Source: an uncultured delta proteobacterium | GTDB taxonomy: Bacteria; Myxococcota_A; Polyangia; Polyangiales; Polyangiaceae | DNA: 64,000 bases | NCBI GenBank assembly: GCA_963850305.1 | Contig: CAWKKR010000007.1 | Span: 192,001 to 256,000 of the forward strand | Direction of reading: 5' to 3' | Part shown: positions 1-64,000 of the stretch, in pieces | Layout: every line of letters starts with the position of its first letter | How positions within the stretch are numbered: position 1 is the first letter of the stretch | Position numbers and translations under genes: made by a program | The notes under the pieces: generated by a model | Database searches by the model: none | Seen by the model: the letters and a program-made list of their open reading frames with translations, nothing else | What the model was told of the DNA's origin: nothing

Positions 1-947
1 TCGGCACGCAAAGCGCGCGCGTCGCGACGTACGAAGGCGTCGTTCGTCCCGCTCGCGGACTCGATTCCGCCTTGCTCGATCTGACCCCGCTGGCAGGTGC
101 GGTGGTGGCCGTCGCGAGCGTGGCAGTCGATGGCTGGGATGCGGCCGCGCTCGCGCGTGCGCTCGGAAGTTCGTCATGGGCGCAATCTACGAAGACCCGG
201 TTCGAGCCGGTGTCGATCCCCCCGCTGCTGGACCCGCCGGAAGCGCTCGCGCCGGCCTTCGACATCGCGCGCTTGCACGAAGCGCCGGAAAGCGTCGCGC
301 GCCTGGCCGATGGACTCGCATCCGCGCGGCTGAAGCCCGACGCGTGGTTGCTCGGGCCCTGGCTCGGTACCGTCCCGGGCGTGGCGGAAAGGCTCGTCGG
401 GCTGATGGGCAAGCCGTGTGGAGAAACGACGTCTCCGCCGGGCGGGCCCGCGGGCGCCAGGTTCGAGGCGTCCCGCGACGCGCTGTTCTCGAGCCTCGGC
501 GTCCACCTTCGGAACGAGCACGTGAAGTCCGTGTCCCGGCGCGGCTCGCGCTTCTTCCCGATGGGCATTCCTGACGGCCGCCTCACCGCGAACGATGCCG
601 GCTTCGACGGGGTCATCGTCGCGAGTGGTGGCATCCTCGCCGGAGGGATCGTGCTCGAACGAGGGAGCTCGTCCGCCGCGCCGTCCTTCGTGTCCGCCAT
701 CGATGCCGGTTTCGAAATCGGGGTGGGAGGGCGATTTCTGGACCATTTCTCGTCGGTGCACGGAGTCGTTCTTCCGTCGTTCGGGATGCGGGTGCTCGAG
801 CGACTCGGCATCCTCGCGGAAGCGTCGGTCGCGCGGGGCGGCTGCGGAGTATTCGTTGCAGGGGATTGCGTGGCGGACGAGCCCAGGACGGTGCTCGCGG
901 CTGCGCTGTCCGGCATCACCGCCGCACGCCGGACGCTCGCGCGGTAG
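1..947 (+). CDS. FAD-dependent oxidoreductase (GlpB-like), 5'-truncated by the window edge
   Basis: The frame is open from position 3. It carries VIVASGG and a C-terminal GVFVAGD...AALSG FAD-binding motif. Confidence 0.55.
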   Translation, partial: GTQSARVATYEGVVRPARGLDSALLDLTPLAGAVVAVASVAVDGWDAAALARALGSSSWAQSTKTRFEPVSIPPLLDPPEALAPAFDIARLHEAPESVARLADGLASARLKPDAWLLGPWLGTVPGVAERLVGLMGKPCGETTSPPGGPAGARFEASRDALFSSLGVHLRNEHVKSVSRRGSRFFPMGIPDGRLTANDAGFDGVIVASGGILAGGIVLERGSSSAAPSFVSAIDAGFEIGVGGRFLDHFSSVHGVVLPSFGMRVLERLGILAEASVARGGCGVFVAGDCVADEPRTVLAAALSGITAARRTLAR

Positions 948-989
948 CTCGCGTTGCCGCGCCCGCCGGCCTGGGGTACGAGCGAACTC

Positions 990-3683
<2,694 letters not shown>

Positions 3684-3720
3684 GTCCACCCCCGGGCGTG
3701 CGTGTCGTTGGCGCGAGCGC

Positions 3721-5151
3721 TCACCTTCGTTGACCGAGCACGAGCCGGTACGCGGTGGCGAGCGCGACGTCCTTGCCCTTCGTCGGATCGACTGGAATTG
3801 CACTCGTGGTGCCGAGCACGTCGATGGGGGAGATGCCTCCGCCGTCAGGGCTTTCGACCGGTGCGACCGCGGCAGCCGGAGGCGCCTCGGGCCCCTCGGG
3901 GGCCAGGTGATTCTCGAGATCGCTCTCACGGCGGACCCCGAATGGCCCCGGGTCTCCGGCAGCCACGACGACGTCCGGGACGATGCCCTGCGCCTGAATC
4001 GAATGTCCGGCGGGCGTGTAGTACCGCATCGTCGTGAGCCGCATCCCAGCGCCGTCGGGTAAGTCGATGACCGATTGAACCGAGCCCTTGCCGAAGGTGC
4101 GCGCACCGACGATCGTCGCGCGCTTGGGATCTTGCATTGCTCCCGCGAGGAGCTCCGCTGCACTCGCCGTGTACTCGTTCACGAGGACGACCGCGGGCTC
4201 CCGGTGAAGCGCACCGCCGCCATGGGCGTGCACTTCGTCGACGATGTCTCCACGGTGGCGTGTCGAATAGATGACTCCGCTCGTCAGAAACTCGTCTGCG
4301 ACGGCGCTCGCTTCATCCACCAGGCCGCCAGGATCGTTCCGCAGATCGAGCAGAACGCCTCTGAATGTACCGTGAGCCTCCTGCCGCAGTTTGCCGACGG
4401 CGTCGAGGAACTCATCGTGCGTCCCGGATTGAAATTGTTTGATTCGGACGTAAGCGACGTCGCCGGCGAGGAGCTTGCCCGCGATACTCGCCACGTGAAT
4501 CACCTCGCGAGTCAGCGAAATGTGCATGACCTCGTCGGTCGGGCCCCGAACCACGGAGACGACGACTCGCGTGCCCGGCTTGCCCCGCATCACGCGCACG
4601 AGATCTTGCGTCGATTGACCCGAAACGGGCGTGCCGTCGATGGCGACGATGCGATCCCCAGAGCGAATGCCGGCGCGTTCGGCTGGCGACCCTTCGATCG
4701 GCGCGATGACGACGACGCCCCCATTTCGGAAGTCGACTTCGACGCCGACGCCACCGAACTCACCCTTCGTGTCGGCCTCGAACATCCGGTAGTCTTCGGG
4801 TGGCATGTAGGAGGAGTGCGGGTCGAGCTCGCTGACCATTCCCTTGATCGCGCCCTCCAAGAGGCGCGATCGGTCCACCGGATCGACGTACTGGTTCTCG
4901 ATCAGCACCAGGACGCGGCCCAGTTGCCGGACCAGGTCGTAAGGGCCGTCTCCCGCAACGGCGAGCTTCGCGAAAGCGCCGCCGGCGACGAACGATGCGG
5001 CGCAGAGGAAGAAAGCTCCGGGCGCGACCCATCCTCGGCCACTCTCGAACAGGCCACCCAGTCGAGGGGAGCGCCCCTTCGGTGCCGTCTTCGCGGAGGT
5101 CACTTGATGGGCGGGCTCCCGGCCATTCGTCGTCGGCAAGCTTTCGAACAT
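3721..5151 (-). CDS. ctpA: Carboxy-terminal processing protease (S41 family, PDZ domain)
   Basis: Motifs LDPHSSY, DLRNDPGG, TASAAE and TFGKGSVQ plus a PDZ domain. The start is uncertain; ATG 5151 was chosen. Confidence 0.9.
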   Translation of the reverse strand: MFESLPTTNGREPAHQVTSAKTAPKGRSPRLGGLFESGRGWVAPGAFFLCAASFVAGGAFAKLAVAGDGPYDLVRQLGRVLVLIENQYVDPVDRSRLLEGAIKGMVSELDPHSSYMPPEDYRMFEADTKGEFGGVGVEVDFRNGGVVVIAPIEGSPAERAGIRSGDRIVAIDGTPVSGQSTQDLVRVMRGKPGTRVVVSVVRGPTDEVMHISLTREVIHVASIAGKLLAGDVAYVRIKQFQSGTHDEFLDAVGKLRQEAHGTFRGVLLDLRNDPGGLVDEASAVADEFLTSGVIYSTRHRGDIVDEVHAHGGGALHREPAVVLVNEYTASAAELLAGAMQDPKRATIVGARTFGKGSVQSVIDLPDGAGMRLTTMRYYTPAGHSIQAQGIVPDVVVAAGDPGPFGVRRESDLENHLAPEGPEAPPAAAVAPVESPDGGGISPIDVLGTTSAIPVDPTKGKDVALATAYRLVLGQRR

Positions 5152-5212
5152 TATAGGATTGTTCTCGCCGTCGTCGTATGTTACCCAATGTGGCTCAGGG
5201 TAGGTCTGGTTG

Positions 5213-5431
5213 ATGGGCGATAACCAAAGCGGCACCAAGGGCAGCGACAAGCGAAAGCAGAGCCTCTACTTTCCGGAGTCGATGCTTCAGGAAATCAAGG
5301 ATGAGGCGGCGCGCCTCGATCGGTCCCTTTCGTGGATCGTCCAAAGGGCTTGGAAAATTGCCCGGCTCGAGATAAAGAAAATTCCGAGCGTGAACGATAT
5401 CGCGGACGACGAAGAGCCCGATCCGGGCTGA
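5213..5431 (+). CDS. Myxobacterial small protein, MXAN_4361/4362 (TIGR04563) family, ribbon-helix-helix-like
   Basis: KRKQSLYFPESMLQEIKDEAARLDRSLSWIVQRAWKIAR matches the family signature as I recall it. Confidence 0.85.
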   Translation: MGDNQSGTKGSDKRKQSLYFPESMLQEIKDEAARLDRSLSWIVQRAWKIARLEIKKIPSVNDIADDEEPDPG

Positions 5432-5450
5432 GTCGGCCAAGGGGGTTCAC

Positions 5451-6149
5451 TTGCCGGAAGCGCCGGAGCCGGTCGTACTCGGCGACTTGCTGGAGCTCGT
5501 CGCGTACGACTTGCAGAGCCCGATTGCGGCGCTCGCCAACAATCTGGCATTCCTCTGGGCAACGGTGGCGGCAGCGGATCAGGATGCCCGCGATGCGCTC
5601 ACGGATAGCCTCGCGTCCTGCGACGGGCTGAGGCACATCGTCGAGAATCTGGCGGTTCTCGCGCGATCGCTCAACGGGGCGGTGCTGGTGGAGAAGACCG
5701 TGCTGGACGTCGCAGCTCTCGCAGCTGATGTCGTCGCGTCGTGTCGGACCATGGCTGAGAGCCACGAGGTGGTCATCGAGCTCGCGAGCCCAGCGGGACC
5801 GGTCCTCGTCGAGTCGTCGAGTCGCGTTGCCGTGGAGCGATCTCTGGCGAACCTGCTCCGGAATGCGATTCAGCACTCGCCCGCCCAGGCCGTCGTTCGC
5901 GTTGTCGTGCGCGGCTCGCCGTCTGCGGCTGTGCTGATAGAAGATGCCGGAGCGCCGATCCAGGGCTCTGCTCGCACGACGCTGTTTCTGGCCTCGGGTC
6001 AGCTGGAAGGGAAGATGGGCCCGCGCGGGCGTTACGGCCGGGGCCTCGGCCTCTATTGCGCGTCTCTGGCCGCCTCCGCTGGTCACGCCGCCGTCCGGGC
6101 CGTCGATCCGCCTTCTGGCACCGGAAACGCGTTCGAAATGCTGTTCTGA
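5451..6149 (+). CDS. Sensor-less histidine kinase-like protein (HisKA+HATPase) with the H-box His replaced by Tyr
   Basis: H-box AYDLQSP, N-box NLLRNAIQH, IEDAG and G2 box GRGLGL. Confidence 0.7.
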   Translation: MPEAPEPVVLGDLLELVAYDLQSPIAALANNLAFLWATVAAADQDARDALTDSLASCDGLRHIVENLAVLARSLNGAVLVEKTVLDVAALAADVVASCRTMAESHEVVIELASPAGPVLVESSSRVAVERSLANLLRNAIQHSPAQAVVRVVVRGSPSAAVLIEDAGAPIQGSARTTLFLASGQLEGKMGPRGRYGRGLGLYCASLAASAGHAAVRAVDPPSGTGNAFEMLF

Positions 6150-6170
6150 TCCCAGGCGGATCGCGGGGAG

Positions 6171-7352
6171 CTACGGCTGCACGATCACGGCGCCGTCCGG
6201 ATCCCGGTAGAGGATCTTTCCGGTCTCGCCCGGGCATCCCCAGCACGTACTGAAGTGTAGTCTCGGGCGGATGTAGCCGTTGTACGCGAGCGCCACGGGC
6301 CCCGGCTCATTTTCCATGATGAAGCTCGAAGCGAGCTCGTAATCGTCTTTGTCGACCACGTGAAACGCCACGACGAATGAGGTGGTGTCTCCCGAGCGTC
6401 CGGTAAGGACGAGAAACTCCGCTCCGGCAACCGGGTTCCACAAGAGCGGTGCAACGGTGAAGAAGAAGCCCTTCTTGTCACCGGGACCGCGTGCCAGCAC
6501 GGTGTCCGCGCCGTCCGGATCGCGAAAGAAGTGAACGTCCTTCGCGAGGCGCATCGTGTTCGGATTCGCCTTCAATAGCTCCGCCAGGCGCGTGGCCGTG
6601 ATCGTCGCTTGAACGAACGTCTGCCCGAGACGCGGCTCGACGACGAGTGCGGCGTTGCGCGCACCTTTGCAGCACCGAAACCCCAGCGTGTCGCTCGTCG
6701 TGGTGGGTGCTTCGCCGGAGCGCGCCGCACAACGGTGCTCGACGGCGGGGGAACCGACCGTCGCTCCGCGAACGGCCGCCCTGCGAGGAGCGTCGCCTTC
6801 GGGAACGACGTCGCTCGCCGTCCATTCTCGAAGCGCGCCGAGGCCGAGCACGTCGAACCCAGATGCACATGCGCGCGGGTTCTGCTCGCAGCGCGGGTCC
6901 CACTGATCCCCGGTCGAGTATTTACGGCTAGCAGGTCCCTTGCAGGCGCGCTCCCATTCGAGTTCGGTGCAAAGGCGCGTCCCGCGTTCCTCGCAGAGCC
7001 GCTCCGCGTCGTCGCGGGTGACGGCGGTGCGTGGAGGCAGGGACGGATCGTTCGGATACGGCAGTCGATCGATCCGAAAGGAACCGAGCTCCACCGTCGT
7101 AAGGCGCCCTTCGATCTCGGGGTGCCGGCCCGGTTCGCCCGGACGACTTCCGGCTTGGAACGAGCCTCCCGGCACGTCGACGCGCTCGCCCGCGAGGGGC
7201 GCGACAACGGGATTTACGGTGGCGGCGGTCCTCGGCACTCCCGAGGTTGACCCTGACCGGGGCGGACCCTTCCGGCACGCGACGACGAGCGACGTCGCGA
7301 ATACCGCGACGCTGAGCCGCGGCAGGGCCGACAAGATGGCCGCTTTCGACAC
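6171..7352 (-). CDS. SUMF1/formylglycine-generating-enzyme (FGE-sulfatase) domain lipoprotein
   Basis: Motifs RLCTELEWERAC, LREWT and LGFRCC, lipobox-like LVVAC. GTG start about 7352. Confidence 0.75.
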   Translation of the reverse strand: MSKAAILSALPRLSVAVFATSLVVACRKGPPRSGSTSGVPRTAATVNPVVAPLAGERVDVPGGSFQAGSRPGEPGRHPEIEGRLTTVELGSFRIDRLPYPNDPSLPPRTAVTRDDAERLCEERGTRLCTELEWERACKGPASRKYSTGDQWDPRCEQNPRACASGFDVLGLGALREWTASDVVPEGDAPRRAAVRGATVGSPAVEHRCAARSGEAPTTTSDTLGFRCCKGARNAALVVEPRLGQTFVQATITATRLAELLKANPNTMRLAKDVHFFRDPDGADTVLARGPGDKKGFFFTVAPLLWNPVAGAEFLVLTGRSGDTTSFVVAFHVVDKDDYELASSFIMENEPGPVALAYNGYIRPRLHFSTCWGCPGETGKILYRDPDGAVIVQP

Positions 7353-7386
7353 GAGGCTTCTATACCGTATGTCGTATCGTTCCCCC

Positions 7387-8101
7387 ATGAGCTCCCTCTT
7401 TCTCGTCCGGCACGGCCAGGCGCGGGCGTTCGATGTGGACTCCGACCGCCTATCGGATCTGGGTGCGGAGCAGGCGCGGCTCCTCGGCGAGTATTGGGCC
7501 CGCGCCGGTGTGTCGTTCGACGCCGTCTGGTCGGGTACGCTCGGTCGACAAACTCTCACTGCGGAGCTCGTCGCCGAGCAATATCGTCGGCTCGGGAAAT
7601 CCTTTCCCGACATCCACCGCGACCCGGCATGGAACGAGTACGACGCCGGTGGCGTGCTGGGCACGCTGGCTCCAAAGCTTGCCGCGAGAGAGCCGTCTTT
7701 TGCCGCGCTGGTCGAAGACTTTCAGACGCGGGCCGACCGCCCCGATCGAAACCGGTACTTCCAGCGTATGTTCGAGGTGCTCATGAAGAGCTGGGCGGAG
7801 GGGCTCGTCGCGGACGTGCAAGTCGAATCCTTCGATGCCTTTCACGAGCGCGTCCGACGCGCGTTCGACGAGATGACGTCGTCGAGTGGTAGGGGAAGGG
7901 TGGTCGTCTTCACTTCTGGAGGCCCGATCGGCGTGGGCGTGCAACGCGCGCTCGACGCGCCACCCATGTCTTCATTGCGACTCAACTGGCGTGTGAAGAA
8001 CGCATCCGTCACCGAATTCGTCTTCTCCGAAGGGCGTATCTCCCTCGAGTCGTTCAACGTCGTCGAGCACGTCGACGCGGCGCGGGAGATCCTTCCGTTG
8101 A
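7387..8101 (+). CDS. Histidine phosphatase (phosphoglycerate mutase family). The true stop is probably TGA 8099-8101 after a 1-nt indel.
   Basis: LVRHGQ motif, FTSGG, NASVT. Removing one base near 8085 gives ...SFR*, a typical C-terminus for the family. Confidence 0.75.
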
Positions 8102-8196
8102 GCCCTGACCGGGGCGGCCCCTCGTTCCCCCCGGGGCCGATCGATGGAAAGTTGGGCCGGGACGACGCGCCCGAGGCCGATATACTTTCCGCATCC

Positions 8197-8823
8197 ATGA
8201 GGCGCCGGAACGTCGGAGGCACGCAGATCGGCCCTGGCACCGTCGCACTCGTCGCCTACGAGCTGTTCGATGCCGAAGGGGAGGGGGTCGAAGCATCCGA
8301 GCCGGCCAACCCGCTGGTGCTGCTATTCGGCTACGGGCAAGCGTCCCCCGCGCTCGAGCGAGGGCTCGACGGTCTTTCGGTCGGTGACTCCCGGGAAGTG
8401 GTCTTGCCCGCGGAGGAGGCATTCGGTTCGCGGGATCCTGCGGCGATCATCGAGGTTGACCGCGCCGAACTGCCCGCGGACGTGGAGGCGGGAGATGAAT
8501 TCGAAGCCGAGCGCGACGGACGGTGCGTTCCCTTGAAGGTTCTCGAAGTCTCGACAGATACGGTCGTTCTCGACACGAATCATCCTCTCGCGGGGCAACG
8601 GGTGCGGCTACGCGTGGTGGTTCAGGCCGTTCGTCCGGCGACGGCCGAGGAGATCGAGGAAGCGACGGCGCGGATCGTCGAAACTGCGGGGCCGACGCCC
8701 GGACACTTGCTCCCGGCCGAGCAATTGCTTAGACGAGTGCGTGGCGTGTCTCCGCTGCAGCGGGAGGCGCCGGAAATGACCCCTCGCGGGTCGACTCGCT
8801 CGAAAAACAGGGAGAGCCAGTAG
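8197..8823 (+). CDS. slyD: FKBP-type peptidyl-prolyl cis-trans isomerase, SlyD-like
   Basis: Motifs PALERGLDG, AEEAFG, DTNHPLAG and VRPATAEEI. Confidence 0.8.
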   Translation: MRRRNVGGTQIGPGTVALVAYELFDAEGEGVEASEPANPLVLLFGYGQASPALERGLDGLSVGDSREVVLPAEEAFGSRDPAAIIEVDRAELPADVEAGDEFEAERDGRCVPLKVLEVSTDTVVLDTNHPLAGQRVRLRVVVQAVRPATAEEIEEATARIVETAGPTPGHLLPAEQLLRRVRGVSPLQREAPEMTPRGSTRSKNRESQ

Positions 8824-9255
8824 ATGGATGTACCGGAAAATTTCAAATTCGATGTTCGTGTTCGCGACCGCATGCTCGCGAAGGGCATCGTCTCCGATGC
8901 GGAAGTGACGAAGCACCTCGACAAAGTGGCCGACGTGCAGGGCAACCTCGACGCAATCGAGCTCGGGCAGCCGGCGCTGATGAGTGCCGAGGAGCGCGAG
9001 CGTCTCGTCGTGGCCCCTCGGCCATCCGCCGTCGTGCTCCGGCCGCTCGCGCCGGCCCCATTGTCGCCGCTCAATGCACCGAAGGCACCCGCGCTGATCG
9101 ATGACGAAGACGACATCGACGATGACGAAGACGACATCGACGATGACGAAGACGATGACGAAGACGAGGTCGACGCGGCGAAGCCAAAGGTTGCCGCAAA
9201 GGAGCCGGCCAAGCCCGAGGCCGAGCCCGCGAAGGATCGTGGAGAAGAAGAGTGA
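8824..9255 (+). CDS. Hypothetical protein with acidic low-complexity tail
   Basis: Abuts the slyD stop and overlaps the next gene (GTGA). FDVRVRDR N-terminus and a D/E-rich tail. Confidence 0.7.
   Translation: MDVPENFKFDVRVRDRMLAKGIVSDAEVTKHLDKVADVQGNLDAIELGQPALMSAEERERLVVAPRPSAVVLRPLAPAPLSPLNAPKAPALIDDEDDIDDDEDDIDDDEDDDEDEVDAAKPKVAAKEPAKPEAEPAKDRGEEE
9100..9165 (+). repeat. Intragenic 21/12-bp tandem repeats encoding the DDEDDID acidic tract
   Basis: gatgacgaagacgacatcgac x2 followed by gatgacgaagac x2. Confidence 0.85.
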
Positions 9256-9560
9256 GCACCAAGGCTGAAGGGACTGCGACGAGCGGCGGAATCGACGGCG
9301 ACGGTGATCTGCCGCACCTCGATTTTGCGACTTTCGTCGTATCCCTTTCGCACAGCGCACTCGTTCATCTGGGAGACGCGGCTGACCCTTCCGGCGCAGA
9401 ATCGGCGCCCAATCTCGAGCTTGCCCGCCAGACGATTGACGTGCTCGGTCTTCTCGAAGAAAAGACGCGGGGAAACCTGACGGGGGAAGAGGAGCGAATT
9501 CTGTCCCTGTCGCTCTACGACCTTCGGCTCCGGTTCGTCGAGGTGAGTAAGGCGAAGTGA
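9252..9560 (+). CDS. DUF1844 family protein
   Basis: DFATFVVSL...LARQTIDVLGLLEEKTRGNL...LYDLRLRFV. Confidence 0.85.
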   Translation: MSTKAEGTATSGGIDGDGDLPHLDFATFVVSLSHSALVHLGDAADPSGAESAPNLELARQTIDVLGLLEEKTRGNLTGEEERILSLSLYDLRLRFVEVSKAK

Positions 9561-10675
9561 GATTTCCGAGGGGGGGCGCGCTGGCCGCTGCGACGTTCAT
9601 TATCGCCGGCTGCACGCGCCACGACCGTCCCGATCGCGCAAAGATCGAGCTGCCCGCCACGGCGGTCGAGTCGCTGCGCGCGCCGTCCCGTCCAGTCCCG
9701 GTCATTCCACCCCCGGGCGCTCCGTCGACCTTCGCCGATCTCGCCGCCCGCGCGAACCCGTCGGTCGTCTTCATCGAGACGGAGCAGGCCATGTTCGGTG
9801 GGGGACGCCGGATCGTCGCTGGCGGGGTGGGTAGCGGATTCTTCTTCGACGCAGGCGGGTTGATCCTCACGAACGACCATGTCGTCGCGAATGCGACGCG
9901 CATCGATGTCGTCATCGGGCAGGAGGATCGCCGTCGAGCAACGGTGGTGGGCTCCGACGCGCCAACGGACATCGCCGTGCTCCGGGTCGACGGCAGGGGC
10001 TTTCAGAGCCTGCCCCTCGGGGACTCCGACGTTAGTCGCGTGGGCGATTGGGTCCTCGCGATCGGCAATCCGTTCAGCCTGGCGCACACGGTGTCCGCGG
10101 GGATCTTGTCCGCCAAGGGGCGAACCAAGAGCGACGTGCGTGGGCTCGATCCGTCCGGGTACTACGATTATCTCCAGACGGATGCGAGCATCAACCCGGG
10201 AAACTCCGGAGGGCCTTTGCTCGATCTGTCGGGAAGAGTCATCGGTATCAATACGGCGATCAAGCCGGAGGCGAACAGCATCGGCTTCGCGATCCCCATC
10301 AACATGGTGAAGGAGCTGCTCCCGGCTCTCATCGAGCACGGCAAGGTGCGGCGGAGCGCCATGGGGATCGTCGTCGCATCAGTGCGCGAGGAGGACGTCA
10401 CGCGACTGGGCTTGCCCGCGAGAGCCGGCGCCATCGTGACGCGTATCGCAGCAGGCGGTCCCGGTGATCACGCGGGAGTACGCGTCGACGACGTGATCAT
10501 GGCGTTTCAGGGAGACCCGGTGGAATCACCGAATCGGATCCGCTGGGAAACGAGCGTTGCGGGAATCGGAAAGAAGGTAGACGTTCGAGTCTGGCGTGCA
10601 CGGCGCACGCTGGATCTGAGTGTTACCCTCGGGGAACTCATGGAATCCCCTGAGGAACCTTCGCAAGCGCCCTGA
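9557..10675 (+). CDS. HtrA/DegP-like trypsin serine protease with PDZ domain, lipoprotein
   Basis: Catalytic triad motifs TNDHVV, DIAV and GNSGGPL, a C-terminal PDZ domain, and lipobox IAGC. Confidence 0.92.
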   Translation: MRFPRGGALAAATFIIAGCTRHDRPDRAKIELPATAVESLRAPSRPVPVIPPPGAPSTFADLAARANPSVVFIETEQAMFGGGRRIVAGGVGSGFFFDAGGLILTNDHVVANATRIDVVIGQEDRRRATVVGSDAPTDIAVLRVDGRGFQSLPLGDSDVSRVGDWVLAIGNPFSLAHTVSAGILSAKGRTKSDVRGLDPSGYYDYLQTDASINPGNSGGPLLDLSGRVIGINTAIKPEANSIGFAIPINMVKELLPALIEHGKVRRSAMGIVVASVREEDVTRLGLPARAGAIVTRIAAGGPGDHAGVRVDDVIMAFQGDPVESPNRIRWETSVAGIGKKVDVRVWRARRTLDLSVTLGELMESPEEPSQAP

Positions 10676-10725
10676 AGGTCGCGAGCGGCTGGGGAGAATC
10701 GGATGAGGCCCCCGTAGCATCGGGC

Positions 10726-11418
10726 GTGTCCATCACCCCAGCGTGCACGCGCTCCGAAGCCCCAGGCGGCTGCCGACCCGTGGAATCCCGTTCGGTGTCA
10801 CGAAAGGTCGAGGCCGAAGTGGATGGTCGCCTGGTGGTTCTCGCGCGCAGCGGGAACGTCCCGGCGTTCCGATCATTGGTCGAGCGCCATCGGCGGCGAG
10901 CCTTCGCCGTCGCAGTGAATTTGGTTCGCGACGAGCGCGATGCTCAAGAGGTCGTCCAGGAAGCGTTTCTTCGTGTTCATCGCGGGCTCGACTCCTTCGA
11001 AGGTGGCTCCGCTTTCTCCACATGGCTCTATCGAATCGTGACGAACCTGGCGATCGACGTCACCCGAAGGCCATCGCGTCGCGAAGCAGCGTCTCTCGAC
11101 GCGGACGACCTCGACGATCGAGTCGATCAACCGCTCCTGGCTCGCGTCGACGGTTCGGATCCCGTCGCCGCCATCCGGCGAATCGAGATTCGATCCGAGC
11201 TAGCCGCCGCGCTCGCCGCGCTCCCGCCTTACCACCGTGGCGTGATCCTGATGCGCGAAGTGGAAGGAATGAGCTACGAAGAGATGGCGGAGACGATGCA
11301 CGTTTCCAAGGGCACAATCATGAGCCGCCTCTTTCACGCCCGAAGAAAGCTCCAGCGGGCGCTAGCCCCCTGTTACGAAGAGCAAGTCGGCCCTGTTCGC
11401 CTCGAAGTGCCGGACTGA
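10726..11418 (+). CDS. ECF RNA polymerase sigma-70 factor (RpoE-like)
   Basis: Region 2 (QEAFL, FSTWLYRI) and region 4 (SYEEMAE...GTIMSRLFHAR). Start uncertain. Confidence 0.92.
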   Translation: MSITPACTRSEAPGGCRPVESRSVSRKVEAEVDGRLVVLARSGNVPAFRSLVERHRRRAFAVAVNLVRDERDAQEVVQEAFLRVHRGLDSFEGGSAFSTWLYRIVTNLAIDVTRRPSRREAASLDADDLDDRVDQPLLARVDGSDPVAAIRRIEIRSELAAALAALPPYHRGVILMREVEGMSYEEMAETMHVSKGTIMSRLFHARRKLQRALAPCYEEQVGPVRLEVPD

Positions 11419-11465
11419 CATCGCCCACCGAGTCGAGGGCATTGTCGGTTATTCTCGAGCGATCG

Positions 11466-11960
11466 ATGTCACGACTGCTCGTCTCGCTGGCGCTGTCGAG
11501 TGCGTTGTTCTGCCGAACGAGCGCCGCCGATCCGCTGAAGCGACCGTACCCCATCCCGTCCGTTTCGGAAGCGTCGAAGGCGCCGCATACTCACGAGCTC
11601 GAGATCCGGCTTCTTTACGCGAACAATGGAAACCGCGGAATCGACGCGTCGCTTCGCGATCTCCCAGAGCTCAAGGTCGCACCGTTCACGAGCTACAAGA
11701 CGTACCGGCTGCGAGAAGAAAGGCGCCTCGTATTGACCGGGCTGGCGACGAGCATTTTTCGCCTGCCGAATGGACGAACCCTGTCGTTCGCCGCCCGTTC
11801 GTCGATGAAGTTTGCGTTATCCGCGAACGTGGACCGCTCCGACGGACCCGGCACTCTGCCGCTGTTCGACGTGGATGTTGGTCCGAAGCGAACCTTCCTG
11901 ATCCCCTGCCAGGGCTACGAGACGGGTCTGCTGCTCTTGGTGGTGCGCGTCATCCGCTGA
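11466..11960 (+). CDS. Secreted hypothetical protein
   Basis: ATG 11466, signal-peptide-like N-terminus, directly downstream of the ECF sigma factor. Confidence 0.6.
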   Translation: MSRLLVSLALSSALFCRTSAADPLKRPYPIPSVSEASKAPHTHELEIRLLYANNGNRGIDASLRDLPELKVAPFTSYKTYRLREERRLVLTGLATSIFRLPNGRTLSFAARSSMKFALSANVDRSDGPGTLPLFDVDVGPKRTFLIPCQGYETGLLLLVVRVIR

Positions 11961-11967
11961 GCCGAAG

Positions 11968-12576
11968 TCAGGGTTCGCGCACGAGCACGAAATAGTGGTC
12001 GAGCATCTTCTCGACCTTGAATGCCGCGCCGATGCTCACGTGGTTCGACACTCTGCGCATGAAATCTCGCGTGCGGTGATAGACGTACTTTTGGAGCCCC
12101 TGCGTGTTGGGGATGACCGGTGGCCAATCGGGCGCGACCTTTCCGTCGGGGATCTGGAAGTAGTCGACGACGACGGCCCCGCGTTCCTTCCAGGTCGGAT
12201 TCCCGCTGGTTCCAACGGCGACGAAGAAACCCGGGCCGACGGTTTTGATGAAGGGCGACTGGTTATATCCGAACAAGCACTCCGCTCGATTCTCCGGTCT
12301 ACAGAAGCGCTTCTCGAATAACTGGAGCGGGCGGGGCATGGGGAGCGTGTTTCTCCCCCGGTGGCGTACGGTTTCGAGAGACGGTCGATCGCTCGGTACG
12401 AAGTCGTCGAGGGTGATCGGCCTCGAGGAGGCGGCCTTGCGATAGAGTGCGCGCTGCCCATTCCTGTCGAGTGAGTGTGCGCTTTCGAGTCGCTCTTGCG
12501 GTGAAGCAGAGTCGAGCCGTTCGGCGATCGCTTCGACGGTCACGGAATCATCCAACACGAGTGCTTTCAGGTCCAC
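11968..12576 (-). CDS. Conserved hypothetical protein
   Basis: Globular-looking sequence (GRNTLP...FEKRF...GYN...RDFMRRVS). GTG start about 12576. Confidence 0.65.
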   Translation of the reverse strand: MDLKALVLDDSVTVEAIAERLDSASPQERLESAHSLDRNGQRALYRKAASSRPITLDDFVPSDRPSLETVRHRGRNTLPMPRPLQLFEKRFCRPENRAECLFGYNQSPFIKTVGPGFFVAVGTSGNPTWKERGAVVVDYFQIPDGKVAPDWPPVIPNTQGLQKYVYHRTRDFMRRVSNHVSIGAAFKVEKMLDHYFVLVREP

Positions 12577-12731
12577 GGCAGTCAATGCCTCCCGTCGCGA
12601 GAGTAGCCGACGAGCGCCGGAATACTTGAACGATTCGGTTCCTCGACCGTGCGGACCACGAAAACCGACGCGGCCGTCGTTACGACCGGATCGTTCAAGA
12701 TTGGGCCGCGGGTCGTGATACACGTCGTGGA

Positions 12732-13175
12732 ATGACGCTGCTCGGCTTCGAACGCCGGTGGCTTTTGCTCATCTTCAGGACAGTCGCGCCGTTCGAAGGG
12801 GACGGGTCGACTGCGGGCCTGACCCACGTGCCGATGGGCGAGCTCCTCGACGACCTGGTCCGTAACGCGCCTGCGCACTTCCTGCTCGGCCTCCGTGCGT
12901 GCCTCTGGGTCGTGATGCTCGCGCCTCCGTTCGTGCTCGGACGTCTCGCGTCGTTCGTGACACTTGCCCGCGAGGAACGCCTGGCGTTGCTCGAGCGACT
13001 CGGACAGAGCGACATCTACGTCATTCGTGAGATGCCCATGCTCTTCAAGACCGTGGCCTGTCTCGGGTATTGCGGGCTTCCGGAGGTGCAGAGGCGCGTC
13101 GGTATTCATCCGACTGACGCGACCCCGCCATCCTGGGCTCGGCGTGGGCTGCCGATGGCGGGACCGCGAACATGA
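12732..13175 (+). CDS. Small partner protein of the GMC oxidoreductase
   Basis: ATGA overlap with the GMC gene. The ERLALLERL...KTVACLGY pattern resembles gluconate-2-dehydrogenase subunit-3-like partners. Confidence 0.65.
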   Translation: MTLLGFERRWLLLIFRTVAPFEGDGSTAGLTHVPMGELLDDLVRNAPAHFLLGLRACLWVVMLAPPFVLGRLASFVTLAREERLALLERLGQSDIYVIREMPMLFKTVACLGYCGLPEVQRRVGIHPTDATPPSWARRGLPMAGPRT

Positions 13176-14707
13176 GCGTGGGAGCCATCGTTCGCTTCGC
13201 CGACGTGGCCAGCAAGAAATCCGTCGACGATCAGGCCGACGTCGTCGTCATCGGCTCGGGCGCCGCCGGCGCAACGGCGGCGCGCGTGCTCTCCGAGGCA
13301 GGTCTCGAAGTGGTGGTGCTCGAGGAAGGTCCGTACGTCCCGACCGAAGCCCTGCGCAGCGACATGTACACGAGTTTTCGTACGGTGTGGCGCGACATGG
13401 GCTTTCAAGTCGCCGAGGGACGTGCGTTTACGCCGATCCTCCAGGGGTCGTGCGTCGGCGGGACCACGACCATCAACGGCGCGATCATTCATCGCATGCC
13501 AAAAGCCATCCACGACGCCTGGCGTACCGAGCACGGGCTCGGCGATGGGCTCCCGTACGCCGAGCTCGACCGAATCTGGGATCGCCTCGACGACGAGCTA
13601 TCCGTTGGCCCCGCGCCCGACGACGTGTTCGGAAAAAATAACGCGCTGATGGAGCGAGCGATCGCACGGCTCGGACTCACCGGAAATCGCATCCGCCGGA
13701 ACGTCAAGGGATGCCAGGGCTCGGCGCATTGCAATCAAGGATGCCCGACCGCTCGCCGTCAGAGCATGAACAACTCGTACATCCCGCGTGCCGTCGCGAA
13801 CGGCGCGCGGGTCTACGCCGACTGTCGTGCGGAGCGACTCGTCGTGCGCGATGGACGGGCCGGCGGGGTCACGGCGCGGTTCCGGGATCGTACAACGCGG
13901 CGTTTCGGTCCCGCCATGACCGTCGCCGCGCGCCGCGGGGTGGTGCTCGCTGCCAGCGCGATCCAGTCACCCCTGTTCCTGATCGACAACAAGATCGGGC
14001 GAAAGTCGAGCATGGTCGGGAGGCGGCTCCAGACCCATCCCGGAACGGGCGTCGTGGGCGTCTTCGACGAACCCGTCGAGATGTGGTTCGGCGCGACCCA
14101 GGGTTACGAGTCGACCCATTTCTGGAACGAGCGGATGAAGTTCGAGACCGTCAGCATGCCCTTGGAGTTCGGCGCCGCTCGGCTTCCTGGGGTTGGCGCG
14201 GATTTGATGAAGCACCTGTCCTCGTACGGTAATCTGGCGATCTGGGGCGTTCAGATCCGGGCCCGCAGTCACGGCAGAGTCCGTCGTGGAAGGCTGACGC
14301 CGAAGGTGATCGAATTCGATCTCCAGGACGAGGATGTCCGCGATCTGAAGCTGGGGGTGAAGCGGCTCATCGAGATGATGTTCGCTGCGGGAGCGAGGGA
14401 GGTCTTGCCCGGCGTGCACGGTTTGCCAGAGCGCATTCGGAGCATGGATGAAGCGGCGGCGCTCCCCGATCTACCGGACGACCCGCGTAGATTTCATTGC
14501 ATCGCGGCGCATCTCTTCGGAACCGCGGTTCTCGGTTCGGACCCCGCCGCGAGCGTCGTGGGTCCGGACTGCCAGGCACACGATCTTCCGGGCCTCTACG
14601 TCACCGACTCGAGTGTGTTTCCCACGAACATGGGTGTGAATCCGCAACACTCGATCTGCGCCGTTTCATGGCTCGTCGCCGAACGCATCGCGAACGAAGC
14701 AAGCTGA
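13172..14707 (+). CDS. GMC family flavoprotein oxidoreductase
   Basis: Motifs VIGSGAAG, CVGGTTTING, HLFGT and DSSVFPT...NPQ. Confidence 0.92.
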   Translation: MSVGAIVRFADVASKKSVDDQADVVVIGSGAAGATAARVLSEAGLEVVVLEEGPYVPTEALRSDMYTSFRTVWRDMGFQVAEGRAFTPILQGSCVGGTTTINGAIIHRMPKAIHDAWRTEHGLGDGLPYAELDRIWDRLDDELSVGPAPDDVFGKNNALMERAIARLGLTGNRIRRNVKGCQGSAHCNQGCPTARRQSMNNSYIPRAVANGARVYADCRAERLVVRDGRAGGVTARFRDRTTRRFGPAMTVAARRGVVLAASAIQSPLFLIDNKIGRKSSMVGRRLQTHPGTGVVGVFDEPVEMWFGATQGYESTHFWNERMKFETVSMPLEFGAARLPGVGADLMKHLSSYGNLAIWGVQIRARSHGRVRRGRLTPKVIEFDLQDEDVRDLKLGVKRLIEMMFAAGAREVLPGVHGLPERIRSMDEAAALPDLPDDPRRFHCIAAHLFGTAVLGSDPAASVVGPDCQAHDLPGLYVTDSSVFPTNMGVNPQHSICAVSWLVAERIANEAS

Positions 14708-14720
14708 GCCGATAGGGCGC

Positions 14721-15929
14721 TCAACCTCTCGTCGGGACCGGGAGCGTCAGTGTGAATGTCGTCCCTTCGCCCGGTGTACTCACGGCTTCGACCTTGCCGC
14801 CGTGAGCTTCGACGATTTCCCGGACGATCGACAGACCGAGTCCGGTGCCCCTGCCGGGTTCCTTCGTCGTGAAGAACGGCTCGAAGATCCGCTCGAGTGT
14901 CTCCCTGGGGATGCCGACTCCGTCGTCCGTGACTTCGATCGACAGTCGTGAGCCGTCCTCGGCGCTCCGCGTGCGCACGAGAAGACGTCCGCCGCGCCCG
15001 GTCATGGCATGAGCCGAGTTCGTGAAGAGGTTGACGAACACCTGAGTGAGCGGCCCTGCTTGACCGAATAGTGCGGGCGCCCCACCCGAATAATCGACCG
15101 AAAATTGGATGGCGTGACGCTCGAGCTCGTGCGCCGTGAATGAGAGCGCTTGCGACACGACCTCGTGGATGGCGACGGCGCCGGGTTCCTCACTTGCCGG
15201 TCGCGCGTACTGGACGAGGTCGCGACTGAATTTCAAAATGCGATCCGCCGCGGTTCCGATGCGCCTCAGATGTTCGAGCTCGTCTTGTGGCATGGCCGTC
15301 GCGCGTCGAAGCAAGAACTCGGTGCACGCCACGATGGAGGTCACCGGATTCGCCAGTTCGTGCACCACGCCCGCGACAATCTGCCCGAGCGACGCCAGCT
15401 TTTCGGCCTGAATGAGCTGGGCGCGAAGGTCCTTCAGCTCGGCCGATATCGGCCTCGCCTTCTTCAGCGAGATCGCCGTGCGGATGCAGAACGCAATCAG
15501 GCTTGCAGCCCGTTCGACGACCGGTCGTATCGCTGGATCCTCCGCGATGTCTTCGCTGGTCGCACCGACGTGTAAAGTCGAATCGGCCAGACCCGGCAAT
15601 CCGACGATCAATTCGGCATTCAACGCCGGAAATAGTCGCGTCGGATCTCGTCCGGGGTCCGCCATGCCCGGGGGCAGCGACATTTCGACGATTGGCGTGT
15701 CGTCGGCCCCGATACAAACGCCGAGGGCGCAATCCGGCACGACGCGAGCCAATGCGTCGACGAGCTGGCGCGCCACGGCCGTCGGTCCGGCCTCCAGATG
15801 GATCCGTGTGACCAGACTGAGCAGATCCGCATGCACGCCTTCGGCGTCGAAGCCCCGGACGCGTGTGGACTCGACGGCGCTGGTCGGGTTCTCCGTCGGG
15901 TCCGTGACGTTCAGCGCAACGATCTTCAT
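14721..15929 (-). CDS. Histidine kinase (NtrB-like HisKA+HATPase)
   Basis: Motifs [32 protein letters not shown] and GTGLGL. Confidence 0.92.
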
Positions 15930-17947
15930 CGGCGTATCCCTTTTACGTCCCCCTCGCTCGTGGCCTTGTCGAGATCCAGGATCTTCGCGCCACCGACGTA
16001 GCTCTTCGTCTCGTACTTCGTGATCTTCCCGATCTTTCGCACGATCTCGGCCATTCGCTCGGCCTGCGTGATGATGATATTTGCGGCGTTGTGTAGTGAC
16101 GATTCCGCCTCGAGCCGGCGGCAGAGCAACTCGGCGTACCCGATGATGCTCGTCAACGGCTGATTCAATTCGTGGGCCGCCGCTCCGGCGAGCTCCGCCA
16201 CGGCCGCGTGTTTCTCGCGCTCGCGGAGCTCCTCCTGCGCGCGCAGGAGCTTGGCCTCCATTCGGAGCTTGTCGCGGATATCGGTGAAAATCCCCACGGA
16301 GCCAACGGGATGGTCGTTCTCCATGATCAGCGCCGCCGAGAGTTTCACGGCAATGACTTCGCCCGCGGAATTCAGCATGTCGACGCGGTAATCCTCGAGG
16401 CGCGCGGGACCGCAGACCGCGGGGTCCCGGATCTTCCGCATGACCTCGCGTGCGACGCCCGTCGGGTAGAGTTTCTCCACGGACATCTTTCCGATCACTT
16501 CGCTCGGCTCGTAACCGAATACTCGAGCGGCCGCGCGATTGAAGAGGAGGACGCGGCCGTCGAGACTGGCGGATACGATGGCATCGACGGAGCTCTCGAT
16601 CACCCGCTCGAAGAACTCCTTCGTCTGCTTCAGCTCGATTTCCGTCTTTCGCTCCTGCGTGACATCGCGAAACGTGAAGAGAACTGCGCCCTCTTCGCGA
16701 AGCACCGAGCTGAAATTGACGCTCAGCACCACGTCTTGACCCTGTTTGCGCCGGATGCGAACGTCCACGCCCTGGGGATAGATGCTCTCGCGAAATCCTC
16801 GCGCGAGGCGCAGGGCTCGCCGCTGTTCTTCCAGCGAGAGGACCTCGTTCATCTTGATCTCGGCGAGATCCGTCTCCGAGAAGCCGGTGATCTCTCGAGC
16901 CCGAGGATTTGCAAACAGGACTCGCCCGGTTTGCGCGATGACGACGATGCCATCGGCCGCGCTCTCGAAGAAATCGCGGTAGCGCTGGAAAAGCTGCATC
17001 CTGTGCTCGGCTTCTTCGCGCGCCTCGACGTTCTCTTGTTTTTCCCTTCGGAGCTCTTGCAATATCTTCGCGTTGCGGAGCGAGATCGTGGTCGCATTCG
17101 AGACCGTCTGGAGCAGGGTCATTTCGTCGTCCGTGAACGCAACCGGCCGTCGTGCTCGCAGAAAGAGGACTCCCAGGGCGCGTCCCTCGTGGACCAGTGG
17201 CAGTAGCGCGAGCGACGCGAAGCCGACGACGCCGTCGCGCTGACGAACCACGTCCAGCAACGAATGGCTCGCAGCGTCGCGGATGACGAGCGTCGTCCCG
17301 GAGCTCAGCGCTTCCTGGATTTCAGGATACCTCGCGAGATTGATGGGCAGATCGCGAAGTTGTTCATCGTCGCTGGTCGCCACCACGTATCCGAGATCGG
17401 AGCGCTCGCCGAGGAGCACGAGGCTGCATCGATCGACCTTTGCGATCGCCGCAAGGCGGGTCACGAGCGTGAACAAGATCTCTCGAATGTCCAGGCGGGA
17501 CGCCAGCGTCTGAATGAGTTCCACGACCGTTCTGAGGTCCTGCTCCCGCTCCGACAGGCGCTCGACGTAATCGCGGATCCGCAGTTGCCCGCGCACGCGA
17601 GCGACGAGCTCGGAAGCCCGGAGCGGCTTGTGGACATAGTCGTCGGCGCCCGACGCGAAGGCGCGTTCGACCTCCTCGTCCGTGTCGAAGGCCGTCATGA
17701 CGACGACGGGCAGCGCCTCCAGGCGTGGGCTTTCTCGGATCTTCCGGAGGACGGCGTAACCGTCCAGACCCGGCAAGATCAGATCGAGCAATACGACGGC
17801 AGGCACCTCACCTTCGAGCCAGGTCAGGGCGGCCTGGCCATCGCAGACGCCAACCGCGGGTAGCCCCGCCTGTCCGAGCCAATCGACGACGACTTGGCGG
17901 CTCGCCGGGCTGTCTTCTACGACGAGGATCGGCTCGCTCGGACGCAA
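15926..17947 (-). CDS. REC-GAF-PAS-PAS-HisKA signalling protein lacking an ATPase domain
   Basis: Intact REC domain (ED, LLD, KP), GAF, two PAS domains and AAHELNQP. It ends shortly after the HisKA helices. Confidence 0.88.
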   Translation of the reverse strand: MRPSEPILVVEDSPASRQVVVDWLGQAGLPAVGVCDGQAALTWLEGEVPAVVLLDLILPGLDGYAVLRKIRESPRLEALPVVVMTAFDTDEEVERAFASGADDYVHKPLRASELVARVRGQLRIRDYVERLSEREQDLRTVVELIQTLASRLDIREILFTLVTRLAAIAKVDRCSLVLLGERSDLGYVVATSDDEQLRDLPINLARYPEIQEALSSGTTLVIRDAASHSLLDVVRQRDGVVGFASLALLPLVHEGRALGVLFLRARRPVAFTDDEMTLLQTVSNATTISLRNAKILQELRREKQENVEAREEAEHRMQLFQRYRDFFESAADGIVVIAQTGRVLFANPRAREITGFSETDLAEIKMNEVLSLEEQRRALRLARGFRESIYPQGVDVRIRRKQGQDVVLSVNFSSVLREEGAVLFTFRDVTQERKTEIELKQTKEFFERVIESSVDAIVSASLDGRVLLFNRAAARVFGYEPSEVIGKMSVEKLYPTGVAREVMRKIRDPAVCGPARLEDYRVDMLNSAGEVIAVKLSAALIMENDHPVGSVGIFTDIRDKLRMEAKLLRAQEELREREKHAAVAELAGAAAHELNQPLTSIIGYAELLCRRLEAESSLHNAANIIITQAERMAEIVRKIGKITKYETKSYVGGAKILDLDKATSEGDVKGIRR

Positions 17948-18011
17948 GATGACCAGATCCTAGGACGAGTAGACCACCGCGCGCAAACCCGGGGGAAATT
18001 ACGCCGTCGAC

Positions 18012-19502
18012 TCAGTCGGTCATCGAATCTGAAACCGTTTCGATTTTGAGGCCGACTTTCGAGAGCTGAGCCGCGACGGCGCTGCGATCTCCCACGATGA
18101 CGACGACCGAGTGATCGGGGTCGAGCCGCCGGGCTTCCGCGGCCACGGTCACGGGCGTCGCCGCATCCAGCAGTGCCGGATATTTCCCGTAATAGTCACT
18201 GTCGAGGTTCTCGAGGAATAGATCCTCGACGCGGTCGCCTACATCATCCGTGTCGGACAGCGTGGCGCCGAGGTGCTGTTTCAGGTCCACGCGCGCGAGC
18301 GCCACTTCGGCGTCCGTGATCGGCCGTCCGAGGGCGGGGTCCTTTGCCTTGGTCAGTTCCGAGAGCGCCTCGGACAGCGCCGGCCCAGTCACGTCGGTAC
18401 GCACCGACGTCATGACCGCGAACGCCCCCCAGTCGCGTGTCGCGAGATCGAGCGAATTCGCGCCGTAGGTGAATGCGTTCTTCTCCCTCAAGTTCATGTT
18501 CAACCGCGACGTGAATACCCCGCCGAGCAAATCGTTCAAGAGCTCGCGCGACTCGTACCCTGGCGCGGAGCGCTTCGGGAACGACTGGGCGACGAAAAGG
18601 GCGCTTTGAACGGCACCGGGCCGATCTACGAAAAAAATCTCGTGCGCGGGCGAGGCGCCGATGCTCGCGTCCGCAGCGGGCTTCGGATTCGAGGCGTGCC
18701 ATGCACCAAAGAGTTCCTTCGCGATGGGTCGTACGTCCGCAAGTGTGATGTCTCCAACGACCACGAGGGCCAGGTTGTTCGGAACGAAGTGTGTCTCGTA
18801 GAACTCGACGAGGTCCCGTCGCCGGAGGCCTGCGATGTCGTGGCGCGAGCCGTTCACCGGCGCGCCGACTGCCTTTCCGAGCAGCAATCGGAGCCCCACT
18901 ACCGCGGAAAGGCGGCCCGGACTCTGGCGCTCGGCTTCGATCGAATCGAGCCATTCGTGGCGCACCCGCTCGATTTCATCGGTCGCGAAAGCCGGCTTCT
19001 GCGCCACCTCGGCCAACAACGACAGTCCGTTCCGGAGATCTTCACGCAGCGTCGTCATGCCAAGGCGCACGTAATCGCGGCCGGCGGATTCCTCGAGGGT
19101 CGTTCCCATCGATTCGACGGCCTCCGCGAGCGCCAGCGATCCGTGCTTCGCGGTTCCCTCCGTCATGAGACGAACCGTGAATGCCGAAAGTCCGCTCTTG
19201 CCGACCGGCAGGCGACTCGCTGCGCTCTTGGCGACCAGCGACATGGTCACGACACCAGCCTTTTTGTCGACCACGTACAGGGTCAAGCCATTGTCCAGAC
19301 GCGCGGTCTGCACGTCCGGGTACGGATGGTCCACGAGCTTGCCCGTCGGCGGACGCGTGTCGCGCCAGGCGTCCGGATCGGGGATCGGCGCTGCCGCGGG
19401 TTTCACCGTCGGCGGCTTTGCGGGGACGAGCGCCGTTCGCGTCGTGCTCGCGCTGCACGCGACGGCGAGTGCCGCCGCGAGAATGGTGCAAGGCCGATTC
19501 AT
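18012..19502 (-). CDS. M16 (insulinase) family peptidase, non-catalytic subunit, lipoprotein
   Basis: LDNGL and SRLNMNLRE...YG motifs, no HxxEH, lipobox LAVAC. Confidence 0.88.
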   Translation of the reverse strand: MNRPCTILAAALAVACSASTTRTALVPAKPPTVKPAAAPIPDPDAWRDTRPPTGKLVDHPYPDVQTARLDNGLTLYVVDKKAGVVTMSLVAKSAASRLPVGKSGLSAFTVRLMTEGTAKHGSLALAEAVESMGTTLEESAGRDYVRLGMTTLREDLRNGLSLLAEVAQKPAFATDEIERVRHEWLDSIEAERQSPGRLSAVVGLRLLLGKAVGAPVNGSRHDIAGLRRRDLVEFYETHFVPNNLALVVVGDITLADVRPIAKELFGAWHASNPKPAADASIGASPAHEIFFVDRPGAVQSALFVAQSFPKRSAPGYESRELLNDLLGGVFTSRLNMNLREKNAFTYGANSLDLATRDWGAFAVMTSVRTDVTGPALSEALSELTKAKDPALGRPITDAEVALARVDLKQHLGATLSDTDDVGDRVEDLFLENLDSDYYGKYPALLDAATPVTVAAEARRLDPDHSVVVIVGDRSAVAAQLSKVGLKIETVSDSMTD

Positions 19503-20896
19503 GGCGTGGCTCCCCTTTCGGGTGCGGGAGATTCGGGCTTCGGGACCGTCGTGATCACGACCTCGGCTGCGCTCCCCAGGTCGCGGCGGATGGCGTCTCT
19601 CACGTCGTCCTTCGTCACGGCATCGATATGAGCGACGTATTCGCCCAGTTTTCCGGGGTCGCCGAGATATTCGTTCATGCGCTGCAGGATCCCGGCGCGA
19701 CCGGATTCCCCGCCCTCTCCGTCGAGCCGCTGCAGATCCGTCGAGATGTGGAGCCGGATTCGTCGCTTGGCGCGACCGAGTTCCTCGGGACTTGGTCCGT
19801 CGTCACCGAGCCGGGCCAAGGTTCTGTCGAGCGCCGCCTCGACTTTCTTGGGATCCGCGTCTGCAGCGACCGTGGCATCCACCTCGAACATGCTGGCCAG
19901 ACGATTGGAATCGAGGTCCGCGCTGACGTCCGACGCGAGCTTCTCCTTCACCACGAGATCTTGGTAAAGGCGAGTTGCCTTGCCTCCCGCGAGTAGCGTG
20001 GCCACGACGTCGAGGACATTGTCGTCAGGCGTGTACGCGGGCGGCGTGATCCAGCCGATTGCCACCCGCGCGAGCTGCACGGGCTCTTCGACATCCTTGT
20101 GAATCGGTCCTTTGAGTGGAGGAGTCACCCAGTTGGGCGTCGGTGGCCGCGGGACGGTCGGCAGAGTACCGAAATATTTTTCGACCCACGCCTTTGCCAC
20201 CGCCGGATCGAAGTCTCCCGCGATCGTGAGCGTCGCGTTGCTCGGTGCGTAAAACGAACGAAAGAACCCCTTCACGTCCTCCATGCTTGCGCGCGATAGG
20301 TCCTCCATCGAGCCGATCACCGCGCCGTGATACGGATGATCCGGGGAAAACATATTCTCGTACATCGCAAGCTCGCTCGGCCCGTAGGGCGAATTCTCGT
20401 AGTGCTGGCGCCGCTCGTTCTTGACGACGTCGCGCTGCACGTCCAAGCGGGCCTGCGTCAGCGCGTCCGGCAAGAAGCCCATGCGGTCGCTCTCCAGCCA
20501 CAGCGCGAGTTCGAGTTCCTGACGGGGGACGGTTTCGAAATAGTTCGTGCGATCCCAGCTCGTGGTGCCATTGACGTTCGTCGCCCCGACGGATTCGAGG
20601 AGGTGATCGAATTCGTGTCCGACGTGCTTCGACCCTTCGAACATCAAATGTTCGAACAGGTGGGCAAAACCAGACCGCTTCGGGGGCTCGTTCGACGGAC
20701 CGACGTGATACCAGATGTTCACCGCGCACAGAGGTAGCGAAGAATCTTCGTGCAAGATCACTTCCAGCCCGTTCGGAAGGGAGTACTTCTGGAACGGGAT
20801 GTCGAAGGATGTGGTCTTCGGTGCGTCGCCTGCCTGCGCGTTTGCGCCGAGTGAGAGAACGAGAATCCCGGCGGCCGCTCTCGTCGCGATCTGCAT
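19499..20896 (-). CDS. M16 family zinc peptidase, catalytic subunit
   Basis: GFAHLFEHLMF (HxxEH), NGTT, and a signal peptide. Confidence 0.92.
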   Translation of the reverse strand: MQIATRAAAGILVLSLGANAQAGDAPKTTSFDIPFQKYSLPNGLEVILHEDSSLPLCAVNIWYHVGPSNEPPKRSGFAHLFEHLMFEGSKHVGHEFDHLLESVGATNVNGTTSWDRTNYFETVPRQELELALWLESDRMGFLPDALTQARLDVQRDVVKNERRQHYENSPYGPSELAMYENMFSPDHPYHGAVIGSMEDLSRASMEDVKGFFRSFYAPSNATLTIAGDFDPAVAKAWVEKYFGTLPTVPRPPTPNWVTPPLKGPIHKDVEEPVQLARVAIGWITPPAYTPDDNVLDVVATLLAGGKATRLYQDLVVKEKLASDVSADLDSNRLASMFEVDATVAADADPKKVEAALDRTLARLGDDGPSPEELGRAKRRIRLHISTDLQRLDGEGGESGRAGILQRMNEYLGDPGKLGEYVAHIDAVTKDDVRDAIRRDLGSAAEVVITTVPKPESPAPERGATP

Positions 20897-20916
20897 GGTT
20901 TTCGTGGACTACTACG

Positions 20917-21306
20917 TTATCCGCCGGCCGTCTTCTGGCGCGGTTCGAGGGTCCGGGGCGCGCCCTGCGCAACCAGAGTTACCCCAACCACGACGAGCAG
21001 CATGCCGAGCCACATGCGCGGGCTGATCGCATCACCGAACAAGATCCGCGCCGCAACGGGGACGAGGACGTAGACGAACGCGACGAAGGGCGCCGCCACC
21101 GACAGCGGCACACGCTTCAGCACGAAGAGCCAGGTGAGCACGCTCAGCCCATAGGCGACGAGCCCCACCAGGAACCAGAGATTTCGAACGAGCGTGAGAG
21201 GGGCTCCGGGTGTCGCGCCGGTCATGGCGGCTTGACGAAGCAGGAGTTGCGCACCGGCGTTGAGGAGTACGGTGATGGTCGCGAACAGCGCGGCGACCCC
21301 GCTCAC
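20917..21306 (-). CDS. Small EamA/SMR-like (ArnE/ArnF-type) membrane transporter or flippase
   Basis: About four hydrophobic helices and WLFVLKRVPLSVAAPF. GTG start overlaps the upstream TGA. Confidence 0.75.
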   Translation of the reverse strand: MSGVAALFATITVLLNAGAQLLLRQAAMTGATPGAPLTLVRNLWFLVGLVAYGLSVLTWLFVLKRVPLSVAAPFVAFVYVLVPVAARILFGDAISPRMWLGMLLVVVGVTLVAQGAPRTLEPRQKTAGG

Positions 21307-22331
21307 GGCAGATACTCCAGCAGTTTGAGCACGCCGAGGCGAACCGGCGAGCGATGGTGCGAGGCATCCTTGCGAGCCAGCACTTCCTCGCGATGCTCGA
21401 CGTACCAGTCGTAGGATTCGGCGATCATTTCCGCGTTCGAATAGCGCGGCGCCCAGCCGAGGATCTCCTTCGTCCGGGAGACGTCGAAGAACATCTCTCG
21501 TCCGTACATGAGCGTGTGATAGTCGCCGAGCGGCGAGAGTCCGAGCCTGCTCGTTGCGGCCATCGCGAGCCGCGTAGGACCGAAGGGGAGGGCGCGGACG
21601 GGGCTTCCGGTCTTCGCGTGCGCAACGAGGCCGTCGAGTAGCTCGCGCATCGTGCCGAATCGGTCGGTGCCTCCGAGAAATATCCGCGGGCCAGGCATAC
21701 GGTCCGCGCGCAGGCACACCTCGGCGAGGTCGTCAGCGTGGACGAACTGGTAGCGATTGCTGCCGTCACCGAGCGTGTAAATTGGGCGTCCGCGGCGCAC
21801 CCACTCGAAGAGGATCTGGAAGATGCCGAGCCGCCCGTGTCCGAGAACCGTCCGAGGGCGCACGATGGAAATGTCGAGTCCGCGCCGCCCGTACTCCTCG
21901 GCGATCCGCTCGCCCGCCAGTTTCGCTGCCCCGTACGCCTCGCGCGGGTTCGGTTGGACGTCCAGGTCCACCGGGTTTCTGGGGGGCACGCCGTAGATGG
22001 CGCTCGACGAGACGAGCAACACCTTCTCGACGCGCGCGCGGAGAGCTGCCGCGAGAAGGACTCGTGTCCCCTCCACGTTGACGGACGAGAACTGTTCGCG
22101 ATCTTTCGCCAGCGGTACCTGCGCGACGTCGTGGTGGACGACGTTCACGCCGTCGAGCGCGCGCTCCACGGCGCCACGGTCGCGGATGTCGCCGCGCACG
22201 AACTCGACATCAGTGGCTCTGTCCTCGTTATCGACCAGGTCGAAGACGCGAACGGAATCTCCACGCGCACGCAGTTTTCGAACGACGGTCTCACCGAGAT
22301 ACCCTGAACCTCCGGTGACGAGCGTTCGCAT
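21303..22331 (-). CDS. NAD-dependent epimerase/dehydratase (extended SDR)
   Basis: TGGSGYLG, SSSAIYG and YxxxK (YGAAK). Confidence 0.9.
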   Translation of the reverse strand: MRTLVTGGSGYLGETVVRKLRARGDSVRVFDLVDNEDRATDVEFVRGDIRDRGAVERALDGVNVVHHDVAQVPLAKDREQFSSVNVEGTRVLLAAALRARVEKVLLVSSSAIYGVPPRNPVDLDVQPNPREAYGAAKLAGERIAEEYGRRGLDISIVRPRTVLGHGRLGIFQILFEWVRRGRPIYTLGDGSNRYQFVHADDLAEVCLRADRMPGPRIFLGGTDRFGTMRELLDGLVAHAKTGSPVRALPFGPTRLAMAATSRLGLSPLGDYHTLMYGREMFFDVSRTKEILGWAPRYSNAEMIAESYDWYVEHREEVLARKDASHHRSPVRLGVLKLLEYLP

Positions 22332-22333
22332 CG

Positions 22334-23353
22334 TCAGACGTCGACACCTTTCGAGCGACACCACTCGATCGAGCGCCGCATGCCCTCCTCGAGGTCGATC
22401 TGCGGATCGTAGCCTAGCTCGCGCTGGGCCTTTTCGATCGAGACGGCGATGGATTCGCCGAGTTCGCCGAGAACGTGGATTTCCTGGTTGTAGAGCCCCG
22501 TCATCTGAAGCAGCGAGTCCGCAAGTCGTGCGATGTCTCCGGTGAAGCCCGGCAAGTAACGTGGACGAATCGAGACATCCAGGAGCTTGCCCACGGTCTG
22601 GAGAATCTCGATGAATGAATACGGGCGCCGGTCCGTGATCCAGTACGTCTGTCCGGAAGCCTTCGGTACGTCTCGCGCGAGGATCAGTCCCTGGACCGTG
22701 TTATCGACGTAGCTCATGCTTCGAAGGTTGTCCCCTTTGCCGACGATGGGCGGGTTCCCCTTCTTGATCATCTTGAAGAACGTCGTCTGTCTGAGCGGCT
22801 GATTCGGTCCGTAAAACCAGCACGGCCGCACGATGACCGCTTCGATCTTGCCCGCCCGATGTGCGTCGTTGACGAGCCACTCGCTCTGCAGCTTGCTGAG
22901 GCCGTAGTTCAAATACGGTCGTGGCGGGTCCGCTTCACTCATGAGCTGAGTTGGCGACTCGTTCAGCCCTGCCGGCGAGTTCGAGCTCACGAACACGAAG
23001 CGCCGGACCTTTGCCGCGATCGCCGCGTCGAGCAGGTTGCGCGTCCCGTCCACGTTGATCTCGTAGAGTTCCTTGATGCGGTGAGCGTGGATCACTCCCG
23101 CACAATGAAAAACGGTATCGATGCCGTCGAAGAGTGCGTCGGGTAGCCGCCGATCGCGTAGATCTGCCGTCGCGACTTCGACTTTGCCGGTTTCCGTCAG
23201 GGGACGCGCATCGCTCCCGGGCAGCGACACGATCCGGACGGTTTCGGGTTTTTGATCGACGGCGCCCGAACGAAAACCCCGAACCAGCGCCTCCACCAAA
23301 CTGCTGCCGAGCCAGCCGGGTGCGCCCGTGACCAAGACACGCGGTTTCATCAT
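22334..23353 (-). CDS. NAD-dependent epimerase/dehydratase (3-beta-HSD-like extended SDR)
   Basis: TGAPGWLG, YGLSK and RPCWFYGP. Confidence 0.9.
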   Translation of the reverse strand: MMKPRVLVTGAPGWLGSSLVEALVRGFRSGAVDQKPETVRIVSLPGSDARPLTETGKVEVATADLRDRRLPDALFDGIDTVFHCAGVIHAHRIKELYEINVDGTRNLLDAAIAAKVRRFVFVSSNSPAGLNESPTQLMSEADPPRPYLNYGLSKLQSEWLVNDAHRAGKIEAVIVRPCWFYGPNQPLRQTTFFKMIKKGNPPIVGKGDNLRSMSYVDNTVQGLILARDVPKASGQTYWITDRRPYSFIEILQTVGKLLDVSIRPRYLPGFTGDIARLADSLLQMTGLYNQEIHVLGELGESIAVSIEKAQRELGYDPQIDLEEGMRRSIEWCRSKGVDV

Positions 23354-23425
23354 GTCGAAATTGGTTCCCTTCTAACACCCCTCGGGTCATCTTGGCATGC
23401 TCGATCTTGCCCCGGGAGTGGCCTT

Positions 23426-23441
23426 TGGTACGAGCTTTGCT
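23426..23441 (+). promoter_or_regulatory. Putative sigma-54 (-24/-12) promoter of the TerC-family gene
   Basis: TGGTACG-AGCT-TTGCT matches TGGCACG-N4-TTGCW with correct GG-N10-GC spacing. Confidence 0.5.
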
Positions 23442-23465
23442 CTAGAAGCCCGAGAAGCGAACGGC

Positions 23466-24413
23466 ATGAGGACGAGCGGCAATCCCACGCTGTGGGCGAT
23501 CTTCGCGGCGCTCGTCGTTGGCATGCTGGCCGCGGACCTCGGGGTCTTTCGTCGTTCGACGTCCGAGATGTCCTTCCGCGAGGCGCTCGTCCGCAGCGTG
23601 GGATGGATCCTGCTCGCGGCGCTGTTCAACGCGGGGATCTACGTCACGGTCGGCTCGCAGGAGGGGTTCGAATTCACGGCTGGTTATCTTCTCGAAGAGG
23701 CCCTGTCCGTCGACAACCTCTTCGTCTTCGTGCTGATTTTTTCCGCCTTCCGTGTACCGACCGCATACCAGCATCGGGTTCTGTTCTGGGGAATCGTGGG
23801 CGCCGTCGTCTTGCGCGGGCTCTTCATCGGTGTCGGGACGGCGCTCGTCCAGCGCTTCAACTGGGTGATGATCGTCTTCGGGGTTCTGCTGCTCTACACC
23901 GCGTGGAAGCTCTTCCGCGGCGAAGGTGATGGCGAGGCGCCGGTGGACCAGAATCCGGTCTTCCGGCTCTTCAAGCGCGCCGTCCCTGCGGTCTCCGAAC
24001 TCCGCGGCAACCGGTTCGTCGTCTCCGAAGGCGGCAAGTGGCTCGCGACGCCCCTTCTCGCGGTCCTCGTCCTGGTCGAGACCTCGGACGTGCTCTTTGC
24101 GCTCGACTCGATCCCGGCGGTCTTCGGTGTGACGAAAGATCCGTTCATCGTCTACACGTCGAACATCTTCGCCATCCTCGGGCTCCGCTCGCTGTACTTC
24201 TTGCTCGCGGCGGTCATGAACAAGTTTGCTTACCTGAAGACGGGGCTCGCCGTGATCCTCGCGTTCGTCGGCGGGAAGATGGTGGTGCACGACTGGGTGC
24301 ACGTGCCGACGGGGATTTCGTTGCTGGTGATCGCTCTGGTTCTCGGAGCGACGGTCGCCATTTCGGTGATCTGGCCACCGCGCCCGGACGGGGCCCGGCG
24401 ATCCGAGCCATGA
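23466..24413 (+). CDS. TerC/Alx family integral membrane protein
   Basis: Motifs GYLLEEALSVDNLFVF, DVLFALDSIPA and FAILGLRSLYF. Confidence 0.92.
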   Translation: MRTSGNPTLWAIFAALVVGMLAADLGVFRRSTSEMSFREALVRSVGWILLAALFNAGIYVTVGSQEGFEFTAGYLLEEALSVDNLFVFVLIFSAFRVPTAYQHRVLFWGIVGAVVLRGLFIGVGTALVQRFNWVMIVFGVLLLYTAWKLFRGEGDGEAPVDQNPVFRLFKRAVPAVSELRGNRFVVSEGGKWLATPLLAVLVLVETSDVLFALDSIPAVFGVTKDPFIVYTSNIFAILGLRSLYFLLAAVMNKFAYLKTGLAVILAFVGGKMVVHDWVHVPTGISLLVIALVLGATVAISVIWPPRPDGARRSEP

Positions 24414-24432
24414 GCGCCGCGGCTCGATCGGG

Positions 24433-25584
24433 TCAGCTGCCGCCGCGGATGAGACCGCGGGCAATCACGATCTGCTGGATCTGCGTCGTGCCCTCGTAAA
24501 GTCGGAACAATCTGACGTCGCGATAAAATCGCTCGATGCCGTAGTCGGCGATGTAACCCGCGCCGCCGTACACCTGCACCGCACGGTCTGCCACCTTGCC
24601 GACCATCTCCGAGGCGAACATCTTGCACGCTGCCGCATCGACGTTCACGTCCTCCGCCCGGTCGCGCTTCCGGGCCGTCTCGAGGACCAGGGATTTCGCG
24701 GCCAGCGCTTCCGTGTAGGAGTCCGCGAGCATGGCCTGGATCAACTGGAACTCAGAGATTGGTTTGCCGAACTGCTTGCGCTGGTTCGCATAGCGCACGG
24801 AGTCCGCGATGAGTCGCTCGGCGACGCCCACGCACACGGCGGAAATGTGGAGGCGCCCCCGATCGAGAACCTGCATCGCGGCCTTGAATCCCTGGCCCTC
24901 GACGCCCCCGAGCAGGGCGTTCGCTTGGACTCTGACGTCATTGAACACGACGTCGCTCGTGTAGGTCCCGTGCTGGCCCATCTTCTTGTCCGGTTTGCCG
25001 ATTTCGATCCCCGGAAGACCTCCGGGAACCAGGAACGCGCTGATGCCCTTCGCGCCGGGGGTATTCGGATCGGTGCGGGCGAAGACCGTGAAGACGCCGG
25101 CCTTCGGTGCGTTCGTGATGAACCGCTTCGTTCCGTTGATCACGTAGCCATCGCCGTCCCGGCGTGCCGTCGTGCGGACCGAGCCGGCATCCGATCCCGC
25201 CTCGGGCTCGGTCAGCGCGAAAGAACCTATGATCTCTCCCGTTGCGAGGCCCGGCAGGTAGCGCTTCTTCTGCTCGTCGGTTCCGAACATGATGATCGCT
25301 TGCGAGCCGATCCCGTTGTTCGTGCCGAGCACCGAACGGAAGACGGGCGACGTTCTTCCGAGCTCGAACGCGACGTAGACCTCTTCTTCCATCGTGAGGC
25401 CGAGGCCCCCATTTTCTTCGGGGATGGACATGCCGAAGAGCCCCATCGCCTTCATCTCTTCGATGACGTCGTCCGGAACCTTGTCGTTCTCGGCCACCTC
25501 GCCTTCGATGGGCACGAGGCGCTGCTTCACGAACCGCGCGACCGCAGCGACGAGCTCGCCCAGGCTCTCTTTCGACAGGGACAT
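24433..25584 (-). CDS. Acyl-CoA dehydrogenase
   Basis: Motifs FALTEPEAGSD, GTKRFITN and LYEGTTQIQ. Confidence 0.93.
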   Translation of the reverse strand: MSLSKESLGELVAAVARFVKQRLVPIEGEVAENDKVPDDVIEEMKAMGLFGMSIPEENGGLGLTMEEEVYVAFELGRTSPVFRSVLGTNNGIGSQAIIMFGTDEQKKRYLPGLATGEIIGSFALTEPEAGSDAGSVRTTARRDGDGYVINGTKRFITNAPKAGVFTVFARTDPNTPGAKGISAFLVPGGLPGIEIGKPDKKMGQHGTYTSDVVFNDVRVQANALLGGVEGQGFKAAMQVLDRGRLHISAVCVGVAERLIADSVRYANQRKQFGKPISEFQLIQAMLADSYTEALAAKSLVLETARKRDRAEDVNVDAAACKMFASEMVGKVADRAVQVYGGAGYIADYGIERFYRDVRLFRLYEGTTQIQQIVIARGLIRGGS

Positions 25585-25712
25585 TCTTGCCGTCATAAAC
25601 GGCAAGCGGATCGGCTTGCAAGTCGCCTTTTTGGGCCCGCCGCCGTTGCGTCGCGGCATGCCGGGAACTATGCCCGGCCGAGACTGAAGCGACGCGAGGC
25701 GACAATCAGCTC

Positions 25713-26744
25713 ATGCAAGCCATTTGGATTGAGAGGTACGGCGGGCCCGAGGTTCTCGCGGTTCGCAACAGCGCAGATCCCGAGCCCGGGCCCGGTGAAG
25801 TGCGCGTCCGGGTCCGCGCCTGCGGGCTCAACTTCGCGGAGGTGATGGCTCGAAAGGGGCTCTACCCCGACGCTCCCAAGCCGCCGTGTGTCGTCGGTTA
25901 CGAGGGTGCGGGCGTCGTGGACGCGGTCGGCGCCGGCGTCACGCAGTGGAGCAACGGTGCCCGGGTGATCTTCCTGTCGCGGTTCGGCGGTCACGCCGAC
26001 ACCGTGTGCGTCAAAGCCGAGCAGCTGTTTCGGATGCCCGAGGGGATGACCTTCGAGGAGGGTGCGGCTCTCCCCGTGAACTACCTCACGGCGTACCACA
26101 TGCTGTTCGAGCTCCGGCGTATCCGGGCGGGCGATCGGATCCTCGTTCACATGGCGGCCGGGGGAGTCGGCACGGCTGTGCTCCAGCTGTGTCGCACGGT
26201 TCCCGGTGTCCTGACGATCGGCACGGCCTCCGCCGCGAAGCACGCCTACGCGCGGAGCCAGGGCGCCGATCACCTGGTGGACTACCGTTCCACCGACTAC
26301 GTCGAGGCCGTCAAGACGCTCACCGGTGGCAAGGGAGTCGATCTCGTTCTCGATGCGCTCGGTGGCGCGGACTGGCGAAAAGGGTATTCGCTGCTGTCAC
26401 CGGGGGGCCTGCTGATCGCCTGCGGGCTCGCGAACGCGGCGGTGGCGGGGAAGCGAAGCTGGGTTCGCGCGGCCGGGCAGATCCTCCGGCAGCCGCTGTT
26501 CAACTGTATCCGGCTGATGGACGACAATCGGGGCGTCGCCGGCGTGAACATGGGCCACCTGTGGGATCAGGTCGCGCTCCTCAGCCGGGAAGGCGAGGCG
26601 GTGCTCGAGCATTATCGAGAGGGGCGCATCAAGCCGCACGTCAGCGCCGTCTTTCCATTTTCGCGAGCCGCCGACGCCCATCGGGAGCTCGAGCACGGGC
26701 GCAGCGTCGGCAAGATCGTGCTCGTCCCTGATGCACCCTCCTGA
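25713..26744 (+). CDS. Medium-chain dehydrogenase/reductase (VAT-1/quinone oxidoreductase-like)
   Basis: Motifs GLNFAE, PVNYLTAY, HMAAGGVG and GKIVL. Confidence 0.9.
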   Translation: MQAIWIERYGGPEVLAVRNSADPEPGPGEVRVRVRACGLNFAEVMARKGLYPDAPKPPCVVGYEGAGVVDAVGAGVTQWSNGARVIFLSRFGGHADTVCVKAEQLFRMPEGMTFEEGAALPVNYLTAYHMLFELRRIRAGDRILVHMAAGGVGTAVLQLCRTVPGVLTIGTASAAKHAYARSQGADHLVDYRSTDYVEAVKTLTGGKGVDLVLDALGGADWRKGYSLLSPGGLLIACGLANAAVAGKRSWVRAAGQILRQPLFNCIRLMDDNRGVAGVNMGHLWDQVALLSREGEAVLEHYREGRIKPHVSAVFPFSRAADAHRELEHGRSVGKIVLVPDAPS

Positions 26745-26768
26745 TACGACTCTCGGCTGGAGAGAATC

Positions 26769-27659
26769 ATGACTTCCGCCATTTTCGATGCCTCGCGGTG
26801 GCATTCCGTCGATGGCGTCGCGTTCACGGACATCACGTATCATCGGGCGAACGACCAGGGGACGGTGCGCATCGCGTTCAATCGTCCGGAAGTGCGCAAC
26901 GCCTTTCGCCCCCACACGGTGGACGAGCTGTATCGCGCGCTCGACCACGCGCGAATGTGGAGCGACGTCGGGTGCGTGCTTTTGACCGGAAACGGCCCGT
27001 CACCCAAGGACGGCGGCTGGGCGTTCTGCTCGGGCGGCGACCAGCGCATTCGTGGGAAGGACGGTTACCAGTACGAAGGAGAAGCGGGCGTCGATCCCAC
27101 GCGCCTCGGGCGCCTTCACATCCTGGAAGTGCAACGCTTGATCCGCTTCATGCCGAAGATCGTGATTGCGGTGGTGCCGGGCTGGGCCGTTGGTGGCGGC
27201 CACAGCCTGCACGTCGTCTGCGATCTGACTCTCGCGAGCCGCGAGCACGCCATTTTCAAACAGACGGATCCCGACGTCGCAAGTTTCGACAGCGGCTACG
27301 GCTCCGCGCTCCTCGCCCGTCAGATTGGGCAGAAGAAGGCTCGCGAGATCTTCTTCCTGGGCAAGAACTATTCGGCGGAAGAGGCTGCCGCGATGGGCAT
27401 GGTCAACGCGGCAGTGCCGCACGCCGAGCTCGAGACCGTAGCGCTCGACTGGGCGCTCGCGATCAACTCCAAGAGCCCTACCGCGATGCGCATGCTCAAG
27501 TTCGGCTTCAACCTGGCCGACGATGGGCTCGTCGGGCAGCAGATCTTCGCAGGCGAAGCCACGCGCCTCGCCTATGGGACCGAGGAGGCGCAAGAAGGCC
27601 GCGACGCGTTTCTCGAGAAGCGGCCGCAGGACTACTCGAAATTCCCGTGGCACTATTAG
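26769..27659 (+). CDS. menB: 1,4-dihydroxy-2-naphthoyl-CoA synthase
   Basis: Motifs RPEVRNAFRP, AFCSGGDQ, GGGHSLHVVCDL, SFDSGYGS and EGRDAFLEKR. Confidence 0.95.
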   Translation: MTSAIFDASRWHSVDGVAFTDITYHRANDQGTVRIAFNRPEVRNAFRPHTVDELYRALDHARMWSDVGCVLLTGNGPSPKDGGWAFCSGGDQRIRGKDGYQYEGEAGVDPTRLGRLHILEVQRLIRFMPKIVIAVVPGWAVGGGHSLHVVCDLTLASREHAIFKQTDPDVASFDSGYGSALLARQIGQKKAREIFFLGKNYSAEEAAAMGMVNAAVPHAELETVALDWALAINSKSPTAMRMLKFGFNLADDGLVGQQIFAGEATRLAYGTEEAQEGRDAFLEKRPQDYSKFPWHY

Positions 27660-27668
27660 AGACGTTAT

Positions 27669-27910
27669 ACGGCGTGGGGTTTTGTTCCTGGGGGGTGTCC
27701 CACCCCCCGCGGCTTGCTTCGCAACCGCGCCCCCCGGTACTCGCTGCGCTCGGCGCCGTGGAACGGCTGGAGCAAGCGGGGGCAGAGACGGGAGTGACGG
27801 CGTGGGGTTTTGTTCCTGGGGGGTGTCCCACCCCCCGCGGCTTGCTTCGCAACCGCGCCCCCCGGTACTCGCTGCGCTCGGCGCCGTGGAACGGCTGGAG
27901 CAAGCGGGGG
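27669..27910. repeat. Two near-identical 114-bp direct repeats (27669-27782 and 27797-27910) with internal hairpins, REP/MITE-like
   Basis: Both copies run acggcgtggggttttgttcctgggggg...ggagcaagcggggg, separated by a 14-bp spacer. Stems are ggggggtg/cacccccc and gcggcttgc/gcaaccgc. Confidence 0.9.
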
Positions 27911-27991
27911 GTTGGTTCACGGGACCCCGGCCGTCGAGCGACGGATTCTGGTCCGCCGCTCGACGGCTTGGTTCTTCTCGTGCTGCTCTCA

Positions 27992-28882
27992 TCAGTGCGC
28001 AGCGGGTTCGCGCGTCGCGGAGGGGGAGGGGACGGGGTTCACGACGGGCGGGACGGGGGCGGGCTCGGGCGCGGGCTCCGGGGACGGCGCCGCGGGCTTC
28101 GGGTGGCGACCACGGCCGGCGTAGAGCGAGGGCGTGATGGTGTCCGAGGCTCCTTGCTGCCACTCGATGAAGGCCACGCCGTGCCGCACTCGCTCGTAAG
28201 CGTTCACCATGAGGGTGAATGCTTGCTGGCGGATGAGCGCCGTGGCGGCGACCGCTTCCGGACTGTGCTCCTTCTGTCCGACGGCCGCGACGAGCTGTTC
28301 GGCCAGTTCTTTTGCTTTCTGGAGATCCGCTTCGACGAGCGCCGTTCTGGACTGGATCTGCTGCCAGTATTCACCGAGCAGGTTCGCCCAGGCCATGAGC
28401 TCGAAGGCCACGTTGCGGTAGCCGACGCGGCCGGTGAAGGACGCAAACCGCGCCGGATTGACGAGTCCGTGCTTCGCGAGGGTCATCGCGTCCGTGCGTA
28501 GTGTGTCGCGCAGCGCGACCGCCTGCTCGTTCAAGGCTACGAGCTCGGCAGGCGGCGCGATCGTGATGAAGTACAGCGAGTCCGCTTCCCACGCCGCCAT
28601 CGCGTAGTCCGGCAACGCGTCGACGTCTTCGAGGTCGAAGTCCGGTAGCTTCGCGAGCTTGCTGCGGAGCGCGTTCACCGCCGCCAAGACGCCGAGGATC
28701 GTCGTCACCGCCCCGGCGATGTCGATGTTCACCGGTAGCAGTGCGCTCTCCGGCACGGCCTGGATGTCGGCGAGGCGCCGCTCATAGGCCGCGTGGAACG
28801 AGGACTTGTCGCGGAATGCGCCCGGGGCCTGCGCCTTGCGGTTGCTGGACTTCGGGTTCTTGTGATGAAGGTGCGTTGTCAT
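27992..28882 (-). CDS. Hypothetical alpha-helical protein with Pro-rich tail
   Basis: 296-aa ORF with GC3-biased codons and a good SD (AGGAG) before ATG 28882. No catalytic motif recognised. Confidence 0.8.
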   Translation of the reverse strand: MTTHLHHKNPKSSNRKAQAPGAFRDKSSFHAAYERRLADIQAVPESALLPVNIDIAGAVTTILGVLAAVNALRSKLAKLPDFDLEDVDALPDYAMAAWEADSLYFITIAPPAELVALNEQAVALRDTLRTDAMTLAKHGLVNPARFASFTGRVGYRNVAFELMAWANLLGEYWQQIQSRTALVEADLQKAKELAEQLVAAVGQKEHSPEAVAATALIRQQAFTLMVNAYERVRHGVAFIEWQQGASDTITPSLYAGRGRHPKPAAPSPEPAPEPAPVPPVVNPVPSPSATREPAAH

Positions 28883-29022
28883 GGTCGTGTCTCCTGGTTG
28901 ATCCACGGAGCCGCTTGCTCCGTGCTTCCGATGATGAGACGCAGGCCCCGACTCTTTCCCTACGGAAGAAAATTTTTATTTTCGTTCACCCGACGCGACT
29001 CCGTGAACCGGCCGTCCGTCCA

Positions 29023-29410
29023 GTAAATGAGGTCAGCTGCTCCGGATCGTTCGCCGTGAATGAAATGGAGCAGGTGAGCTGCCGCGGGTCGTTCTTCATG
29101 AATGAAATGGAGCAGGTGAGCTGCCGCGGATCGTTCGCCGTGAATGAAATGGAGCAGGTGAGCTGCCCCGGAGGGTTCGTCGTGAACGAAATGGAGCAGG
29201 TGAGCTGCCGCGGGTCGTTCTTCATGAATGAAATGGAGCAGGTGAGCTGCCGCGGGTCGTTCGCCGTGAATGAAATGGAGCAGGTGAGCTGCCCCGGAGG
29301 GTTCGTCGTGAACGAAATGGAGCAGGTGAGCTGCCCCGGAGGGTTCGTCGTGAACGAAATGGAGCAAGTGACCTGTCTCGGAACGTTCACGGTGAACGAA
29401 ATCGACCCGA
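29023..29410. repeat. 42-bp tandem repeat array, 8 full units plus degenerate flanks
   Basis: The unit RTGAAYGAAATGGAGCAGGTGAGCTGCC-var starts at 29056, 29098, 29140, 29182, 29224, 29266, 29308 and 29350. Confidence 0.95.
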
Positions 29411-29420
29411 TCGCCTTACC

Positions 29421-29446
29421 CGTGGGGGTCCCGACGGACTCCCACG
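29421..29446. terminator. GC-rich hairpin downstream of the minus-strand lipoprotein operon
   Basis: cgtgggggtcc-cgac-ggactcccacg forms an 11-bp stem with one imperfect pair. No clear U-tract. Confidence 0.4.
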
Positions 29447-29470
29447 CAGGAGTCCCGCATGCCGAGGACG

Positions 29471-29995
29471 TCAGAACGCGAGCACGACGCGTTCCGTATC
29501 ACTCGGTCCGCAATCCGTCGCGAGCGGGGCGTGCACGTAGAGCGTGGCGTCGAGGGTGCCGTGAGGCGTCGTGTTCGGTCCGGCGGACGTCAAATTCAGG
29601 GTCATGCTGCCCGTCGGGACGCTGAGCGTGCCGGCAGCGTACGTACAGTTCGAGTCCCCGGCGACGGTCGCGATCGCGCTCCAGTCCGACAAGCCTTCCG
29701 AAGAGTAGTCGCCCGCCGATGGGTCGTCGCCGAGCGGCACGGCGATCGTCAGCTGCGCGAGATCCGGCGTGCTCGCGCTCAGGGTCAGCACGTAGGCCGC
29801 TCCGGCGTCGGCGGGCGGTGCCAGTTTCGCGCAGTCAGCGGGCAACTGCGCCGTCTCGGAGGTGTCTCCAGCGATTTCGACGGCGCAATCTTGCGCGCTC
29901 GAGGAACCGGAACACCCTGCCGCCGCCGCTGGCAAGAGCGCGGCAAGGATCGATGTGCCCAGCACCCGGAAGAATCGTTTCAGCGAGGACCTCAT
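29471..29995 (-). CDS. Small beta-rich lipoprotein of unknown function
   Basis: Signal peptide with lipobox AAGC. ATGA overlap with the upstream gene. Confidence 0.75.
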   Translation of the reverse strand: MRSSLKRFFRVLGTSILAALLPAAAAGCSGSSSAQDCAVEIAGDTSETAQLPADCAKLAPPADAGAAYVLTLSASTPDLAQLTIAVPLGDDPSAGDYSSEGLSDWSAIATVAGDSNCTYAAGTLSVPTGSMTLNLTSAGPNTTPHGTLDATLYVHAPLATDCGPSDTERVVLAF

Positions 29996-31924
29996 AGCGA
30001 TTTCAGGTACTCGACGAGCGCGTCGAGCTCGGTGGGTGCCGTCGGAGCGTTGGGCATCTCGAGCACCGCGTCGCGCAGCGTCTCGGCGCTGCCGTCGTGA
30101 AGGTACGGCGGCGTCGAGGCGACGCCGTTCAGAGACGGGGTATCGAAATCGCAGGCGGCGCGCGGGTTACCATCCACGTCTTGATGTGCGACATCCGGGA
30201 ACGACCCGGACGTCACGCACGTTCCGATGTCGTGAAGCAGGATCACGCCGCCGAGGTCGAGAGTCGGATTGCCTCCGCCGGAATCCGTGAACCGTTCGCC
30301 GCTGTGACAGCTCGGGCATCCCGAGCTCTGGAACAGAGCCTGGCCCTGCGAGACGAGAGTCGCGTTCGTGGTCGGCGGGATGGGCAGCGGGAGGCCAAAG
30401 TTCACGTAATCGGCGAGTGCGGAGAGGAGCGTCGCCTGGTCCGTCGCGTCGAATCTTCCGCCCTGTTCCACGTTGATGGTGTGAAAGTAGTCCTCGACCT
30501 TGGTTCGGTCGGCGGTGCGGAACAGAAAACCCGTTCCGAGCATGCCACCGGCGTTGGTCGGGGTATCGCGCGGCCCCTGCGAAAACTTCCACGTCACTGC
30601 GTCACTGCGTCCCTCCATGTGGCAGGTGGCGCACGAGATCCAGTGATCGGTCGTGATGGGGAACTCGGTGCTGTTCGCCGAATTGAAGAGCCGGTCGCCG
30701 AGGCGGAGAGTCTCGGGCATCGGGTCCGAGGTCCATAGCGGGATGGTCGCGCCGTCGACCGACGCGGAGAGCTTGTTGCCGGTGCGCGCGAGACGAAGCA
30801 CGGCGACATCGCCGGACTGCCGTTCATCGACGTAGGCGAACTGGTCGTCCGCGGACACGACGATGCCGTCGGGCATGAAGCCGGGCAGGGGACGCACGAG
30901 CCCCGACTCCACTTTCGTGTTCGCATCGACGATCAGGATGTCTTCGCTGTTTGCGGCGACCATGAGCGCAAAGTCGCCGTCGTGGGTGAACGCCACGGCG
31001 TGCGGTCCGGACACGACGTCCGCAAACGCGCCGTCAACGCCCGCGACGTCGGAGGCGTCCGTCGTGAGAGTCTGTTCGTACTTCCCGTCGTCGTGGAGCA
31101 CTGAGAGCGCCGGAAACGCGGTCGATTCGAAGTCGAGCGCGGGCTGCGCGGTATCGGTCGCCAGGAGTGCATGCGCCACCCAGACCTCGCCGGTCGAGGG
31201 TCGAGCTGCGACGTCGTAGAGGCCGCGAACTTGCCCGTGCGAAAGGAGGCGGTTGCCTCGTGGCGCCATGTCCGGCACCGCCCATGTGTCGAGGACCGAC
31301 ATTGCCCGAGGGTCCAGCGCCGTGACGCCCGGCCCCATGAATTGCGTGACGAGGAGCGTCGTTCCGTCGTTCGACCACCCGAGAGCCCAGGGTTCCGCCG
31401 CGACGGTGGCCGTCGCCTCGACCTTTCCGGTCGTCGCGTCGACTCGAACCACAGTCGAGTCTTGCGAGCACGCGACGTAAATCGACGCACCGTCGGGCGA
31501 CGACACCACCCGACAGGTTCGCTCCCCACGTGTACGGTGCGAGTCACCTGCTTCGTTGCCGCGTCGATGAAGTAGAGCGCACTCGAGCGCTCGCCCGTCA
31601 CATACAGCGTCGAGCCGTCTTTCGAGATCGCGACGGAGCGTGGCATCACGGCCGGAGCGAACGCGCCCGTCGGATCTGGCGCGGGTACCGCGTCGGCCAG
31701 GAGGATCTTGCGCTCAAGGTGCGACCCGCCACGTCCAGCACCGACACCGAATCGGCCTCGGGGTTGACGACGTAGAGCGTCGTTCCGTCCGGAGCGAGCA
31801 CCATCGACGACGAATGCGTTCCTCCCGAACCGCCGGGTGCCACGCCGCCACCGGCGTTCGAGCCACACGAGATGGCCAGCGCGAGCGACGAGGCGCAGGC
31901 GGCGGAGCGAATCCAGGAGGTCAT
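29992..31924 (-). CDS. YncE-like beta-propeller plus di-heme cytochrome c (peroxidase-like) lipoprotein, about 644 aa, with two apparent frameshifts
   Basis: Lipobox AISC, YVTN-like repeats (LYVVNPEADSVSV, LYVTG, IYVAC), CATCH, CPSCH and TPSL...PYLHDG. Single-base deletions near 31720 and 31512 join the three ORF pieces. Confidence 0.8.
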
Positions 31925-34344
31925 GGCGAAACGTGGAAGGTGACGGAGTCCGCGAGCGCGGAGGGCAGGTGCGCGTCGTCGATCTCCGGAACGCAGTCGT
32001 GCTCCCGATCGGACGTCGCGGTGCGCGTGCCCGCGTCCGGAGTCAGTTGCTCCTGCAGGCTCCCGGTTTCTCCCGTCAGCGTCCGCTCCGCCATCTGTAA
32101 CCCGCCGCGGGGTAAGCCATCGACGACGTCGGCGCATTCGTCTGGCCACGTCACGAACCGATTTTCGTCACGATCGTCCCAGCCGTTCAGCACGAGCTTG
32201 TTCAAGCGACCGACGCGCTCTTCGAGGATCGGTTCCAGCGCTTCGCCGCCCGGTCGCGACGCGACGATTTCATACATGTCGCGAAGACAGCTCTGCAGCA
32301 GGGCAAACCGGAGCGGCGTATATTCGACGGTGCTCACGGGTGCCGGCGTCGCGCCGTAGATGCGCGCCTCGGCGTCGTAAAAGACGGACTCTAGCCGGTC
32401 GAAGACGGCAATCGCGCGATCGTGGTACCGCTCGTCCCCTGTGGCGAAATACGCGGCGAAGAGCCCGCGCACCGCGGCCGTGTGCGAGTCGAGCAAATCC
32501 TGGGCGTCGATCGGTGCGCCCTTCGAGACGTCCCAGCCGTCGAGGGCGTGGCCGTCTGCTCCCGTGAGATGATTCAGCAGCAGGTCGGCCTCGCTCCGGA
32601 TGATCGCGGAAAGACGGGCCGTCAGCGCGGAAGCCCCGCCGTCCGCTCCACCGGCGCGGTGAATTGAAAACGCGTCGAGCGGGGTCGACTCGATCGCCGT
32701 GTCGGGAGTGTTGTTCGAATAGAGTTCGAGCTGCGAGCTCACGGAACGCAGCACCGTGCGGAGGCCGAGCAGCGCATAAGCCACGTCGATCGTCGAGGCT
32801 GTGGTGCCGCGCGTGGCCGTCGTCCCCGACATCGTGACGGTGTCCACGAGATAGCCCGAAGCCGGGTCCGTGTGCAGTCGGTCCGCGTTGACCAGGGCGA
32901 CCCGCATCATCGCGAGCGCGCGATCGTGGAGCGTCGGATCACCGTTGCCCTTCTGATCGTCGGCGGGAAACGGGTCGCCGTCGAAGTAAGCCATCGCAGG
33001 CTGTGAGCCGCCGACATCCGTGTTGTTCGTGTCGGTGAGTGCATAGAACTCGGCGTAGCCGAGGGCGAGCCCGATCGCGTCGAGCAGGTCGCTGTTCGGC
33101 GACGCGAGCGCGTACGAGGGCTGCGGGAAATGCCGTCGTGCCGGTTTCCGTCACTGCGATCGCGCCCGGGAACCAGCGGAGCGGCGACGTGTAGTCGTAC
33201 GCGAGCGCATCGGCGATCGAGGCAAAGCCGGACAGCGTCGCGCCGTCCGTCGTCGTGAGTCGGGTGAGCCAGTCCTGCGCGCGGTCGTCGACTTCTTCGA
33301 TGAACATCTGGGCCTGAAAACCCTCGATGTCGCTCGAACCGAGAAAGGTGCCCGCCTGCGTGGGGTTGCCGGAGTCATCCGCTCCGACGATCTGGTTATT
33401 CACCGAGCCGACGCTCGAGAGCGAGGAGGGGGGCACGCTGCTCACCGGATTTTCCTGCGAGTCGTGCATCGTCTGGAGGTAGTTCAGAACCCAGAGCCCG
33501 TACTTCCACGCGCTGAACCCGTCGGCGCCGGGGGAAACGACGAACTCGCTTTGCGACGTTCGGTCCCGCAGGTGAAGCGACGTCGCGTCGCACTCGTAAT
33601 CGGCGCAACCGAGTGAGCCCGACGCGCCCGGGTCGTCGTCCGAGCTTATTGCGCACCCTGAATCGATTGCGCTCGTAGGATCGATGGACGGATCGAAGCT
33701 GCGGAAGACGTGGGCCGTCGGCCAGAGGCCAGGCCACCCGAGCGGGTTATTCGCCGGGAGGCCCTTGCCGAGAGGGTTCGTGTCCCCCGCGCGTGGATTG
33801 TTGGCGGGAAACGTTCCCGCCGGGAAGACGAAGCGCCCGAGCCCGTTGCTTCCGGCGGCGAAGTGCTGAACGAGCGCCGCGAGCAGCCCCGTTGCCGCCG
33901 TTCCCGTCGCACCCGCGGGATTCGACGAGCGGGCCGTACGCGAGGGACGTCCCGGAGCCCGGCTTCGAGCGCCACGTTGTTCATCGGCTGCTTCGAGTAC
34001 TCGTACGACTCCACTGCCGTGGAAAAGCCGGGCAGATCGATCCAGGGGCCGTTCGCCAGCGGCGAGGTGTCGAAGTAGAGATCCGGGGGCAGATGGTCAC
34101 GGCTGTAATTGGTCAGGTCGCGGCCCATCGCTTCGGCGAAGGGCTCGCCGGAGACTTGCATTTCCCCGGCGGCGATGAAGTGCTCACGCGTCACGAAGCG
34201 CGTGCTTCCGACCGTCGCGGTGATGGTCTTGGTCTGCCGCGTCACACCCCCATCGATCGATGGCAGCCCGGCGGGACTGGTGCGGTGCTGCGATCCGCAG
34301 CTGACGGTCAGCACCACCCCAAGCAAACTCAGTCCGCGCTTCAC
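31921..34344 (-). CDS. Large lipoprotein of unknown function, about 806 aa, with three apparent frameshifts
   Basis: GTG start and lipobox TVSC. Removing one base each near 33960, 33925 and 33125 gives one continuous frame ending in ORF 31921-32994. Confidence 0.7.
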
Positions 34345-34359
34345 TCCGAGACGATATAA

Positions 34360-34374
34360 TGAAACTGATTATCA
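34360..34374. promoter_or_regulatory. Fur-box-like operator (7-1-7)
   Basis: TGAAACT-G-ATTATCA versus consensus TGATAAT-N-ATTATCA (12/14). It lies 16 bp upstream of the 34344 start, in a strongly AT-rich island. Confidence 0.7.
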
Positions 34375-34447
34375 CTTTCAAGAAAAAGAGCAACGAAGGA
34401 CCCTGTTGGAGCCAAAATAATGGTAATCCGTCTCACCGGACTGAAAG

Positions 34448-34462
34448 TGAAAGTTATTTTCA
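34448..34462. promoter_or_regulatory. Second Fur-box-like operator
   Basis: TGAAAGT-T-ATTTTCA (11/14 to consensus), abutting ATG 34462. Confidence 0.6.
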
Positions 34463-34977
34463 TGATAAGCCTGGTGGTTTCCGCCTTCCAGGTGGCCTGC
34501 GGCACGCCGACCGCAAATCCTGGCAGCGGCGAACCGCAATTCGTCGCTCTGGCCTCTGACTTCAAGGGCTACCACTCGTGGAAGAGCTTCGACGTCACGA
34601 CTGACGCGCCGCAGGCCGGCATCCACGACGGGAGTACGGTGACCGAGTACGTCAAGGCGCTTCCGCCGTCCGGCTCGACGTCATTTCCCGTCGGCACCAT
34701 CATCGTGAAGGAAGCGACGGGGGGAACGATCCCTCACGAGCTCTTTGCGATGGTGAAACGCGGCGGGGGATTCAACGCAGGCGCGCCGGGCTGGGAGTGG
34801 TTCGATCTTCAAAATCTCAACGACGGCGCGGACGACGTCGGAATCGTCTGGCACGGGCTCGCGCCCCCGCCTGGAGACACCTATTCCGGCAGCGCCTCGG
34901 CAGGCTGCAACACCTGCCACGCCGCCTGCGGCAACGACGCCGTTTGCGCAAAGGCGATGCAATTGGCGAACTTTTAA
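34462..34977 (+). CDS. Cytochrome P460-like mono-heme c lipoprotein
   Basis: FPVGTIIVKE, AMVKR, GWEWF and C-terminal CNTCH. Lipobox QVAC. Start uncertain. Confidence 0.7.
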   Translation: MISLVVSAFQVACGTPTANPGSGEPQFVALASDFKGYHSWKSFDVTTDAPQAGIHDGSTVTEYVKALPPSGSTSFPVGTIIVKEATGGTIPHELFAMVKRGGGFNAGAPGWEWFDLQNLNDGADDVGIVWHGLAPPPGDTYSGSASAGCNTCHAACGNDAVCAKAMQLANF

Positions 34978-34990
34978 CCGGCGTTCACGT

Positions 34991-35140
34991 CTATTCCGCG
35001 ACCTGCACGTTCGCCGTGAACCGGTCGTAAAGATAGAACGTCAGGCTCAACAAACCGACGACTGCGACGACGATCACGGCGACCAGCCATTTGAGGTGGT
35101 GCCGGATCCGCGAGACGTCGGGACGTTCAGGAACGCTCAC
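34991..35140 (-). CDS. Putative 49-aa single-TM small protein
   Basis: GTG...TAG encoding MSVPERPDVSRIRHHLKWLVAVIVVAVVGLLSLTFYLYDRFTANVQVAE, below the ORF-track cut-off. Confidence 0.45.
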   Translation of the reverse strand: MSVPERPDVSRIRHHLKWLVAVIVVAVVGLLSLTFYLYDRFTANVQVAE

Positions 35141-35310
35141 GGCGCAGTATGTAGCACTCGACCCGGCGTCAGGGGCCCGCGTTGAGAAAGTCGCAGTGCG
35201 TTGGTAACGCGGTTGCGGTGCCCAAGCTTACTCTGATGACTTCGTATTCTTGAATGCGGGGCGTAAGCGCGATGCCCGGAGCGTTATGAAGTGACAGGAA
35301 GCGTGCGGGG

Positions 35311-35325
35311 TGGCAATATTTCTGC
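35311..35325 (+). promoter_or_regulatory. Possible sigma-54 promoter
   Basis: TGGCAAT-ATTT-CTGC with GG-N10-GC spacing, about 40 bp upstream of ATG 35367. Confidence 0.35.
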
Positions 35326-35366
35326 CGGAACGGCGGTCTCCGCGGCGTGCGGGGAGATGTGTGATC

Positions 35367-37487
35367 ATGAAACGTGAACAATTCTTACGTGTCGGCCTGG
35401 GTACGGTATTAATTTTTGGTCTTGCCGGCAGCGCGCTCGTCGGCGCGTGCTCTGCGGGCGGAGGCAGCAAGAGTCTCGGGTCCTCCGGCGGAGGCCAGGG
35501 CAACCCGAACGGGGGCGTCGGTAACTACGGCGGAGGGTTCGTCGGCGAAGGAGGCCAATTCATCCCCACGCTGGGGAACGGTGGCCAGGGTGGCGCCGTC
35601 GGCGTGTTCACCGACGGCGGCTATCTCATCGCGAGCGACGGAGGCGTCAGTGACGCGCACGTCGGTCCCTCGACGGTCAATAACTGCGCAAACACGGCGC
35701 CCTTCCAGAATCCATCTGCCGGAAACCGCGTCGTCTATCCGTATGACGGCACCGTCTTTCCGCGCGGCCTCGCTGGTCCGCTCCTCATGTGGGACCAGCA
35801 AGCGACGCAGATCCTCATCCAGGCGAAGTCGCAGCTGTACACGTACACCGATTGCCCTCAGACACCTGACGGCGTTCGATACCAGCTCCCGGCCAACATG
35901 TGGGCCGGCGCTGCATCCTGGAGCAACGGCACCGGCGACCCGCTTCAGATCCAGCTGACCGTGCTCTCGGGCGGCAAGGCGACGGGCCCCGTCACGTTCA
36001 GCGTCAAGTTCGCGCTCACGACGTTGAAGGGCGCCATCTACTACAACACGTACGGCTCGCCCCAGGCCGGCAACGGCAACGGCGCCGTGATGCGGCTAAT
36101 TCCCGGCGACACCGCGCCCACGGTGTTCCTGACCGACAACGGCGTTGCCCCGCTCGGCCCGTGTCGGTCCTGTCACGGTCTTTCCGCCAACGGCACGACC
36201 ATGACGGTGAACCACCACGCCTACGGCTTCCCGAGCACGTACTCGAGCGAATCGTACGACGTCAGCACCGGGACGCCGAATCTGCTCCAGAGCAACATTC
36301 CGGAAGCGGGCTTCGCGGGCATCTTCCCCGACGGCTCGCGGCTCATGACGAATGGTCCGCCGAATCCATCTCTGAGCGCGATCTTTCCGACGTCCCCCGG
36401 GGACGTCACGGCGCTCGTGCAATCGACGTCGAAGATGCTCGACGTCCGAACGGGACAACCCATCACGACCACCGGCTGGAACGTGACGCACGCGCAGATG
36501 CCGATGTTCTCTCCCGACGGGCTCCACATCGTCTACAACGACGAGGACAAGGGCCCGACGACGAACATCACGAATCCGGGGACGCTGACCGTCGGCGGCC
36601 ACACCCTCTGGGTGCAGGACTTCGACCCGAACACGAACACCTTCTCGAATCCGCGGCAGATCTTCAGCGATCCCACGTGGTACGCGGCGTGGCCATTCTT
36701 CACGCCGGACTCCACCCAGGTGGTGTTCGCGGTGGACTCGCGGCCTGATTTCTCGAGCCAGGTTCCGGACGCTCTCGGCGGGAATGCGCTCACGGGCATA
36801 TGGCCCACGGTTGCCCAGTGCATCACGACGCCGGATCCGCAGACCTGCGTCGGCAATGGCCACCTCATGCTAGTGGATCTCGCGAGCGGCAAGGTCACCC
36901 CGCTCAACGCCGCGAACGGCTACAAGTCGGATGGGACGACGAGTTACTTGCCCGCGGGCAAGGGTCGCGACAACGAATACGAGTTCTTCCCGACCGTGAG
37001 TCCCTTCTCGGGTGGTGGGTTTGCGTGGGTGTTCTTCTCGAGCCGCCGCACCTACGGCAACGACGTGATGGATCCCAGTGCCACGAACCCCGGGGACCCC
37101 GGGATGCCGACGGCCAAGAAAATCTGGGTGACTGCGGTCCAGATGGGCGCTCCAGCTGGCACCGACCCGAGCTTTCCGGCGTTCCTCTTGCCGGGACAGG
37201 AACTGGCGAGCGGCAATATCCGAGCGTTCGCGGCCCTCGCGCCTTGCAAGGAAGACGGCTCTTCGTGCCAGTCGGGCTTCGACTGCTGCAAGGGCTACTG
37301 CTCCAACATCAAGAACGGCACCGGCATCTGCGGAAAAGTGGAGACGCAGACCTGCTCCCTCGTGGACGAGAGATGCAACACGACCGCCGACTGCTGCACG
37401 GGTCCCAACAACGGAGACAACGGCCGAAACCTCTATTGCATCCTCACCGCTGGCACCGGTTATTGCGAGGAGAAGGGCATCAACTAG
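35367..37487 (+). CDS. TolB-like (PD40) beta-propeller lipoprotein with Gly-rich linker and Cys-rich C-terminus
   Basis: Lipobox VGAC, YPYDGTVFPR, MPMFSPDG, WPFFTPD, WVFFSSRR, and two C-C-CC-C-C modules. Confidence 0.8.
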   Translation: MKREQFLRVGLGTVLIFGLAGSALVGACSAGGGSKSLGSSGGGQGNPNGGVGNYGGGFVGEGGQFIPTLGNGGQGGAVGVFTDGGYLIASDGGVSDAHVGPSTVNNCANTAPFQNPSAGNRVVYPYDGTVFPRGLAGPLLMWDQQATQILIQAKSQLYTYTDCPQTPDGVRYQLPANMWAGAASWSNGTGDPLQIQLTVLSGGKATGPVTFSVKFALTTLKGAIYYNTYGSPQAGNGNGAVMRLIPGDTAPTVFLTDNGVAPLGPCRSCHGLSANGTTMTVNHHAYGFPSTYSSESYDVSTGTPNLLQSNIPEAGFAGIFPDGSRLMTNGPPNPSLSAIFPTSPGDVTALVQSTSKMLDVRTGQPITTTGWNVTHAQMPMFSPDGLHIVYNDEDKGPTTNITNPGTLTVGGHTLWVQDFDPNTNTFSNPRQIFSDPTWYAAWPFFTPDSTQVVFAVDSRPDFSSQVPDALGGNALTGIWPTVAQCITTPDPQTCVGNGHLMLVDLASGKVTPLNAANGYKSDGTTSYLPAGKGRDNEYEFFPTVSPFSGGGFAWVFFSSRRTYGNDVMDPSATNPGDPGMPTAKKIWVTAVQMGAPAGTDPSFPAFLLPGQELASGNIRAFAALAPCKEDGSSCQSGFDCCKGYCSNIKNGTGICGKVETQTCSLVDERCNTTADCCTGPNNGDNGRNLYCILTAGTGYCEEKGIN

Positions 37488-37541
37488 TTCGGATGGCGAC
37501 GCGCGCCGCCCGCGGACTTCGCCGTCCGCGATGCGGCGCGG

Positions 37542-37910
37542 TCAGCGCCCCGACGTGATGCGGCAGTGCGCGCGCAGCGCCACTTCCGCGTCATGATCCA
37601 GCGACTCGAATCGAAGCACGACGTGACGCGCATCTGCGCGGAGCACTCGAGCCTTCGTTTCGATGCTAACCCGGCTCGGAAGCTCGAAGTAGATCTCCAC
37701 CACCTTGCCGATGGGTAGCGGTGCGCGACCCTCGCATTCGAGCGCAACCCCGCCGACGGACACATTCTCGCACCGCACTCGTCGCCACGCATCGAAGGTG
37801 TCGAGCAGCACCGGCACTTCCAGTGCGACACGGTCGTGCACACGACGGTCCGAGACGCTGGGCCCATCCGTTGACGCGCGACGGCGAGAAATGGTGTGCG
37901 TGGTCGTCAT
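37542..37910 (-). CDS. PilZ domain protein
   Basis: RxxxR (DRRVHDR) and NxSxxG (NVSVGG) motifs. Confidence 0.8.
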   Translation of the reverse strand: MTTTHTISRRRASTDGPSVSDRRVHDRVALEVPVLLDTFDAWRRVRCENVSVGGVALECEGRAPLPIGKVVEIYFELPSRVSIETKARVLRADARHVVLRFESLDHDAEVALRAHCRITSGR

Positions 37911-37923
37911 GACCCGCAGAAGT

Positions 37924-37939
37924 TGCACGCAGCGTACCA
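37924..37939 (-). promoter_or_regulatory. Possible sigma-54 promoter of the PilZ gene
   Basis: Minus strand TGGTACG-CTGC-GTGCA with GG-N10-GC spacing. Confidence 0.4.
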
Positions 37940-38053
37940 GTCGGCTCGCGTCGACGCGGTCCCGCGTACTTACGCCGGCATCAGTGTGTTCGTGTCCGGT
38001 GCGACTGGAAGCGATCTACGCAAATTGGTCAGAGTTGCGTAACTCTGCGTCGG

Positions 38054-39163
38054 TCAGCGCTCGCGAAGGATGCGTAACATCCGGCGAAGCGGTTCGGCCG
38101 CTCCCCAGAGCAGCTGATCCCCGACGCTGAACGCCGTCACGTACTCCGGGCCGAGCCGCATCTTTCGCAAACGCCCGATCGCGACCTCGAGCGTCCCCGA
38201 CACCGCCGTCGGCGTCAGTTTCGCGAGCGACGCCTCGGGCGTGTTTTCGATGACCCGCACCCACGGGTTCGACTTTGCGACAATCTCCGTCACCTCGTCG
38301 ATCGGGATCGCGCGCTTGAGCTTGATCGTGAATGCCTGCGAATGGCATCGCATCGCGCCGACGCGCACGCACTGTCCGTCCACCGGTACGTGCGGCGAGA
38401 GTCCGAGAATCTTGTTCGTCTCGACGAATCCCTTCCACTCCTCGCGGCTCTGTCCGAACTCCACGGGCTTGTCGATCCACGGCAAGAGGCTCCCCGCGAG
38501 CGGATGCTTGAAGTATTGCAACGGCAAGCTGCCGTCGCGCTGCGCGCGCGTCACGGCGCGATCGATGTCGAGCGCCGTGGACGCCGGATCGGCGAGAAGC
38601 GGTGCAGCGGCCGCACCGAGCGCCGCCATTTGCTGAACGAGCTCGCGCATGTGGTTCGCGCCCGCGCCCGACGCCGCCTGGTACGTCATGCTCGACAGCC
38701 ACTCCACATGACCCTGCTCGAAGAGCCCCGCCAGCGCCATCAGCATCAAGCTCACCGTGCAGTTTGCGCCGGCGTACGTCTTGACGCCGCGCGAAAGGCC
38801 GTCCTCGATCACGTTCCGGTTGACGGGGTCGAGGATCAAAACGGTCTCGTCCGACATCCGGAGAGTCGATGCCGCGTCGATGAAATATCCGCTCCAGCCG
38901 CGCGCACGTAGCTTCGGATAAATCTCCGTCGTGTAGTCGCCGCCCTGGCAGCTCACGAGCACGTCGAGCTTCTCGAGCTGATCGAGGGCATGCGCGTCCT
39001 TCAGCGGGCTCGGTCCCTGGCCGACCTCCGGACCCGAGGCGCCCGCGTTCGACGTCGAAAAAAAGGTGCTCTCGATACCGTCGAAGTCGCGCTCCTCGCG
39101 CATGCGCTCCAGCAAAACCGAGCCCACCATTCCTCGCCAACCGATGAATCCGACGCGCAACAT
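38054..39163 (-). CDS. asd: Aspartate-semialdehyde dehydrogenase
   Basis: [35 protein letters not shown] and [11 protein letters not shown]. Confidence 0.95.
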
Positions 39164-39336
39164 GACGTTTCTCTGCCCGGACATTTCGCACGCGCATCAT
39201 GAACGCGCAAGGGATCGCGATGAGTTGCCCACCCCCGCGCGGGCAAGAGCCCGCGCGCCCCTCCCCGACGTCGTCCTCGGCGAAGCGCCTGCGGGCGCCG
39301 TGGGAGGGGAAGGCATCGGAGTCCGGCGCGGCGAAG

Positions 39337-42300
39337 CTACTCGTCGAGGTCCTCGACGCCGAAACCCGGTGCGAGCTGTTCGTGCGAAAGCCCATCGAGG
39401 AACGTGCGCAGGTTCTCGGGCCGCGGGGGCATCACGACGGACCAGAGCCGGACGGTTGCGTCGCCGCTTGCGGACGCGATCGTCTTCCCATCGGGGCTCA
39501 CCGCAATACCGAAGACCGGCGCCGCGTGGCCCTCGAGGACTCGCCGCTCGAGCGTGTCCAGATCCCGAATCTGCACCGTGCCATCGCCGCTGCCCGTGAC
39601 GAGTCCGCGGCCGTCCGGCAAGAACGCAAGGTCATGCACGACCGCGGAATGCCCGCGCAGCTCCACGCAAGTCGCGGCCTCGACGCGGCAGACCCAGAGC
39701 TTCGGCGCGTCGCCCGCGACGGCGAGGAGCTTGCCGTCCGGCGAGAACTTGAGCAGTCGCGCGCCCGTGAGGGGCGACAGGTTCTCTCGACTGTCGGTTT
39801 CAGGGTCCCAGATGATGACCGAATCGTCCAGACTCGCGGACGCGACACAGCTTCCGTCGGGCGAGAACGCGAGCCCCCAGACTTCGTCCGAGTGTCCGTA
39901 GAAGACACGGAGCGGCGCGCCCGTGTGTCCGTCCCACAAACGCACCGTGTGATCGCGGCTGGCCGTTGCCAGCGTCGAGCCGCTCCGGTCGAACGCAACG
40001 GCGGTGACGTCGTGATCGTGCTCGAGAACCGCGGGCGGCGAGCCGTCGAACGCCCACAACCGTGCCGTGTGATCCTTCGAGCCCGACGCGAGGCGCGAGC
40101 CGTCGGGCGAGAACGCGAGCTCCTCGACGTCGCCGCGGTGCCCGGAGAGAACCTGCACGCCGTCGCCGTCGACGGACCACACTCGCACCGTGCGGTCGTC
40201 GCTCGACGAAGCCAGTCTCCGTCCATCCGGCGAAAAGACGACGCGATACACGTGATCCGTGTGTCCAGCGAGCAAGCGAGACTCGCCCGTCTTCACGTTC
40301 CACAGGCGGACCGCGTCGTCGTGGCCCGCGGACGCCAGAAGTTTGCCGTCCGGAGAAAATGCCACGGCATGCACGCCGATCGTGTGCCCGGAGAGCACCC
40401 GGCGTTCCGTCGTCGGATGCGTGCTCCACAGCCGCGCGGTCTTGTCCCACGATGCGCTCGCCAGATGCGACCCGTCCGGCGAGAACGCAAGGGCGACGAC
40501 CACATCCCCATGGCCGCGGAAAACGGCGTTGTCGTCGGTCTTCAGAATCGCGCACGCGGACGACCTTGTCCCAGCCGCTCGACGCGAGATAACGGCCGTC
40601 GTTCGAGAACGACAGCGCGGCAACACGTTCGGCGTGTTCGCTCACGACACGCGACGACTGGTCCGCCAGGTTCCACAGGCGCACGCGCCCGCTCATTCCG
40701 GCGGCGGCGAGCTGCGTCCCGTCGGGCGAGAAGGCGATGGCCTGGACGGCCCCGTCGGCGGCGTCGAGCACCGTCGGGGTGCGGCCGTCGATGGGCCAGA
40801 GCCGAACCGAACCGTCGTCGGCACCGGAGGCGATCGCCTTTCCGTCGGGTGAAAACAGAGCGCTCTCCACCGACACGCGGTGCCCGCCGAAAATGCGTTC
40901 GGGTCCCGACGGCAATCGCAACAAGTGAATCGTCCCTGCGTGACTCCCGAAGAGGAGAGATGCCCCGTCCGGCGAGAACGAGCAGAACACGTCGCGATCC
41001 GCCGATGCATCGCGGTGTTCGGATGCGCCGGTCGACGGATCCCAGATCCGCACTTCGCCGTCGCTCGAGACCGAGCAGAGTTTGCGGCCGTCCCTGGAGA
41101 ACGCCATCGTCTTTACTGGGGCCTGATGTCCGAGCAGCGTGCCCACCGGGGTTCCATCGAGCCGATTCAACCGGATCGAGCGGTCGTAGCTCGCCGACGC
41201 GAGCAACGTCCCGTCGGGTGAGAACAGGACCTTCGTGATGCGGTCCGTGTGTCCGCCCAGGTCCCTCGCCGCGCCCGTCGCGACGTTCCAAAGAACGACG
41301 CGCTTATCGTCTCCGCCCGTTGCGAGAAAATGTCCATCGGGCGAGTAAGCGATGGTCGTCACCTGCCCCTGATGACCGCGAAAGATCTGCTCTGCGACGC
41401 CCCGTTCTTCCGCCCAGGCTGCGATCGTGGCGGCGCCCGGCGGCGTGGAGCGGGGGCGCTTGAGCCAGGCGATGCTCAGGGTCGGATCGCGATCGAGCAG
41501 CGCGCGCGCCTTCTCGACCAGGAGTTCGTCCACGCGATGCTCGGCATCGCTGCGCGCGCTGGCTTCGGCGACCGAGCTTCGCTGGGCCAGATCGCGCTCG
41601 TGGGCGATGCGGGCGACGCTCATGGACCCGGAAATCGCGAGTGCAAGGAGCGCGGCCAGGGCGGTCAGTACGACCGGTCGCTGCCGTTCGAAGAAGCGTC
41701 GGAGCAGCTCCCACAGTCCATAGTGGTACGCGCCGACGAGCCCGCCCGTGGTGAAGCGTCGGAGCTCCTCCGCCATTTCGCGAGCGGTCGGGTACCGTTC
41801 AGTCTGGCGCCGAGCCATCGCCTTTTGCGCGATCGCGACCAGGTCGCGCGGCGCCTCGGGGCAGAGCGTCAGGAGAGGGGCGGGAGGTTCGATGCGAACG
41901 CGCGCGAGAATTTCTTCATTCGAGTACTCCGAGTACGGGGCCCTGCCGCCGACGAGGTGATACACCATCGCGCCAAGCGCGTAGACGTCCGCGCGCCGGT
42001 CGACGCGTTCCCCCTGCGCTTGCTCGGGGGGCATGTAGGCCGGAGTTCCGACGACGATGCCCGCAGACGTCACGTACGCGGACGTTTGCTCGTACTCGTC
42101 CGCAGCTGGCATCGGTTCGTCCTCATCGACGTGTTTTGCGAGGCCCCAGTCGATGACGACCGTCTCGCCGAAGGGACCGACAAGGACGTTGGACGGTTTC
42201 AGATCGCGATGCAGGATGCCGACGCTGTGCGCGTAGGCCATCGCCTCGGCCACGTCCACGAGAACTGGAAGGAGGGCGAGACGGTGCTGCAGATCAGGCG

Positions 42301-42745
42301 TCTCCACGAGCGCTCGCGCGAGTGTGTGACCCTCGACGAGCTTCAGCGCGTAGAATGCCTGGCCATTGGGCCATCGTCCCGCGTCGTACAGGGGCACGAT
42401 GTTCGGGTGGGTGAGCTGCGCGGTGATGCGGATCTCGCGCCGGAAGCGAGTGGTCGCGGCGGGTCCGTCGCCCCGGAGCTCCTTCAGCGCCACGAAACGA
42501 TCGAACCGGACGTCGCGCGCGCGCAGAATGCGGCCGATTCCGCCCCGCGCGATCTCTTCCCCGATCTCGTAGCGCTCCGGTGAGACCACCCCATCGTCGA
42601 ACGGCGGCGTGCCGTTCCGAACTCGGTCCGTTAGGGCAGCCCCTGGACCTGCCGCGCCGGAGTCCTCGGCCACGGTCGCGGATCCAGCCGAAGATCCAGT
42701 CGAAGCGGGCCCGTGCGGTCGGGCCTTACGATCGGCGCCGTCCAT
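39337..42745 (-). CDS. Ser/Thr protein kinase with TM segment and WD40 repeats, one apparent frameshift near 40547
   Basis: [17 protein letters not shown] and GTPAYMPPE, followed by many GH...FSPDG...W repeats split across two ORFs. Confidence 0.88.
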
Positions 42746-42911
42746 CGATGGACAGCGTTATTACTCGACTTGGCGATTCCTCGAGGCTCTAGTTTCTCGA
42801 CGGGACGGTTTCCAGCGGCGCTTCATTCGCTCCGGGCCACGGCGCAGTGCGCAGTGCGCTGAGTTTGCTGTAATTCGCGCCGTCCTTTGAGATGCGGCCG
42901 AGACGCGGTAT

Positions 42912-43307
42912 GTGTTGAACGTGGCGGACAATGGGAACGTTCCGCGGCGCGGCGGAGTGGAGTCATCTTATCGACCCGACGAGACCCCGATCTCATCGTC
43001 GGCCGTTGTCATTCGCCGTTCTTCTGCCAAGGACGCCCAGGGTCGCCGCCACCGGGTCGCCGACGGCGAACACTCGTACGCCCTCACGCCGTATCAGGCG
43101 CGTCTGGACGTCGCCATGGACGACACGGCCGTCAGCAAGGTCCGCGATCCATCGGTGTCGATTCGACTCGGTGCGGAGGAGTTACGGCGCTCCGCGCGGA
43201 AGTCCGTGCCGAGCATGGACGCCATCGCGCCCGTGGCGCTGGGGACGCTCATCGGCGCGGTTCTGGTCATGCTCGCGGTGTTCGCCGTTCGCGCGCTCGG
43301 GCATTGA
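42912..43307 (+). CDS. Hypothetical protein with C-terminal TM helix
   Basis: Fills the intergenic gap and has a hydrophobic C-terminus. Start uncertain. Confidence 0.45.
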   Translation: MLNVADNGNVPRRGGVESSYRPDETPISSSAVVIRRSSAKDAQGRRHRVADGEHSYALTPYQARLDVAMDDTAVSKVRDPSVSIRLGAEELRRSARKSVPSMDAIAPVALGTLIGAVLVMLAVFAVRALGH

Positions 43308-43386
43308 TCGGAGGGGGGGGCGACCTGGACCCGTCGCTCGGCTGGGGCGATGACCGAGACAATCGCACCGGAGATCGGCGCCGAGG

Positions 43387-44177
43387 TCAACGGCCCGAGA
43401 GCAGCATCCCGCCGTCGACGACGAACGTCTGGCCCGTGACGTAGTTCGATGCGTCGCTGCCGAGGAAGAGCGCCATTCCCGCGATGTCGTCAGGCTTGCC
43501 CACGCGTCGGACCGGCGCTTGTTCGGTCATGGCTTTCACCAGTCCTTCGTTCGCCATCAGGGCCCCTGCGAAGTACGTATCGACCAGACCCGGCGCGATG
43601 GCATTCACGCGAATTCCCGTGCCGCCGAGCTCGACGGCCAGAGTCTTCGTCATGGAGATTACTGCCGCCTTCGACATGCCGTACACGCCTTGCGCAACGG
43701 CGGCCGTGATGCCCGAGATACTCGCGACGTTCACGATGGAGCCCGGGGCGTCGCGCGACGTCAGGTGCCGTACGACGGCCCGCGTTGCGATGAAGTACCC
43801 CTTGGTGTTGACCTCGAACGTTTTTTCCCACGCTCCGAAATCGAGGTGAATCATGGGACCGAAGTACGGATTGGCCGCGGCGTTGTTGACCAGGATATCC
43901 ACCTTGCCGTAGCGAGCGATCGTCTGTGTCACTAGGTTCTCGATTCTGATCCTCCCTGCCGGCGTGACAGACGATGGGTGTCGCGTCGCCGCCCGCGGCC
44001 TTGATTCTTGTCGGCCACCGCGGAGAGGCCGTCGAGCTTGCGGGACGAGACGACCACCTGGGCGCCTCGCCGCGCGTAGCAGCGCGCGATGGCCTCGCCG
44101 ATGCCTCGGCTGGCTCCAGTGACGATTGCGACTTTGCCCTCCAGGGACATGTCCGGGTTGGATGCGGGGGTTTCCAT
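43387..44177 (-). CDS. Short-chain dehydrogenase/reductase (DHRS4-like), two apparent frameshifts near 44005 and 43944
   Basis: [20 protein letters not shown] and VNAIAPG. Two extra A bases interrupt the frame. Confidence 0.85.
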
Positions 44178-44196
44178 TGGGATTGCTCCTTCTCGT

Positions 44197-45399
<1,203 letters not shown>

Positions 45400-45631
45400 C
45401 GCGAGTCTCCTTGGTATTGCGAGGTCGGGTCGCACGTCGTGAGCGTCAAAGAAAAATTCGTGAGCGCATCGGTCTCGAGTAAGCCGTGAATCGAGGCAAG
45501 AATACGGTAGTAGTTCGATTTTTTAACGTTGCTGTTCGCTGACCGATACAGCGGCTCAATCGAACGACGGCAGCGCTCATGGTGTGGTGATCTACTGGAC
45601 TCGGTCCTCAATCTCACCGAGAATAAAACTC

Positions 45632-45868
45632 ATGCGGACGGTAGCGGCCTTATTCCTGCTCGTGGGCGGCGTGATGATGTTCCAGGGCTGCGGCTCCGGA
45701 CAATCGGGAGGCTCGTTCTCCAAGTTCGACGCCGGTGCCTGTAATCCAGCGTACTGCGTGGCTCTCGGCACGGGCACAGCCTGTTGCACCACCAGTGGGC
45801 AATGCGGCACCGATTTCGGGAATGGGTGCGTCGCGTCCGGGCTGTCGCAGGTCGACGGCGGACACTGA
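45632..45868 (+). CDS. Small Cys-rich lipoprotein
   Basis: Signal peptide with FQGC lipobox and a C-x4-C-x8-CC-x5-C-x7-C motif. Confidence 0.65.
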   Translation: MRTVAALFLLVGGVMMFQGCGSGQSGGSFSKFDAGACNPAYCVALGTGTACCTTSGQCGTDFGNGCVASGLSQVDGGH

Positions 45869-45927
45869 GTCTTTCACGTACGCATGAACGGCGCGGCATC
45901 GCGAAGGCGAGCCGCGCCGAATGCATT

Positions 45928-48111
45928 TCATGCCTTGCCCGCGAGACAAAGCTTCCGGACCACATTGTCGAGCAGCCGCTGCCCTACCTCGCCGTCGAGG
46001 GTGAGAATGGACTCGGGGTGGAACTGCACGGCGGCGAGCGGCAGTGTCGTGTGCTCGAGCGCCATGATCACACCATCGTCGCTCTCCGCCGTCGCTCGAA
46101 GCACGTTCGGGAACGCTTCGCGTAGCGCATAGAGCGAATGATACCGACCCGCGCGGAACGTCGCGGGGAGTCCTTCGAAGAGCACGCCTCCGAGCACACG
46201 GATCCTCGACGGTTTGCCGTGCACCGGATAATCGAGCACCCCCAGCTTCCCGCCGAAATGCTCGACCATGCCCTGGAGACCGAGGCATACGCCGAACACC
46301 GGGAGCGCCCGCGCCGTCGCCGCAGCGATCGTGCCCGATACGTCGAAGTCCTTCGGTGACCCCGGTCCCGGCGACAGGACCACCAGGTGCGGCTTCTGCT
46401 CGTCGAACGTGCTCGCAGGAAAGCCGGCGCGCAAGGTCACTACATCCGCCCCCGTTTGACGAAGGTAGTTCGCGAGGGTGTGAACGAACGAATCCTGGTG
46501 GTCGACGAGCAAGATACGCTTGCCCTTGCCCGCCGTCGAATGTGCCGGCGTGCCCGCTGACGACGACCCGGTTCGACTCAGTCCGCGAACCGCGTCCAGG
46601 AACGCCGACGCTTTGAGTCGCGTTTCGCGTTCCTCGTCTTCGGGCACCGAGTCGTAAAGGAGGGTCGCGCCGGCGCGTACTTCAGCGACACCGTCTTTCA
46701 ATCGCACGGTGCGCAGCGTCAGGCCGGTGTTGAGTCCGCCGTCGAAGCCGAGCACGCCGATCGCGCCTCCGTACCAGGCGCGCGGTGATTTCTCGTGGTC
46801 TTCGACGAATTGCATCGCCCAGGCCTTCGGCGCACCGGTGACCGTGACCGCCCACGTGTGCGTCAAGAACGCATCGAGAGCATCGAATTCCGGTCGAAGA
46901 ACCCCCTCCACGTGATCGACGGTGTGGATCAAGCGCGAATAGAGTTCGATCTGCCGCCGTCCGATCACGCGCACGGAGCCGGGGACGCAGATGCGACTCT
47001 TGTCGTTTCGATCGACGTCCGTGCACATGGTGAGCTCGGATTCTTCCTTGCGCGAAGAGAGCAGCTCACGGATCCGCTCCGCGTCTTCGACCGCGTCGCG
47101 ACCTCGTGGGATCGTGCCGGAGATGGGGCAAGTTTCGACCCGGCTCTGGTCCACGCGGACGTACATCTCCGGCGACGCGCCGACCAGGTGTTCGGATTCA
47201 CCGAGATTGAGGAGGAGCGCGTAAGGCGCTGGGTTCGTCTCGCGGAGCCGCCGGAAGATGGTCGAAGGCGGCACGGAGCACGGTTCGCGAAAGGTTTGCC
47301 CGAGTACGACCTCGAAGAGATCTCCTCGCTTGAACGCGGCCCGAGCTTTCTCGACAGCCCCCGCATATTCGCCCGGAGCGTGATCGGAGCCGGCCGTCAC
47401 GCCGTCGGCGGCGACGTAGGGCTCCTCCGCGCCGTCCCGCGGAAGCGACCGAGTCGAGCCTCCCGGAAGGTCGAAGTCGTAGGAGTAGCGCATCGCGCGC
47501 TCTTTCCGATGATCCACCACGACGAGCTCGTCCGGTAAATAAAGGACGAGATCCCGCTGATCCGACGGGCGCGGGCGTCGGAGCGCGATCGGCTCGAATT
47601 GAAACGCAAGATCATATCCGAAGGCGCCGTACAGCCCGAGATGGATGTCGTCGGAGCTCCGGAACAGGTCGATGATGCTGCGGAGCACCGAGAATACGCT
47701 CGGCTGCTTGCTCCGATGTTCCTCCGGAAGGCGCGCCGTCGGAGCCCTCAGCGTCGCGGTGAACGACGCTCCGTCGTCGCACGGGCTTTCCAGTACGCCA
47801 GAGCGCTCGGCCGCGGCTTTCACCGGAACGATGAGGAGCTGCCCGCGAGCGTTCAGCGCGCGGATGCCGAGCTGGCGCCCGCGCGTGACGATCTCCAGCG
47901 CTGGGTTCGAGAAACCCAGATCCCACCGCGTATAGCGACCGGGATAGTCGTAGTTCGACGACAGGAGGACTCCGCGCTGGCGATCGAGCCTGTCGATGAG
48001 CTCCTCTATTGCGGCGTGAGGCGGCAGCTCCTCGGTGTTCCGGGAGACCTGCACACCGCCGTGAGTCGTAAAGCGCTCGTAGGCGGACCGCGGATCGATG
48101 ATGTCTTTCAC
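45928..48111 (-). CDS. trpE: Anthranilate synthase, fused TrpE-TrpG
   Basis: GASPEMYV, CTDVDRND and VTVTGAPK, plus a GATase domain (SPGPG, GVCLG, QFHPES). Confidence 0.93.
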   Translation of the reverse strand: MKDIIDPRSAYERFTTHGGVQVSRNTEELPPHAAIEELIDRLDRQRGVLLSSNYDYPGRYTRWDLGFSNPALEIVTRGRQLGIRALNARGQLLIVPVKAAAERSGVLESPCDDGASFTATLRAPTARLPEEHRSKQPSVFSVLRSIIDLFRSSDDIHLGLYGAFGYDLAFQFEPIALRRPRPSDQRDLVLYLPDELVVVDHRKERAMRYSYDFDLPGGSTRSLPRDGAEEPYVAADGVTAGSDHAPGEYAGAVEKARAAFKRGDLFEVVLGQTFREPCSVPPSTIFRRLRETNPAPYALLLNLGESEHLVGASPEMYVRVDQSRVETCPISGTIPRGRDAVEDAERIRELLSSRKEESELTMCTDVDRNDKSRICVPGSVRVIGRRQIELYSRLIHTVDHVEGVLRPEFDALDAFLTHTWAVTVTGAPKAWAMQFVEDHEKSPRAWYGGAIGVLGFDGGLNTGLTLRTVRLKDGVAEVRAGATLLYDSVPEDEERETRLKASAFLDAVRGLSRTGSSSAGTPAHSTAGKGKRILLVDHQDSFVHTLANYLRQTGADVVTLRAGFPASTFDEQKPHLVVLSPGPGSPKDFDVSGTIAAATARALPVFGVCLGLQGMVEHFGGKLGVLDYPVHGKPSRIRVLGGVLFEGLPATFRAGRYHSLYALREAFPNVLRATAESDDGVIMALEHTTLPLAAVQFHPESILTLDGEVGQRLLDNVVRKLCLAGKA

Positions 48112-48159
48112 GCTCTCTCCACTCGGGTTTGGGACAACCTCCGTCGGGCAGCGCGCTTC

Positions 48160-48230
48160 TGAAACGAATCGAGCCGCCTCGGAGGCGGCTCGTGACGCAA
48201 GTGCTCCGGCCGCCTCCTACGAAAGCGACC
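48160..48230 (-). promoter_or_regulatory. Putative trp attenuator (alternative 1:2, 2:3 and 3:4 hairpins)
   Basis: Minus-strand segments GTCGCTTTC / GGAGGCGGC / GAGCCGCCTC / GAGGCGGCTC followed by GATTCGTTTC. Confidence 0.7.
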
Positions 48231-48267
48231 CACGCCAACCACGAAGTGTAGCTGTGCTCGCGAGCAT
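48217..48267 (-). CDS. trpL: Putative trp leader peptide MLASTATLRGWRGSLS
   Basis: 16-aa ORF with a Trp in an LRGWR context (compare enteric LKGWWR), ending at the attenuator hairpins. Confidence 0.6.
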   Translation of the reverse strand: MLASTATLRGWRGSLS

Positions 48268-48306
48268 GCACCGCACGATGCCACGACGCGCGTGCGCGTC
48301 AAGAGC

Positions 48307-49554
48307 TCAACTCACCTTATCGAACTCGAGGACGAAGCTCGACGGGAAGTTCGCCTGCTCCACGGGGAGCGTCCGGACCGTTCCAGCGCGCCCGGGACCT
48401 CGGCGCAAGCGGGGGAGTGCGAAGAGTGCGCGCGCCATCTCGTGAAGGAGCGTCTGCCCGATGTGCTCGCCGAGGCACGCGTGACGACCATGTCCGAAGC
48501 CCATGTACTTCCACCGTGGCCGCCCCGGGATGAACTCGAACGGGCTCTCGAACACGTCCCTGTCGAACGCGGCGAGTGAGGGCCAGATGACCACGGTTGT
48601 GCCAGCGGGGATCTTCTTCTCGCGCGACGTCCCGGCCGCGAGTGCGGTGTCGTGTTCCGCGTGACGGTAGAGAACGGAGGGAAAAACGCCGAACCGTTCC
48701 GCTTCGCGGAGATAGTCGCGGAAGGAGCGGTCGTCTCGTTCGGAGCCTGCGACGGCCCGTCGCGCCATGACGTGCAGCGTTCTCCGTTCGTGTTCGGGCA
48801 GGCTCACCAGCTTGTTCATGCCGTTCACGAACAGTCCGATAGGGGCATTCAGCGTTCCCGAACAGAGTCCGGCGATGGAGCGCAGAACCCCCACGTCCCC
48901 ATCCGCAAAGCCGTTGCTTGCAGCGAGCAAGCGTCCGATGACGTCGCGCTCAGCGATATCGCCTTCTCGACGTCGCTGCTCGATGTACTTCGCGAGGGTG
49001 CCGCGCACGTCCTCCGCCGCGGACACCGCCGCGTCGCGCATCCTCGGATCGAACCAGAACGAGAAGATGTACCAGGACGCCACCTGAAACCGCCGGAGCA
49101 GTTCGTCGAGATCTTCCTCAGGGAGCCCGAAATACCGCATGGAGAACCGGATCGGGACGACGTTGGCGAGGTCCCGCACGATATCGATCCGTCCCACCTT
49201 CCTCACTCGGTCCATGGCCTGCGCCGTCTCTTCGGCGACAATACGACGGACCAACGCCGCGTCGTCCCGTCGAAGCGCGCTGCGGATGACGGTCGCGTCC
49301 TTTGTATACCGATCGAGGTCGTCCATTCCGAGGATGAATGGCCCCGTGGTCGCGCCCATCCGTTCACCGTAGCCGCGAACGGAGAAATCGTCGTCACGGC
49401 TCCAGACTTCCGCGACGTCCATGTATCTGGTTACGTGCACCATCCGGCTCGCGTCGGAGTGCAGCACGAGGGAAAGCGCGTTGGCGGCGCCGCCCGGGCC
49501 GATCGTCGGAAACAAGCGGTGAGCCAGGGGCAACCACAGTTTTCTGAGATCCAT
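48307..49554 (-). CDS. Cytochrome P450, atypical I-helix
   Basis: FGHGRHACLG heme motif, EAER (ExxR), and I-helix AGLCSGTLNAP. Confidence 0.88.
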   Translation of the reverse strand: MDLRKLWLPLAHRLFPTIGPGGAANALSLVLHSDASRMVHVTRYMDVAEVWSRDDDFSVRGYGERMGATTGPFILGMDDLDRYTKDATVIRSALRRDDAALVRRIVAEETAQAMDRVRKVGRIDIVRDLANVVPIRFSMRYFGLPEEDLDELLRRFQVASWYIFSFWFDPRMRDAAVSAAEDVRGTLAKYIEQRRREGDIAERDVIGRLLAASNGFADGDVGVLRSIAGLCSGTLNAPIGLFVNGMNKLVSLPEHERRTLHVMARRAVAGSERDDRSFRDYLREAERFGVFPSVLYRHAEHDTALAAGTSREKKIPAGTTVVIWPSLAAFDRDVFESPFEFIPGRPRWKYMGFGHGRHACLGEHIGQTLLHEMARALFALPRLRRGPGRAGTVRTLPVEQANFPSSFVLEFDKVS

Positions 49555-49694
49555 CGCGTCCCCGAACTTCTCGTATCCGTCCGCATCGATGCGATCAAGT
49601 CGGATCGTGCGTGCTTGTCCTGTCCACTCGAGTGGACATCGATCGTTTCGGGTTCACGGGTGCCTTCCGGTGCGATATGGATACGGGTCGTGTC

Positions 49695-51023
49695 ATGACC
49701 CAGGGGGTCCTCACCGTCGTCACGGAGATCACGCCGGGTCGAGCCGATCAGCTCGTCGCGTTGCTCGATGAGCTGGACACCGCGCTGACCGGCGAGGGCG
49801 CGGAGCCGATCGTCGACTTTCGGAGCCTCGACACCGTTCATTTTGCGCGGTTCGTCGTGCTCCCCGGAAATTCCGAGGGCCGCCGGCATCTCGTGTTCTC
49901 GACCGCGTACGATGGTCCGCTTCGGTTTCATCTCGCCGAGCTCGCGCTCCGGGCATCGGCGGGGTTGTGCGCGATTTACGCACATTGCGTTTCGTTCCCG
50001 GACGGGGCGGCCGCGGCGCCCGCGACGCTCCTGGCGTACCTTTCGAAATCGAGCGTGCCATATGGGGCGATGCACGTTGGCTACGTCGGGCGGCGGGTGG
50101 CGGACATCCGCGATGAAGAACGGTTGAGGCGGTTCGTCCAGACACGGCTCGATGCGGCGCCGCCGGAGTGGTGCCGCTCCGGCTCCGCTCGTGACGTTCG
50201 TGCGCGAATCATGGAATGGGTTCAGGCGAGTGACTTCCGGTGGGCCCTGGCGCCGCGTGCGGAGCGCATCTCGCGGAGCGGCGTCGAGCAATGGTGGACC
50301 CACATCGTCGCCGTCTTCGCCGCGGGACTCGCATTGCTCTCGGGCGGCGTCGCGACGTTCGTCATGGGTGGCGTGATCGGTCTCGGGGTGTACGTCGCCG
50401 TTCTCGTCGGCTCTCTGGGTCTCCTGGTCTGGAGGTTGCGATCGCACGAGGAGCTCGAGCCGGCGAAGACGGACTCCGACGTCGAACAAGGGCTCGAGCA
50501 CGCCGGAGACGAGGACTTTGGTCTGCGAAATCAGCTCAGCCACATCGTGGACGTGAAGCCAACCTTCTTTCGGCGCGCGCTCTTGCGGGCAGTGCTCTTC
50601 GCGGTGGAATTTCGAGCCCGCTTCGAGTTTTTCAAGGGCGATCTCGGCGGGATCGAGACCATCCATTGCGCGCACTGGGCGGTGATCGCGGAGGGCGCGC
50701 CGAGGCTCCTTTTCTTTTCGAACTACGACGGCAGCTGGGAGCGATACCTCGGGGATTTCATCGAGGAGGCGGGCGGCGGGATGACCAGCGTGTGGAGCAA
50801 CACCGTGCTGTTTCCGCGTGCGCGATTTCTGCTTTGGGGTGGCGCCACCGAGGAGCGCGCGTTCAAAGCGTGGACACGCGAGAGGCAGATCGTGACCCAG
50901 GTTTGGTACGCGGCAAACCCGGGCATCTCCATTCGCAACGTGAATGACAACTCGCGTCTCCGCGACGGTCTCACGGGATACATGACGGAAGAGGAGGCGC
51001 GTGCATGGCTGAAGCTCCTGTGA
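49695..51023 (+). CDS. DyP-associated protein with two similar soluble domains and a central TM hairpin
   Basis: HFARFV...STAYDG and IHCAHW...SNYDGSW halves separated by two hydrophobic helices. Overlaps the DyP gene. Confidence 0.75.
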   Translation: MTQGVLTVVTEITPGRADQLVALLDELDTALTGEGAEPIVDFRSLDTVHFARFVVLPGNSEGRRHLVFSTAYDGPLRFHLAELALRASAGLCAIYAHCVSFPDGAAAAPATLLAYLSKSSVPYGAMHVGYVGRRVADIRDEERLRRFVQTRLDAAPPEWCRSGSARDVRARIMEWVQASDFRWALAPRAERISRSGVEQWWTHIVAVFAAGLALLSGGVATFVMGGVIGLGVYVAVLVGSLGLLVWRLRSHEELEPAKTDSDVEQGLEHAGDEDFGLRNQLSHIVDVKPTFFRRALLRAVLFAVEFRARFEFFKGDLGGIETIHCAHWAVIAEGAPRLLFFSNYDGSWERYLGDFIEEAGGGMTSVWSNTVLFPRARFLLWGGATEERAFKAWTRERQIVTQVWYAANPGISIRNVNDNSRLRDGLTGYMTEEEARAWLKLL

Positions 51024-52465
51024 CCCGCGATCAGGTCGAATGGGGCGAAGTGCAGCGTCTCGTCTTGCGCGGATACCTCAAGCTGCCGTGGGCCCACTTT
51101 CTGTATCTCCGGATCACGAACGGCTCGCGTCCCGCGCCCTGGGTCCATGGGGTTCTCGACGAGGGCTCGCTGGCGTTCGGTTGGGGGGAGAAGCACCTCG
51201 ATGGGCCCGCAGTGGGCATTGCGTTCACGTGCGATGGGTTGCGTGCCCTCGGCCTGGACGACCAGACCCTGGAAGGATTTTCCCCGGAGTTCGTCGAGGG
51301 ACTGGTCACACCGGCTCGTTCCCGGAAGTTTCACGACACGGGGGCGAGCGATCCATCGCGGTGGCTCTGGGGGGCCGGCAAGAATCCGGTCCATATCGTT
51401 CTCGCGGTGTATGCGAAATCGGAAGCGGACCTCGCCACCGCGATGGAGCGGCACCAGACGCGAGCGTCCGAAGCAGGACTCGTCGAGGTTCGGGGGCCCG
51501 ATGGGGAAGCCCTTGGCGCCGCTCGGCCACTCGATGATCGGCGGGAGCACTTCGGGTTTGCCGACGGCATCTCGCAGCCGCGATTTCGCGACGAACCCGT
51601 CGGTCTTCGCTCCGGCGCGCGTGAGGCCGACCGACTTGCGGCCGGGGAATTCCTGCTGGGCTACCCGAACGAGGCGGACATCTACCAGCGAAGCCCGGTG
51701 CTGTCGGAGCCCGCACGCAGGCGAGGCCGGTTGTCGCGGCAAGACCATGACTTCGGCAAGAACGGTAGCTATCTCGTGGTCCGGCAGCTCGAACAGGATG
51801 TCGCCGCATTCTGGCGCGCGATGTCGCTCGCCGGAAGCGACTCGACCGTCGCCGACCGTGTCGCCCTGGCGTCGAAGATGATCGGACGGTGGCCCGACGG
51901 CGTTCCGCTCGTCGCGCGTGGAACCCCCGACGGACCGAGGCCACGGCACGCGGAGGACTTCGACTTTGCACACGACGATCCGCTGGGGCACAAGTGCCCC
52001 TTCGGTGCCCACATCCGGCGAGCGAACCCGCGTGCGACGCTTGCCACCGATCCCGACATGGGGCTCGCGAAGTCGAAGAAGCATCGCATTCTGCGGCGCG
52101 GGCGCTCGTACGGAGAGCCGTTCGTCGACCGGATGGTGCCCGAGGAGTTGATCCGCGCGGCGGAAGCAGGTGAAGGACATCCGGGCCCTCGCGGTCTGCA
52201 CTTCCTGTGCTTCAACGCCGACATCGCGAACCAGTTCGAATTCGTGCAGCAGACGTGGCTGAATGGGTCCGTATTTCAGGGGCTGCACGGAGAAGTCGAT
52301 CCGCTGATGGGAGATCCGGCGGACACCGGCGGCCTGTTCACCGTTCCTGGAGAACCCCTGCGCCGTCGCGTTACGGGTGTTCCGAGGTTCGTGACCGTTC
52401 GCGGAGGGGCCTACTTCTTCGCCCCCTCGCAGGCTGGTCTTCACTATCTCTCACGTCTCAAGTGA
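51005..52465 (+). CDS. Dye-decolorizing (DyP-type) heme peroxidase
   Basis: FGFADGISQP (GxxDG), AHIRRANPR, HRILRRG, GLHF and QFEFVQ. Confidence 0.9.
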   Translation: MAEAPVTRDQVEWGEVQRLVLRGYLKLPWAHFLYLRITNGSRPAPWVHGVLDEGSLAFGWGEKHLDGPAVGIAFTCDGLRALGLDDQTLEGFSPEFVEGLVTPARSRKFHDTGASDPSRWLWGAGKNPVHIVLAVYAKSEADLATAMERHQTRASEAGLVEVRGPDGEALGAARPLDDRREHFGFADGISQPRFRDEPVGLRSGAREADRLAAGEFLLGYPNEADIYQRSPVLSEPARRRGRLSRQDHDFGKNGSYLVVRQLEQDVAAFWRAMSLAGSDSTVADRVALASKMIGRWPDGVPLVARGTPDGPRPRHAEDFDFAHDDPLGHKCPFGAHIRRANPRATLATDPDMGLAKSKKHRILRRGRSYGEPFVDRMVPEELIRAAEAGEGHPGPRGLHFLCFNADIANQFEFVQQTWLNGSVFQGLHGEVDPLMGDPADTGGLFTVPGEPLRRRVTGVPRFVTVRGGAYFFAPSQAGLHYLSRLK

Positions 52466-55400
52466 GTGATTGTAGGAGCGCTCGTGCTTCCATGAGATCG
52501 CGAGTTCCGAGTCCTTCGGTGAACCAACCATAGACGCCCGCGAGCAGCTCGCGCGCGGCGTCTCGTTCACCTCCCGAGAGTCTCATCCGCGCGAGACTCA
52601 TCGCGGCCCGGAGTTCGAGCGACTTGGCCCCCTGAGTCCGGGAAACCTCGAGCGCGCGCTCGAACGCAGTCAGCGCCAGGGAATCTTGCGACGGCGTCGA
52701 AAGGCGAAGGAACTCACCTTTCAAACGGTAGAGCTCGGCCGCGTAATACCGATCGTGCTGACGTTCGATCGATTCGAGCGCCCGCCCGACATGAACGAGT
52801 CCTTCTTCGAGTTTTCCGGCGCGCGCACAGGCGGTCGCGAGCCGCGCGGAGAGATATCCGGTATTCAGCGAGGCTCCGGTCTCGAGGAACGCCTCGAGCC
52901 CAGCTTCGATCTCGGTAATTCCCCCGCTGACATCGCCGAGTTCGCACTTCGCGGACCCGATCATGGTTCTGGCCCACGCCTCCCAGAGCGAAAGACCTTG
53001 CTCGGCGCTTACCCCCAGCATCCTCTCCGCGAGCGACAGGACCGCCTCCGGTTCTCGAAGATGGTAGTAGAGATCTGCTGCAAAACTGAGGATACCGGCG
53101 AATGTGAGCGGGTGATTCGTCCGTTCCGCGAGTTCGAGTGCCTTGAGCGCGCTCTCCAGCGCCTGCTCCGGAAAGCCCTGGAACCAATAAACCAGAGCTC
53201 CGTAGCAGTAGCCGTAGGCGAGCGGGTCCTGCCCATACACGAACTGGTGATGGGCGTGTTTCTGCGGATCATAGAGGAGTCGCGCCTGCAGGATATGCTC
53301 GTGGCACGCTCCGAAGCTTCCCTGCCAATACTCGAGGGCTGCCCGTGCCGTGTGCGCCTCGAGGGTGTATTCGGCTTCCCCGAAACTCGCCGCAGCCGCC
53401 TCGAGCTGCTCGACCAGCTCGCGCGCCGAGCGCCCGTCGCCTCGGACGAGAAAGTAAAGAAATAGCCCGAACAGTGCGGGAAACAGGTGCGGTGTGTCGC
53501 CCAGATGGTCGCACAGGACGCGCGCGCGCGCGAACGCTTGCTCGACCTCCGTCGCAGCGTAGCCGCGCACGGCGATGAGCGCCACGCCGCGCATCGTGAC
53601 CAGGAACAGTTCCTGACGATCGCGCTCCGTCGTCTCGGGCGTCCGAAAGAGCGCGTCGAGTCCCCGGCGGAGCTGCCGGCTCGCTTCCACGTTCGCCGAT
53701 CGCGCGATCGAATTCTGTCCGGCGCGGAGCCATCCCGAAAGCGCTGCTTCGGGCATACCTCCCTCGTCGTAGTGATGTGCCAGAACTTCAGGCTGGTTCG
53801 CCGCCGTCAATGGGAATTGCGATTCGAGTACCTCAGCGATCTTGCGGTGATGAGTCTGTCGAGTGGCCTTGAGTAGGGACTCGTACGCCTGTTCTTGTAC
53901 GAGCGCGTGGCGAAAGGCATACACCGGCGGATCGCCGCGACGCTGGAACAGCTCCGCGGCCACGAGGCGGTCGAGCGCGAAGGTCAATTCTCCTTCGGCC
54001 ATCGGTGCAGTAGCCCGGATTAGGTCGAGCGAAAATTCCCGGCCGAGTATCGCGCAATGCTGAGCGAGGTCCTTCGCGGTTCCCAGCTGGTCCAGGCGAG
54101 ACATCAGCGAGTCGCGGAGCGATAGGGGCACGATGGCGCGAGAATTGGCCTTCGCAGTGCCTGACCGCCCGAGTTCTGCCTCGAGTACGGTCTTCGTCAA
54201 TTCCTCGATGAACAGCGGGACCCCGTCCGACCGATTGACGATCTCTCGTACGAGGACGTCGTCGAGGCGGCCGCGCGTGGTTTCGAGGTTGCGCGCGACG
54301 TCGGCCGCGTCGTTCCGCGTGAGCCGACTCAGCAAGATCTGAGTGACGGGTGGCAGATTGACCCACCTGACGTGAAAGCCTGGCCGATGCGTCGCGACAA
54401 TCAGGAGCCTCCTGTCGGCAATGCGTTCGACCAATCGAGCCAGCATCTCCAGCGTCGTTGGATCGAGCCAGTGCAGATCCTCGAACAAGGCGATCACGGG
54501 TCGCTCATCGGTCTGTCGAACGAACCATTCGAGCAATAGCTCGAGGGTTTTTCGCCGTAGGGCCTCCGGCGTCTGGGTGAGCGACGCGAGGCGCGGAGCT
54601 GGATTCAGCGAGTGAAGCCCGGCAAAGAGCGCCAGATTCTCGGATGACCCGAGGTCTAGCCGGATGAGCGAGCGAGAGAGCGCGTCGAGCTTTTGCTCCG
54701 CGGTCTCGAGTGCGCCGAGCCCGAGTACATCCTCCTGCAGTCCCACGACGGGATGAAGCGCCGTATCCTCGGTGTACGAGGAGCCGCGGCTCTCGAGCCA
54801 CGAATGATCTCGCGAACCGATCTCGTCTCGCAGCGCGCGCAGTAGCCGACTTTTGCCGATCCCGGCTTCCCCGCAGATCAGGACGACCTGGCCGCGCGCT
54901 TCAGTGGCAAGCTCCCACCGGTCGAGCAAGAGTCCGAGCTCTTGTCGACGACCCACCATCGGAGTGAGCAGCGCGTCGTGAGAATCTGCGGCAGTCCGGG
55001 CAGGTTTCGCTCGGATCGCGCGGTAGACGGGCGTCGGCTTCGAGATACCCTTCAGCGCGCGAACTCCCAGGTCCTCCGTGACGAACTGACGGCGCACGAG
55101 ACGAAAGGTCGAATGACTCAGCACCACGGTGTTCGACGAAGCTAGCTCTTGAAGGCGCGCGGCCACGTTCGTCGTGTCGCCGAGCGCGAGCGTTTCCTTC
55201 CGTGAGCTCGGGCCGATCTCGCCGACGACGACCGTTCCCGTGTGGACGCCGACCCGCGCCGCGAGGCGCACACCGTGGCGGGACACCACCGGTTCGAGTT
55301 CGAGGAGCGCATCGATGAGTCGAAGTCCGGCGCGAACCGCGCGAAGCGCGTCGTCCTCGTGAGCGGACGGATATCCGAAGTACGCGACGACCCCGTCACC

Positions 55401-55700
55401 AAGATACTGTGCGACGTAGCCGCCGAATCGCTCGATCGCCTCGCCGCACGCGCCCTGATATTCTCCGACGATCTCGCGCCAGTCTTCGGGGTCGAGTCGC
55501 GATGCCATGGCGGTAGAGCCGACGAGGTCGCTGAAGAGCACCGTCAGCTGTCGACGTTCCGCGGACGACCCAGGAGGACCGCCCTCCGCGGACTTCGCCC
55601 GGCGCGACGAAGAGGCGCCGGCGTCTCCTACGGCTTCGCCACACTCCGAGCAGAATTTGCCTCCCGGGGAAAGCTCGAAGCCGCACGCGTCGCATCGCAT
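52458..55700 (-). CDS. Zn-ribbon + class III adenylate/guanylate cyclase + STAND/AAA ATPase + TPR protein
   Basis: CxxC pairs, FSDLVGST, YLGDG, GDTTNVAARL, GEAGIGKS, FEDLHWLD, GVPLF and a TPR C-terminus. Confidence 0.92.
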   Translation of the reverse strand: MRCDACGFELSPGGKFCSECGEAVGDAGASSSRRAKSAEGGPPGSSAERRQLTVLFSDLVGSTAMASRLDPEDWREIVGEYQGACGEAIERFGGYVAQYLGDGVVAYFGYPSAHEDDALRAVRAGLRLIDALLELEPVVSRHGVRLAARVGVHTGTVVVGEIGPSSRKETLALGDTTNVAARLQELASSNTVVLSHSTFRLVRRQFVTEDLGVRALKGISKPTPVYRAIRAKPARTAADSHDALLTPMVGRRQELGLLLDRWELATEARGQVVLICGEAGIGKSRLLRALRDEIGSRDHSWLESRGSSYTEDTALHPVVGLQEDVLGLGALETAEQKLDALSRSLIRLDLGSSENLALFAGLHSLNPAPRLASLTQTPEALRRKTLELLLEWFVRQTDERPVIALFEDLHWLDPTTLEMLARLVERIADRRLLIVATHRPGFHVRWVNLPPVTQILLSRLTRNDAADVARNLETTRGRLDDVLVREIVNRSDGVPLFIEELTKTVLEAELGRSGTAKANSRAIVPLSLRDSLMSRLDQLGTAKDLAQHCAILGREFSLDLIRATAPMAEGELTFALDRLVAAELFQRRGDPPVYAFRHALVQEQAYESLLKATRQTHHRKIAEVLESQFPLTAANQPEVLAHHYDEGGMPEAALSGWLRAGQNSIARSANVEASRQLRRGLDALFRTPETTERDRQELFLVTMRGVALIAVRGYAATEVEQAFARARVLCDHLGDTPHLFPALFGLFLYFLVRGDGRSARELVEQLEAAAASFGEAEYTLEAHTARAALEYWQGSFGACHEHILQARLLYDPQKHAHHQFVYGQDPLAYGYCYGALVYWFQGFPEQALESALKALELAERTNHPLTFAGILSFAADLYYHLREPEAVLSLAERMLGVSAEQGLSLWEAWARTMIGSAKCELGDVSGGITEIEAGLEAFLETGASLNTGYLSARLATACARAGKLEEGLVHVGRALESIERQHDRYYAAELYRLKGEFLRLSTPSQDSLALTAFERALEVSRTQGAKSLELRAAMSLARMRLSGGERDAARELLAGVYGWFTEGLGTRDLMEARALLQSLT

Positions 55701-55799
55701 CGACGCGGATGATACGTGTCATTTGGGTGGTCGCGAAGAGTGTCATCTCGTGGCCCCGCTGCGGGCTGCCGCGAGGTCGTGTAAGCTGGCCTGCGGTGC

Positions 55800-57230
55800 A
55801 TGAAGCGTGAGCGACGACCCGAGGGACCGCGTTCCGGAGATGCCGAAGGAACGCTGCGGTCCCTCGATCGGCTCGTGGCGCCGGAGGCGGCGCGCGGGAA
55901 TACGACGCCGACCCTCGAGCCCCGCTCGCAGCGAGGCGAGCCGATGTCGTGGCCCGAACTCCCGTCACCTGCGCGATTTCGAGATGTCGGCGAGATCGCT
56001 CGCGGCGGGATGGGCTCGGTGCGCCGTGTCTACGACACTCTTCTCCGTCGCGAAGTTGCCATGAAGATCGGTGATCCAGGCAACCCTTCGTATGCCCAGA
56101 CGGCGCTGCGTTTCATGGAGGAGGCGCAGATCACCGGACAGCTCGATCATCCGAACATCGTCGCGGTCCACGATCTGGGGACGGGAAACGACGGCGTGGG
56201 TGTCTTCTTCACGATGAAGCTCGTCGAGGGAGAGACGCTCACGAGCTACATTCGGAACCTCCATCGCGCGGACTACGATCATCGAGCGATCGAACGGGTG
56301 CTCCTGATCTTTCTCAAGATCTGCGACGCACTTTCATTCGCACACAGCCGCGGCGTCGTTCACAGGGATCTGAAACCAGACAACGTCATGGTCGGAAGCC
56401 ATGGACAGGTTTACCTGATGGACTGGGGCGTTGCGCTCCTCTCACGTGCGACTGACGTGCCGCGCGGAGAGCCGCTCCCGAGCCCCGTGACGTTGTCGAG
56501 CGATCTGTCGAATGAGACGCGCGATGAGACCGGCGCGATCGTCGGCACCTTCGAATACATGGCACCCGAACAGGCATGGGGGCGCACGCGCGACATCGAT
56601 GCGCGTACCGACGTGTTCGGTCTCGGGGCGATCCTCTACCAGCTGCTCACCGGTCGAGGTCCGAACGCCGCCGAGAACGCGTTCGAGACGCTACAACGTG
56701 CCCAACGAGGTCGCGCCGATCCGCCGGAGTCGCATCGCGCGTGGCCGCACCTGCCGCCGGGGCTCTGTCGTATCACGATGAAAGCCTTGTCGAAGAATCG
56801 CGACGAGCGGTACCCCAGCGTCGCAGATATGCGTGAGGACGTGGAGGAACTGCTGCGAGGTGGCGGATGGTTCGACACCCGGGTCTTCCCGCCCGGGACC
56901 ATTCTGGTGCAGCAGGGCGAAACTGCGGAGGCCGCGTTCATCATCGCGAGCGGGACGTGTGACGTTTATCGCGAGGTCGGCGCGGACCGAGTCGCTCTTC
57001 GAAGGCTGGGGCCGGGCGACGTCTTCGGGGAGACGGCCGTCCTCACCGGAGAGCCGCGGACCGCCAGCGTCGTGGCCGTGGACGAGGTCACGTTGAAGAT
57101 CGTCACTCGAGATGCCCTCGAGCGAGAACTCGGCCGAGCGTCGTGGTCCGGTGCATTCGTGCGGGCACTCGCGGAACGGTTTCGCGACGTCGACGAGCGT
57201 CTGGCACAGCTGCGCGACAGAAAGGCGTGA
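55800..57230 (+). CDS. Ser/Thr protein kinase with C-terminal cyclic-nucleotide-binding domain
   Basis: ARGGMG, HRDLKPDN, DWG and APE, plus the phosphate-binding cassette FGETAVLTGEPRTASV. The start may be 55944. Confidence 0.9.
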   Translation: MKRERRPEGPRSGDAEGTLRSLDRLVAPEAARGNTTPTLEPRSQRGEPMSWPELPSPARFRDVGEIARGGMGSVRRVYDTLLRREVAMKIGDPGNPSYAQTALRFMEEAQITGQLDHPNIVAVHDLGTGNDGVGVFFTMKLVEGETLTSYIRNLHRADYDHRAIERVLLIFLKICDALSFAHSRGVVHRDLKPDNVMVGSHGQVYLMDWGVALLSRATDVPRGEPLPSPVTLSSDLSNETRDETGAIVGTFEYMAPEQAWGRTRDIDARTDVFGLGAILYQLLTGRGPNAAENAFETLQRAQRGRADPPESHRAWPHLPPGLCRITMKALSKNRDERYPSVADMREDVEELLRGGGWFDTRVFPPGTILVQQGETAEAAFIIASGTCDVYREVGADRVALRRLGPGDVFGETAVLTGEPRTASVVAVDEVTLKIVTRDALERELGRASWSGAFVRALAERFRDVDERLAQLRDRKA

Positions 57231-57243
57231 CCCGTCCACACCC

Positions 57244-58365
57244 TCACTTCGCTGCCGGTGTCGCGGCCGCCGTCGCTGCTCGGGACGGCGCGGTCGGCGT
57301 GGTGGCGACGGGCGGGCCACCAGGAAGTTTTGCCAAACCCAATGCGTCGAGCTGCATCATCGGGATGAGCACCACATTCCGCTTCGCGTCGTACCCGATG
57401 TCGGCGGGCGATTTCACCCCGGGGATCACGGAGATGAACGTTCCCCCCGGCGTCCCGCGAAGAACCGACGACGACTCCCAGCTCGAAACCAGCGCCGTTC
57501 CGTCGGCGAGCCGCGCGAGTCCGTCGAGGGAGCCGACCGGAAGCTTCTGCGCGGCGTCCTCCTTCCCGTTCTTGTCGACGTGAAAGAGTTCCCCCGAGCC
57601 CAGGGTGACAACCCACACGCCCGCTTCGTCCGCGGCGAGTCCGTTCGGGTGCCCGAGATCTTTGCTCGCTATGAGCTTCCTGACGCGGCCTGAGTTGATC
57701 TCGTACACGGCGTCGCTACCCGTCGGGTCGAACCCATTCTTCCCGAGCTTGATGCCGCTGTCGGAGACGTAGACCGTGCCGTCCGCAGCCGTCGCGATGT
57801 CGTTCAGGAACGTTGCTCCAGGAATTCCGATCTTGCCCTTCGATGCCCCGGTCCTGCGATCGAAGATCCGAACGAAGGTCAGATCCGCGACGTAGAGGAG
57901 GTCGCCGACGATGCCCAGACCCTTCGGCGCATTGAGGTCGGTGCCCTTTTTTGCTCCATCGATCCACTTGAGGGCGACGACTTTGCCGTCGGGCCCGATC
58001 TTCGAGATGAAGCCGTTATGATCGGCGTCGAACGGCTTTCCATTGACGTTGCTGACGAAGTACTCGTCCTGGTCCGCGTCGTAGAGCGCCGACTCCGGAG
58101 CCAGAAGTCCGATGTTCGTCAGCACCACGGGCTGCTCGGCGACCGGCGCCGAGGCAGCAGGCGCGGCGGTGGGAGTCGGCACGGCTGTCGGTAGCGGGGG
58201 TTCCATCAGGATCGGCGCAGGGGGCGCGGCGCTTCCTGGCGCCTGGGGAGCTCCCAGAGACACCTGGTTCTCATGCGAACAAGCGGTGAGGACCAGCGCC
58301 GCAAGGAGCGTGCACGACCTGGACGAGGACGATTCGCGGACGGAAATGAACGGGCGTCGAGTCAT
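57244..58365 (-). CDS. SMP-30/gluconolactonase-like beta-propeller lipoprotein
   Basis: APES, LNAPKG, FLNDIA, PNGL, LDG and PADIG motifs. Lipobox LTAC. Confidence 0.8.
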   Translation of the reverse strand: MTRRPFISVRESSSSRSCTLLAALVLTACSHENQVSLGAPQAPGSAAPPAPILMEPPLPTAVPTPTAAPAASAPVAEQPVVLTNIGLLAPESALYDADQDEYFVSNVNGKPFDADHNGFISKIGPDGKVVALKWIDGAKKGTDLNAPKGLGIVGDLLYVADLTFVRIFDRRTGASKGKIGIPGATFLNDIATAADGTVYVSDSGIKLGKNGFDPTGSDAVYEINSGRVRKLIASKDLGHPNGLAADEAGVWVVTLGSGELFHVDKNGKEDAAQKLPVGSLDGLARLADGTALVSSWESSSVLRGTPGGTFISVIPGVKSPADIGYDAKRNVVLIPMMQLDALGLAKLPGGPPVATTPTAPSRAATAAATPAAK

Positions 58366-58382
58366 CGAAGAACCGGTTGCGA

Positions 58383-58865
58383 TCAGCCGTAGACGAGGCG
58401 CGAGAGTGTCTCTGCGACACAGCCCGGCTTTGCTTCGCCCTCGATTTCGACGGTAACCTTTTGCTTCAACTGGATGGTGTTGGGAGGCACGAGGTCCGCC
58501 GAGATCAACTCTCTCCGTGCGCGGACCTTCGAGTTCACCTTCACCGGGTTCGGGAAGCGTACTTTATCGAGCCCGTAGTTGATGCCCATCATCAGCCCCT
58601 CGTACATCGCAGGGTCGACCGGTTTGATGCTGGAGCCCAGGTACGGGATGAGCGACAGGGTCAGAAAGCCGTGGGCGATGGTCGTCTTGTAGGGAGACAT
58701 CTTCGCCGCGAGCTCGGGATCCGTGTGGATGAATTGCCGATCGAGGGTCGCGTCGCCGAAGAGATTGATCTCCGTCTGATCGATCGTGTGCCAGTCGCTA
58801 AGACCTTCTGCCTTGCCTTCGAACTTCTTCAGGACCTCGAGTGCCTTTTCCGCGTTGCTCGCCAT
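58383..58865 (-). CDS. MaoC-like dehydratase
   Basis: FGDATLDRQFIH, IAHGFLTLSL and NYGLDKVRF. Confidence 0.9.
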   Translation of the reverse strand: MASNAEKALEVLKKFEGKAEGLSDWHTIDQTEINLFGDATLDRQFIHTDPELAAKMSPYKTTIAHGFLTLSLIPYLGSSIKPVDPAMYEGLMMGINYGLDKVRFPNPVKVNSKVRARRELISADLVPPNTIQLKQKVTVEIEGEAKPGCVAETLSRLVYG

Positions 58866-58923
58866 GGTGATCTCATAGTCGACCAGCCGACGCCGGTAAA
58901 CGGCGAGGGCGCGCGCAGGCGGG

Positions 58924-60141
58924 TCAGTCGCGGCCGGCGTCCGCCGCGCCACCTTCGCCGAGGCCGGCGTCCTTCGCGCCCCCGCGGTCCTTCGGTCGGC
59001 CCGCGTCCGGTTCGGTCGAGCCGCAGCTTCCGGGGAGGGCGGCGATCCACCCTTCGATGACCGCGAGCCCTTCCTCGTGGACGAGATTCCGCCCGAGGGG
59101 CGGCATCTTCGTTTTTGCGTCCGTTGCTTGCATTCGGCAGCTGAAGACCGAATTGCCCGGCTGTCCGGGCACGACATCGAACTGGCGGCCGCAGGTTCCG
59201 CCCCCGGCCGACGCAGGTACCTTGCAGACTCCATACGTCGCCGACACTGCGATCGCCGGATCCGTCGAGTCATAATCGAGCCAGAGCCCGCTCAACGAGC
59301 CAGGTGAATCACCCGGCTGATGGCAATGAGCGCAGTTGCCTTCGAGGTACGATCGGGCGCGATCCGAGAGCGGCGCAATACCCAGTGGATCCACCAGTCG
59401 GACCCGCGACGCCTCTGCATTGGGCGCGACGTCGAAGAAGCCGAGCTTTGCGAGATGGTCGATTTGATTTTCCGCGCCGTCTCCGTAGTCGTTGTCGCGG
59501 TCGAGCTGCCGCGTTCGGCCTCCGATCGTGTTCGTCGACCCGAGGCGTCCGTGACACGTCCGGCAATCGTTCTCGTTCGGAACGACGTAGTCGTTGTCGG
59601 TGGGCGTCCCCGAAGAATCGATGAAGTGGCTCGGGATCGTCGTGCCCCCCTCCTCGAGCGTCGCATCGGTCTGTGCCGCATTCCAGACGTAGGTGTGCGG
59701 CGTCCAACCCACGGACTCGTGGATCAGCAGCCGCGTTTCGAGATAAGTCTCGCCCTTGCTCGGGTCGCGCAAATCCGCGAGATACGAGAACGTCTTCACC
59801 AGGATCGTGCCGACCGGGAAGGCCCACTTGTCCGTCGGCGAGTAGCCGATCGTTTCCCCTGCCGGCACGTAGATGAATCGCCGCTTCGTGGCGTAATCCG
59901 CGAAGAGCTGGGAGATCACCTGGTAGGGAACGACTCGCTGCGACGGTAGTTGCCGTACGAGATTCTGGAAGAGGTGCCACTCCGAAAGCGTCTCGAAGGG
60001 GGAACCCTCGGGGGCCGGCGTGACGCCGCCGTCAGGCGATGCGCCGGATCGCCCCGCATCCGACGGGAGGGTCGAGGTGTGACTCGACGAGCAGCCCCCG
60101 CACGCGATGCCTGCGAGGAGGGTGATCGCCAGGCGGCTCAT
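58924..60141 (-). CDS. SO2930/HNE_0200-type (TIGR03806-like) di-heme cytochrome c lipoprotein
   Basis: LFADYATKRR, FPVGTILVKTF, ETRLL, CRTCH, ARSYLEGNCAHCH and MPPLGR. Confidence 0.85.
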   Translation of the reverse strand: MSRLAITLLAGIACGGCSSSHTSTLPSDAGRSGASPDGGVTPAPEGSPFETLSEWHLFQNLVRQLPSQRVVPYQVISQLFADYATKRRFIYVPAGETIGYSPTDKWAFPVGTILVKTFSYLADLRDPSKGETYLETRLLIHESVGWTPHTYVWNAAQTDATLEEGGTTIPSHFIDSSGTPTDNDYVVPNENDCRTCHGRLGSTNTIGGRTRQLDRDNDYGDGAENQIDHLAKLGFFDVAPNAEASRVRLVDPLGIAPLSDRARSYLEGNCAHCHQPGDSPGSLSGLWLDYDSTDPAIAVSATYGVCKVPASAGGGTCGRQFDVVPGQPGNSVFSCRMQATDAKTKMPPLGRNLVHEEGLAVIEGWIAALPGSCGSTEPDAGRPKDRGGAKDAGLGEGGAADAGRD

Positions 60142-60154
60142 GTGGTGAGAAGCG

Positions 60155-61229
60155 TTACCTGTTGATGCTGAAACCATCGATCGGAATCGCGAGACCACTC
60201 GGCACCTCGCTGGGTCTGGTCGGGGAGAGGGATGTATCGAACAAGCCCTTCGAGATGAAGGCCGTGAGGTCCGCGAGCGAACCGTCGTCGAGCGGAAGGG
60301 CCCCGTCATTCGCGGCACTGAACGTCACCTCGTGGGCGACCGCGTCGGCGAGCGTCGTGACGGCTCCGGTATGGAAGAACGGCCCCGTGTCGTGCGCGTT
60401 GCGAAGCGTCGGCACCTTGAATCGGTTGCGGTCCGACTCGAGCCCGGTGACCTCGAAACGACCCATATCCTCGACGCCCGGGATAGCGGCGACGCCGCGA
60501 TCTTCGAAGCGCTCGCTCGAAAACAGCGGCGGCACGTGACAGGTCGCGCACCCCTCGCTCCCGAGGAGCGCCATTCCACGACGGAGTTGCGGGTCGAGCG
60601 CGGCGTCGTCCCCGGCCGCGTAGGCGTCGTAGAGCGAGTGCCTCGTCACGAGAGTCCTCTCGAACGACGTGATCGCTTGCACGTAGGTCGTCTCGGTAAT
60701 CGCCGGGACCTGGTCCGGGAACGCTTGCCCGAACAGCGCAGCGTAGGCCGGAGTGGCAGCGACGTCGGCCACGACGTCGGAGAGACTCCGAATCGAACTC
60801 TTCGGTTGCGTCGAACGGGAAGTGGACCTGATCTTCGATCGACTGGGCGCGGCCGTCCCAGAATGCCGTCCCGCGGAAGGCGACGTTCCAGAGCGTCATC
60901 GCGTTGCGACGCGTTTCGTTGGCCCCTTCCCGTCCCGGCCCCGCGAGGAGCCCCGCGCCGTTGCCGACCGAGACCGGGAGCCCGTCGCTCATACCCCAGA
61001 ACTCGCTGTGACACGTCGCGCAGGCTACCTGCTGATCGATGGATGAGATCGGGTCGTAGAAGAGCAGCCGCCCGAGCGCGACCTTCGAATCGGTGACGGG
61101 ATTGTCCGCTGGGACCGACGGGGAAGGGAACGCCGTCACCGGCCAAGGTGTGCGGTCCGCGGCGTCGCCGCCGTCCGAGGGCGCATCCCCCGAAGTATGT
61201 CTTGACGCACCGCAGGCCGTCGCGAGCAT
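60155..61229 (-). CDS. Di-heme cytochrome c peroxidase family (CcP/MauG/MbnH-like) protein, apparent frameshift near 60791
   Basis: DNPVT, LGRLLFYD, CATCH, FWDGRA, a second CATCH, FKVPTLRN and PFFHTG. Confidence 0.85.
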
Positions 61230-61231
61230 GG

Positions 61232-62584
61232 TCAAGGCGAGAGCGCCGGAATATCGAGCGTGCACTTGTGCGCCGTGACGTCCGTCGAGTAGCCGGAGGG
61301 TGTACCGAGCGACGTGTCGCCGTGGAAATTGACGAAGCTCTGCTGCTCGGTCGCGCCGAGACAGATCTGCGCCGCCGCGTCGCCCGTGACGCCCGCGTCG
61401 CCATAGCCGTCGGGGTTCAGGATGCCGTCCCACGCTACGTCGTACGGGATTTTGGACGTGCCGCCGTCAGCGGCGGGGTTCAAGAGGGCATACGCACCCT
61501 GGGGCGTCGTGCCGTTGTTGGTGAAGACGTTGTCGTGCACGTAGATCTGATACGGCCACTGTGGGGTCGTCGGATCGATTTGCGATGGCGTTCCGCCGTT
61601 CAATGCCGCAAGGTCGTTGATGATGGTGAAGCTCGCGATGAGCACCGCCACACCGCCGTTGTTCGAGATGGTATTTTTTGAAATGTCCACCTGAGTGGAC
61701 GCAAATACCAGTATGCCCGTGCCGGTGGGAGCGGTCGCGGCGAGCGTGTTGTTCTTGGCGGCGAAGTTGAAACCGTTGTTGTCATGCACCTTGTTGTCGT
61801 GCACGTGATAATCCTCGGCCACCTTCTGCTGGAGAAACGGCAATCGATCCAGCAGGATGCCCGTGGTGTTGTCGTGGACGTCGTTGTCGTAGACGTCCGC
61901 GCCGATCGAGTTTTCGACCTCGATACCCAGCACGTTGTTGTGAGCCTCGTTGTCGTGCGCGATGACGTGGTCGCATTGCCCGGCATAAACGCCCGAGTCC
62001 GAGGAGCCGTAGACTTCGCAGTTCTCGATGACCGTGTTCACGCACCCCGTCGGATAGATCGCGTAGCCGCCGCTGAGGGGGCCCGCGTCGTTCGAGCCGA
62101 TCGTCTGGTCCCACCCGACTTTGATGTTGTCGAACGTGGAGTTGTCGGCTTGAACTTTGATGCCGTCTGCACTCGTGTTCTTGATCCACAGGTTTTCGAT
62201 CGTGAATCCGTCGGTGGTCACCGAGATGCCGGCGTCCCCGCTCGTCTGGGTCGCGAAATCGAGGATGACGTCCTCGCGCGTCGGGCCGGTGCCTCGGAAC
62301 GTGACGTTCGCCGCGGCCGAGAGCGAAATCTGATCGTCGATCTCGTAGGTGCCCGGCGCGAAACAGACGATGTCTCCAGTATGCACTCGAGTATCCAGCG
62401 CGGCCTGGATGTCCTTCTGATCGTCGGCGCCCGGCGAGAGGGTCATCGTGCATGTGGCACCGGCGTCACCGGCGTCAGTCGAGGTCGGACCCTCGTTCTT
62501 CGTCGAACTGCTGCTGCACCCACACGTCACCGCGAGCTGAAGGATGAGAATGCGGCCAGGCTGGGACCAGAATTTGATGTGCAC
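61232..62584 (-). CDS. Parallel beta-helix repeat lipoprotein (TIGR03805-like)
   Basis: DGIK, GYAIYP, DSGVYAGQ, NVLGIEVENS, NTTGIL and PTGTGIL. Start uncertain (GTG about 62584). Confidence 0.85.
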   Translation of the reverse strand: MHIKFWSQPGRILILQLAVTCGCSSSSTKNEGPTSTDAGDAGATCTMTLSPGADDQKDIQAALDTRVHTGDIVCFAPGTYEIDDQISLSAAANVTFRGTGPTREDVILDFATQTSGDAGISVTTDGFTIENLWIKNTSADGIKVQADNSTFDNIKVGWDQTIGSNDAGPLSGGYAIYPTGCVNTVIENCEVYGSSDSGVYAGQCDHVIAHDNEAHNNVLGIEVENSIGADVYDNDVHDNTTGILLDRLPFLQQKVAEDYHVHDNKVHDNNGFNFAAKNNTLAATAPTGTGILVFASTQVDISKNTISNNGGVAVLIASFTIINDLAALNGGTPSQIDPTTPQWPYQIYVHDNVFTNNGTTPQGAYALLNPAADGGTSKIPYDVAWDGILNPDGYGDAGVTGDAAAQICLGATEQQSFVNFHGDTSLGTPSGYSTDVTAHKCTLDIPALSP

Positions 62585-62748
62585 GGCTGGCGCTCCGGGT
62601 TCGAGGATAAGGATTTCCTGAGCGGGAACCGCGCAGTGTCGCACTTCGTCCCCATGCCGAGCAAGACTAGGAGACGAAGGCGCCCGCGAGGGCGTCCCGG
62701 GTATCAGCTGCCGGAAGTCCAGTATTTCCGCGTCAGTGCAGTGAGCCG

Positions 62749-63375
62749 TCAGCCGACGGCGGCCACCGAGTTGCGGACGCTCGCCGCGATCTCGGTCGCG
62801 TTGTCGCTGATGCGCTCGAGGGCGCGGCCGAGTGCGTGGAAATGCTGCACGACCCCGAACGGGCTCGAGCCGGACCGGGCAACCTGCAGCAGGTCGAGCT
62901 GAGCCTGAGCGTAACAAGCGTCCACCGAGATGGTCCGGTCCATCACTTTCTGCGCGGACGAACGATCGTTCGCGCGTACGGCCTTCAGCGCATCGCCGAG
63001 CATTTCCGGTACGAGCTCCGTCAGCTTCCGGATGGAGGGGAGCTCGCCGATCGGCGGCTCGGCCGACAGGCGAATGACCTGCCGGCAGAGGCTTGCCGCC
63101 AGGCCTGCGATCTTCTCGAGAGAAACGAGCAACTCGAGCGCCGAGGCTTGGCCCATGCCCTTGGGGCCGGCCGCGCCGAGGATGTTCGACCAAGCGTCGC
63201 GCACCGCCGAATCACAGCGCTCGCATTCGCCGTCGGTGGCTAGGATCTTGCTCGCGAGCGCGGCATCACACGACGCAACGGCCCGGCTGCTGGCGCGCGT
63301 CAGGGCGTTCACGCGATCTGCCAGCGGGAGCAGGTGATCGATGGTGTGCGCGCTGTCGGGGATCGAGCTCGGCAT
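62749..63375 (-). CDS. PhoU-like helical protein
   Basis: Two PhoU-like repeats (SLEKIAGLA and ALERISDNATEIA). Confidence 0.7.
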   Translation of the reverse strand: MPSSIPDSAHTIDHLLPLADRVNALTRASSRAVASCDAALASKILATDGECERCDSAVRDAWSNILGAAGPKGMGQASALELLVSLEKIAGLAASLCRQVIRLSAEPPIGELPSIRKLTELVPEMLGDALKAVRANDRSSAQKVMDRTISVDACYAQAQLDLLQVARSGSSPFGVVQHFHALGRALERISDNATEIAASVRNSVAAVG

Positions 63376-63501
63376 CGGTGGTTCCTTCCCCCTAACACGA
63401 GCAAGCTGCGCATTGAATTGGACCCCGCGAAATGGATACGCGTTTCCGAGAGAGCCGCCGATCGTGTCACTGAAACGTCACTAAGTTGATTCCCCGTCGT
63501 C

Positions 63502-64000
63502 TCATGAGTCAACGGAGAACCCGAGTTCGCGCAGATAGATCTTGTCCAGCTTGGAACGGCTCCGTGCAAACCGGCTCCGGCCGTAAAGAGCGAGTCCGCA
63601 CGCGATGGCGACGGCGCGCACCGCGGCACTCGGCCGCTTTTCAGGTGCAAAGCCGATGCGCCTGCCCTGCTCGTATGCATGACTGCGGACGTGCTCCACG
63701 AATCCATCGAGGTGCGCAAGCACGGGGTGACCGGCTGCTTGCGCCCGGAGGGCACGCACGAGGAGCGGTAGCGTGGCCATCTCGAGCTCGAACAAGCCGT
63801 AGAAGGGCGTTTTCAGCCACGGCGACTCGGCGAGCAGCCGGCGTGTCTCCCTCTCGCCCCACTCGACGTGCTCCGCTTCGTCGCTGCATACGACGCGGAG
63901 CTTCTTTTTAACCTGCTGCACGCCGGGATGCTGGTCCGGGAGGGTCTCGAGGAGCAGGTCCTTGAACACGTCGAGGACCATGCCCTCGCCGATGGCGTGC
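63502..64000 (-). CDS. Ferritin-like di-iron domain protein, 5'-truncated by the window edge
   Basis: GEG helix and DEAEH (ExxH). The frame is open to the window end. Confidence 0.65.
   Translation of the reverse strand, partial: HAIGEGMVLDVFKDLLLETLPDQHPGVQQVKKKLRVVCSDEAEHVEWGERETRRLLAESPWLKTPFYGLFELEMATLPLLVRALRAQAAGHPVLAHLDGFVEHVRSHAYEQGRRIGFAPEKRPSAAVRAVAIACGLALYGRSRFARSRSKLDKIYLRELGFSVDS

Follow-up and report, generated by a model that had tools for sequence, protein, structure and literature searches.

Among the closest described counterparts of the locus presented here are the FTR1-type iron uptake systems, such as EfeUOB, FtrABCD, the P19 cluster and Fet3-Ftr1 of yeast. Permeases of the FTR1 family need a ferrous oxidase, whose identity in FtrABCD is unsettled according to the parts of the source that deal with it (PMC11966278). 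The P19-FTR1 cluster has been described as well, with no propeller system in it as far as the excerpted description goes (PMC8238504). The excerpts of a study on Aeromonas hydrophila report that ORF01830 (AHA_2481) was 10.2- and 9.8-fold more abundant in the secretome of iron-starved cells, that it was undetectable by western blot under iron-replete conditions and that its deletion resulted in a modestly higher LD50; there, the product was left as a hypothetical protein and a vaccine candidate (PMC6387970).

We analysed 64 kb of DNA (this whole stretch is called the window below) from the genome of an uncultured soil myxobacterium, in which four lipoprotein genes, designated A to D, flank a divergent promoter. 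In our judgement they represent a real and conserved system, probably an undescribed variant of redox-coupled iron uptake. The features are the following:

29471..29995, minus strand: gene C, lipoprotein of 174 aa, predicted to be a small beta-barrel, with four invariant Cys besides the lipobox Cys and an invariant Trp and His
29992..31924, minus strand: gene B, lipoprotein of 644 aa in which a YVTN/YncE-like beta-propeller is joined to a di-heme cytochrome c peroxidase-fold domain; it has 2 CxxCH and lacks two bases
31921..34344, minus strand: gene A, lipoprotein of 806 aa with three surplus bases, predicted to fold as an (alpha/alpha)6 barrel and having an invariant Glu/Tyr set
34345..34465, no strand: AT-rich divergent promoter island, 39% GC
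34358..34382, no strand: Fur-type box 1, a pair of overlapping 7-1-7 sites, 14 bp 5' of gene A, matrix scores 20.0 and 17.9
34446..34464, no strand: Fur-type box 2, matrix score 16.2, sharing bases with the probable start codon of gene D
34447..34977, plus strand: gene D, 176-aa mono-heme lipoprotein, distant relative of the cytochrome P460/c'-beta family

An earlier note on this DNA had placed an AT-rich island of about 120 bp between the divergent starts, with one 7-1-7 palindrome beside each of them, and both statements are borne out: no other 120-bp stretch of the window is as AT-rich as the island, and the top three 7-1-7 matches of the 64 kb all fall inside it, at 34360 (12/14) and at 34448 and 34366 (11/14 each), when counted against the consensus that we assume for Fur. 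With a matrix derived from 24 relatives' sites, none of which comes from the source genome, the overlapping pair scores 20.0 at 34358 and 17.9 at 34364 and the second box 16.2 at 34446, and none of 5000 shuffles of the island yields two separate sites of at least 16.2. A third, weaker Fur-type site is found at 34416 (14/19). Most likely, D starts with the GTG at 34447, that is, within box 2. Other claims of the same note hold too: the ATGA overlaps at 31921-31924 and 29992-29995 are present in the sequence, the lipoprotein of about 806 aa expected as the first leftward gene has 806 aa after frameshift-aware alignment, the N-terminus of each of the four proteins ends with a lipobox-like Cys, and the CxxCH motifs number two in B and one in D.

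For gene A, neither Pfam nor NCBIfam nor the PDB sequences contain a sequence family match. An intact orthologue was modelled (pLDDT 86) as an (alpha/alpha)6 barrel, for which the closest fold is cellobiose 2-epimerase (Z 16.9, rmsd 2.9, 340 aligned residues, 8% identity), followed by GH105 and GH76. This fold carries little information because many unrelated (alpha/alpha)6 proteins reach Z 13-17. In an alignment of 33 sequences from four lineages, polar conservation falls mostly on Glu, Asp and Tyr (E70, E76, E121, Y123, E124, Y125, E/D349, E790 and E796); only two His are near-invariant, and K289, W293, Y123 and Y125 are invariant.

Gene B had been taken for a YncE-like propeller with two CxxCH motifs. 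The propeller and the motifs stand, but the protein is more than YncE-like: its two CxxCH have the spacing and the surrounding motifs of the di-heme peroxidase fold, and this domain is fused to the propeller. The same combination is matched in the beta-gamma part of hydrazine synthase (NF052342, E 2e-13; 5c2v_B, E 3e-13; 5c2v_C, E 1e-12). A Met follows the second heme motif in 33/33 myxobacterial B proteins (in 18 at the peroxidase-aligned column and in 15 within a few residues of it) and a Tyr in 0/33, while the column of the inter-heme Trp is occupied by Arg in 33/33; B of Anoxybacillus keeps this Trp. We take a Tyr as the sixth ligand of the second heme together with the inter-heme Trp to be the hallmarks of MauG/MbnH, and the inter-heme Trp to be a hallmark of di-heme peroxidases as well, so the replacement of both residues argues against either MauG/MbnH chemistry or a canonical peroxidase. 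The residue pattern would suit an electron-transfer role.

The two smaller proteins may be regarded as myxobacterial accessories. C is predicted to be a small, disulfide-rich barrel with no clear match: Foldseek gave none under E 0.001, and the best VIA structure match was LpqH (Z 8.6, rmsd 3.4, 105 aligned), followed by OmpW, hemophilin and TbpB barrels at Z 6-7.4. These matches mark just a common barrel. D, announced earlier as a P460-like CxxCH lipoprotein, is indeed a weak P460 relative with a C-terminal CxxCH, scoring 20.5 bits against the Pfam cut-off of 27 bits. In 11 of 13 D proteins a Lys is aligned with what is presumably the cross-link column of P460, on a weak alignment (E 0.04). 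Within the sample examined, D was found in myxobacteria only.

The earlier note had proposed to check the synteny of orthologues and the conservation of the palindromes upstream of them. A was matched in 13 of 61 related genomes, the source genome included, and in 24 of the 251 genomes of a Myxococcota phylum sample (13 of these strongly). A search with the C-terminal half of A gave 79 loci (from the best 80 of 102), mostly in MAGs of Polyangiaceae and Kofleriaceae, in which B accompanies A in 48, C in 47 and D in 16, and all four genes occur together in 7; the orthologues are syntenic, and as the loci are related, such counts overstate their independence. Of 77 loci, 24 have a box scoring at least 10/14 5' of A, as compared with 59 of 3613 tiled background windows (1.6%). 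Its presence tracks B directly downstream (23/40 vs 1/36, one short locus dropped) and D (16/16 vs 8/60, one short locus dropped), and is not associated with C. In a tree built from 69 A proteins, the box label requires 6 changes, vs 19.5 in shuffles, and boxed copies occur in both deep clades, the palindrome being conserved in the one of the window and in a second one. No box was detected 5' of the other 53 of the 77 myxobacterial A copies, which belong mainly to two paralogue clades, often adjoin kelch or phosphoesterase genes and lie amid secreted hydrolases; four deeper-branching genomes have A without B or box. Closest to the window is a locus of the same genus with A-B-C and a box, and in the other four same-genus A-B loci no box was detected. 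The four-protein system proposed earlier is retained in part: the pairing of A with B is conserved, but C and D are myxobacterial add-ons.

Outside myxobacteria, a profile search with A gave 524 representatives, including T9SS-secreted homologues in Ignavibacteria and Bacteroidota and others in Aeromonas, Vibrio, Photobacterium, Moritella and further genera; a plasmid search with the myxobacterial A gave no match. Two A clades are homologous over their full length (probability 100, E 1e-45, 618 columns, ~25% identity). In Anoxybacillus amylolyticus, A (E 4e-42) adjoins a full-length B (E 4e-121), each has its own 11/14 Fur-type box, and a Fur-boxed DUF2325 gene precedes them. The zinc genes of this bacterium are preceded by a different palindrome, presumably of the Zur type.

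The Gammaproteobacteria-type loci were drawn from metagenomes (the best 80 of 156 loci, 71 with a called A, forming 35 clusters at 85% identity). Among the 35 clusters from these best 80 loci, 25 have B (24 of the 27 in which there is space for it downstream), nine have an FTR1 that contains both RExxE motifs, six a porin of OprD or LbtU type, and one, the Aeromonas-type cluster, siderophore genes. In the same best 80 of 156, a box of at least 14/19 lies 5' of A in 32/67 cases vs 86 of 2565 tiled windows. B of this type has six CxxCH, and a small membrane protein is encoded before it or fused to it. In Aeromonas, A is located ~80 kb away from B-FTR1. The Aeromonas homologue of A is ORF01830, as shown by the match of the cloning primer and of the length (2001 bp) (PMC6387970). 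The neighbour of AHA_2481, AHA_2482, is GlgC in the excerpted source (PMC3341381), and GlgC also adjoins the Aeromonas A homologue in the loci examined here. FTR1 has no match in the source genome (95% complete) or in its six same-genus relatives, and it is not found near A in the myxobacterial loci, so that here the permease link is carried by the shared box only. Judging from gene content, the A+B core would be present without FTR1 in myxobacteria and in a Gram-positive, with new accessories.

When the matrix was run over the source genome, nine sites reached at least 16, vs one in the block-shuffled genome. Ranked by locus, the top positions belong to bfd/bfr (bacterioferritin, 25.0), a DUF6662-like barrel (23.4), feoB (23.1) and the island under study (20.0). 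The boxed barrel is a 273-aa outer-membrane protein with no Pfam match, for which the nearest named Atlas clusters are DUF6662 (0.98); among the 79 A loci, 14 have a member of its family and 4 a bacterioferritin. TonB-dependent uptake under this box was considered and rejected: none of the eight TonB-dependent receptors of the source genome is boxed, the best score within 3.5 kb upstream being 2.1. Because two of the top three loci are bfd/bfr and feoB, the matrix points to iron-Fur, and the iron reading is favoured over Zur or PerR, both left open in the earlier note, by these boxes, by the distant linkage with FTR1 and by the published iron induction of an A homologue. The locus is very probably under iron-starvation control, with Fur as its putative repressor, and the box hits suggest that this uncultured soil bacterium has a compact Fur regulon.

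We suggest that the locus encodes a Fur-repressed iron-starvation envelope module, the core of which consists of A, binding iron, and B, changing the redox state of this iron for import by an inner-membrane permease; we put the probability of this mechanism at roughly 60%. When iron is scarce, both promoters would be freed of Fur. In the source genome, iron would enter via the co-regulated DUF6662-like barrel, serving as an outer-membrane channel, and would be bound by A at a predicted acidic Glu/Tyr site, to which the conserved residues point. B may then pass electrons to or from the A-bound iron, which would be handed to FeoB in the source genome (both the barrel and feoB stand under the same box) and to FTR1 elsewhere; electron flow is expected to be oxidative with FTR1 and reductive with FeoB. 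One can suppose more broadly, at slightly under even odds, that A+B is a new cross-phylum type of siderophore-independent iron capture, in which a glycosidase-fold barrel was turned into an iron binder and a propeller-cytochrome c became its redox partner, working with FTR1 in Gammaproteobacteria, where it would be a heme-c redox partner for this permease, and with FeoB and a DUF6662-like porin in myxobacteria.

The main rival is an enzyme reading, according to which A is an iron-regulated (alpha/alpha)6 enzyme (epimerase, glycosidase or siderophore-processing) acting on a carbohydrate or an iron chelator, B oxidises or reduces the same substrate, and iron is freed chemically and not bound by A. 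We consider it unlikely, in spite of the epimerase and GH105/GH76 folds being best for A (the Atlas leads agree, 0.79), the PRK07208-type flavoprotein in FTR1-type loci, the membrane protein of these loci that we take to be GT-C-like, the isochorismate/siderophore genes adjoining Aeromonas A, and the secreted hydrolases around the boxless paralogues. A lacks any AGE or glycosidase Pfam match, its Z values are shared with many unrelated proteins, its conserved set is rich in acids and Tyr with only two near-invariant His, and FTR1 permeases carry free iron in the excerpted account (PMC11966278). It is highly improbable that B is a maturase of the MauG/MbnH type, which would oxidise Trp, Tyr or Lys in A to make a metal site or a cofactor, in analogy to the action of MbnH on MbnP: B matches the MbnH (E 3e-8) and MauG (E 3e-3) models weakly and has the propeller-plus-di-heme layout, and A offers the invariant K289, W293, Y123 and Y125, but the presumed hallmark residues are replaced by Met and Arg in 33/33 B proteins and A often occurs without B. 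Improbable to at least the same degree is defence against peroxide or nitrosative stress by B and the P460-like D, controlled by PerR or a different member of the Fur family, or a Zur-controlled zinc module. The source genome does have three Fur-family genes, the folds of B and D handle H2O2 and N-oxides, and zinc ABC genes neighbour two loci; however, the top matrix hits are iron genes, with no catalase, ahpC or znu recognised beside the 16 best that were inspected, Anoxybacillus separates its presumably Zur-type zinc palindrome from the Fur-type boxes of A and B, myxobacterial B lacks the peroxidase inter-heme Trp, and D is confined to myxobacteria in our sample.

A separate question, compatible with any mechanism, is whether A and B of the source genome are decaying pseudogenes. 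Frameshift-aware alignment to intact orthologues revealed five single-base indels and no in-frame stops: surplus bases in A at ~33959, ~33922 and ~33125, and missing bases in B at ~31712 and ~31506. The indels noticed earlier are therefore present, but they cannot simply be taken as read errors, since their density is about ten times that of the rest of the assembly: five in the 1450 codons of A+B vs 0.3 expected (P(>=4) = 3e-4), as compared with 12 in 57,735 codons of other genes (10 of 131 genes affected). This density and the location of two of the five outside obvious homopolymers favour decay, which we regard as possible and somewhat doubtful: three indels lie at short homopolymer runs, indels occur in other genes of the assembly too, the identity to intact orthologues is 65-80%, and the heme motifs, the ATGA coupling and the boxes are intact. 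Contigs of three soil runs provided short identical pieces, none of which extends across a break among 20 of 108 pieces. Given the lack of stops, the high identity and the intact boxes, we favour local read errors.

The earlier note considered the combination of genes undescribed, and searches of full-text papers (subscription papers lying outside their scope) gave no description of the module, nothing on DUF6662 and nothing joining FTR1, Aeromonas and YncE. If the proposed mechanism is true, A and B would be a new testable candidate pair for the redox partners of bacterial FTR1-type permeases, unsettled in the excerpted source (PMC11966278). A function would be offered to a large unnamed protein family of Myxococcota, Bacillota, Gammaproteobacteria and the FCB group, to which an abundant protein secreted by Aeromonas upon iron starvation belongs, and the DUF6662-like barrel would obtain its first context.

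Among known systems, the beta-gamma fusion of hydrazine synthase has the same propeller and di-heme architecture as B; this identity was rejected because B scores 49 bits against a cut-off of 1250, there is no alpha subunit, A is helical without CxxCH, and the host is a heterotroph with a Fur-type box at the locus. Bacterial di-heme cytochrome c peroxidases differ from myxobacterial B in their inter-heme Trp. The MbnPH/MauG systems (MXAN_0976-0977 type) are alike in that a metal-related operon encodes a di-heme enzyme together with its partner, but B reaches 33 vs 363 bits with the MbnH model, has Met for Tyr and no Trp, and C has no TIGR04052 match. With the AGE/cellobiose 2-epimerase and GH76/88/105 families A shares the predicted (alpha/alpha)6 fold (Z 16.9), but at 8% identity it is twice as long, matches no family HMM and seems to conserve other residues. 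D resembles cytochrome P460/c'-beta in its C-terminal CxxCH, in weak Pfam and PDB matches and perhaps in the weakly aligned Lys (11/13), but it is below the Pfam cut-off, is a lipoprotein and always occurs with a Fur-type box in A loci. The A. hydrophila protein ORF01830 / AHA_2481 (FIG00919923) is a full-length A homologue, secreted and induced by iron starvation in the excerpted report (PMC6387970), but it has ~25% identity to A, is not a lipoprotein and is not adjacent to B. The FTR1-type systems are alike in low-iron induction, in an extracytoplasmic redox protein and a putative iron-binding protein, and in the presence of FTR1 in 9/35 distant clusters. However, A-D show no match to EfeO/imelysin, DyP, P19, cupredoxin or polyferredoxin in Pfam and NCBIfam, the myxobacterial form is not accompanied by FTR1, for which the source genome has no match either, and as accessory proteins the module has a propeller-cytochrome c and an (alpha/alpha)6 barrel instead.

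Overlap between the Fur-type 7-1-7 palindrome (box) and the predicted start codon is frequent, both in loci of gene A, which encodes the large lipoprotein, and in those of gene D, which encodes the P460-like protein, and the overlapping box then encodes the signal-peptide start MK(V/I/T)xF. Such overlaps occur at gene A in loci L022, L039, L058, L074, L076, and L089, and at gene D in the window (likely start at 34447) and in loci L027, L045, and L086.

Outside the window, strong boxes were also detected elsewhere in the source genome (G000):

G000:C8:1136279-1137100 (L106), two strong boxes at the gene of a DUF6662-like outer-membrane barrel
G000:C9:7243, strong box, score 18.3
G000:C8:481150, strong box, score 17.1

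The DUF6662-like barrel is a candidate iron porin. Its family is present in 14 of the 79 Myxococcota loci matching A (best 80 of 102 kept), and a full-text literature search on DUF6662 gave no papers. In Kofleriaceae, A paralogues can number four or more per genome (contigs L020, L032, and L053; genome G298), most of them boxless and paired only with the small barrel gene C.

The module is flanked in the window by the following features:

27669-27910, exact duplicate of a 128-bp unit, 1.9 copies, directly past a menB-like gene
27992-28906, ORF of 304 aa
29030-29402, 42-bp unit repeated in tandem (8.9 copies, 87% matches), directly downstream of gene C
35367-37487, TolB/PD40-like propeller lipoprotein of 700 aa, downstream of D

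We place the 700-aa lipoprotein outside the module because its relatives are found in only two of the 79 A loci (best 80 of 102 kept). For the 304-aa ORF, the family search returned no confident family, and no match occurred among the same 79 loci (again the best 80 of 102). The 128-bp unit may be a REP-like element or an assembly artefact.

In the metagenome contigs L113, L120, and L155, the operons combining A, B (the propeller-cytochrome gene), and an FTR1 permease also encode a flavoprotein of the PRK07208 type together with two further proteins, one small and secreted, the other an unnamed membrane protein. B has a hexaheme form in the Gammaproteobacteria-type metagenome loci, and a myxobacterial genome carries, adjoining an A gene, a divergent pair of propeller-cytochrome genes with six CxxCH each (L208:748-6616), whose products are similar to this hexaheme form of B.
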